Assembly: GCA_052327205.1 (NCBI GenBank)
Contig: CM126223.1
Coordinates: 51,956,001 to 52,020,000, forward strand
Source of the DNA: Somniosus microcephalus
Lineage: Eukaryota
DNA: 64,000 nt
Direction of reading: 5' to 3'
The notes below the pieces were generated by a model that saw only the letters and a list, made by a program, of their open reading frames with translations, ran no database searches and was not told the DNA's origin. A program made the translations under genes and the position numbers. Shown piece by piece: positions 1 through 64,000 of this stretch (positions are counted from its first letter, which is position 1; every line of letters begins with the position of its first letter).

Positions 1-885
1 AGGAAGCCAGTCAATATTTAGCACCTATAAAAATATGGAATCTGCAGTTTGTTACTGCATTTAAGAGCAGTGTAAAATATTGCATACTACTCTTTTGCAT
101 ACACATTATAGAACCCTTAAACAATGGAAAAAATAATCCCACCTCAGTTTTAGGTCACATTCTTGGCTTTGCCCAACTATTACTACCCCATTTACTCTCC
201 AGCTGTCATGTCCTGCACCATGGTCCTCAACATTCAAGACACCTTAAACAATGCTGTAGCACATTTTTGAAGACATGGAACTTCAAACTGGTCACTTCGT
301 TGCTTGTGATTTCAGTTATGTGCTCTACCCTCAGGTGTAAGATTCTAAAAAGGCATCAGTATGGTTTTGGAGCCAATAATTCCCAATCCAAATTTTAAGT
401 TACCAAGGCCACCCCAGGTCTTATACACTAATGGCCTTAAATAGATCCAGCAAGTTTACACTACGATTGTCACTAGCTGCGCAAGACTTGCGCTTTGGGA
501 ACTTCAGTGGAAACTTAATACTGAAGTTAAGCTGCTGTCGTATGAAGACAATGAACCATCACAATCCCAATTCCTCCTTTTCTTTCTCCTCCCCTTCTCC
601 CCATAATTGATCACCCCCAACACAGTGAACCATTAATGTTGCTAAAAGATTCAGGTTTTCACAACCTTCCTAAATGACAGCTCACTAACAGATTGGTGAG
701 TAACCTTCCATTATTGTGGATGATGAAATTTCAGGTTGTAGCTCTGAGTTTGCCACTCAGAACAATGTCAGTAGAACCAGGCCATAATTAAGCTTTTACA
801 TTGCAGCCAAATGTATGAAACTACTCTGCAAATACACAACTTCATACTTGAATTCTAGAATGCCATGTAATCAAGTGGTTCTTGC

Positions 886-1008
886 CTGGTCAATAAGGGG
901 TCTCCTGTAAGGGTTGGTCTCCTGCAGGACATTTGCCCAGAGCTCAGGGTCTTTCCGGCGGACTAGGTAACGAGACAGGCTCTTGAACAGCGAGTTCTCA
1001 TTGCACAC
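886..1008 (-). CDS. CLTC: CLTC exon 18 (123 nt), followed by a GC donor
   Basis: cag|GTGTGC...GACCAG|gcaaga; [41 protein letters not shown] (read manually). Confidence 0.95.
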
Positions 1009-1204
1009 CTGCATTAGAAGAAAAGTGGCTTAAGGACAAAATTTCACAGCAAGTTTTTAAAAATAAATTAAACCCAGACCTCTTAACCTTTATTTAACAG
1101 ACTCAATTTTCAAATGATCAAAGTATACAAAAGCTAAAATACAACTATCTAGGCAATATTTAAGTATTACAGTACTCAGTCAGATTTATACTGTGACCAT
1201 TTAA

Positions 1205-1490
1205 ACTGGTTAGTTCAAATGGTTGCACTCTTACTTCAAAAAAGTAGTTACAAGTCTCCTGTGTAAATCTAGGCAGACCTTCCAGTACAGTACTGAGGTA
1301 GGGCTACATTGTCAGCTACTATTTCAGGAGGACATTTAACAATTCCATGGCACAGAGCAGAGCCTGGTCAACATTCAACCAAAAATCAAGTGACTAATTT
1401 TTTTTGCACTGCTTTTAAGTGAGCTTTTGCTGTGCACAAAATGGCTGCCACATTTGCCTACATACTGTATTTCAAAAGTAATTGCTTCTG
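1205..1490 (+). mobile_element. Degenerate Deu-domain tRNA-SINE (SacSINE1/AmnSINE1-like)
   Basis: Contains ctaggcagaccttccagtacagtactgagg...ttgctgtgcacaaaatggctgcc, matching the reverse complement of the 42150-42556 copy. Confidence 0.6.
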
Positions 1491-1604
1491 GCTAGATATT
1501 CCACTTATGGGTGGAGAATCTGGCCATTTGTGAAGAACCAATATGTTTGAGCTAGACAAGTGCATCAAACTCAGCTTAACCTGCATTTCTTTTTTTATAC
1601 ATTA

Positions 1605-1889
<285 letters not shown>

Positions 1890-2491
1890 TTAGAAACCTG
1901 TGGCCAATGCATTCAAGCCACATCATTCAGCACTACATAAAAAGGCAGGAGGCCTGTTTGACTCACTCCAAAAATTGAATTAAAAAAATGGATCAGTTGT
2001 GTAGTAGGTTAGCACAAATTCTCTGGAAGGGCAGCGGTGGGGAGAGAAGGCAGGAAGTGCCAATCCTTTTCAGATGCCTCCAAGCAACTAGATTTCAGAA
2101 CAGAACCAGAGGTGTTAGCTGGTCAACTGTCAGACTTCTTGGTTAGGGATGGTGTTTGATAAGGTCTCTAAGCAAACAAACCATTCTGGCACAACTGAAT
2201 TTCAAAATGCAAGGACCTACTTGCTCATCCAGGGATTGATGGGCAGTGGAGATATGCCTAGTCAGAGCACTAAGCAGAAGTTACATCAAGTCAGAGGCTC
2301 AAGGGAACTGACATTTCAGTCCACAGAAGTGCCATCGGCTGACTAATTCCTTTAGTGGCCCAGTTGAAATGGAGAAAGCCATTAATGTTACTACTATTTA
2401 CTAATTTTTATACACAGTCTACAAATTTATGAAACGGCAATATTCAAATAGTCACCAAACCAGCTAGGCCAAGTTGATAAAGATGGCCTCA

Positions 2492-2677
<186 letters not shown>

Positions 2678-2895
2678 CTACACAAAGCACAAGAGTTACA
2701 TTCTTGTCCCAACAGACCCTTTTACAATTAAAAGCAAGTGAATAATTTGAGAATGGAAATGTGGTAAAACTGCTCAAACCTTAAGTGAATTAAGGCAGAG
2801 TTTAGCTTGTGGGCTAAAGAACAATTCTGCCCCCACCCCACCCCCTGCTAGAAGTGTAATAACCATCTGACTAAGTTAGACCAAGTTACAACTCA

Positions 2896-3069
<174 letters not shown>

Positions 3070-6000
3070 CTACAAAAACAAAACAATTTTAAAATCGGTA
3101 GCTTCAGGGCCCTAACGTAAAGCATCACGAACACATTCACCAATCTCCTTCAATGACAAATGCTCTGAACCGCCCCTTTTGACAGCAGAACTAAAGCACG
3201 ATATTTTAAATCTACATTTTCTTTTAGCATGGTGCAGAAATGCTGCTGCTTTTATCACGAAAGGAAAAATGAGAGAACGTAGTCAAATTCTAACAAATAC
3301 ACTCTTGTAAATCCTTGAATGGATTATTGATCACTTAGTAAATCAGTACATTTGATGAAGAAAAGTATCAAGTAAAAACTGCAGCAAAAGTGGCCATGTC
3401 TTTAGGTGCATCTACAGCAAAGGATATTTCAGCTCTAAAGAAATGCATATGGGGAATAGAGGAGATACAGGTTTATACTGTAGATCTGTATTTGACCTTT
3501 CACAGAAGTGATCATTTTACCTTAAGCTCAAATCTATATTTCACACCAGTCTTGTTCAGATGGATGTGAAAAAGACCCAAAAATATTTGAATAGTAGAGA
3601 GCTCTCCCAGCCAACAAATCAACTAGTCACTAATCTCTTGCTGTGTGCATCTGCAGAAATGACTCAAATTGCTCAAAGTGCAAATGCTTTGGGATGCAAT
3701 AAGAGGCTACATAAATGCAAGCTTTCTTGCAGTCCAAATGGATTTTACTGAGCTTTGGCAGCTTATACACCAAACAGGGCTGAATTTTCACCTATGTTCT
3801 TTAAGTGTGCACAGAATAAGCATACATGACTGAGGAATGGGACAGACACTGGAGCATTGTAGAACTGTCTACTCGGCCTAGAAACAAATTGGTTTGAATT
3901 ATCACAAGCCAAATGCTTAATCTTTCAAGCTATCTATGCAACATACCAAAAAAAAGGACATGGCACAAGTATTGCTTCAGTTGAGTAAGGGCATCTCAAC
4001 ATTATAAACTTGGATTCTACTTGAAACATGGGGGGCTTAGAGACCCCCTGTACCAAGTCTGTAGATTTAACTGAAAATTTAAGGTTGATGTAACGCTGGG
4101 GTTACAAATTTGAATCTCAATCTTCAATACTAATCCAGAACTCCCAAAAATGTTTCACCAATACTGATCATACAGGGTTTTTGTGGCACCTCACCTCCCC
4201 AATTAGGAGCACAACACAACAGCATTGAGATAACAACCCTACATCTACAGTAGTGATGGTATTCAAGAAGCTAGCAGTTACTGCAGGAATAGCACTCTGG
4301 GATTGAGATGCAGACATTGCTATATTAATTTATATGGGATTTTAATCAGTTTTAAAGTTCATACATTTGTAAGCAAATTCACATGCACTCACCCATTGGT
4401 GTATTGAGTCTGACTAATGCCAAGTGTTGTACATCAGAATTCATTTTTCCCATTAAATCCTAAATGTTGTTAAGTGGTTTAATAGAACCAATTAGAATTG
4501 GTTCTTTCTCCCCTTCCCTCAGCATGCTAGCTGTGCAAGGATACATTTCACATCTACAATTCCCACACTTGCATGTCTAGTCTTATCCATGACCTCTGGC
4601 AGCAAGTGCTCACCATCACTGCTCAAGAAAAATGGCAATCACCAAATCTGGTAGACGACTAGGCAAGAAGCTCAAGAGAGCAGTTGCTGAAAGTTTAGTG
4701 TGTACTTATGCTCTGGCTAGAGACAAGAAACTGGAGGCAGATGAGACTCAATTTATGGAAGAAGGATTAAGTAATTTAACCCTCTTTCCTCCATCTTGAC
4801 ATGCAATGTGTAGCATGAATATAGCCCAAAGCCAGATACTGAATTTTCAATGTGAACCAAGAAGCCATCCATTCACTAGTTACTAGGCTTACAGGCAGTC
4901 CAACAGGGGGGGAGAACCATGTTCACTGGCCTCCAGTATAGAGAACAGAGAAAAGCCTCAAAATTGTGCTTCAGCAAACTCAACAGTTGCTTACACTTAT
5001 ATTTTAGTTTTCACTTAAAGTACTAGATCAAAAGATTGATTCAAACTTGCATTTTAACATTACTGTAGTAACTGACAAGGTGGCTTTCCTCCTGAATCTT
5101 TGAGCTGGTTTGTTTCTGTGCCAGCCAGATGTCCCTAGTTGGATTTTGCTCCTTTTTAAAAAAAGAGCAGAATTAATGATAGATGAAGCTGCAAAACTGC
5201 AGTGCTAGCTTAGTGTCAGGAAACCTTAATGTGCATAATGTCTAGTTTGTTTTACAGATATACAAGTGTGATTTGTTCACATTGATGGCTGTTAAGCAGT
5301 CAATATTCTATTTAGTTTACAATGGTTTCCTCCAAACACCTTTGCTTACAGCTTAAAGTCAAACATCTAATTTTTTGCAAAAATCAGAGTCAAGCTTGTG
5401 ACCCAATGGCAAGGAACTCTAAGCAGGTCAGCTCACCAGCACTTTCATTATTCAGCTCAGTCAAAACAATGCAACTAAACTGGACATCTTGCCCTGCATT
5501 ATTTGAATCCATTTTATGATCGATGAGCAGTTGTTAAACTTTGGAAATACTGCAAAGTAGTGGTGTCATGGTTTGTTTAAATATATCCTACTGGAAAATT
5601 AGATTAGCATTAAACAAGATATTCTAGAAAACATGAAGACAACCTTCTGTAAATCCATATTTTAGCCAGCTTTACAATGGATATTCTGCCATCAATGTCT
5701 CCACATCCAAGAGCACTATCCTGCACAAATACAGAAGGAATACAGTCTGCTGTAAATAAGGTAGGGAGAAAGGCGGCAGCCTGCGCTGCAACATTTACCT
5801 GGTACATGTCCTGCCCATTCCAGACACAAGGAACAGCACAAAAGATAATAGCTTCCATCAGGAGCTGGTCACTCAATGCAACATTATACAAACTGACAAG
5901 CAGTGGAATAAGTTTAACATGGTTATCAAACTACAGCTCAAAATTTAGCACTAATAACTGAACAAACACCTCTCAATTCTGCAAACCCAGTTTAATCGGT

Positions 6001-6640
6001 TCTAGATTATTGCATGAAGCTTTAAGGGTCATTAGACTACAGTCGAGAAAGCAGCTATTAGGTTAAGTGTTTCTTTAAAGGCTATTTACTTTTGTAGCCA
6101 CTTCAGGCTCAGTAACTTCAACTTTCTGTAGATTTATGCTTAATGCAAGTACATAATAAAGTAGCAAATTAGTTCTTAATAAAACCAAACAAAAACAGCA
6201 ACTACATTTGATCATATACTAGCAGTTTGGCAACTACAAATCTGAAGCATGCATAAGTACACATACTAAGTCACTGTCAGCTATATTGTGAAAATAATGG
6301 TTAAGTTTAGTGTGGACCCTCTAATCAAGATATGCATATTTTCAAGACTAGCTTCAATTTAAGGTTCAGGTGCTTCAGTTATTAGATCCCTTGTTTAGAA
6401 TGAGCAGCTTGTAGTCAAGGTCTTGATGTGAAAGATAGAATACAAAAACAGCTCACTGCCATTACAAGTCACAAAGCTTTTAGAAATGCAACATGTGCTT
6501 ATGGCAGGACAACAGTAAATTGAGAAAAGGTGATTAAACAGATTTGGAAGCTTGAAATTGCTCAATAACCAAGCTGGATTCACAGTCAAACATTCAAATC
6601 CCAGAGAGAAGCCCAAAACTTGGACAGGTATGGGGTGCTA

Positions 6641-6992
6641 ACATAGAAGCTAGGAGTAGGCCAGTCGGCCCCTCGAACCTGTGCCGCCATTCAATGCGAT
6701 CATGGCTGATCATCCAAATTCAGTACCTGTCCCTGCTTTCTCCCCATATCCCTTGATCCCCTTCGCCTTAAGAAATATATCTAACTCCTTCTTGAAAATA
6801 TTTAAATGAATTGGCCTCAACTGTCTTCTGTGGTAGAGAATTCCACAGGTTCACCACTCTGAAGAAATTCCTCCTCAGTCCTAAATGGCTTACCCCTTAT
6901 CCTTAGACTGTGACCCCTGGTTCTAGACTCCCGTCATCAGGAACAGCTTTCCTGCATCTAGTCCAGTTAGAATTTTACACATTTCAATGAGA
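6641..6992 (-). mobile_element. CR1 LINE 3' fragment
   Basis: Reverse complement of the CR1 3' end at 50960-51323 (acatagaag...taggccagtcggcccctcgaacc...). Confidence 0.9.
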
Positions 6993-7421
6993 ACTTGGGG
7001 CTAGAATCCGATTGAGGACAATCAAATACTGTAGTGTACTGAACATGGAGCCCTTTGTACCCTAGATGACCCTGCACAGAACAGTATCAGAAAGGAGTGA
7101 TAAAAAAATTACACATGAGTTTGTGCAAATAGCCAATAGATAAACACTAAGAAAATGCACTTCAGTTCCTATGGCATGATCAAGACAAGACAACAGCTTC
7201 CTTAAGGGAAGGTGGCAATCTTGGGACAGATTGCTATGGTTACTCACTTGGATTTTGCAATTCAGGCACCAATAGAAATTCTTTATGCAGTCATGCAAAA
7301 AAAGACTTGCCAGACCAAAGTAGCCAGTTTTTACACAGCATTATTTAAACAGTTTATAAATTACTTTGCTCTCTTGCATATACTGTGTACACGTCAAAGA
7401 AATAAAGCCATGAAGTTTTCA

Positions 7422-7598
<177 letters not shown>

Positions 7599-7829
7599 TT
7601 ACAAATAAAGCAAAGTACATGTTACAAAGAGATAAGCAGGGAATTTTGTTCGTCAAGGTAGCCATCGATACGCTGCTTTTGTTTGCCATCCAATTTGACC
7701 CAAGAACACTCAATGGACAAGAAAAGCCCAACATTTTTTCCAAGTCAAGATTCATCCTAGTTACCTAGTAGCCCATGACTCTACTTGGTAACAGACCAAG
7801 TCAATTAAGATAGGATGACAAAGCTTGGT

Positions 7830-8360
7830 AGAAGAGATTGAGGTTTTTAAAAAAAAAGTTAGAGATGAGAAGTTTAAAGAAACAAGATTAAAAAATAAAT
7901 TTTTCTGCCATCAATGGTGGCATGAAAGGGCGCAGAAGGATGCAGAGGGGCAGACTCAGGAACAAAGTATTTTTAAGAGAGGAATTAGAGCTTGGAGATT
8001 TCAGATGAAAATGCAGCAATTTATAAGAGGGGGCAAGGGTTTAGAATTTAGACAAAGCTAACATAGGTCAGCAAGGACAAGGATGCTGGAGAGGACCTGT
8101 AGCAAAGTTTTGGATAATACTTATGCAAGAGCTCAAAGGAGGGCATTTTTGAATAATCTAGGTATCAAAAAAGGTACACAATTGTTACAGTAAAAGGCTA
8201 GCAATGTTGGAAAGTAAGTAGTCAATGATGGATAGGATATGGGTTTCAATTTCAGTCAGGAGGCCAAGGCTGCAAATAAATTGAGCCAGAGTGACCAGGG
8301 AAGGCTATGGTGTCTGTACCAAAAGGCCAGAGATTAAGACTTCAGGTTAAGCTTGAGGAA
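7830..8360 (-). mobile_element. Highly decayed L2-type LINE fragment
   Basis: Purine-rich tract with aggtcagcaaggacaagg and gcaaagttttggat motifs resembling the 21105-21420 fragment. Confidence 0.4.
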
Positions 8361-8937
8361 GTAGCGACTTATTTAAAAATGCTGTACAAGCAGTCAGATT
8401 GCACACAAGCACATGAAGGCTGGGTTGCAAAAAGCAAGCAGTAGAACTGCAAGTTGACCCTGTGCTTGGAGCCTGGAAAAGCAGGGGGGGGGGGGGGGGC
8501 AGTTACATCCTAGCAGGGGCTTAGTCTTTTAGAAGTGGCAATATAAAGTAATGTGGACCAGGTTAGCAGATTGAAGCTGGGGCACCAATTGCTACTAAGC
8601 TAGGAGTTCCTGTGCACAATTATCCCAGGGATTACTACCTAAAAGAGCAAATAGTAGGAATTCAGATAATAATTGCATAGGTGGTGATATTTACCACTCA
8701 ATAGCTACTGATTCACTGTTTTGGCACAAAAAAGGCCTAGTCAGGCAAACTGCTCAAGACATGCTGGCAACAGTACAATTCAGTCACCTGCAGAAAATAT
8801 GCAGGTGGTGATGAAAGCAGCATGTACAATTGCCCACTCTTCCATTCAATTCCTGTCAATTAGCTATGAATTACCCATGGCTTAAATTACCACCCAAGTA
8901 GAAGTTACATGAAATTCTATACAAGTCAAGCATCTAC

Positions 8938-9118
8938 CTTCAAAGCTCTTGAAAGACTCAAATAGTTCGATCAGTTGCTGGGTGCCAAGTTGTTCATGGT
9001 ATTTGGAGGCAACTTGCACACAGATCTGCAGATTCTGACGGATGTTAGCAGACAGCATGGCACGCAGACATTCAACAGAATCCTCAACGGACAGGGAGCC
9101 GAAGTAATTAACGAGCCA
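8938..9118 (-). CDS. CLTC: CLTC exon 13 (181 nt)
   Basis: cag|TGGCTC...TTTGAAG|gtagat; [60 protein letters not shown]. Confidence 0.97.
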
Positions 9119-9267
9119 CTGTGGGAGAATGATCAAGGTTTACAATTGTAGATCTAAAGCAAATTTAAAATGCAAATATTTACTTGGCTTTCTGAAACAG
9201 ACATGACATTTAGTATTTTAAATCTAAAGCAGCCTCCAATTAAGGAACGTTATATTACTTAAAACTA

Positions 9268-9531
<264 letters not shown>

Positions 9532-10281
9532 CTACAACCAAAGACAAGTGCTATTTATTAAAATATAAATTGCTAAAGTATGGTATTTTGGGGGGCATGA
9601 GCTCCAATTGAAAAGAAAGCCATATTGACGAGAGGAAGACACTTCAAAGCACTGTACTAGCATACAAATGAATCCTCTAGCTTTATGCTAAAAAGTAGGT
9701 CAAGTAAATGTCAAGGATTTCTTCAATAGTGGAGAGTGTGATCTGAAGGTGCAATCACCTGGGTAGTGCCAACTCCTACTAGCAAATAATCAGCATCACA
9801 GATGAGCAGCAGCAGGGCACCTGTGATTCTGAGTCAAAGGATACAAAGTGCAGGAGCCTTGGAAGGGGAAGAAACGCAAGAGTATATTGAACACAGCAAT
9901 CACTATAGTCCACTCTTGCTGAATATTTAAGTCAGCCGACTACCCAAAGAACAAGTAACTGGATTATGTTGTGCAATGCAACAACCCAAAAAAGTGAAAT
10001 GCAAGTCATCCATGCAGCCACCAGAGGGGGTAGAAATGCCAACCATATGGAAGATGCATTACTGCAGTAGCTCCTACTAGCTGGAAAGGCATTAATGAAG
10101 CAACAATACACCAGCTGCTAGTAGAGTTAAAGAACAAACCTGGGTAGATTAGAATTTGAAGGGGAACTCTTAAAATGGGGTAAAACTAAGCAAATATAGC
10201 ATTCAAACTTCAACCTAAGGGGGATGGGATATTGATTTAGCAAGCAATATTCCCCAGGGTAACAAGGTAATTTATATTGTA

Positions 10282-10490
10282 GAATGTACAGCACAGGCCA
10301 TTTGGTCCAAAAGTCCATACTGGTGGTTATGCTTCACGCAAGCCTTCTCCCACCCTTCTAGCACATCCTATTGCTTCATGTTTATCTAGCTTCCCTTAAA
10401 TTAGTCTATGCTATTCATCTCAACTACTCTGCTTGCAGTAGTTGATTTTACACAGAATGTGTAAAGAGGTTTCTCCTGGATTTTAGGGAC
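10282..10490 (-). mobile_element. Old CR1 3' fragment
   Basis: cagcacaggccatttggtcc...tttatctagcttcccttaaa; antisense to the tail type at 47290-47495 and 55720-56000. Confidence 0.6.
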
Positions 10491-10717
10491 TGCTACTTAA
10501 ATGAAAAAGAATCAGACAGCCCTTCTATTACAACTGGGTCAGACACTGCAAAAGTGTAATTAAACCCACTCAGCAGGATCACTGTCCAAATATTTGGCAG
10601 GGAAGTGAATGCAACATCCAATTATCACCACTTCCACCCCAGAGTATAGAACTGTTCATGGTTAGTTTGTTCTACACTTTTGCCTCTACAACCTGCAAGG
10701 TCACACCAACAGCTTCA

Positions 10718-10921
<204 letters not shown>

Positions 10922-11309
10922 TTAGACAAAAAACTTGCACTCTAGATGTGGAATGTTAGTGAAGAATGAAACACTTTCCATACTTGTCAAAATTCTTCAC
11001 TAGTGAGTGGATACAAAATAAAAAGTAGGGTTATTTATCCCTCTTGCTTGCAATCATTTCCATGCATTGCAAAAGTCAAACTCTAAGAGCAGGCAATTTT
11101 ACCAGAAAAGGGATGCGCTTCTTGGGCCAATAATCAGCTCTGCCCAACTCCACCATTTCTGAAAACATTAAAATGTCATACAAATTTCCCACAGTTGGGG
11201 GGCTCAGAGGTATTTAATAGGCACGAGAAGCCCCTTATCCAAAGGAGGACCATTCATGCAAGTTCAGAAAAGTTTGTGGGCAGCCTGTGGAAACACCAGA
11301 CAAACTCAA

Positions 11310-11485
11310 TACATAGAAGGCTGCCATTCAGCCCATCATGCCAGCTCTTTCTACCACTCCCTGCAAATTTTTCCTTTAAGTATATACCCAATACCCCTTT
11401 GAAAGTTACTATTTAATCTGCTTCCATCACCCTTACAGGCTGCACATTCCAGATCATAACTTGCTGCATTAAAATTCTCATCTTC
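11310..11485 (-). mobile_element. Old CR1 3' fragment
   Basis: catagaaggctgccattcagcccatc...ttgaaagttactatt...cattccagatcataac, CR1 tail features. Confidence 0.55.
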
Positions 11486-12323
11486 CTTCTGGTTTTGTTG
11501 ATTTTAAAGTTCATATTTTCAAAGCTGCATTTACACAAAATCAAAATCTAAGTACTACACAGACTTCTATTCAAGTGCAGCACAAGTAAATGTACATGCA
11601 ATTTCCAGCAAGAGTACCAGACAGCAATCCAGTGTGACAATCCTTGCTCACTGCCATCGCTTTTCCAAGATGGATACCAACTGTGACCCCCCACTCCAGC
11701 TAGTGATGCAACTCAATCAGGGACTGAAGCTGGGGCCTTTCTGGCCAGATGTACCCACTTTCTTGGACTGGTAGAGGCAGCACTGGGTTTCCCCCCCAGT
11801 GTCACCAAGCATAAAATCAGTACTCCAAGTACCCCCTTTGAGGGTTGTCACTAAAAATAATCTGAGGTTCACAAATCTCAACACGAACTAGGTCAGGCCA
11901 GTATTCCATTGTTCAATTATACAATGAACATCCTGCAGTGCCCAGTCACTGAAGAGTTTTCTTCCCTGCACATAGTATACCAGGAAAGATTTAAAGTGGG
12001 CGATGAGTTAAACACAATGGAATTTTTTTTTGGGGGGGGGGGGGGGAAAAGAGAGGAGGGAGGAAGAAGTGTATAAATCAGTACTGATTAAACATGGAAC
12101 TTTGAAGAAAACAAACAGTCTAGCAGATGTTTTGAGTTAATTAGTTTTCAAAAGCAAGCGTTTCAGCATTACAAGGCCGGCCATTCATTCCTGTCCCGTT
12201 ACTCCTACCATTATAAGTTGTAATTAACTGAATAAGTGGTTTCAGTTTGTATTTTCAATTAAAGATTTATTTCTGCTATTATGCAAGTTTTTTTTAGTAC
12301 TCTTAAATTAAGAGTTTTCTTAC

Positions 12324-12446
12324 CTGGGTGATATCTGCAAGAGGCTCTTCATCCTGAACCAACATCTGAGCAAACTGAAGTCCCTGATCAGGCCCAACCC
12401 TCATCACATTCCTCAGCAGAAAGATCCAATCTGGAGAGTAACCAAC
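12324..12446 (-). CDS. CLTC: CLTC exon 10 (123 nt)
   Basis: cag|GTTGGT...ACCCAG|gtaaga; [41 protein letters not shown] (read manually). Confidence 0.96.
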
Positions 12447-12864
12447 CTGAACAAGACAAACCATAAAATGGAGCAATAAATCTAGTATTACATGGATACA
12501 ATCATTCCTACACCCTCAGGAATTCAATACCTTCCATCTAGCTGAATCAGTCCTAAATTTCCTTTAATGCAGATTCTGAATACCTACAAAAAAGACATTC
12601 CATATTGCTACAGCTCAATGAAGATTGCAGAAGGATTTCTCAATTTAAGCAAGGTAATTTGTGGCAAAATTCAATGATCTGCAGGGCTTTGAATGCAAAG
12701 GCCATCAGTGCTAAAACAGAATAATTTGGACAATCTCAATCACAACCAAAGCCAGATTTATCCCATTTAAATGGGAACGTGCAACATTCAAGTTTTGCAA
12801 GTTAACCTTCCTAAGACATTATACCTACCATGACGCTGATCCCTTACAATCCAGACATTGAATT

Positions 12865-13982
12865 GTGTGTGATTTGCACATGATGATTTTCAAAAGGCAT
12901 TCGATAAGGTTCCACAAGAGGTTGTTGTACAAGATTAGGGCTCATGGGATTGAGGGCAATTGATTAGCTTGGATTGAGGATTGGTGAATCAACAAAAAAA
13001 AAGTGTAGGAATAAACTGGTCATTTTCCAGTTGGCAGGTTGTAACTAGTGGGATGCCACAAGGATCAGTGCTTGGGCCTCAGCTATTTATAATCTACATC
13101 AAATGACAGAGGACTGAGTGTTGTATCCAAGCTAGAAAGACTTGCATTTCTATAGCACCGTTAACAGCCACCAGATGTCCCAAAGCACTTCCCAGCCAAT
13201 GAAGTACTTCTAAGTGTAGTCATTGTTGGAAATATAATAGGTAGGAAAGTAAGCTACAAGGAGGATGTAGAGGCTGCAAAGGGATAAGACTGTTTGAGTG
13301 GGCAAAAAGGTGGCAGATGGAGTATAATTGGGGAAATGTGAAATTATCCACTTTGGTAGGAAGAATAGAAAAGCCTATTTTTTTTTTTTTTTTTTTTTTA
13401 AAGTTGAGCACAGAAACTGTTAGTACAGAGGTATTTGGGGGTCCTTGTACAGTATTGTAAGGGGTTGGGAGTACAAGTAAAGAAGTCTTGCTGCAATTAT
13501 ATAGGGCTTTGGCAACACCACACTAAGTACAGTGTACAATTGGTCTCTTTACCCTAGGAAGGATATGCTGCCCAAAAAAGGATCCAAAGGTTCACTAGAT
13601 TGATTCCTGGGAAGAGACAGACACCTGGAGTCAACAAGGTGATCTCATTGAAATGTCAAATTCTTGACAGGGTAGATGCAGAGAGGCTGTTTCTCATAGT
13701 TGGAGAGTCTAGAACTAGGGGTCACACTCAGGTTAAGGGGGTCAGCCATTTAGGACCAGAGATGAGAAATTTCTTTGCTCATGAAGGTTGCGAATCTTTG
13801 GAATTATCTACCCTAGAGAGCTGTGAATGCTCAGTCAGAGTATATTCAAGAATTAGATTGGTATTTGGGACACCAAGGGAATCAAGGAACATGGGGATAG
13901 GGTAGGAAAGGTCAGTCATGATCTTATTGAATGGCAGAGCAGGCTTGAGGGGATTGTATGGTCTACTCCTGCTCCTATTTAG
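12865..13982 (+). mobile_element. 5'-truncated, degenerate CR1 LINE (RT C-terminal part plus 3' UTR)
   Basis: gattttcaaaaggcattcgataagg (DFQKAFDK), ccacaaggatcagtgcttgggcctcag (PQGSVLGPQ), ESRTRGH, tail ...ctactcctgctcctatt. Confidence 0.9.
13135..13232 (-). mobile_element. Deu-SINE 3' tail inserted into the CR1
   Basis: gacttgcatttctatagcacc...gtcccaaagcacttcccagccaatgaagtactt, the same tail as at 42150-42250. Confidence 0.8.
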
Positions 13983-14225
13983 GTGCTGTATTCCTATGGA
14001 GCACGACTGAAAAATTATGCACAGCTCTAAATTGAACAGCAAAATTATTGTAGAACAGTTTAGGACAGAAGGTGACCAGAAAGGGCTTTGAACTGAATGA
14101 AGTCTCAACTGAGGAATTCTGCAAGAAGTCAAATGGGCCATGAGAATGGATTAAACAAAACATTCAGGCAAGTAACTCAATGAATGAGCAGTTACTCAAA
14201 TGAGGAAAACCTGAAAGCAGATTTA

Positions 14226-14468
<243 letters not shown>

Positions 14469-15684
14469 CTACAGGAACACAACACAGACCCATTCAACAA
14501 GGTACCAAAAAAGTTCAATTTTCATTTACTGATTAAAACAACAATTTTTGGAAGTGGCAGAGCATTCTCAAGCAGTGGTGCTTGGCACATGGAAACTAGA
14601 GGCATGGTGGTGTGGTGGCAGTAGTGTTAAATACTATGCCATCTACCAGAAAGATTCCCTTAACCAGCTTTTGCATAAAAAGGTTTTGGTTTACAAGCCA
14701 GCAAATTTCAATTTCAATTTAATTCAGTACACAAGGAACAGATTAGCAATTATTGGCAAGTTTCAATTTGTCTACTTTTCTCTAAAAGGAAGAGATATAG
14801 GTTTAGACAGACACAGGCTAATACCTCATCCAAGTTTATGTATCACTAGGCAACAATTAGAGTTGTTACTTAGGCCCAATATCCTGTGCCAATTGCAAAA
14901 AATAGCATTTTAATAACCTTTCAACTGGAGATTTGGTACAGGTGGACCAAGGTTAGAAAAAGTTACCAAGTGTATGCTTGTAAACTGGATATTGAAGCAG
15001 AGGGAAGGGATTTACATCACAGCCCACATTTTGTTTGAGCCTACACATGTCCAGAGTTTAAGGAACAAGGTGTGGAAAAATGAAGTGGCACATATGAATC
15101 ATTCAAGACTTGTGCATTGGAGTAATACTTCCATACATTTGCATAACAATTACCAATATCTACCAGATAAACTTCAATCTTGCAGCATCCCAGGTGGTTT
15201 TCTGGGCAGCAGTTAATTTCAGACCCTTTATACAGCATTGAAAAGGGAACCCAATGCTACATTGAGTGGCATCTCCATGAAAGACACCAAGATAAGCTGG
15301 TGCAATCAATCAAATTGGGCTACAATCCAATCTGTTCAGCCAATTGTTCATCACACTCGAGAAACTAGGTGAAGAGGAGCTGCTGCCAAAAACGGTTTTC
15401 CAGGACACGTTAAATAAAATCGTACACTTGGACTTGGGAGGATAAACCAAGTCATCAAGTCTCAACCTCACTCTTCCCAAAAGATTTTCTGCTTAAGTTT
15501 ATATTTTGCTTCACTCAAAAGCAATTATTGGCACCTTTTGCAGTCTGACTTAGGTCGCTTTAATCTCGACTTGGAAGTTCAAGTTCTACTGCTTCCTGCC
15601 CAAAATTACCCTACCTAGTGTGTTGCAAGAGTTTTCCCTCCAAGGATTCAGCTTTTTCTTTTGAGGGAGACCCTGGAAAGATCA

Positions 15685-16141
15685 CATTTATTGCCCATCC
15701 CTTGTTGCCAAGATGGTGGGCCTTGAACCATTCCAGTCCTTTTGTGCTCCCACAATATGGTTTGGTTGGAAATGGCAGGATTTTGAGCCAACAATGAAAG
15801 AATGGCAACATATGTCCAAGTCAGGATCATGTGACTTGGGAGGGGAATTTGAAGGTTATGATGGTCCAACACTACTGCTTGTGTCCTCTGGTGGTCGATG
15901 TTATGGGGAGGCAGGTAAAGTGAGCATGGCAAGTTGCTGCTATGCATCCTTGAAGATATTACATACCACAGTCTGATGGAGAGCAAGTTCAGCTGATCAA
16001 GTGAACTGCTTGGTCCTGGTTATGCTCGTGTTGTGGCTCCACCCAGTCAGGAGTATAAATATTTAATCAGTCCTGACTTCAGCCTTGTAGATAGAGGGAC
16101 AAATGAGCAACTTTGCATACCCAGCCTCTGCCTTGCTCTTG
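15685..16141 (-). mobile_element. 3' fragment of a second LINE family (CR1/L2 group)
   Basis: Reverse-complement match to 36855-37340 (catttattgcccatccc; caagtcaggat...gaggggaatttg). Confidence 0.75.
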
Positions 16142-16616
16142 GGCGAGATCACTGCACCACAGGGACTGCATGGTTGAAGGCAACTAGAGACTGGCAATTC
16201 ATGCAGTCTTTCCAACATATCCCCAGCACGAGAACAAAGTATCAGCTATTTAAATACACCAACTATATTGAAAAGCCTAAATTAGCAATAATCTGGATGG
16301 CTATCAACCTTCAAGTCCAATTCATTTCAACAAGTATCATAACCCAAATAGATATCTGGAAGTAGAGAAAACATGTGGGGGATTCAGGTTTTCCTAAACC
16401 ATAGTAAACCACAATTAATGCCATGTAAGCATTAAGCTGCAGTTCAATAGCAGCAGTGGGGGCAATTTGGCTTTCACTTATCTGCCAAGATCCCAACAGG
16501 ATAACATGTCCTTGTGCTCAGCTACATTACACTTATGCAATTGCAACAAGTTCAAACTATTTTATTCTGTAAGGACTATTGCCCGAGATGAACCCAAATT
16601 GGAGTTCCATCTGTCA

Positions 16617-16850
<234 letters not shown>

Positions 16851-17324
16851 TCAAATTTATAGCAAAGTGAATGAAGTCTACAGGAATGTTGTTGACAATC
16901 ATGACACTGTAGAGCAATACAATGGCTAATAAATAAATGTCTCCTTGATCAAACTTTTCATACATCAGCCACCAAAAATTAATTTAGCTCATCAATATCA
17001 CATTAGATTGCTCAAGCCAGGGGTTCAGAATCAGTATTACAGCAAGAACTAAATTAAAGCCAATGTCTGCTGCAATAAAGTGGATCCTAGCACCACTTCA
17101 CATTGATTTAATTTTTATTTTAAATGCAAACTTGTGAAAGAATATAAATTTACACTTCCTAGGGATAAGTCAAAAAGTGGAGAAAGCAACTGGTAGCACA
17201 CAATTAAAGCAGCTTTAATTTCCTGCAAATCATCCCACCAGATACCATAACACTTCATAAATATACCAGTTGTATCACAGATGAACATTTGGTCCATTTC
17301 TTGGCAAGGGAGTGTTTGTACTCA

Positions 17325-17741
<417 letters not shown>

Positions 17742-20700
17742 TTACAAGAAAAATCCTACCATAGCATGGAAACTGCTTGGTAATAATTAATTCTATTCAG
17801 TCTAATCCAACGTTTTACATCAACGGAAAACCATTTATTCAAATGCATCTCCAATGGCATATTGCAAATTTATTTCTGGAGTTTAGGCTGTCTGCCTTTT
17901 CACAGCAACATAGCGGAATCCAGCTGCGCGCACGCACGCACGCACACCCCTTGCAAAAGAGGAGAAATTTAGATTTCTGACTTGCTTCCACATCTCTGGA
18001 TAAATGCAGGAGATACACAGCCTTGGGATAAAGTTGATGTTTTGGGAAAAGGATGTGCACTTGCTCAGATCACCAACTCACCAGGAGTCATTCACTGCAT
18101 CCCATTTCAAATGGGTTTTACTGATCAAGCATTACCCTACAAAGCTCAAGTATTTCACAAGGTTCCAGTTTTATTAAATTTTTGAACAAATGATTCCTGT
18201 GCACAGATTAAACAAGGCCACTGCATGATAAATGTTGACCCTTTAACTTGTCTTGGCTATACCCCAACCATGTCAGTGCAAGGAAATAACCAAATTCTGT
18301 AAAACTGCACCACCCATCGGCAGAAACTAGGTTGCCTGCATCAGTGCTTAGCTCAAGATACATGAAGCAACCACTCTCCAAACTGCTGCAAAACCATTTA
18401 CTCAAACATGGATGGTTGTTAGATCAGAAGTTTAGGGACCACTGAGTTGAAGCTAGCTAAAACCCTGCAACATCAGTAGCAAGCTTGCCATTTGTCCAGA
18501 TGGGAGCAGCCTACCTCATTAGGACACAGACTAGCAGTTGTCAAGTCACGTGGGAAGAATTCCAGTCCCTAGGTGGCAGATTTATCCTTCAGGTCTAAAT
18601 GAGCCAGCCTGGTCCACCAACAGCATTAGTGTTTCTGGACTCCTGATTGCAAAGTCTGTCAGGGATGGAATCAGTTTTTTGGGGGCAGAAAGGGTCCTCA
18701 AGATGATAGTCATTGACTTAATGTCGTCAATGGCTCCTAACAATTTGCTTTAATTAAAAAGGCATCATTTTATGGAATTTAGGTTCAGAATACCAATTTT
18801 TCAAACTATTGAAATCTTATCCTAGTGACAATAGCATATCACTGCATTTTTTGGATGGGAACTAGAGCAAGACAGGAAATGCACTGTTGAAGTTCAAGGT
18901 CACAGCAGCAAAGCAAATACTAATCTAATCTACCAACATGGCCAAACTGGAGCCTTGATCCTAGCCTGTTTCTGGAGCTCCTTGCACAAGAGATAAGAGT
19001 AGCAATTAGTTTGTAGAGAAAACTGCAAATTTGCAAAAATATAGCACAAATTTAAGTATGTTTACATTGGTGGATCTGACTATTGACCCTCAACAAAAGT
19101 ATAGGTTTCTAAAATGTAAAGAATTTTCATGGAACAATTCTGAAGCCAAAACTTGTTTGGAAACAACCAATGCCAACACCAGCCCCCCCCCTACAATGTT
19201 AGTAGAGATCATTGCCCTGTTCCACAAAAATACAATTGAAGACAAATACTTAGCTGCTAGACAAAATATCAGTGGCCCCCTAAACTTCTGATCTAACCAA
19301 CCAAGACAAAATATTTGATCATTTAAAGTGTAAATATGCTCTCAATCCACAAACATGGTGAACTTTTATATAAGCACTTATTGACAATACACTAAGGAGT
19401 TGCATTACCAAGCTAAACTTGCAGAGGAAGTTAGAACACAATTGAGCTCAAACATTACATGCATCATGGCAGTGCAGTCATGGACTGCCATTTGCATGTA
19501 TGGGAAGAAATTCCAGGCTGCTCACATTTAGTAGAGATTGATGCAGCAGCACAGACCTGGGAGCATGTCACCAATTGTTCTCCATTTTGGAGCAAATTAA
19601 GGAATATCAGATATTTGAGTGTGGTCATGCCCCAGGAAGTGTGTAGTTGGGACTTGAATGCAAATAACTGTTGAGTACATGGTATTTCACTCATCCAGGT
19701 TCTCTTGTATTCAACAAAAAACAGCATGTGGACATCCAAGGTCCGACAGACAGTTTCTTCGCACAGACGATGGGTCGAATGGTCTCCCTCTGCTGTAAAT
19801 TTCTATGCAGCATAAATGGACAACAGACCATCAATTTAACATGGGCTGGAAAATTCCCTCAACTGGCAGAGGTTGTGGGGGGGGGGGGGGGGGGGGCAGG
19901 GGAAGAGAGAGAAGGGGTGGTGGGAGAGGAAGGAGGGTAAGAAAGCAATTTTGCCATCTTGAAAATCTTTGAACACTGAACTGCTACAGCACTCTCCAAA
20001 ACAACCACCATCACTATTGTACAACAGTTCTTTTCAAATTGTACCTCCAAAGTTCATGGAAACTTGGTGCAGTCCCTGCTCCTACAACAATTCTGTGCTA
20101 ACAATGCTTCAGGCAAACTTCAACTGCTTTATTTCTGACCAGGAAATTAGAACAGCACAGATGTTTGCAGATGTGACCCAGAATCTTTAAAACATCACCT
20201 ATCCCAAGTTTATGCATCAGCAGCCAGTCTCCTCGGGATTCCTTTTGATATGAAATAAAAGTACACTGAATGACATGCCAGTTTGTTAATGGCAAACTGA
20301 ACAGGCTTCCCAATTTTGCTCTGCAAAAATGTAGCTCCTGTTCATTTCCAGGGCATGAAGTCACTGCAGATGGGATAAGTGTGTAGCAAAGGGAAATAGA
20401 CTTGCTGCAGTTGAGAGTATTATGCTGATATTTTGCACACAGGACCAGAATTTAGAAATGTTATAATTTGAGGAGCAACTCACTTTCCCCATTCTCAATG
20501 CCAAAAGGAACACTACCCTGAAGAATGACCTTTGGTTAAATACAATGGCTGCTGCACCGATCACATTTCTACATCAATTTTTAATGCTGCTACAACTGGC
20601 AACCAGTCTGATGGATCAATTGACTGAATAACACTTCCTCACAAACATGCTGCTGCAACATATTGTACTTAAAATTACCAACGGTCACAAGGCTGCTCAT

Positions 20701-21104
20701 AAGAGCTTCCTTCGAATGTTCAGAATTGCCATGACATGTCACTGGCTACAGATTGGCTCTGGTCTGAACTGATCACCATTCCAGAATATGGCATGGATCA
20801 CAACAGTGCCTGTGAATATCAAACACCAACCAAAATACATCTACACAGAATGTAGTCGCCACTACCTTATCACCCCAAAAACTTTCCAGCCATTTAAAAT
20901 GAAACCGAGAAGCACAATTTATAATTTATGAAACAGTAAGCTGCCATCTGAACAGAGCAGGAGCTGCATTTCGCAGAGTTAAAAAAAGGGAAGCTTTAGT
21001 TTGACATTAAAATGAACAGAAGCCTCCATGTCAATTGGTGTATTTTTACTGACAATCAAAAAGGTGTATGCATTTGATTATAGCACATGGTATTTGATAC
21101 CTCA

Positions 21105-21420
21105 CTGGCATTTATGTAGCACCTTTAACTGAAAAGCCATCAAGACTCTTCAGTGATGCAAGGAAAAAATAATGCCCTGCCAAAAACTTGGTCAAAGAAG
21201 TGGGTTTTAAGCAGAGTCTTGAGAGGGAGAATTCCAGAGTGTGGTGCCCAGGCAGTTAATGGTGGGCTAAAGGGGGGGATTCACAAGGCCAGAATCCAAG
21301 CAAGAACTGGAGTGGAGAGGCCATGAAGGAATTAAACAAGAATGAGAATTGTGATCATTGTGGGTCCAGAAGCCAATGTAGATCAGCTAGGACAGGTTTG
21401 ATGCACAAGGACAGGATAAT
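21105..21420 (-). mobile_element. L2-type LINE 3' fragment
   Basis: gcatttatgtagcacctttaac tail; ttggtcaaagaagtgggttttaag, gggagaattccagag, agccaatgtagatcagc motifs. Confidence 0.6.
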
Positions 21421-21750
21421 GCACAATTTCAGGGTTGTGCAAGTGTAGTCAACATCACCGAATATTCAGTTAATCCTAGTCGAAGGGCCAACTACCATGT
21501 ATTCAGACTACCAAGTCTAACAGGTTGCCTAAAATTCCTCAAAGCTAGTCATCCCACACAAGTCCAGAGGATGGAAAGAAAGCCATGCCTAATCTCAAAA
21601 GGGATGGGGGGAACAGTAGATTTGAGAATCACCACAATCCCTAAAAAACACATGCATAAGAAACTTATATTTTAGAAAGTAAATTGCTGCAAAGTTGCAA
21701 CTGTCTTTAGAGCATGAACCTTGATCTCATTGCAAGCAGTTCAAACACAC

Positions 21751-21752
<2 letters not shown>

Positions 21753-21797
<45 letters not shown>
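21753..21797. repeat. (TA)n microsatellite about 60 nt downstream of the exon 6 donor
   Basis: Direct reading. Confidence 0.98.
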
Positions 21798-21801
<4 letters not shown>

Positions 21802-21838
21802 ATGTGTAAATACAAACTTTAATACTTCAAACTTATTA

Positions 21839-22057
<219 letters not shown>

Positions 22058-23869
22058 TCATTAAATTTATAATCTGCCTTTCGGGCAACAATGGAATATG
22101 AAAGCTTTCTATACGGTTAGAAAAGTTACAGCAGCTGCCACCTACAGAATCACAAACAGCCCAATGACTTGTTTCACCCAACAGATTTTAGCTAGGTGGC
22201 TGCATGCAGCATCTTGGAGGAACTGTTCCATCAAAATGGAGAACCAATTGCAGCTCAGTTGCTTGAACTGTATGGGTGAAAAAGGCCAAGTCCCCCTAAT
22301 GCAGTCTTTGCCCTCTGCATTTCAGACTGGTTTACATTATTCTGATGCAATGGCAGGGTACAAAACAGCAAATTCAATCCTCATTTCCTCAAGTGTTAAT
22401 GAAGGAAAGGAGAAATGTTTATGAATTTACTGTACAGCAAATACAGGGTTAGTACTCTTGAAGAGTGTAATTTGAATGTTTTACATCAGTGGCATTAGTT
22501 TGAAATATTGAGGCCAGTAGTTTGCGATCTCTGCTGACTGGTTAGTCTCCAAGCACCATGTAACATTGAAAGTCCTCTACTATTTTCTGCATGCTTACTG
22601 AAACCTGTAAATGAAGTACACCTTCAGGTCAGGCATCCGCTGTCCTCATTTTCAAAATGGCCATTGTCTGTACTGTAAAGATTGCCCAACAACCTTGAAG
22701 AACCAGCTGAGATGATCAGCTGCATCAGCATTCAGCTCTGCGACAGTTTCAGTCCATTTCAATTCAAACTGCATTTTGAGCTGAGTGCAACTACATTTCA
22801 CAGTCCTACTTACCTGCATTGGGGCAATCACAGGACAAAAAAGGGGGAATGCCAGTGTGTGCTGGTATATTGAAGCTTCCAAAAGCAAGTGTTAGAATGG
22901 ATCAAGAACATTTGGGAGGGAGAACAGAACAACTCATGCTGTAGGAGTGAAACTGCAATTTTCTGGTTGAGCAGATTGTCTGTAGGAAAAAACTGACTGA
23001 TAGCTGGAACTCAAGCCTGTTCATCACTCAAGCAAGAGACCAGGGCAGCCACCACCTTACTACCCAAAGCCAAAGCTCCTCAAAGAAGCAGAAGATGAAG
23101 GAAAGACAATGGCAGGGTCAGGGAGGAGCTGCCAGCAGCCAAAGAATGTATAGATTCACCACAGGGCAGGAAAGGACAGCCCCTCTTGCTGTTCATGCAC
23201 TTTTGATCCAGAGGCTAGTCAGGTCAGTGCGAAGTGGTAGAGCTCTTTACCCAGCATCCATAGCAGCAGAGAAACCACTATCCCTGGGACTAGAACCATG
23301 CAAGCATTCGATCCCAAAGTAGAGCTGTTTCTGCACTATGGATTTTGGATAACGAGCTCTCTATTCCACAAAAGCCATTTTTCATAAAACTCACTGCCAC
23401 TGTGCTGACCTGGTCATGTGTTTAATGGGCTTGGTGCATTGAAGGCTGTCCATAGTTCATAATTTGCAAGTGTGTGGGGTTTCAGGGTCTATGTTTTGCT
23501 ATACAAGTTATTTGGGTCTCAATAAGTGTATGTTAATGCAGGTTTCACTGTACATGCAAATTCAATAATAGCACCATGTTCCTGGTAATGAACATCTATT
23601 AATCCAGTTACAGCCTCACTGGTGAAATCCTGGTACTATAAACCTAGTGACATACCACAGTTGGCATATTGAGCAGCTCATTAAAGCCAATATACACAAG
23701 CATGCACTAAATGGAGTGCAAGGGGACATTAGGCTCAACCATTTTAAATATTCATTGTGATCCGCTTTGCTTACAGCAAATTTGAAATGTTTAACCCAAA
23801 CCGCATGACAAAATATTCCCTTTCTGAAACTACTTCGGTTGGTATTTCTCACTTTTCCAAACTTAATTT

Positions 23870-26800
23870 TTGTGGTTATAGTTTCCTACGGTTGTGTGTA
23901 GCAGGGAGTGCTAGTAAACAAGGGCCCTTGAGTATATCATTTAATTGTAGTGTAATTGGTGGTATGGATTGATTTAATTTGAATTAAAGGGTAAGTCATG
24001 GCAGCCCCGTGGCATGCTCCTCCTGCACTATGTGGGAAATCAGGGCCCTGTGTCCCTGACGATCATGTGTGCAGGAAGTGTATCCAGCTGCAGCTACTGG
24101 CAGACTGCATCGCAGCACTGGAGTGGCAAATGGATACATACTGGAGCATTTGTGATGCTGAGGACATAGTGGATAGCACGTTTAGGGAGTAGGTAAAGGC
24201 TGCACAGGCAGGAAGGGGTGACCGCCAGGCAGAGTAGTAGGCACAGGCAGGTAGTGCAGGGGTCCCCTATGGCCATCCCCCTCAGATATACTGCTTTGGA
24301 TACTGTTGGGGAGATGGCTTATCAGGGAAGGCAGCAGCAGCCAACTTCCTGACACCATGGGTGGCTCTGCTGTACAGGACGGGAGGAAAAAGAGCAGGAG
24401 AGCTAGTGATAGGGGATTCTATGGCAAGGGAGATAGGCGTTTCTGCGGCTGCAAACAAGACTCCAGGATGGTATGCTGCCTCCCTGGTGCAAGGGTCAAG
24501 GATGTCTGAGCAGCTGCAGTGCATTCTGGAGGGGGGGGGAAAAAGGGTGAACAGTGAACAGCTAGTTGTCGTGCTGCATATAGGTACCAACGATTTAGGT
24601 AAAAAATGTTCTAAAAGCTGAATACAGGGAGTTAGGTAAATTAAAAAAAAAATAGGACCTCAAAAAGGTAGTAATCTCAGGATTGCTACCAGTGCCATGT
24701 GCTAGTCAAGAGTAGAAATTGAAGGATATTTCAGATGAATACGTGGCTAGAGAAATGGTACAAGGGGAGGGATTCAAATTCCTGGGACATTGGAACTGGT
24801 TTTGGGGGGGGGGGGGGGGGGGGGGGGGGTGGAAACCAGTACAAACTGGACGGTTTGCACCTAAGCAGGACTGGGACTGATGTCCTAGGGGGAGTGTTTG
24901 CTAGTGCTGTTGGGGAGGGTTTAAACTAAAATGGCAGGGGGTTGGAAACCTGTGCAGGGAAGCAAGGATAGAAGCAAAAGACAGGAAGGAGAAAAGCAAA
25001 AGTGGAAGGCAGAGAAATCAAGAGTGTAAATCAAACAGGGCCACAGTAAATAAGAATTCTAAAAAGGACTAAGTTTTAAAAAACCAAGCCTGAAGGCTGT
25101 GTGTCTTAATGCAAGGAGCATTCGTAATAAGATGGATGAATTAGCTGTGCAAAGAGATGTAAATGGATATGATAATATAATTGGGATTACAGAGACATGG
25201 CTCCAGGGTGACCAAGGCTGGGACTTCAACATTCAGGAAGGACAGGCAAAAAAGGAAAAGGAGGTGGGGTAGCATTGCTGGTTAAAGAGATTAACACAAT
25301 AGTAAGGAAGGATATTAGCTCTGATGTGGAATCTGTATGGTAGAGCCAAGAAATACCAAGGGGCAGAAAACATTAGTGGGAGTTGTATACAGACCCCCAA
25401 ACAGTAATGCAGAGGTTGGGGATGGCATTAAAAATGAGAAATTAGAGACGCGTGCAATAAGGGCACAGCAGTTATCATGGGTGACTAATCTACATATAGA
25501 TTGGGCTAACCAAATTAGTAACAATACAGTGGAGGAGAAATTCCTGGAGTGTATACAGGCTGGTTTCCTGGACCAATATGTCAAGGAACCAACTAGAGAT
25601 CAGGCCATCTGAGACTGGGTATTATGTAATGAGAAAGGATTGATTAGCAATCTTGTGAGGCCCCTTGGGGAAGAGCGATCATATGATGAATTCTTCATTA
25701 AGATGGAGCGAGTGAAGCAGTTGAGAGACTAGGGTCTTGAATTTAAATAAAGGAACCTACGATAGTATGAGGCGTGAGTTGGGGAACATTAAAGGGTTGA
25801 CGGTGGATAGGCAATGGCAAATATTTAAAGATCGCATGGATGAACTACAGAATTTGTTCAAGATTGGTGAAGTCAAGCGTAGGTCCCTTGCAGTCAGAAT
25901 CAGGGGAATTTATAATGGGGAACAAAGAAATGGCCGACCAATTAAATACATACTTTGGTTCTGTCTTCACAAAGGAGGTCAGGGAACATAGGGTCTAATG
26001 AGGGGGAGGAACTGAAATCAGTATTTGTAGGGAAATGGTGTTAGGGAAATTGATGGGATTGAAGGCCAATAAATCCCCAGGGCCTGATAATCTACATCCT
26101 AGGGTACTTAAGGAAGTGGCCCTAGAAACAGTAGATGCATTGCTAGTCATCTTCCAAAATGCGACTCGAACAGTTCCCATGGATTGGAGGGTAGCTAATG
26201 TTACCCCACTATACAAAAAAAGGTGGTAGAGAGAAAACAGGGAATTATAGACCGGTAAGCCGGACATCGGTAGTGGGGAAAATGCTAGAGTCCATTATAA
26301 AAGATGTAATAGCAGAGCACTTGGAAACAGTGACAGGATTAGACAGTCAACCTGGATTTACAAAAGGTAAATCGTGCTTGACTAATCTACTGGAATTTTT
26401 TGATGTAACTGGTAGAATAGATGAGTGAGGACCAGTGAATGTGGTGTATTTGGACTTTCAGAAGGCTTTCGATAAGGTCCCGCATAAGAGATTAGCATGC
26501 AAAGTTAAAGCACATGGGATTGGGGGTAAGGTACTGACTTGGATAGAGAACTGGTTGGCAGACAGGAAGCAAAGAGTTGGAATAAAACGGGTCTTTTTCC
26601 GAGTGGTAGGCAGTGACTAGTGGGGTACCGCAGGGATTGGCGCTAGGTCCCCAGCTATTTCACTATATATTGATCTAGACAAGGGGACTAGATGTAATAC
26701 CTCCAAGTTTGCAGATGACACAAAGCTGGATGGGCGTGCACACTGAGGAGGATGCAGAGAAACTCCAGTATGATTTGGACTGGGGTTTGGTGATTATACT

Positions 26801-27462
26801 GCATCTGCCCAATGTGGATAAATGCAAGGTTATCCACTTAGGTGGCTAAAACAGGAAGGCAGATTATTATCTGAACGGCAATAGATTGGGAGAAGGGGAA
26901 AGTGCAACGAGACCTGGGTGTCCTTGTGCACCAGTTGCAGAAGGTAAGCATGCAGGTGGTTAAGGCGGCAAATGGTATGTTGGCCTTCATAGGTGAGAGG
27001 ATTCGAGTACAGAAGCAAGGATGTCTTGCTGCAGAGGAATGACGTATGGAGAGAGAGATTGGGTCGATTAGGCTTATATTCGCTAGCGTTTAGATGAATG
27101 AGGGGATCTCATTGAAATAAAATTCTAACAGGACTAGATGCAGGAAGGCTGTTCCCGATGGCGGGGGGAGTCCAGAACCAGGGATCTCGGTCCAAGGATA
27201 AGGGGTAAGCCATTTAGGACAGATGGAGGAATTTCTTCACCCAGAGTGGTGAACTTGTGGAATTCTCTATCACAGGGCAGTTGAGGCCAATTCATTAAAT
27301 ATATTCAAGAAGGAGTTAGATATATTTAAGGCTAAAGGGATTAAGGGAGTAAGCAGGGACAGGGCACTGAATTTGGATGATCAGCCATGATCTCATTAAA
27401 TGGCAGCGCAGGCTCGAGGCGCCAAATGGCCTTCTCCTGCTCTTATCTAGGTTTCTATGTTT
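23870..27462 (+). mobile_element. Near full-length, inactivated CR1 LINE (ORF1 Cys motif plus SGNH esterase; ORF2 APE endonuclease plus RT; 3' tail)
   Basis: Fragments PDDHVCRKCIQLQLL, LVIGDS, VLHIGTND, DGLHL; LVGVVYRPPNS; KSPGPDNLHPRVLKE; YLDFQKAFDKVPH; tail ...gtttctatgtt; many frameshifts and deletions. 5' boundary approximate. Confidence 0.95.
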
Positions 27463-27519
27463 CCAGGACAATCAGCTTCATAAACCAGCACCTCCACAAT
27501 AGTGGCTTGGATCATCTCA

Positions 27520-27717
<198 letters not shown>

Positions 27718-28707
27718 CTACAAGGAAACAAAACAAATATTAGCAGCATACATACAGGCAGTGGACACCCAAGCATTAAATCAACCCATTAAATACTGGA
27801 GTCAATGTTATACAAGCAAAACAGAATTCAACCATGTTGGCTCATTACAGTATTTTCCCCACAATCAACTTTTAATACTCCAATCTAGAATGTATATCAA
27901 GTGCTATCTAGCCAAGTATTTTTATCTCAAGGAAACCTGCTTAAGTTTTCCACACTTTTCTCAGTCTGAACAGCAAAGCCATATTTACTCTAGTACAGTG
28001 GAGCCACAGCACAAGTTATTTTGGAGACTCGATTTACAGCTGTCCAATCTCATTCCTGGCAAGATCCTTAGTGTTAGGCCTCACAGGCATGGCTGAAATG
28101 GCTTTAAAATAATGGTAGAAACTCTGCAGTCTTATGCATTCTTCAACTTGGCAGTTAAGCATCCCCCCAAACAATTGTTCAGTGGGTAAACTGCAAACAG
28201 ACCAGAAAGGTTCTCAACCTTGTTGCTGACTGCAGGCAGTAATGCACCAATTGACAGTCCTAGACTAGGAATAGAAAAAACTGCCAATGTTACTAAAGAT
28301 TACTTCCAGTATGAGATTGGAAAAGAAAGATGGGAACATAGGGCAGGGCATGACACCCATGATGGGCCCTCACTGAACTGTTCAACACAAGCTGCTACTT
28401 TCACTAGGAAGGGTCAGGAAACAAGTAAAACTCTACAAAGCAAGAGAGTTTTAAATGTCAGTGGAATTTTCAATTGCATGGACAAGGAGTGCTTGGACAC
28501 CGCGTGTATAGCACTGTCCTTGAGTTCTGCCAGTGGAGCTTGCAAATCTTGTAAATATTAGAAGGCTTAAAGGCAAGTTGGCCTGAGCTGCTAATGGATT
28601 TACAACCAGCCTCTTGAAAGGGCAGAGGTTGCAAAGCAGTTTAAAAAACCTTCAAACAAGGGACAGCAATTGCCCAGTCTGAACTGGTAAGAGGCTATAC
28701 TATACTA

Positions 28708-28926
<219 letters not shown>

Positions 28927-29406
28927 TTAAAGGAATTCAAAGCTCCTGAACATGCTTTCCTTTCTCTTCCCCAATCGGTTTGTAAAAGGATGCCAAAGAT
29001 GCATTTAAAGCCCCTATAACTGCACATGCCTCAGCCACCAGCACTAGATACAAGTGCTTTGAACAGCAAATTTGCTTCCAATGAAGAGAAAAATAATCAT
29101 GCAGGTACTTTTTGGCTACTTCTGCTGTACAGGAGCAAACAAAAGGCCAGCTCCCAAAACAATCAACTGTTATAGAAGCATCCTAGCAGGGTCTAGCTAC
29201 CTGTCTTTCCCTCCCCCTTAGAAGTATCCTTCTGTGTAGCACTGTTCAGATCAGTTGCTGAATGAAGAAAACAGCCAACCAACATTTGTTCATTAAAATA
29301 GCACTACACATGGGGTACAACTACCAGTGAGATTTAATACTGAGGGACACCATGCCACCACATACCCCAAAAGCAGGCACTTGGACAGACTTGGTCAACA
29401 TCTTCA

Positions 29407-29793
<387 letters not shown>

Positions 29794-31566
29794 TTAATCC
29801 AAAGACTAGGACTAAACAGATACTGCCAAGTTGCTCTACAATCTTTATTCAGCTCTCCATACTCCTCCCTCAGGCCTTTTGTTGGTGAGCCAGTAACTTC
29901 CAATGTAATGCCACAAGTTGGTAACCTTTTAAAAGGCAAACTTCATTTAGATGTTTCCCTTCAACATTCAGGTGAGAATAGCTTTGACCAGCAAATTTGT
30001 GGCCCTACAATTCAACCAGAAAACATGGAAATATTATGAAGAAGCCAATTTGTGAAGAAGCCAATTTGTGTAAAGTCTTGCTGATTGTCACAAGTTACAA
30101 CACTAGAAATTAATTAATTTTAGTTAAGGTTAAAATCAATGTGGTCCAAGTCACAGAACTGAAATCTCAGGACCAACTAGCTGTCTATTTGATGCTAGGT
30201 ATATAATAAAGGCATCCAGAGCAATGCAGTATCTGTCTATAGTTAATGCTTTTGTAAAAAGGGGACCTTTTACAAAATTGCATTACATGTGAATCAGAGA
30301 CATTCAGCTGTATGCATTTCTAGAGCACAACACCACAGCACTCAAGGATGGGAACATCTACAACTAGCACTCGAGGCCAACATTTTCCCACTTGCAAGAA
30401 TTGATGTGGAGCAAGGCTACAAGAGAATTACTGCAAACTGTACAATCCCTATACCAAAGATCTTGCTGAATTACTACATTTTAAAGTTTTATTCTTCGTA
30501 CTAAAGCTCATCCACAATTCACATCAAGAGTTAGGAGTGAAGTTGGGCCAATGTTACAAATTTTTGGGGGGGGCACAGCCCCTTTAAAGGGCTCTGTGGC
30601 CCACAGTTTCACATGTGCAAAATTTGACATTAGAAAAGCCAGTCCCAGGCTGAGAGAGAACAGCTGAGAGCTGCACAGCTTAAGAGGGAACATTGGGTTG
30701 GGCTAGTCTTTTTGCATGTAACTGTTATTTTCCTCCCAAAAATTCAGCTCAATCTTATTCCATAGGAAGTTAGTCTCTAGACATTCTAAGACCCTTAACA
30801 GGGAACAGAACAAAGGGCAGGTTTCAGTCCACACTAGTGGACCAAACAGCCTTTTCTTGTTTGAGCTGGACAAAAAAAAAATTAAAGCATCATTTACTCA
30901 ATTGTGGTCAGACAAAAGCTGGAAAGAAAAAAAAATCCTCCCAGCTACTTAAGTGCAAGAAAGTACAGGGGGAAAAAAACCAACTGCTTAGTGCTTGTTC
31001 CCATCCCAAATATCCAGTAATACACAACACTACATAGCAATCAAGATGCAAAATTCAGGCTCAAGGCTCGGTTCTGGTCCGGTTCATAAACTGCAGCTTG
31101 CATTCCCTCACCCACCTATCTGAAGTTTCAGAATTCAGACCGATACAAACAAAATGCCTAAAAAAGTCTCGAGTTGGTGGGATTTAGCAAGTTGAAAGTC
31201 CAGCTCAAGATAAACTTACAACTATGAAGAGATAGCCAGCCATGACCAGGAAAAGCCACGTCCAACAGTTTTCCTCCATTTTATTTCTACCTCCTTTACT
31301 GCAGCTGGCTCAGGTTTGAGTGCTTTGAGATTACCTACACTGATTCTACAAAGATGTTAAAGGTATGTACAAATGTTAAGTGTCCAGGCAGGTTTGTTTT
31401 TTATAAAAAAAGGTTCAGTACATGTGGTTAGTCTTCAGCTACAACAGCTAACATTTCAGACATGTGATTCTGAAGACTATGAAGCATGAAAATGGTCAAG
31501 ACCCAACAGGCAGTTAAGTTTTATAAACAGGACCAGTCTCAAGAGTCGAGATTTAAAGTAACTCAC

Positions 31567-31569
31567 CAT
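31567..31569 (-). CDS. CLTC: Candidate 3-nt CLTC microexon (ATG) in intron 2; inserts one Asp (LK-D-AGK)
   Basis: Minus strand reads actgattcaattactttgcatttttttactgctttctttgtgtataagcag|ATG|gtgagt: long pyrimidine tract, TGC motifs, CAG acceptor, strong donor, frame preserved. Confidence 0.65.
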
Positions 31570-32829
31570 CTGCTTATACACAAAGAAAGCAGTAAAAAAA
31601 TGCAAAGTAATTGAATCAGTAAAACAAACTCCTTCAGATATTAAGTGTCACAAAAGCAAGCTTATAATTAAGTTAACCTTTGGTAGCCTGTTCTGTAGAT
31701 TTAAATCTCCACTATTTTATAATCTCCACTGTATTTTATAATGTGCCATACAGCAGCAGATTTAACACATGAAGCAGGCACTGCACGTCACTAGTAAACT
31801 TAATTTCCTACCTAAACCAAGTGCCATATGTATCAAGAATTTTTCAGCTTCCATATTTTTGCTTTTAAAAATAATTTATGTCAATTATACATGTAGACAG
31901 AGTGGAGGACATCAGGGGTAATAGCTAGGGGAAGCTACTGAACCAATGAGAAACCGAGATGTGTTGGCTTCAGTTGTTAATTCAATCAGGAACAGTAACT
32001 CCTCCAAACCAGCTCCTAATGTCATCAGCACTTCCTGCATAAAAGATCAAAAAATGTAGAACAGAAACAGTTAACATTCATAATTCTTTGTACAAGGCAA
32101 GAGTAGTATGGATTTTAAAGCAGGTCTTAAAATGGGCATTTAAAAAAATTCAGCCAAAATGCTAGCAGTGTTAAACATACAAAAAATGCAAGCAAAAGCT
32201 TCCTCCCATTGACTTTGCCCAAATGTAAGAGTCAGATAGATGATGGCTAGCTGGGTGTCAAGTCTATCCAGCAACTAGAATCCAAAATCAAAAACATTTG
32301 CTCAGGTTATCAAGCCAATCACACTGCAGCTTTTATTCTCTGCTGACACCAAATGTCTACCACCACAAGACCTACATCCACAGTATGTAGATGTGACAGT
32401 GAGAAACCATTTAAAGCTTGAGGACCACTGAAGTAGAATAAGCTGCACAGCAAATATTGTAGGTTGAAAGTCTAAAAAGGCAGTTTATTTCTGCAGTTGG
32501 GACTGGCCCTATTTATGCCTCCAGTTTACTTTCCCACCCTGTGCTATACTCTGCAAGACCAGCTGCAAACAGAAAATTGGTTTTATGCACATGTCCAATG
32601 TAATGACATTGCAGAGGGGTTAGACAATGGCTGGGGATTTGTGTTAGTAATGACAGTGAAAACTCGTGTTCACCCTCATTACTCCAAAACTGACAGCAAC
32701 TTCTGGCATCTGCACATGTGCAGTTAAACACAGAAATCCAGAAGTTGCCAGTGATTTCCCTGCTCCTCCACAGGGTGCACAGTTAAAGTCTTCAGATAGA
32801 AATCTAAAGATCACTTGAATTGGCAAACT

Positions 32830-32860
<31 letters not shown>

Positions 32861-33764
32861 TTACACTCCAATCTCACTGTAAAAACCTCTGGGGGAAAAA
32901 AAAAGTTAAGCCTTCTTGAATGTGGTGTAACTGGGGCATACAAAGTCATAATTACTGAAAACCTCCAACCTTGACATTCCACAAATAAATTTAGTTTTTC
33001 AAGATTCTCCATTAGTTAATGATATTTCAACTTAATCCCATGTGTATGTCCCAATCTTTATTTTTACTCTAATATTATCTGAAAGGATAATCAGTGCTTT
33101 TTTTAATTTTTTTAAATAAACTTCCTGGCTTGCTGTCTTGAGAATTCTTAACTGCGATTGGCTGCTCAGCCTGCTTGATGACACTGTTGCAAGATGCCAG
33201 AGATCCCTACACATGGCACCACAATGAAATTAATGGTAGGAAAGGTGAAATAGATGCCACAGACATCACTAGATGTTTGTGGGCAGTTTTGAGGTCGCTG
33301 ACTGCAAAATCCAGGCCATTCAGTTCTCATTTAGCGGGCCAAAAGCAGAACGTGAATCCAGTGGCAGTACACAACAAAATAAGTGGTCACTGCCAATAAA
33401 AAATATTTAGGCTTGTCTAGTTTTAATTACTGCTACCTACACATTTACCAGTAAGATGCAATGTAAAAGCACCTTAATAGGAACAGGGAACTAGGTTTAA
33501 AGTCTGAACCACCCACAACTTGCTTTAAGCAAACTACCCAGAGGATTAAAAAAAAACAAATGGCACTTTCCTCATTTTGCCCCACAATTTGCTTTCACAA
33601 TACATGAGTTTTAAGAACTTGAATTTTGCACTGGAGGACATGGTGGGGCAGGCTGTGCTATTTCCAGTATACACAGTTCATTGTGATATCATCTACAAGG
33701 TTTTACTTCATTAGGAAGCACAGGCTTGCCTGGAGTTAGCTACTATTCATTCTCAGGAACAGTG

Positions 33765-33900
33765 TTGCTGGCAAGGCTGGCATTTATTGCCCAGCCAATT
33801 GCCCCAAGTGATACAACCAAGGGTAGTGTCAGCCACATTGGTGCAGGACTGGAGTCACAAGCAAGGTTTCCTTCCCAAAAAGGACATTAGTGAACCAATT
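33765..33900 (-). mobile_element. SINE 3' fragment, same family as 46020-46405
   Basis: ctggcaaggctggcatttattgccc...ctggagtcac...aaggacattagtgaacca. Confidence 0.65.
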
Positions 33901-36232
33901 AGTAATTGAAATCTTAAGCTTAAGCACTGGGAAGATGTCCAATTTTAGGTGACTACCAAAGTGAAATACTAAACAGTAATATTTAACTAAAGAGCAGTTT
34001 TACAAAAATAAAATCTGTCTTAAATAAATTTGGATAATTTCAACTACTTTAAGTTAAAACCCACACTGTAGCAATTGGTTTTCAATTAAAGCCTACTGCA
34101 GATATATTAAGCCAACCTCATTTAAGTACTGCAGGTTATCCATTGATACACAATCAACTGGAGGTTGAATAACTACAGTAAAAGTACACTCCGCTAGATC
34201 AGAGGTGACCAAGTGATAAAAGCCTGAATTTTCTGACAGGGATGAAGTCACTGGAGAATTCCACATCTGCCTTATTGGAGCACGAGGAGGAAGCATGGCA
34301 ATTGCATCTCCCCTCATCCAGAAAAAGACCTAGATGCAAGAAAGAGACCTGGACGCAAGATTTAACAAACGGTTTACTTGACAAGATAGCCAAAAACCCT
34401 TAGCTGGATGAGACTCCATCCTAAATCCAAATTGTATTGGATGCCCAAACAAGCAAAATATTTCAGCTGTTGTAAAGATCAGTTTCTGAATGCTTCAGCT
34501 AAAACTTACTTTGCAAAATGCCTACATTAACACACTAAGCTAAACATTCAATTCTACCTGGACCAGCTAGAGGCAGCTGGAACCAGATACTGATCACTAC
34601 ATCAAAGCTCGTTTCTTGCAACATTTCAGTGGCTCAGCAAGCTTTATTCTACAGTTACCCATACTGAAGGGCAAGTGAAAGTGATCTTACTGCCTTTCAC
34701 TAAAGCCCATTACAAGTAACTACATTCAAAAACAATGTTAAATATGGATTTCAGATAAGTGGGTAAAAATTGAAATCATCCAGTATATTTGGACAACTGG
34801 GATGTGATTTATTGTAAATAAAAGCAAGGTACAATCACCATGAACAATGCACTAAACACCAGCATTTGTTGCAACTAACCATCTGATCAGTTCCTTGCAA
34901 GCTTTAAGTTGGTCAAAAGTTTTAAGATTTATATAATTTGTATTCCCAATTAGGTCCATCTTAATTAAAATTAGTTTCTCTGCACATGAGCCTGCATTCC
35001 TCACCCTCTGGTAGGGAACACAAGACCCTCCTACTAGCATGGGGGGCATATTTCTTGGTTGTGTTGTCAAGATGCCCAACTTCAGTGGCATCTCTTTTCT
35101 CCCCCCCCCAGAATCTTAATCCATATTCTGTGATCCTGAATCATGACTTTTGAATCATCTAGAAGAAAATATTGGCGACTAAGGGATCTGTTTTGCAAAA
35201 ATGTTCTAAGCTATCTGCTGCTCTTCATTTGCACTAGTTTTGCCTATTTAAGTTTGGAGCATTTAAAACAGCTTCTGACAGATTGGAGTTGATTTAAGGG
35301 ATGTTTTGAGAATGGCAGGAGTCGAGATACTAAGTAACAGATGGCACAGGATCAGAATTGAAAGGTGTCAGTGTTTACTAGTACAAGCATCCTAGAAGCC
35401 AGTGACCAATAGGCTCATCAATTCTGCTGGCACACAAACTACTGGAATTCCATTGCTCCAAGAAGATCAGAGAAAAGCCTGTGCAGACTAGGAGCACCAG
35501 CTGATACTGCCCTCGGGTGTGGGCTGTTAAGTTAGCTTTCAGTTTAAGCAAACATGCACTAGTGATGTAGGGAAAAGTCAGTGAACACAGATTCAAGAGG
35601 GTACTGAACAGTTCTGGTGTGAATGAGCCAGAGGAGCAACCATCATTGCTGGTGACCTCTTGCTAAGGCCAAGTACAGAATTATCCTTTTCAATGTGCAC
35701 TGGCAACAAAAGGTGCTGCCATGACCAGCAGGAGCAGATAAGAATCAGTTACCACAAAACCAAGATGTCCTTCTGCTAATGTCCCATTTGAATCAGTCCC
35801 TTGCACCAAGTTACCCATGGACACAGGCAAAGACGATTGTTACATAAACATGATACAGCTACCATGTTGCAAATCCAAGCTTTGGAAACAAGTGAACTCT
35901 AGGTCAGTGCAAAAAATTGAGTTTTATGCACTTCTAGGCACTGGTAACTAACTTCTCAAATTGAAACATGTGCACTTGCCATCATTTGAAGCCACTAGTC
36001 AACAAGTCCATAGCTGTGTTAAGGGAACCATTTACAGATGAATGCCAATGTAGTGACAAGACAATGGCTCAAGCCTGCACTAAAGAAAGTTCAATCCAAA
36101 ACAGACAGGAATGTGGAAAAAGCCATCTGTAAACCTAGCAATCAGTACTAAAGCAGACATCAAACTCTCCCCACTGGCAAACATTACAAAAATAAATCAG
36201 CACCTTTTAGTCAATTGCCACCAAACCATTTA

Positions 36233-36478
<246 letters not shown>

Positions 36479-36854
36479 TCAGCATTCAAAGTGCATCTAG
36501 GCCAAAAAAAGTTACACCAATCAGAGGATGCTGTGCAAGAGCGAGATGTGGAAACATGGATTTAAATCCATGAAATTCTCTTTGCTACAACCAAGTCCTA
36601 TACACGAGATCAAAATAAATGACCACTTGGTTATATAGTCGAGACCCAGAACTACTAATGGTTCCAATAAACTTTACTTATTTTCAATGTTGATGCCCTA
36701 CACCATGAGAAAAAAAGATAAACCAAGTGATGTTACACCATGCTTAAATTTTAAGTCTGTAGGAAGACTTTTAGACAAGGAAGAGTTTGGTTGCTTCAGC
36801 AAGCCAGGCATACATGCTTGTACACCAAATTACCTCGGATACTAACCACAAATG

Positions 36855-37340
36855 GTGCGTGATGGAATACCCTCCACTTGTCTGGATGAGTGCAGCTCCA
36901 ACAAGCTCTACACCATCCAGGACAAAGCAAACTGCTTGATTGGCACCCCATCCACCACCTTAAACATTCACTCCCTCCACTACCGGCGTACCATGGCTGC
37001 AGTGTACACCTACAAGATGCACTGCAGCAACTTGCCAAGGCTTCTTCAGCAGCACCTCCCAAACCTGTGACCTCTACCACCTAGAAAGGCAAGGGCAGCA
37101 GGTGCTTGGGACCAGCACCATCTCCAAGTTCCCCTCCAAGTCTCACACCATCCTGACTTAGAAGTATATTGCTGATCCTTCATCACTGGGTCAAAATCCT
37201 GGAATTCCCTACCTAACAGCACAGAGTACCTTCACCACAGACTGCAGCATTTCAAGAAAGCAGCTCACCACCACCCTCGAGAGCAATTAGGGATGGGCAA
37301 TAAATGCTGGCCTTGCCAGTGACACCCACATCCCATAAAC
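36855..37340 (+). mobile_element. 3' end of a second LINE family (CR1/L2 group), 5' truncated
   Basis: Decayed RT C-terminus (EYxPLxWM..., TIQDKANCLIG, HSLHYRR) and tail gggatgggcaataaatgctggccttgccag. Confidence 0.8.
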
Positions 37341-38512
37341 AAAACAATTAGCTCAACTTTAACCTCCTACTGCACATTGTTTCCTTAGTTTTGCCCATCA
37401 ATACTATTGTGAATGCCTGCCTCTAACCCAGGTGCTATTTCACTTCAGTTGATTATTATGACCAAGACATTTCAAAAGCAACTAGAATATATTTAGTATG
37501 CAAAAATCCAAATTTGCAGGTAATTAACCCCTTTCTTCCCCCCCCCCCCACCCAAACCAAGAAAGTGTGCATTGAGTGAAGAGCAACATTCAGGGAAATG
37601 GTGCACAAGTTTGCTACTTACAACTATGGCTCTCAACCAAGACGAGAGGGCACAATCCAGGCATCATGTCTGGGTGAAAGACTGCAAGCAGTTAAGTTAA
37701 CTAATCATAACCAGCAAGACTAAAATTTGAAGAATTGGTTCCAGGTCTAAAAAGTCAATACAATTACGATCAGAACTTAGCATGCTAGGAATTAAGGGGA
37801 ACTGGGGACATTCTAAAATCGTCAAATTTATATGACTTCTGTGCGGAAACTAGGAGATTTAAGTAGCAAAAATACACTTCTAGCACCAAGGTTTAAAACA
37901 ATTCAATTCACATTTAGTCATTGGTGTATCTCAACATTCACCAATCTTTAAACCTGTGAGCACTCATCCTGCTGCCATGATGTGATAAAATGGGTGCAAT
38001 TTACCCTGTTCATAATCTAAAGCTATGCAGCAGTAGCTGAAAACTGCAATGAGAAGCTGCAAGACATCAGATTAGGAGTTGGGAGTAACTGATGCTTAGT
38101 CAATTCTGTAACTGAAATGCCCTTGGCCAGTCATGAATGAAGATACTTTATCAATACTCAACTAGATCATAAATCCAAATGCTACAATTCTAGTTCACAA
38201 CAGGAGTTAGTCATTTTGATTACTTGTAATTTTAAGGTTATCCTACTTTTTAGAGAAGGGTCTAAAAATCTGGAGACAAGTTGGACCAGGTAATGTTTAA
38301 GACAGCTGGGTTCTCCAATAAGTGGTTACTTCTGGAATGGAGGAAGATACTCATGGCAGTAGAGTGCAAAACACAACATTTAATACTAAAATGAATACAC
38401 TAAATCCCAAGGAGATTTCCCCAAGGAGTGACCAAGTCAGTTTACATGGTAGGATGACAATAGTCAGACATGGGTAGAGTTACCACCTGACTTCAGTCGC
38501 CTGTTGTCAATT

Positions 38513-38682
38513 GGAAATAATGCTGGAAACTCAGGTCACGCAGCATCTGTGGAGAAACAATGAACGTTTCAGGTCGATGACTTTGTCAACGACCTGAAAC
38601 ATTAACTCTGGTTTCCTTCTCCACAGATGCTGCCTGACCAAGTATTTCCAGATCCAACATCTGCAGTATTTTGCTTTTGTAT
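38513..38682. mobile_element. Palindromic Penelope-like terminal repeat (non-autonomous)
   Basis: Inverted arms gcagcatctgtggagaa/ttctccacagatgctgc and gtttcaggtcgatgac/gtcaacgacctgaaac around a ttt loop; family assignment from recall. Confidence 0.7.
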
Positions 38683-40496
38683 TAAAAGGTCATTGGATGG
38701 GATGGGGGGGGGGGGGGGGGGGGCACGAAGTGAAAAAGGCAGCAAGTACTTCTAGATGCCATGATATTACAACAACATAGCCAATTAGGTAAAGTGCTCC
38801 ATTTCATCCCTATTTCAAATCAAGCAGTCAGTATTGTATATCTAAATAAATTGCCACTATAGAAGATCCCAACTAGTTTAGAGAGCAAGCCTCATTTCTC
38901 AAAACTACATGTAGGGCCAGAACAAGATTGTCAATGTCAGTTGTAGGTCATCAACCTACACCCAATATTCTAATTAAACCAGCACCCCAATACCAGGCAC
39001 AAACATGTACTGGGGCTGAATAACCCACAATTAACTAGGGACATTATGATGAAGACATCAACAAGAAAAAAACCTACAAGATTCCAATATTCCATGATAA
39101 ACAAATCAATGATTCAATTGTACTTGATTCTGTAGCACCTAATCATCTGACAGTTATTTTAGCATTCTCCAGGGTCACTTTTTCCATGAGTTCACCAGAC
39201 TGCTGTTTTCTATTGGCAGTCATACTACAGCATGTTCAATTTCAACTGAATATAGAATCAGTTAAATTAAAAGGAATCCATTCTTTAAAAATGTTCCTAA
39301 TGAGCATAGCATTAAAGTTTGATCAAAACTTGCTTTTTTGTATATACGCCAGTGCATTTATTCATGACATTTGATTATAAAACGTGACAAAACATGTGAC
39401 ACTAGATTTACTCAATACAGCATGGCTGTCTTGCGTTTCAGTAAGCATATCAAAATTCAGTATGCAAAGGAAAGTGGGATTTAGACAAGGAGAGTTGAAT
39501 CAATTTTGAAACTGGGTTTCCACATGGTTTTAGAAAGCTGTTCTTGGTCAGTTTGTAGAGATGGTAATTTAGAGAACTACATTATTCATGGTTAGTGATA
39601 CTGAAAAGCTACACTGGTGCACACTACAAAACAGCCAGTCACCGCTCTAGTCAGCTGCCAGAATTTTCAGATGGAAAACATCCCTCAAGGTGATTGATAA
39701 ACTCACTCATTGCTGAATTAACAATTTCAAAGTAGTCACATGAAGATTCCTCTTGCAAGATATCCTGCACCTTCAGAGGATGGACAACATGCTGTTTTTG
39801 CCACCTGTCTGCATTTTTCAAAGAGTCAACAGACTGCTTTGATGCATATTGTACATTTCAATTAGACTTCAGATGTACTGATTTGAGTACCAAACTTGCC
39901 CTTAGGAGCTAGTTCAGACCCATTTCTAATAGTGTTGTGTTATGTCTTGCAGTACTGTTAACTCAGTATGCTGACCTGACCATTCCAAAAAGCCTGGAAG
40001 GGCATAATAAAGGTTGTGTTATGTAATGTAAAGGGACAGAAAAATGCTACTTTTGCAAATCAGTACAACTTGCAAATGCTCAACAGCAGACAGGTTTTAA
40101 TTCAAATTCACTATTGGAAATTAAGCTTAGACAAGTTGAATCAATTTTGTCTGCATCATGTATGCCTCCACTTTAGCCAGATGTTCTCCCTGCTCTTTCA
40201 AAGCAATGAAAGAACTACAGTTGAGAATAGGCAAGCTGCTCAGGCCCAGATGACTGTTGCTCTGGCCCAGATGACACTTGCTCTGACCAGCTGCAATGTG
40301 GTGCCAGAAGTGGTCCTATAATCAACATTTCTTCACGAGGATAGAAATTTACACCGCATGGTCATTTTGTTCATAGTCTGTGCTGACCCTTTGCTAGAGT
40401 CATCCAAAAAGGTCATCCCATTGCCCTGTCTCTGCCTGCAGTGCTGTATCACTTGCCTCAAGGATGCAATGGTCTTTGCCTCAAATACTGCCTGTC

Positions 40497-41850
40497 CCAT
40501 AGAAACATAGAAGATAGGAGTAGGCCATTTGGCCCCTCAAGCCTGCTCCGCCATTCAATGAGATCATGGCTGATCATTGAAATTCAGTACCCAGTTCCTG
40601 CCTTCTCTCCATATCCCTTGAGCCTTAAGAAATATATCCAACTCCTTCTTCAATATATTTAATGAATTGGCCTCTACTGCTTTCTTTGGTAGAGAATTCC
40701 ACAGGTTCACCACTCGGTGAAGAAATTCCTCATCTGTCCTAAATGGCTTACCCCTTATCCTTAGACTGTGACCCCTGGTTCTGGACTCCCCAACCATCAG
40801 GAACATCCTTCCTGCATCTAGTCGGTCTAGTCCTGTTAGAATTTTAAACGTTTCAATGAGATCCCCTCATTCTTCTGAACTCCAGCAAGTACAAGCCCAA
40901 TCAACCCAATCTCTCATACATCATTCCTGCCATCCCAGGTATCAGCCTGGTGAATCTTTGCTGCACTCCTTCCATGGCAAGAACATCCTTCCTCAGATAA
41001 GGCGACCAAAACTGCACACAATACTCAAGATGTGGTCTCACCAAGGCCCTGTACAACTGCAGCAAGACATCCTTGTCCCTGTACTCAAACCCTCTCGCTA
41101 CAAAGGTCAACATACCATTTGCCTTCTTAACCGCCTGCTGCACCTGCATGCTTACCTTCAGCGACTGGTGCACAAGGACACCCAGGTCTCGTTGCACTTC
41201 CCCTTCTATTGCCACTCAATAATCTGCCTTCCTGTTGGACACCAAAGTAGATAACCTCGCATTTATCCATGTTATATTGCATCTGCCATGCTTCTGCCCA
41301 ATCACCCAACTTGTCCAAATCATCCTGGAGTTTCTCAGCATCCTCCTCACAGCACACACCCACCTTTGTCTCATCTGCAAACTTGGAGATATTACATCTA
41401 GTTCCCTTGTCCAGATTAATATATCTGGTGAATAGCTGGGGTCCAAGGACCAATCTCTGCGGTACCCCACTAGTCACTGCCTGCCACTCGGAAAAAGCCG
41501 TTTATTCCAATGGCTTTCTGTCTGCCAACCAGTTCTCTATCCAAGTCAATAGCTTGCCCCCAATCCCATGTGCCTTAACTTTACACACTAATCTCTTATG
41601 TGGGACCTTATCAAAAAGCCTTTTGAAAGTCCAAATACACCACATCCACTGGTTCTCCCTCATCTATTTTACCATTTACATCCTCAAAATTCCAGTTGAT
41701 TAGTCAAGCACGATTTATCTTTTGTAAATCCATGTTGACTTTGTCCAATCCAGGTCACTGTTTTCCAAGTGCTCTGCTATTACATCTTTTATAATGGACT
41801 CTAGCATTTTCCCCACTACCGATGTCAGGCTTACTGGTCTGTAATTCCCC
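40497..41850 (-). mobile_element. 5'-truncated CR1 LINE (RT plus 3' UTR)
   Basis: Minus-strand ORF fragments TSGVPQ..LGPQLF, ISKFADETK, LYRALVRPHLEYCVQFWSP, ESRTRGHSLRI; tail catagaaacatagaa. Confidence 0.95.
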
Positions 41851-42149
41851 ATTGCTCAAACACTGAGGAGCACCCACACATTTCAGTCAGATTGCAAGAG
41901 ATCAGGAGCCCATCAGCACCAAGGCAAATTTAACTTTATAGAAAGACCAAGTTAGGGAACTTTGGCCCTGTGAAGCAGCAATAGTAAGGCGAGTCTTAAT
42001 CATCTTTTGCATTTTCCCCCCATATGGAAGCAACTAACCACCACTTTTTGCTCAAGTTGCTGCATTCCAAAAGTAGCTCATGCATGATGCACTTGGCTGT
42101 TTAGATAAGACAAGTATACTAGTTTTTACTTTCTCATGCAACACAAGAA

Positions 42150-42556
42150 ACAAAACTCATTTGTATAGCACTTCTCAGCCTCAGGACATCCCAAAGCACT
42201 TCACAGCCAGTGAAAAGTACTTTTGAAGTGCAGTCACTTGTAATGTAGGAAATGCAGCAGGCAATTTGCACAGCAGGGTCCCAGCAATGAAACAAATGAC
42301 CAGATCATGTTTTAGGCATTAAACAAGGGATAAATGTTGGCCAGTACACTGGAGAACTTCCCCCACCCCCCTTTTTGAATAGGGCCATGGTATCTTGATG
42401 TCCACTTGAGGCATCAGGTTGAATACCTCATCTAAATGACGGCAGCTCCCGACAGTGCTGCACTGGTATAGCCTGGATTATGTGCTCAAGTCGAGCAGGG
42501 CTTGAACCCACAATCTTCTGACTGAAGAGAATCCTACTTCTGAGCCATGGCGGACA
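42150..42556 (-). mobile_element. Near full-length Deu-domain tRNA-derived SINE (SacSINE1/AmnSINE1 superfamily)
   Basis: Minus strand has a tRNA-like head (tggctcagaag...gggttcaagccc, A/B boxes), a central gcagcactgtcgggagctgccgtcatttagatgag core and a tail ...gctatacaaatg; family name from recall. Confidence 0.8.
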
Positions 42557-45500
42557 CCGAGAATTGGGACCCACATCCCCGTGTGGCTAGCATTCTGCAC
42601 CACCCACAATACATTAGGGATGATGCACTACTATTCAGTGAAGATCTGCTGTTCAAGATGGATAATGCAGGATCACAGTAAAAGAATGGCATTAATGAGT
42701 ACTCAGAACCCTCCTGGGGTGACTAAGCTAGACTGCATTGTGCACAAGGATCAAGTGGAATTTAAGGAAACCAAAATTAACTACTAGAAAAAGTGCACAA
42801 AAGTTCAGTTAATGAACAGCAGTTGCTGAAATGTCTTTGCATAAGGACTGCTCTACAATTCTGGAGCCCATTCAAGTTCCAAGAAGCAGCCAAATATCTA
42901 CCTCTTCAATAAACACTATTTTGGCAGAGTATAGATCTGAAGCTGTTTTTGTCAGAGTAAAAAAACTTTCAATGCATTAAATAATGTCCAGTGAAAGAGC
43001 CAAACTTGGAATAAGTGGTTTTGCTCATTAGTTTGCACACTAAGTGGATACAATTGCAAGAGATACCAGAATCAGCAGTTTAAAAAAAATCCCATGTAAA
43101 TTAATTTACAGTGGCTGAATTCGTGACCCTGGTCCAGTTAGTCAAAGCTTTTGGCTCAATAAAGATCCTTTAGAAGGACAGTGGGAGAAAAATCCAGCAC
43201 AGGAGCCACTTAACTATTTTCCCATTTACTGCCCAAGTGGCCCAGATTTCTAAGCTGAAGCCACTCAATTGTGGATGTATTTGTGCAATTCCTTGCTCAG
43301 TCACTGCTGTAATACTGTAGACTGAAGCAGATGCTAGTCAGAGTCAAGGCACTTTTATTACTTATGGCCATGTGTCATCTAACTTTTAGGATACTGGTGA
43401 CACTGACCATTAGAATTGAAATTTGGAGATCTAGATCCTCAATGGTCAAAAGGGGAAAGCCTACCCATTTCTGGTCAGCTGTACTACAATGAAAAGGCTA
43501 TATATTATACATACACAATTATCCAATTAATTCACAGGCAAGTTAATAGAAGCTACTCAACAAGAGCCTCAAGATAGCTTTATTTGGACACCCTGTATAC
43601 TATGAGCAACAGTTTAGTTTCTTCAGCTAAGCAAAGTTCCCTTTAGAAAGCATTAAATCAGGAGATAGTCAAAGTTAAACCAGCTCCTTGGTAAATAATT
43701 AAACAATGGCCCAGTTTAAGTTAGGAGGTATTCAGTAACTGCACCCTTGATCAACTGGTGAAACTGAAAACTACAAGTTAATACCAACTTCCTGCACAGC
43801 TCACCATCCCGACCCTAGGAAAATGAAAATTGACATTTGAGACAGCCAAGCAAACAAGTCTGCCTTCTCTTCCTTCCCCCCAAACCCCAAAAGATCATAC
43901 ATTTTCACTTAAGGCAGAAACAGCACATTGTAAATTACTGAAATAAAACAATTCAATGGAAAAGTTGACTTTTGATAAGCAGTGAAATTACTTGGTTAAG
44001 GAGCCGATTTATGCTTTCTGCCTTAAACCTTAGATTTGAATTACCTTTAAAAGCAACATTAACCACACCTTTTCCTTGCCTAGCTACAAGAGAAACTAAA
44101 CACTTCAACAAAAGCAAAAGCTGGGTGTGGTAGTTATACTCAGTTTGCATTTTTCTACAAAAATAATGATCATCTCCAGGCACAGGTGGCTTTTACACCA
44201 AAATATTTCCACTAGCACAAGTGTAGAACATGTCCCAGATGGCTCACTGGGTAAACTAGTGCTTCCTATAGGGCCAGAAGTATCCATATTTGATTCCTGA
44301 TTTGCATAGAGTTGGCAGATTTCAGCTGCAGAGGGACAGAGTGCTACAGGTGACTTCAGGGGGGTTGCAAACCAGGATTCCCACTGCATCATTATTCAAC
44401 ATGGACTTCAGACAAGGGATGGATCAAGCCCAGTGGTGCTGCCAACAGTCGAATAGTCTACCAACATATTGGCTTGGCCAGCCAAGCAAGGCCAGGTGCT
44501 GGAAGACTGCCAATGCTTATAGAACCATACCCCAGCATGAGTAACCTGCCAAGAGGGAGAAAGGAATTGGAACACTTAGAAAACTGTTGGAACAATTTTA
44601 AAAGATTGTTTTGACTTTAAATAACACAGGAACCCTAGCATGCAAGATTAATTGCTGCATGCTCTTTAGCAAGTCATTTAATTGACCATCAAAAGTAGTA
44701 CGCCAACACTGCCTTGCTATGTCCAATTCTACTTCAATACCATAGCCATGATTATTTAATCTCAATTTTCAAATGTGGAAACTGGCAACATTCAGTCCTT
44801 TTACTGCAAAATGGATAGACTATTTAGACAGTCTGGTGGCATTGCAGTAAAGCAAATTTCTCAGCCAGGCAAGTTTAAGAGCGAATAAGGGAAGAGAAAA
44901 AGGGCAGTAAAGAACACATTACCCACCAACGGTCCAGGAATCAACAAGGTGGGATAACCCTAAAAAAGGTTACATTTCAATTAAGTTGCCATTTCTTACT
45001 GGTCTCCATACATACTTTGATCCAACCAATACTAGATGGTTCAAAGTTACACCCCCATTAGTAGTTAATTGGTCTCCACCGTGGAGGAAAAATTGGCAAC
45101 TCCACACACTGGAGAGAAGCTATTGAACCTGCATTTCATTCATGGCACCAAGTGTTGGCGCTCTCAAAAAAGTGCTTTCAATCACCAAAATGGCACAAAG
45201 GTGGAATTAAGTTGAGACTGAAAAAAATCTACAAGGATTACATGCAGGACACCATGGTAGGCAGGTATTCCAGTACCTTTCATGCAGTAGGCTAGGAATG
45301 TGAACCACAGATTCACTAAAGTTCCTAATCTCAACCATTACATTGGGCAGATGCAGACAAGAGGCTAAACACTGAATGGAAGATTAAGGCCCAGGGACTT
45401 AGAAGGCAATGATAAATGCTGATAAAGATTTTTTTCTTGTTGTCTACATAATCAGTTTAACACCTTTAGTCTGTAAATGCACAATTTCTACATATACCAC

Positions 45501-46019
45501 CTTTATGTAATGAAATGTCCCATGGCACTACACAGGAGTGTTATCAAATACTAGGTACAAATTGTAGCAGTTAAACTTCAGGGCTATTACACATCTGTTG
45601 GGGGAGGAAGCAAGGTTTTATTACTTGCCTTCCTTGATCTGTTGCTGTGCAAGGGTGTGGCTGCAGCTGTTGCTAAGCTAGAGACACTTGGAACTTGTGG
45701 CCATTGTTCTGAACTTACAGGGTTTGTTGCTTTATACAGAGCTCTCAGCTCTATCTTTTAGTTATCTGGAATTTTTGATGAACTGGCACCATGTCGGTCC
45801 CGTATAAAAAAAGTTTCCTGTAATTGCAAGATCAGTCTCAAAGGCAACTAAAATCCTTGTTTGACAAAAAAGTGATCAATGCAGGTCCCAACACTTACAC
45901 TTCAGACCAGAGTGCTGAATTAGTACAGTCAATGCTGAAGCACTGGTTAATTAGTAACTAACAGCCTCACATGCGAGTGAATATTTCATTAAATGTATTG
46001 CTCAACTCCCAATTACTTT

Positions 46020-46405
46020 TTTATTCATTCACGGAATGGGGACGTCACTGGCAAAGCCAGCGTTAATTGCACATCCTCAATTGCAGAGAAGGTAGTGGAC
46101 CTTCTAGAACTACTGTAGCCATTTGATGAGTGGTTTGCTAGGCCATTTCAGAGTCAACTACATTGGTATGAGACAGGCACCTAGGCCAGATAGAATGGAA
46201 GAAAACCAGGTTACCTTCCTTTAGAGCACATTTGGAAACTAGTTTTGTGCATGACACCATGTTCACTTTTAGATACTGGCTTCAGAATTATTTTTTTAAA
46301 TTAAACTGCATGAATGCTGAAACTGCCAGTGGGATTTGAACTCACGCTCTGAATGATTAGGCCAGTCCTCTGGATTACTACTCTAGTAACATGCCCGGTG
46401 CTACA
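46020..46405 (-). mobile_element. tRNA-derived SINE whose tail matches the 36855-37340 LINE
   Basis: Minus-strand head agtaatccagagg...gtgagttcaaatcccac (B box); body ctctgaaatggcctagcaaaccactca; tail gctggctttgccagtgacgtcccc. Confidence 0.7.
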
Positions 46406-47126
46406 AAATGCAACTGCTCAGATTCGGATTCTAAAATAAGCAAACTGATTTTATGGTTAATGACCAAATGCTAGACAGCCAATGTTGGCCACCATCTTCA
46501 TAACTAAATCAAACTGAGGGCTATACCCACCCCCAAAAATTCAGTTACCCAGTTTATTCACTTACAACTACCTTATCCAAAGAAATGCAAAATAGTACTG
46601 TTAAAATTCTAGCATAAAAGTTTGATTTCATGCACACCGATCCCTTCAAATCAAAGATCATGACAGGGGTGAATTGTATTTATGACTGCACCTGAAAGAA
46701 GTCTCTTCCACCCCCCCTTTTTTTTTTTTGCAAGGGGGCTTTTTTTTTTTTTTTTTAATAAATATACAGTGCGCACTCCAAGTCATGGCTAGGTTTGGTT
46801 TGCTGAAACATGAATACTGAAAAGTTAAGGGTCTAATCTCAAGCTCACTTTGGCATTATTCAAGTTCCTCTCATTACATCAGTTAAACTTCCAAAAAGGT
46901 GATGAGCAAACTGGTCATAAGTTACTAGGAACATACTCAATGTACTATTTTTCAGTAATGGAATTTGGGGCAAAGGTAGTTACACCCCCAAATTAGATCC
47001 CAAGTACTAGAGCCATTTCAAAAACGACAGTATTGAGCATAGCAAGATAATCTGCACCATCAAATATTTATAGCTACTTGCACATCCTGTGACTGAAGAT
47101 AACAGCCTCACTGTTCATGGAGACTG

Positions 47127-47201
47127 TTATGCAGGGGAGGTACATAGCTTATTGTATGTATAGACTATGCAGGGAGGCAGTTTATTGTATGTATAGACTA
47201 T
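47127..47201. repeat. Imperfect tandem duplication of about 35-40 bp
   Basis: tatgcaggggagg...ttattgtatgtatagac repeated twice. Confidence 0.85.
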
Positions 47202-47289
47202 TTAGATTTACTATAACAATTAAGTAATATTTTCATATTCCAATACATGAATTCTGCAGTGTATATAAAACTGTACAAGTCAAATAAAG

Positions 47290-47495
47290 AATTGAGAAAA
47301 TTTGGAACTCTGCACATGGAATGGTTGAAAGGATTGACATTTAAGGGGAGGCTTGATGCATATGTGAGGAAGAAGGGAATAAAGGGATGAGGCAGAGAGT
47401 AGGAATTAGTAGAGAGACTTGGAGTATTAACACTAGCATAGACCAGTTGGACTGAACAGCCTGTTTCTGTACAGTAGTTTCTACATAACTATGTA
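47290..47495 (+). mobile_element. Old CR1 3' fragment
   Basis: tttggaactc...atttaaggggaggcttgat...gaccagttggactgaacagcctgtttctgt. Confidence 0.65.
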
Positions 47496-47561
47496 AATAC
47501 AGCAAGATCATGAATGGCACTATTTGAGCAAGGTGTTAAAATGAAGTTTTACATCAAGATG

Positions 47562-47667
47562 GACTACTTGCATTTTTGTTACAGCTCCACATTCTTGTGA
47601 CGTCCCAAGATACTTTACAGCCAACAAATTACTTTTGAATTACTCTTGTAGACAAGGTCCCACAAAT
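47562..47667 (-). mobile_element. Deu-SINE, 3' part (split copy)
   Basis: acttgcatttt...gacgtcccaaga...tttacagccaa...aaggtcccacaaa; continues at 51901. Confidence 0.7.
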
Positions 47668-48004
47668 CTGCAAGGATCAGTGCTTGGGCCTCAGCTATTC
47701 ACAATCTACATCAATGATTTGGACGAGGGGGGATCAAATATAATATATCCAAGTTTGTTAATGATACAAAGCTAGGTGGGAATGCAAGTTGAGGAGGATG
47801 CAGAGGTTTCAAGGGAGACAGGTTAAGTGAGTGGGCAAGAACATGGCAAATGGAATATAAATGGAGAAATGTGAAGTTATCCACTTTGATAGGAAAAATA
47901 GAAAAGCAGAGTTTTTTTTTTAAATGGAGATTGGGAAATATTGGTGTTGAGGGTGTCCTTGTGCACAAATCACTGAAAGTTAACATGCAGGTACAGCAAG
48001 CAAA
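47668..48004 (+). mobile_element. CR1 host element, left half
   Basis: caaggatcagtgcttgggcctcagctatt...tccaagtttgttaatgatacaaag...catgcaggtacagcaagcaa. Confidence 0.85.
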
Positions 48005-48009
48005 ATATA

Positions 48010-51000
48010 TAAAACCAATATAGTTAAAAACCAGGAGGAGGTCCTAAAAGCTGAATATAGGGAGTTAGGAGGTAAATTAAAAAAGACCTCCAAAAAGTAG
48101 TAATCTCAGGATTGCTACCAGTGCCATATGCTAGTCAGAGTAGAAATAGAAGGATATTTCAGATGAATACATGGCTAGAGGAATGGATTCAAATTCCTGG
48201 GACATTGGAACCGGTTCCGGGGGGGGGGGGGGTGGGACCAGTACAAAACAGACGGTTTGCACCTGGGTAGGGCCAGGACCGATGTCCTAGGGCAAAGTGT
48301 TTAAACTAAAATGGCAGGGGGTTGGGAACCTGAGTGGGGAAACAGGAAAAAAGGGAAACAAGGATAAAAGCAAAAAAGACTAGGAGAAAAACAAAAGTGA
48401 CAGGCAGAGAAATCAAGGGTTTAAATCAAACATGGCCACAGTAAATAATAATTCTAATAAATCTAAGAGCATTAAAAAAAAAGCCTGAAGGCTTTGTGTC
48501 TTAATGTGATGAGCATTTGTAATAAGGTGGATGAATTAGCTGTGCAAATAGAGGTAAACGAATATGATTTGATTGGGATTACAGAAACATGGCTCCAGGG
48601 TGGCCAAGGCTGGGAACTCAACATCCAGGGGTATTCAATATTTAGGAAGGATAGGCAAAAAGGAAAGTGAGGTGGGGGTAGCATTGCTGGTTAAAGAAGG
48701 GGTTAACAATTGTAAGGAAGGATATTAGCTCTGATGTGGAATCTGTATGGGTAGAACTGAGAAATACCAAGGGGCAGAAAACATTAGTGGGAATGGTATA
48801 TAGGCCTCCAAACAGTAATGTGGAGGTTGGGGATGGCATTAAAAAGGGAAATTAGAGAAGCGTGCAATAAGGGCACAGCAGTCATCATGGGTGACTTTAA
48901 TCTACATATAGATTGGGCTAACCAATTTAGTAACAATACTGGAAGAAGAATTCCTGGAGCGCTTACGGGATGGTTTCCTGGACCAATATGTCGAGGAACC
49001 AGAGATCAGGCCATCTTAGACTGGGTATTATGTAACGAGAAAGGATTAATTAGCAAGCTTGTTGTACGAGGCCCCTTGGGTCGGAGCAATCATAATATGA
49101 TCGAATTCTTCATTAAGATGGAGAATGAAGTAGTTGACTCAGACTAGGGTCCTGAATTTAAATAAAGGAAACTACGATGGTCTGAGGCATGAGTTGGGTA
49201 GGATTGATGGGGAATGTCACTCAAAGGGTTGACAGTGGATAGGCAATGGCAAACATTCAAAGACCACATGGATGAACTACAGAATTTGTTCATCCCAGTT
49301 TGGCATAAAAATAAAACAAAAAAAGGTGACTCAACCGTGGCTAACAAGGGAAATTAGGGATAGCATAAGATCCAAGGAGAGGACATATAAATTGGCCAGA
49401 AAAAGCAGTAATCCAGAGGATTGGGAGCAGTTTAGGATCCAACAAAGGAAGACAAAGGGATTAATTAAGAGGGGGAAATAGAGTATGAGTGTAAGCTTGC
49501 AGGGAACATTGTAAAAGTTTTTATAGATATGTGAAGAGAAGATTGGTGAAGTCAAGCATAGGTCCCTTGCAGTCAGAATCAGGGGAATTTATAATGGGGA
49601 ACAAAGAAATGGCTGACCAATTAAATACATACTTTGGTTCTGTCTTCACAAAAGGAGGAGGACACAAATAACCTCCCAAAGATGTCAGGGAACATGGGGT
49701 CTAATGAAGAGGAACTGATAGAAATCAGTATTTGTAGGGAAATGGTGTTAGGGAAATTGATGGGATTGAGGGCCGATAAATCCCCAGGGCCTGATAATCT
49801 ACATCCTAGGGTACTTAAGGAAGTGGCCCTAGAAATAGTAGATGCATTGCTGGTCATCTTCCAAAATTCGATAGACTCTGGAACAGTACCCATGGATTGG
49901 CAGGTAGCTAATGTTACCTCTGTTCAAAAAGGGTGGTAGAGAGAAAATGGGGATGAACAGACCGGTAAGCCTGACATCGGTAGTGGGGAAAATGCTAGAG
50001 TCCATTATAAAAAGGATGTAATGGCAGCGCACTTGGAAAAAAGGTGACCGGATCGGACAAAGTCAACATGACTTTACGAAAGGTAAATCGTGCTCAACTA
50101 ATCTACTGGAATTTTGAGGATGTAACTGGTAAAATAGAAAAAAGGGAGAACCAGTGGATATGGTGTATTTGGATTTTCAAAAGGCTTTCGATAAGGTCCT
50201 GCGAGATTAGTGTGTAAAATTAAGGCACAAGGGATGGGGCAAGGTACTGACTTGGATAGAGAACTGGTTGGCAGAGAACTGGTTGGCAGACAGAAAGCAA
50301 AGAGTTGGAATAAACAGCTCTTTTTCTGAGTGGCAGGCAGTGACTAGTGGGGTACCGCAGGGATCGGTCCTTGGACCCCAGCTATTCACAATATATATTA
50401 ATGATCTGGACGAGGGAACTAGATGTAATATCTCCAAGTTTGCAGACGACACAAAGCTGGGTGGGTGTGCGCGCTGCAAGGAGGACGCCAAGAAACTACA
50501 GGATGATTTGGACAGGTTGGGTGATTTGGCAGATGCAATTTAATGTGGATAAATGCCAGGTTATCCACTTGTCAAAAACAGGAAGGCAGATTATCTGAAT
50601 GGCAATAGATTGGGAGAAGGGGAAGTGCAACAAGACCTGGGTGTCCTTGTGCACCAGTTGCTGAAAGTAAGCATGCAGATGCAGGCAGTTAAGGAGGCAA
50701 GTGGTATGTTGGCCTTCGTAGCGAGAGGGTTTGAGTACAGGAACAAGGATGTCTTGCTGCAGTTGTACAGGGCCTTAGTGAGACCACATCTTGAGTATTG
50801 TGTGCAGTTTTGGTCACCTTATCTGAAGGATATTCTTGCCATGGAAGGAGTGCAGCAAAGATTCACCAGACTGATACCTGGGATGGCAGGAATGACATGT
50901 GAGGAGAGATTGGGTCGATTGGGCTTGTACTTGCTGGAGCTTAGAAGAATGAGGGGATCTCATCAAAACTTATAAAATTCTATCAGGACTAGACAGACTA

Positions 51001-51323
51001 GATGCTGGAAGGATGTTCCCAATGGTCAGAGAGTCCAGAACCAGGGGTCACAGTCTAAGGATAAGGGGTAAGCCATTTAGGACAGAGATGAGGAGGAATT
51101 TCTTCACCCAGAGAGAGTGGTGAACCTGTGGAATTCTCTGCCAAAGAATGCAGTAGAGGCCAATTCATTAAATATATTCAAGGAGTTGGATATATTTCTT
51201 AAGGCTAAAGGGATATGGAGAGAAGGCAGGAACAGGGTACTGAATTTGGATGATCAGCCATGGTCTCATTGAATGGCAGAGCAGGCTCAAGGGGCCGAAT
51301 GGCCTACTCCCATCTTCTATGTT
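48010..51323 (+). mobile_element. Long CR1 LINE (end of ORF1 esterase, whole ORF2 remnant, 3' tail), inserted into another CR1
   Basis: IMGDFN, ILDWVLCNE, KSPGPDNLHPRVLKE, VTSGVPQGSVLGPQLFTIYINDL, SKFADDTKL, RPHLEYCVQFWSP; frameshifted. Confidence 0.95.
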
Positions 51324-51900
51324 GGCCTTTATTACAAGAGGATGAGAAGAGTAAAGACATCTTACTGCAACTATATAGGGCCCTGGTGAGACCACACCTG
51401 GAGTATTGTGGACAGTTTTGATCTCCTTACCAAAGGAAGGATATACTTGCCATAGAGGGAGTGCAATGAAGGTTCACCAGACTGATTCCTGGGATATGGG
51501 GGGGGGGGGGGGGGATTGTCCTATGAGGAGAGATGGAGTAGACTGGGCCTATATTCTCTGGAATTTAGAAGAATGAGAAGTGATCTCATTGAAACATACA
51601 AAATTCTTACACGGCTCAACAGAGTAGATGCAGGGAGAATGTTAACCAGGGGCCAGTGTCTCAGAATAAGGGGTTGGCCATTTAGGACCGAGATGGAGAA
51701 ATTTCTTCACTCGTGAATCTTTGGAATTCTCTGCCCCAGAGGCCTGTCGTTGAGTATATTCAAGACAGAGATTGATAAAGGGAATCAAGGGACATGAAGA
51801 TAGTGCAGGAAAGTGGAGTTAGGTCAGCCATGATCTTATTCAACAGCAGAGCAGGCTCAAGGGGCCAATGGCCAACTCCTGCTCCTATTTATGTTCTTAA
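51318..51900 (+). mobile_element. CR1 host element, right half with 3' tail
   Basis: tatgttggcctttatt...gagaccacacctggagtattg (RPHLEY), SYEERWSRLGLYSLEFRRMR, tail actcctgctcctatttatgttctt. Confidence 0.9.
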
Positions 51901-52090
51901 ACAAATATATGAGTCCATTTTTGGTGATGCAGGGAACAATGTGGACGAGGACACTAGAAATCCTTGCTCTTCAAATAGAACCATGGAATCACTTGCATGC
52001 CCCTCCTTCACTATTAAGATAGCAAGCTTGGTTTAATGCCTCATCCAAAAGATGGCACCTCCAACAATGCATTATTTCCCCGAGTTATTA
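51901..52090 (-). mobile_element. Deu-SINE, central part (continuation of 47562-47667)
   Basis: tgctcttcaaatagaaccatgg...ggtttaatgcctcatccaaaagatggcacctcc, matches 42300-42460. Confidence 0.7.
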
Positions 52091-53719
52091 AGTGTCAACT
52101 TACACATCACTTTACAATTTATAATGAAGTTAAAATTGAAGTAAGCTACTGTATTTTAAGCAAAGTTATGCCAAGCTTTTGAACTAAAACAAACCCATAG
52201 CTTAGTGTGCAGGAGTCAAATAGTACAGCAACTATTGAACAAAAGGAAATAGGTTATTGGGACAATATTCACAAAAACTAAAATTCCAGCCAAAACCCCA
52301 ATATAATATTCCTACAAAGATAGCATTTACTTGCAGAAAGCACAAAGTTCTAGGAGAACAATTTGCCACTTTCCTGGAGGTTGCTCCAGTCAGCAGAAAG
52401 GACTACACACTTAATACCAGGAAGGATGCAAAACGGCTGTGTGCAGCACCATAACTATACAACAGGAAGCCAAGTCACTTGACTCCAGTGCAGATTTTAA
52501 GCTGGTTAACTGTTTTGGGAGGGTGGTAATTAAGAACAAGCACTTTTGGTCTCAAAGTTGCCTTCAGCCCCTGGTTTAGTGAGGAAGTCATAAACCAGGA
52601 AGATTCTAGGTTTGAACCCTGGCCTGCGTGCTCTTGTTTCAGCATACCAGTTACTGGACAGGCACATCCCTGGATTTGCCTCCATAGGACTCGGCCTTGT
52701 TGACTCGAACAGACACCAAAACTGACCGAAGTGTTCTGTCTTCACCTCCCTCCCCATCAGTAAGCTTCTAAACTAGCTACACAAGGACACAAACTTCATT
52801 GGACAGTCAAGTACTACCATGGTCATGCTTTGGTGCTGGAATACATGGTTATGCCTGCAATTCCACACTGCAAGGGTAGGGGTGGGGGGAAAAAAGCTAA
52901 TCAATTCTCCTGCTAGTCACTTCAAGAGCAGGACCAAGCAAAGCCAGAGGTTACGGCTATGCTTTTTTGGTGCACTGCATTACACAAGAACAAGCATCAC
53001 CTTTGAGACTTCAGCAGATTTGCCTCATCTTCCATCCTACCCAACCTGCAGTTTAAAAAAAGAGCATGGTGCAATGAGAAGTTTAGAGCACTCTGCCCAA
53101 ATTTCACCACTTAAAAATGGAAACTTCTCTCTTCTGCCTCCCATTATCAGGGAAAAGCCTGGGGTACAGTTCCAGGGGCAGTCAACCTCATACTTCAAGT
53201 CAGAAATATTACATTCTAGAGCTTTAACAGGGCATGATTTGTGCCGACACCAAACCAAATCCCAGTGGAAATGTAAGTTTGAAAGCTACAAGAAAGAAGT
53301 CAGCTGGTATTGTCTAATTTCCACAATCTCAATGAAGCACAGTAAACATCTTAAGCCTTGCCCTGCTGAATAAATTATTAATGTAGAGTTCAGAACCAGG
53401 GCACTTTTTTTCCCCTTGTTTAAAAGCTCAATGACCAGTCATGGCAGTTTTCCATGTGCCATCTGAGCTGGCTTGAACCACAAGCCCTTCAACACCAATC
53501 CTCAAGGAAGTTGTCAAGCCCTGTAACCATTCCTCCAAATTAACATTTAGTTGGTTGATCAGGAAGGGCAATAGACTGACAAGCTCTTCACCTAAACTAC
53601 TTCACATCTGTACACTTTGATTAGGGTGATGTCAGAGACAGATTCTGACTTCAATCAACAGCAGCTAATTTGTTCCCTCCCTGCCAAGAAAGCTCAAGCC
53701 ACCTGCTACATGAAGAAAT

Positions 53720-53930
53720 AACAACAGAAAAGGCTGGAAAAACTCAGCAGGTCAGGCAACATCCGTGGAGAGAAATTTGAGTTGACGTTTCGGGTTTGAC
53801 CCTTCTTCAAAACGAGAGAGAAAAGGAACTAGATCGAAGGCAGGGCTGCGATCGGACAAAAGAATAAAAGAACCAAAAGAAGTAAAAGAGATTAGAAGCT
53901 ACGAGATGGTAATAGGCTGGGATTAGGTGT
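53720..53930. mobile_element. Penelope-like terminal fragment
   Basis: gctggaaaaactcagcaggtcaggcaacatccgtggagag...gacgtttcggg, homologous to the left arm of 38513-38682. Confidence 0.65.
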
Positions 53931-55719
53931 AAAGTGTACATGAAGACATGTACATACTGGCAATTGGTCAACTCTTTTAGCCATTGTTTAAAACTCTTGA
54001 CATACCAGTTTGTGACTTTTTCTAGACACGTCAATGATATTCTAATGCTTTAACAAAGCATTAGCCTAGATTAGGTGATTAAGTTAGCATTGCAGGGTAG
54101 AGCTCAGAACAGCTATTGTTCAAAAGCTCTATAGCCACACAAAAAAAAAAATCAATCAAGCAATAATGAAATCCTGTCCACCAACTCCAATTTTAGTTGC
54201 CAAAGCTTTAATATGATTCAAGTTAGAGGCCAAAGCTTCTACACATCTGGCATGTAAAGATCTTACTGTTCTGGAGGCTAAAATATTAAAAAGTTACTCA
54301 AATCAAGAGTATAAAAGGAAATGAGTTTAGAAGCTCCAAACAGGGGCCAGCATTTTCAACACAAGCTAGTTAAGTGCAGACTTCTCCCTCAAGTATTCAC
54401 TTGAACTGCTGTGCTTAATACAGGAACTACTAGCTCAACAAGTGAAGCCAGGTATAAATTGCAGTAGTTTTAGTTAAAAGTGTCAATTTCCTGCCAGTGA
54501 CTTAACCTCCACATTGAGGTAACTGGTCACATGAAATCACTAAAGCTGCTGTGTTAGATTACATTCAACAAGCAAAATGTACTTAAACCTGACAGGTCAA
54601 CTGTAGTCAAGACTTAATTTGGAGTGATGGTAAGTTAGCTTCTTTTACAATGGCCTCAGGGGTGTTTGCACCAGTTCCCAACCTACAGGTCTAACACCTG
54701 GCAGAAACCTTCTAAACAAACTTGCCAAAGCTAGGTCTATCCAGCAAGCCAACAATGAAATGCAATAGAAATGCTGGAAAGATAATCATTTCAGAAAAGA
54801 CAAGTTATGATATTGCAATTGTGCACCCATTAAGGAATCACCAGTGTCATGCAGTCTTCTCTTAGATGCCAACTGATCTATTCTTCAGTTTGTAATCTTA
54901 CAATGGGGTTGCTGCTAGGTGCAGCTTAGACGTTAGTGACCAACTCAGATGCACTTAACATGCAGTCTATTTACATAATTTGGAAAACAAATACACATCT
55001 GCAATATGGTCAACAGCATTAACTCAACTCTGCCTTCTAACTGAAGGAAGTTTATTGTACATTGGAACTGGTTACTTTAGCTACCAGATATGCTATACTG
55101 TACAGTTTGTGAAAGTTGCAACAAAGTAGGCTCAATATAGACCATCTGCAAGGGAACTGAGTTAATAGTGCATGATTTAAAGCCAAGGTATTGGCTAGGC
55201 TACATACTGAAGCCACCAAGATCTGGCAATCAGGGAGCTTAAAGTTCAGGCAGCTCAGTCTTCTGTGCTTCCATTTGATAAAAGTCATATTTTGACTTCT
55301 GGGACAAGAGGTTTAAGGGGGGGGGGGGGGGTTCACCTAGCAATGTTGCTTTATGCACAAATCCCAACACACCATGGTCAGTTAGTACAAAGAACCAAAT
55401 TTACTAGTTAGTTAATGCAAACATGGACTAAAAACTTTACTGCTTGGACTTGTCTCAGCCAATAATGACCAAAGTGTCCCCGTGTATGGAAACTACAAAT
55501 GGTCAGTATACTCAGTTGAAGTAATAGATGAGCAGACATGAAACTGACAAATTATGCCAATAGGCTTTTTGGAAATTGAAAGGTGACTGACTTATCTAAA
55601 GCTTTGGCAATTAGGCAGTTGAGCTACTTGCATTCAGGAATTCTGGTAGTGTTATATCTTCTCCTTTTGTTTAAACAGGGGACCTACAGCAAAACTTATG
55701 CAATAGGGTGGTAGAAGTA

Positions 55720-56000
55720 GTGATAGGATAGACAGAAGTTGTTTCCACTTGTGGGTGAGCCCAAAAATACAAAAAAAGGTAGTCACTAATAAATACAAGG
55801 AATTCAAGAGAAACTTCACCCAGAGAGTGTGGAACACTGCCACATGGAGCAGTTGAGGCAAGTAGCATGGGTACATTTAAGGGGAAGCTAGACAAGTACA
55901 TGGAGAAAGGAACAGAAGAATTTGTTGATGGGGAAGCAAGGTGGGAGGAGCCTCATGTGGAGCTCAGACCAGCTCAGCCAAATGGCCTTATCGTTGTAAA
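55720..56000 (+). mobile_element. Old CR1 3' fragment
   Basis: aacttcacccagagagtgtggaac...atttaaggggaagctagacaagtacatg. Confidence 0.65.
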
Positions 56001-59000
56001 AGACAACATCCTTCCAAGGAGAGAACAGACTGAATCCCACTTTTTTTGCCTGTTCTTTCACATGCAAGATAGTTACCAAACTGCAGAACAGCATTTCAGT
56101 ACAATATTTAATTTAAGGCAAAAAAACTGCAGTTAAACAGGATTCTACCAAAAATCACAAAGGACTATTGGAACCATCAGTTTCTTAGACCCATGGAGCA
56201 AGACAGTATTAAACAAATAGACCAGCAGTTAAAAGCCAGAGTTTCAGACCAAACTATAAACAGTGTTCAGGTGTATTGAATGTTATTTGTACAAACAGCA
56301 AACATACTAGGCATGACAGCTTCAACCATAGAACATAATTCATCTAATGTCTGGGAGCATTTGACCTCCAAGTGACTAACAACAAATCTCCTGGCTGAAA
56401 CAGCTGAGCTGACTTGTATCCAGCAAATTACTTCCCATCTCAACATCTTTCATTGCATCCCAGTGGAAGAAATTTGAGAATTGTTTAGTGTGGTCATTAC
56501 AGTTCAGAGTAAGACCCAAGGACAAAAAGAGTCTTTAAGAAGCTGCTTTAAATACACCAAATGCACTTTATGCCACCTTTACATTGCTTTGTGGGATGCT
56601 AGAAACACCAGTTCCCAGTAAGCAGGTTTCTTGCAGCCAGTGGCAACCCAAGTAACCAGCCAGAAGATTTTCAATGCCATTTTACTACATAAAAAGCAGT
56701 TCAACTAGCTTAAAAAACCTAAACATCCAGTGATTGACAATCTGTGACTCATCTCAACCCTTCTAGTTGAAGAGGAGCTGAATAGAATGCAACTAGTAAT
56801 CAAGAGAACACATCTATAGTTTACTAATGTCAGCACCATTAGACTGCATTCCAGCCTTCAACGCACAAGTAGATGAGAAAAGCCATGTATTCTAGCAAGG
56901 GTGTCTAAACTACAGCCCAAGACATTTACTACCATCAAGCCCTGGCTATCCAGCCAAAGCCCAGATAACTCAGTCCATTTGAAGCCAATATTTGGCAGCT
57001 TTGGTCCCATTTCAATCTGGTTGACCCAGATGTCTAGAAAGCAGTTTGTCTCAGTGGGGCAGTTTGAGGTGGGGGAATCCTAAAATCAGAACTTGTGCCA
57101 CAATTTAATGGGAACACAGGATTTAAACAATGTTCACACCCCAGGTGATCCATACAGAAAACAAAACCTTCAATAGTCCAGCACTAAAAGGGTTCAGAAG
57201 ATAGCAAATTAAAAGCAGTCATTCTCTAGTACTATTGGAATAAAATGGACAAAACAGTAGTAACTTGGTGCAAAAATTGGAATTTTCCTGCTAAATTTCA
57301 CTCCCAAACCTTTGATTTGGTCAGTTTTACTATCTAAAGTGTGCTAAACAAGTACAAACTGGCAGTTAAGAGGCTACAAAACAAGTCAAAAAAAGCAAGA
57401 AACCAGTCACCCAAAACACATTAAAACTAAAACTGCTGGTTTTAAAAGAAATTACCACAACGCTCAAGAGCTGGAGTGCTGAGGCACCATTAAGTGAAGG
57501 GATAAAGCCAACATCCTCACCGTAGAGGGTTTTTTCTTGACTTTGTAGATTATCTTAAAGATGGTCTGGATGAATTAGACATGCCTCAAGTTTGTGAGGA
57601 GCCAGTATACAAGGACAGCAAGGGACCCCATACAAATCAACAGTTCACCCCCATCCATGTTCAATTTATATTGTAAGGAAAGATACTGTCCAAGGAGGGG
57701 TCAGCATTAGTGGCAAGAAAATGTCACAGGTGGAAAACAAATAGGTATCCAACAGATGAAATCTTGTATGTTTGAACACAGGACAAGGATACTTAAAATT
57801 TCAGCCAAAGAAGCCATTCCCAGCCCACTCATGTCCCAATCACTGCTTTAAAAAAGTCCAACTCTTGTACCAGCACTATTATTTGCTCTCATTTCAAGTC
57901 TTCTACAACACCATTAACAGGGAAATTCTGTAAATACAATTGTATCAAGTATTTTTTTTTAATGTATGTGTGTTATGTTTATACACTCATTCCTCATTGA
58001 GCTCTAATCACTTCAGTAACTCCACCAAAACTTAACCTTACTGAAGCAAATTAGACTTGGCAGGTTGTACACCCTACAATGCCTAAAATTTGTGCCAGTG
58101 TTTCAAATGCAAGTGATGAAACTGTGGTGCATCAAATCCCACAAGATATGCTTCCAAATTCATATCTAGGGGGCAAGCTAGAGATGTCTGAAAAGCAGAA
58201 GATTAAACAGATGTTATTCATTGCTTCCAACTCAAATTACTGATTCATTTGTAGGATTCAACATTAAACTTAAATGTTGAGTAAAGTTTGAGGTCCATGA
58301 ACACAAATGCATATGGATTCAGCTCATTAGAAAGCCACAAGAGTTATTTCATCTTTAAACTGTGCTCTCAGTAACTTATCAGCTTTTGTCCTATGGGAAA
58401 TGGGTGAAACAGGCAAGACCTTGACAGTCAAGTCACTTATGTCACTGTACTTAAAATCAAGGGCTAAGTTGCTCTTTTGTCAAAGATCATTGGTAGAATT
58501 TGATCTAGCTGCAGCAAAGTTAAGTGTACAAACTGTCATTGTAAAAGGTATGTTCCTCAGTTGATCTCTGCCAGGGTGGCAGCATTAGTGCTGCCGTTAA
58601 GTCAACTGCCCCCCATATAGGGAAGGCAGGGTTAAGTTTTTTATTCTAATTGAGTGATCCTCACCAGAAAGATCATATACAGACATAATCAAGCTAATTC
58701 CCCAAGGCTCAGGGAGGTACATGGCCCATGAGACAATCAAGTAAACTGAGGCACCACACAAGTGGGCCCAAATGATAATTTAGCACACTACTTCATATGA
58801 AGCCAATTTTAACATTTTGTATGACATGGCAAACTAAATCAATGTAATCGAGCCCCCTCACCCCAATTACAAACAAGTTCAAGTCAATGAACTCAACCCA
58901 AGAAAACTTAATTAACATTGACCAATACAGCTCTCCAGGCATCTCAATACTTTAGACCCAATGTAAAAACCATCTCTGTTTGGCAAGCTTGTCATGAGCT

Positions 59001-60741
59001 AATCTGGGACAGTGTGCTGTTTGCAAAGAGACCTATTTTATGATTTTGATTTACATTACAGTATCTGCTCAGAACAGCCAACAGTCAGACACTTGTAGCC
59101 AAAGTACCAAACCAGTCTATTGTTATTTACAGTAGCAAATTGATCCCTCTAAAACAGCAGTTTGTGGCCTGGTTAAATAGATCAATTTGACTGAAGAACT
59201 TCCTAAAAAAAAGTGGACAAAAAGCCAAATGCTTCAAGAGAATTAGACAGCCAGCCAATGCCAGTTAGTCTTGGACACATACTACCTAGTTGGGGTAAGT
59301 CTAAACCAGAACTAACCAGTGCATCAAATGTTGGATTCTTATATTCAAGAAGCACTGCAGTCTCACCTTGAGACCCCAATCTTGCAGACTACTTTTTAAA
59401 TGCGAGTGCAACAGACTCAATACATACACAAGCATGCCAATGGCTATCTTTGGTATTTTTGGTCAACTGGTGGTCATCAGGGCTATCTGGATTATGTTGG
59501 CTATTAATAGCTGGTAACAAGTCATTATTCCAAGCACTTGGGTGTGTATTAACTTTGTCTAAAGGGATGGATCTTAATCAAACCTTTCCCTTATATGCTT
59601 TCTGCAGGAGCAAAGAGCAGAATAGAAGCCATTCTCAGCATGCAATTGCAGAAGCTATTTTGAGGGTGCTATTTTAAAAGCCTATTTAAGCCAAGGAACG
59701 CCTAGAGGGGAAACACTAAACTACAGACAAGAATATGCTCTTTATTAGTCAGCTTTTTTCAGTGGCAATTCTGTGAAAAAGGCCATCTATTCTAAACACC
59801 AGTCCTACCACCTCTAAAGTCAGTAATGATTTAGACACATTTAATGTGAGGGAACCCTAATGAGGGAGACACCCATTTCATTTGGCATAACTTCAAAAAA
59901 ATGAAGTGCTCCAATACTCAACATTCCCAGTACAAAGTTCCATTTTAAGCTTTTGCTCAAGGAGTACAAAACAGCTCAAGGGCTACTGTACCTTTGGTAT
60001 TCTAACATGTGCACAGTATCTTAAACCACTCAATTCAAATTTAAACATTTACACCAACTGCTCCCAAAGCAAAAAAGGTGGGCTCAAAAGTTAGTCCAAC
60101 ACATGCACCAATACTGTATAATGAAGCCGAGAGCCAGGACATTCAAATCAATCTGTATGCAGGCAGCTGATTCTCAAAATTATCCCATCTGCACACGATT
60201 AAAGCCAGCACTGATGTGCCTTTTACTTCACAAGAGTGAAGGAAATGGTTTGGTTTATTCTAATTCTAGAAGAGTCCAAAATTATCAGCTGCCAAGGAAA
60301 CCAGCTATAACTTCAGACAATACTAATGCTGCTACAGCAGCTCTGCCAATATAAAGAGTTAGTCAGTAAATACTATGGCCAGTGAGGAATTAAAACAAAG
60401 GGTACAGCTGGAAACATTAATACTGTACTTTTACTTTCAAAATACAACACAGGAAGTCTAGAGTCAGTCATTTAAAAATCCACCGTTTCTGTACCAGATA
60501 CTTATCAGAAGTGGGTGGGTTTGACAAGAAGCCAGTTTTCTGGGTTCAAATCAGATTAGTCAGAAATAAGTTTGGGGGAACGCAACAATTCAATGAGAGC
60601 AGAGGCAAATTTTAAAAAAAGGTAGTTGAAAGTTTGCAGATATAACTAACCAGTCCAGGTGCTTTTCAAATAGGATGGCTACATAAAGCTTCTGGAGAAT
60701 TTAAATCAATTTCATTGGTCACCCATCCTAAATAAATTTAA

Positions 60742-61500
60742 TAGATGGGCAGAACAGTGGCAAATGGAATGTAACCCTGAAAAGCGAGGTGATGCATTTT
60801 GGGAGGACTCAAGGCAAGGAATACACAATGAATGGTAGGATCCTAGGAAGGACAGATGAACCTTGGTGTGCATGTACAGATCCCTGAAGGCAGCAGGGCA
60901 GGTAGAGAAGGTGGTTAAGAAGGCATATAGGATACTTATATTCTATGCCTCAGCTAATGAAGGCAAGAGCAGGGAGGTTATGATGGAGCTGTACACTAGT
61001 TAGGCCACAGCTGGAATACTGTGTGCAGTTCTGGTCACCACACTAAAGGAGGGATGGATTGCATTGGAAAGGGTGCAGAGGAGATTCACCAGGAGGATAC
61101 CTGGGCTGGAGCGCTTCAGCTGTGAAGAGACTGGACAGGCTGGGGTTGTTTTCCTTAGAGCAGAGAAGGCTGAGGGGGAACCTGATTGAGGTGTACAAAA
61201 TTATGAGGGGCATAGATAGGAACTTTTCCCCTTAGTAGAGGGGTCAATAACCAGGGGGCATAGTTTCAAGGTAAGGGGATTTGAGGAAAAAACTTTCAAC
61301 CAGAGGGTGGTTGGAATCTGGAACTCACTGCCTGAAAAGGGTGGTAGAGGCAGGAACCCTCAACACAAGAAGCATTTAGATGAGCACTTGAAACACCATA
61401 GCATACAAGGCTACGGACTAAGTGCTGGAAAATGGGATTAGAATAGACGGGGCTTGATGGCCGGCGTGGACACGATGGGCTGAAGGGTATGACTCATGAC
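60742..61500 (+). mobile_element. 5'-truncated CR1 LINE, distinct subfamily
   Basis: tggcaaatggaa, gttaggccacagctggaatactgtgtgcagttctggtcacca (VRPQLEYCVQFWSP), tail cacgatgggctgaaggg...tatgactc. Confidence 0.9.
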
Positions 61501-62139
61501 AGCTTACTCATTGCAACAGTCCAAAGTGATAGATTTGGAATCACCAACAAGCCTATTTTACTTGGTAAAGATGGCAAGTGTTCAATATAAATGCATTACA
61601 ATTGTTCTTGTAGGCATCAAACCCAGGGGATCACAAGTCTGCAGCATTACAAATCTGAATTAATTCAAACCACCCAGCATCAAGTGCCACATCACCCAAT
61701 AGTGCAGGGTTGTAGAGTTTGCCTGTAGCAAGTCAAATCAAGGTGCAAGTGACTAGGCACTCAAACCTTCACATTGTTACTTTAAACCGACATCTAATAT
61801 CCAGTTAAAATGGAAGATATCAAACACTCCAAATACCTGTGGAGATTTAGTGGGTTGTACACAACAGGAACCATCACTTTCCCCACCCAACCCCCCCTAC
61901 ACAATAGGTTTTAAATAAAGTGATGGAGCAATTAGAGAGCCAATTTAAAGAAGCCGATAGAAGATGGAGTGAAAGATGAAACAAAAAAACAGGAATCCCA
62001 TCTGGTCCGGCACAGCAGGCTGTGCGTCAGCCAGAGCAGGACTGACAGGTTTGCTGCAAAACAACTTCCATTTATAAATTACACTTAATGCAGCAAAACA
62101 AAGATATTTCACAATACAGAAACAGGCCTGGAAGATGGA

Positions 62140-62315
62140 GAACCAGGGTGAGGTAGTAAGTTTTAAAGAAAGTTTTTGAAGGTGGAGGAGAGATGTAGCA
62201 AAAAAGATTCAAGGAGTTCACATGCAGGCAAGACATGTAAAGACTGCCAATTTGGATGGGGGGGGGGGGGGCCCCCTGAGGGGAAAAAAAAGAGTACTGC
62301 ATGGTAGAGGGAGAA

Positions 62316-62397
<82 letters not shown>

Positions 62398-62830
62398 GAT
62401 AATGAGTTGCTGGCAGGATCATTAAGGTGGAGAAAGTTCCAAAGGGAGGGATTTTTGAAGCAGATGCACTGGGTGGGGTGCAAATAGAGGTCAGTAATAA
62501 TTGTCATACTACACAGGTAGGAATTGAGTTTATGTTGGGTTGAGCGCAAGAGCCCAGTGAGGAGTGCGCTGGAGTCAAGGCAGCAGACAGGGAGGAGTTT
62601 AAGCAGCAGTTGAGATACAATATTTCCAGGTGAAAGTCAGCAGTCTTGGCGATGGACTGACTATGGCAATTGAAACTACACAATCAGGACAGGTTGAAGT
62701 TGCTCAAGTATCCAGGGGAGGGAGGAGATAAATTGAGACAGCATGTCAGGGCAAAATACAATGGCTTTGCCAATGTTTAGCTGCAAAACATTGCAGCCCA
62801 TCCACAGCTTGATGCTGGTCAGCCAGTCTA
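62140..62830 (-). mobile_element. Decayed L2-type LINE fragment carrying a (TA)n and a poly-G expansion
   Basis: gttttaaagaaagtttttgaagg..., aggtgaaagtcagcagtcttggcgatgg, atggctttgccaatgtttagctg motifs. Confidence 0.45.
62325..62394. repeat. (TA)n microsatellite
   Basis: Direct reading; source of the spurious poly-IY ORFs. Confidence 0.98.
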
Positions 62831-63331
62831 CTACAGCAACAGTTGCAACTCAATGCTAGGAGTTACTCAATACAAACATTCCTACCTCCACCCACACTTG
62901 CACAAGATAATTAAATTGTAGCCAATTGAACTGTTAGAATAATTGCTACAGTACAATGACATTCAACCAAACATGTTAACATGGAGTTCAGGTAAATACA
63001 GCAAAGTACCCCAAAGGATAGTCGGTCCAACAGGATTCAACAAGCTACAATGTGACTGAACAAGCTGGTCAACAGTCAGGAATACATGTCATTTGGAAGG
63101 CTACTGCTCTTTGCATGGTTGGAGTGTATTCACTATTCATAAAATACTTGAAGATCAAAATTAACCATGCAGACCTTTTCAATTAAACTACTACAGCCAA
63201 GTAGCAATGAAAAATTCAAATTCCAATCCAACTTTTGGGAGCATATAATGTGCAAACAACTGATACCAATCTGTGCTTTGGTGAAATGAGCAAGCAAGTT
63301 ACTTTACTAACAAGATTTGAACAGGCTGAAC

Positions 63332-64000
63332 CAAGCGTAGGTCCCTCGAGTCAGAATCAGTGGACTTTATAATAGGGAACAAAGAAATGGCAGCTCAATT
63401 AAATGCATACTTTGGTTCTGTCTTCATAAAAGGAGGACAAAATCTCCCAGAGATGTCAGGGAACATAGGGTCTAATGAGGGGGCAGAACTGAATGAAATC
63501 AGTATTTGTAGGGAAATGGGGTTAAGGAAATTGACAGGATTGAAGGCTGATAAATCCCCAGGGCCTGATAAGTACTGTAGGATGTAGATTAAGGAAGTGG
63601 CCCTAGAAATAGTAGATGCATTGCTGGTCATCTTCCAGAATTCTATCAATTCTGGAACAGTTCCCATGGATTAGAGGGTAGCTAATGTTAGAAAACAGGG
63701 CATTACTGGTAAGCCTGACATCAGTAGTGGGGAAAATGCTAGAGTCCATTATAAAAGATGTAATAGCAGAGCACTTGGAAAACAGTGACAGGATCGGACA
63801 AAGTCAACATGGATATTCAAAAGGTAAATCATGCTCGACTAATCTACTGGAAATTTGAGGATGTAACTGGTAGAATAGATAAGGGAGAACCAGTGGATAT
63901 GGTGTATTTGGACTTTCAGAAGGCTTTTGATAAGGTCCTGCATAAGAGATTAGCGTGTAAAGTTAAAGCACATGGGATTGGGGGGGCTAGGTACTGACTT
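63332..64000 (+). mobile_element. 5'-truncated CR1 LINE running off the window end
   Basis: NKEMAAQLNAYFGSVF, KADKSPGPD, VYLDFQKAFDKV; same subfamily as 48010-51323. Confidence 0.93.

Follow-up and report, generated by a model that had tools for sequence, protein, structure and literature searches.

The trinucleotide ATG at 31569-31567 on the minus strand of the window (the whole stretch of 64,000 nucleotides analyzed here, from contig CM126223.1 of the shark Somniosus microcephalus) corresponds exactly, in position and phase, to the published 3-nt microexon of vertebrate CLTC. In this reading, to which we give a probability of about 0.88, it is a cassette likely included in the retina and possibly the brain, likely under SRRM3/4 control, and its product carries Asp84 on the rim of the clathrin-box groove; this residue is predicted to make adaptor binding weaker or to re-tune it. 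The 3-nt CLTC exon is real and already known, and since Ciampi et al. 2022 (PMC9303857) have published it together with the mechanism proposed here, it should not surprise a specialist. The contribution here is therefore one of age and breadth, a known exon being met in an older lineage, and only its origin before the gene duplication and before jaws may be new.

Results

The candidate microexon (31567..31569, minus strand) is surrounded by a complete set of putative splicing signals, all on the same strand. A branch-point-like CTGAT, whose function would be that of the branch site, is located 50 nt 5' of the exon (31615..31619) and is followed by a pyrimidine-rich tract (31573..31614) with two TGC motifs at -35 and -22, a motif whose role is known from PMC9303857; 21 of the 30 nucleotides 5' of the CAG acceptor are pyrimidines. 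The CAG (31572-31570) yields the 3-nt exon, and a consensus 5' splice site GTGAGT, as read from the sequence, lies directly downstream (31561..31566). An earlier note had listed these same elements, and its reading of the minus strand was exact. It had overlooked, on the other hand, the AAG immediately 5' of the CAG, which makes the acceptor a tandem one (AAG-CAG, 31570..31575). Splicing at the first AG would produce an exon of 6 nt and add Ala-Asp, and this two-residue insert is found in 0 of the 442 parsed homologues, so the longer exon was rejected.

The exon lies 4674 nt into the 6472-nt intron 2 of CLTC, with exon numbers in the window assigned by homology. Exon 2 (36244..36451, minus strand; Pfam Clathrin_propel) encodes residues 15-83 plus one base, ending in phase 1, and aligns with residues 15-83 of solved clathrin terminal domains, so the extra residue sits between K83 and A84. 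Exon 3 (29503..29771, minus strand) opens with the second and third bases of the Ala84 codon. Translation of both forms gives K-A-G when the microexon is skipped and K-D-A-G when it is included, in agreement with the phase-1 end and the Asp-Ala codons (G|AT G|CT) previously proposed. A self-BLAST of 29400-36600 against the whole window returned a single 43-nt repeat match, away from the microexon.

The host gene is a cartilaginous-fish CLTC. Over residues 173-973, encoded by the downstream exons, the window shares 98.5-99.4% identity with four shark and ray CLTC models, and over these 801 residues its identity to tetrapod CLTC is about 96%, against 90-91% for the CLTCL1 of turtles/reptiles and birds. 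In a quick maximum-likelihood tree built on the same residues (34 rows), the window gene groups with the four shark and ray models (SH-aLRT 98) and falls within the CLTC clade (96), outside the CLTCL1 clade (100); the Lampetra row, only 49% filled, was misplaced and left unused. A CLTCL1 identity was thus rejected on both the tree and the identities. Short motif searches of 36452-64000 did not find CLTC exon 1, and intron 1 thus probably exceeds 27 kb. A reverse-transcriptase fragment (Pfam RVT_1) occurs upstream of exon 2 at 41130-41501 on the minus strand, and open reading frame translations suggest further LINE-like frames near 48500-50900 and 24000-27100, one of them having no Pfam match.

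Taken on its own, the microexon motif exceeds chance only modestly. The bare pattern YAG-NNN-GTRAG(T/G) occurs six times in the window, and 192 of 1000 dinucleotide-shuffled versions of the intron contain it at least once, as would be expected if a chance AG-NNN-GT arrangement had simply arisen within 6.5 kb of intron. Against this, the pattern is accompanied by a pyrimidine tract in 25 of 1000 intron shuffles and by both the tract and a TGC in 16, and the further, post-hoc demand of an acidic codon leaves 2 of 1000. Moreover, the residue and the junction match the published conserved exon exactly, which makes coincidence very improbable. It is this orthology with the published CLTC exon that leads us to take the shark feature as real, the motif alone being insufficient. 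The TGC at -22 and -35 place the UGC near the 3' splice site, as in SRRM3/4-dependent microexons, even though a lone trinucleotide is weak evidence.

The published exon, HsaEX0015816, is a conserved and highly retina-specific 3-nt CLTC microexon that adds Asp at the clathrin-box groove, and the legend of Fig. S3 places K83 and A84 on either side of it, with Asp taking position 84 (PMC9303857). For the feature described here, the host is likewise CLTC and not CLTCL1, and a 3-nt exon in the K83/A84 intron gives an Asp84 product. According to Dataset S1 of the same paper, human inclusion is 57.8% in retina, 1.1% in neural and 0.05% in other tissues, with corresponding values of 63.3, 6.5 and 0.25 for mouse and of 58.2, 0.01 and 0 for chicken; inclusion that is high in the retina and low elsewhere, which characterizes the RetMIC class, is thus found in the three amniote orthologues. 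The earlier note had proposed a groove Asp that could tune adaptor binding in neurons. The location in the blade 1-2 clathrin-box groove and the response to SRRM3/4 agree with PMC9303857, whereas general neural inclusion does not stand for amniotes, given the neural values above.

Inclusion in fish looks broader than in amniotes from the zebrafish data, bearing in mind that gene, length and order alone served to pair the zebrafish events with the human one. The 3-nt events of cltca and cltcb are absent from the danRer10 retina-specific list of PMC9303857 and reach 24.9% and 51.2% inclusion, respectively, in heads at 24 hpf. It is quite possible, at a little under even odds, that the same exon and regulators operate in the shark with high and broadly neural inclusion, and that retina specificity is a later refinement of amniotes. 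The zebrafish values are in line with this, as is the frequency of Asp forms among teleost models, which came from searches seeded with Asp. However, inclusion is confined to the retina in three amniotes, in zebrafish eyes it climbs with photoreceptor maturation (from 39 to 72.5 and from 52.5 to 86.7; PMC9303857), and Asp is found in 0 of the 4 shark and ray protein models fetched, two Asp-seeded searches and two cluster look-ups having yielded no cartilaginous-fish Asp form. This alternative touches tissue alone and does not conflict with the other parts of the preferred explanation.

The same 0/4 count would also fit a silent remnant, that is, an orthologous exon preserved in sequence whose inclusion was lost in the shark lineage. 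However, the branch-like site, tract, TGC motifs, acceptor, frame and donor are all intact, when unused intronic signals are expected to decay over such a time. A second microexon of the gene is intact as well. This candidate (5799..5810, minus strand) is a 12-nt, phase 0 exon encoding DMYQ, identical to the insert of a woodpecker CLTC model (P0225). The intron that hosts it, bounded by one exon that ends at 7434 and another that starts at 3069, contains seven AG-N12-GTR candidates, of which the DMYQ one lies at 5810-5799, and across 307 models DMYQ is the sole insert found at this junction. The remaining 306 are devoid of it, so absence from gene models is weak evidence of non-inclusion, and this applies equally to the missing Asp. 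Altogether, we regard a silent remnant as unlikely. In human, a 12-nt retina microexon of CLTC (HsaEX0015815) lies some 27 kb 3' of the 3-nt exon, and from the event length and order given in PMC9303857 the exon at 5810-5799 is likely its orthologue. The conservation of this second microexon in the gene supports our reading of the 3-nt exon as a functional cassette.

For the evolutionary depth of the exon, 523 proteins were fetched, of which 81 were dropped because the junction was unspanned or unparsed, leaving 442. The survey is enriched in inserts, as an Asp-bearing lungfish model served as the query in two of the searches, and its entries are gene models rather than measured isoforms. At the junction, two residues are present in 383 models, three in 58 and one in a single model. 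The extra residue of the 58 is Asp in 55, Glu in 2 (lamprey) and Ala in 1, for an acidic total of 57/442. By best identity, 26 of these 58 are CLTC, 30 CLTCL1 (one by a tie) and 2 lamprey. On the CLTC side, Asp forms occur in lungfish, teleosts, one bird and two mammals, so the fish CLTC isoforms with an extra Asp mentioned in the earlier note do exist among lungfish and teleost models. Asp carriers of the CLTCL1 clade (P0233, P0235, P0241, P0245, P0252 and P0301 among them) belong to teleosts, Xenopus, Eleutherodactylus, two turtles and Parus. Both forms of the same junction are represented in Parus CLTCL1, with and without Asp, and in the sea lamprey Petromyzon (P0102, P0103 and P0104), with Glu-insert and insert-free models. 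Among the matches listed, the insert is absent from named invertebrate models, and the Asp insert is absent from mammalian CLTCL1 models.

A few single models are odd at this junction. The turtle CLTCL1 model P0021 reads K-D-G-E, which would fit splicing of exon 2 to ATG followed by read-through into a GTGAG donor. Also, P0220 (bird CLTC) is eight residues longer, P0232 (gecko CLTCL1) one residue shorter, and P0308 (killifish) has an extra Ala; these three may reflect faulty models or alternative splicing.

Discussion

Based on this distribution, the acidic one-codon switch probably predates both the jawed vertebrates and the split between CLTC and CLTCL1, having persisted in the CLTC of the shark, in the CLTCL1 of teleosts, frogs, turtles and birds, and, as Glu, in lamprey. 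A single ancestral neural or photoreceptor exon for adaptor tuning would thus be common to both heavy chains. The intact shark copy and the second microexon fit the proposal in PMC9303857 that a retinal microexon program existed in the jawed-vertebrate ancestor, a proposal that drew on bony vertebrates only, and Asp in CLTCL1 together with Glu in lamprey would push the origin of the exon further back. Shark, lamprey and CLTCL1 copies were not found in print in open-licence PMC and bioRxiv; the SI appendix of PMC9303857 does not contain the terms 'shark' or 'lamprey' and its 18 supplements do not contain 'cltcl1', and some copies may be visible in its Fig. S3B (conservation across 100 vertebrates), in VastDB or in bioRxiv supplements.

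Regarding regulation, inclusion would be promoted as photoreceptors mature by SRRM3/4 acting on the upstream UGC motifs, which are the published binding motif of these factors (PMC9303857), a step taken from other species; in the shark, by comparison with other vertebrates, inclusion would occur in the retina and perhaps the brain. According to PMC9303857, SRRM4 raises inclusion of the human exon by at least 15 points in 3 of 7 experiments, and in HEK293 cells SRRM4 adds 7.9 points and SRRM3 alone only 2.5 (one experiment). In the eyes of srrm3 mutant zebrafish at 5 dpf, inclusion falls from 72.5 to 34.7 for cltca and from 86.7 to 48.3 for cltcb, a loss of about 38 points. This retention of 35-48% inclusion in the mutants, along with the small effects in HEK293, suggests that the dependence on SRRM3/4 is partial. 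Control by MSI1 was also considered and rejected, as the first TAG downstream of the exon is at +88 and the human change in inclusion is 0 in 2 of 2 experiments (PMC9303857).

At the protein level, Asp84 is predicted to displace the hydrophobic contact of A84 with the clathrin-box peptide. This follows a modeling argument on the 5M5R structure, where Asp at position 84 is said to disrupt the contact of A84 with the AP2B1 peptide (PMC9303857); the literature searched yielded no measurement of how the Asp form binds. Retinal triskelia would then be a mixture of legs, predicted to be more reliant on the arrestin, W and Royle boxes. Adaptors can dock at four sites on the terminal domain, of which a single functional one is enough for transferrin uptake, and clathrin-box mutants lose capture of the AP2 peptide and keep that of the amphiphysin peptide (PMC5182127). 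Since one site sustains uptake and amphiphysin capture is kept, the effect of Asp84 may be small, and the redundancy of sites makes a shift in adaptor preference more likely than a block of endocytosis.

Finally, the candidate exon can be compared with three known systems. With HsaEX0015816, MmuEX0011805 and GgaEX1065990 it shares the gene, the length, the K83/A84 position, the Asp product and the upstream UGC motifs, and the zebrafish counterparts DreEX0022256 (cltca) and DreEX0022266 (cltcb) are 3-nt events described in the same paper; unlike the exons of these four species (PMC9303857), the one reported here belongs to a cartilaginous fish and is known from sequence alone. The muscle microexons 31 and 33 of CLTC (PMC13676984) are likewise tissue-specific and diversify the clathrin heavy chain, and the main text of that paper contains none of the terms 'retina', '3-nt', 'shark' and 'lamprey'; they differ in being muscle exons and in that exon 33 alters the C-terminus. 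On the other hand, like the neural microexons that depend on SRRM3/SRRM4 (eMIC), the candidate exon is tiny, preserves the frame, has UGC near its acceptor and lies in a vesicle-traffic protein, whereas its amniote CLTC orthologues are nearly missing from non-retinal neural tissue and respond only moderately to SRRM factors (PMC9303857).
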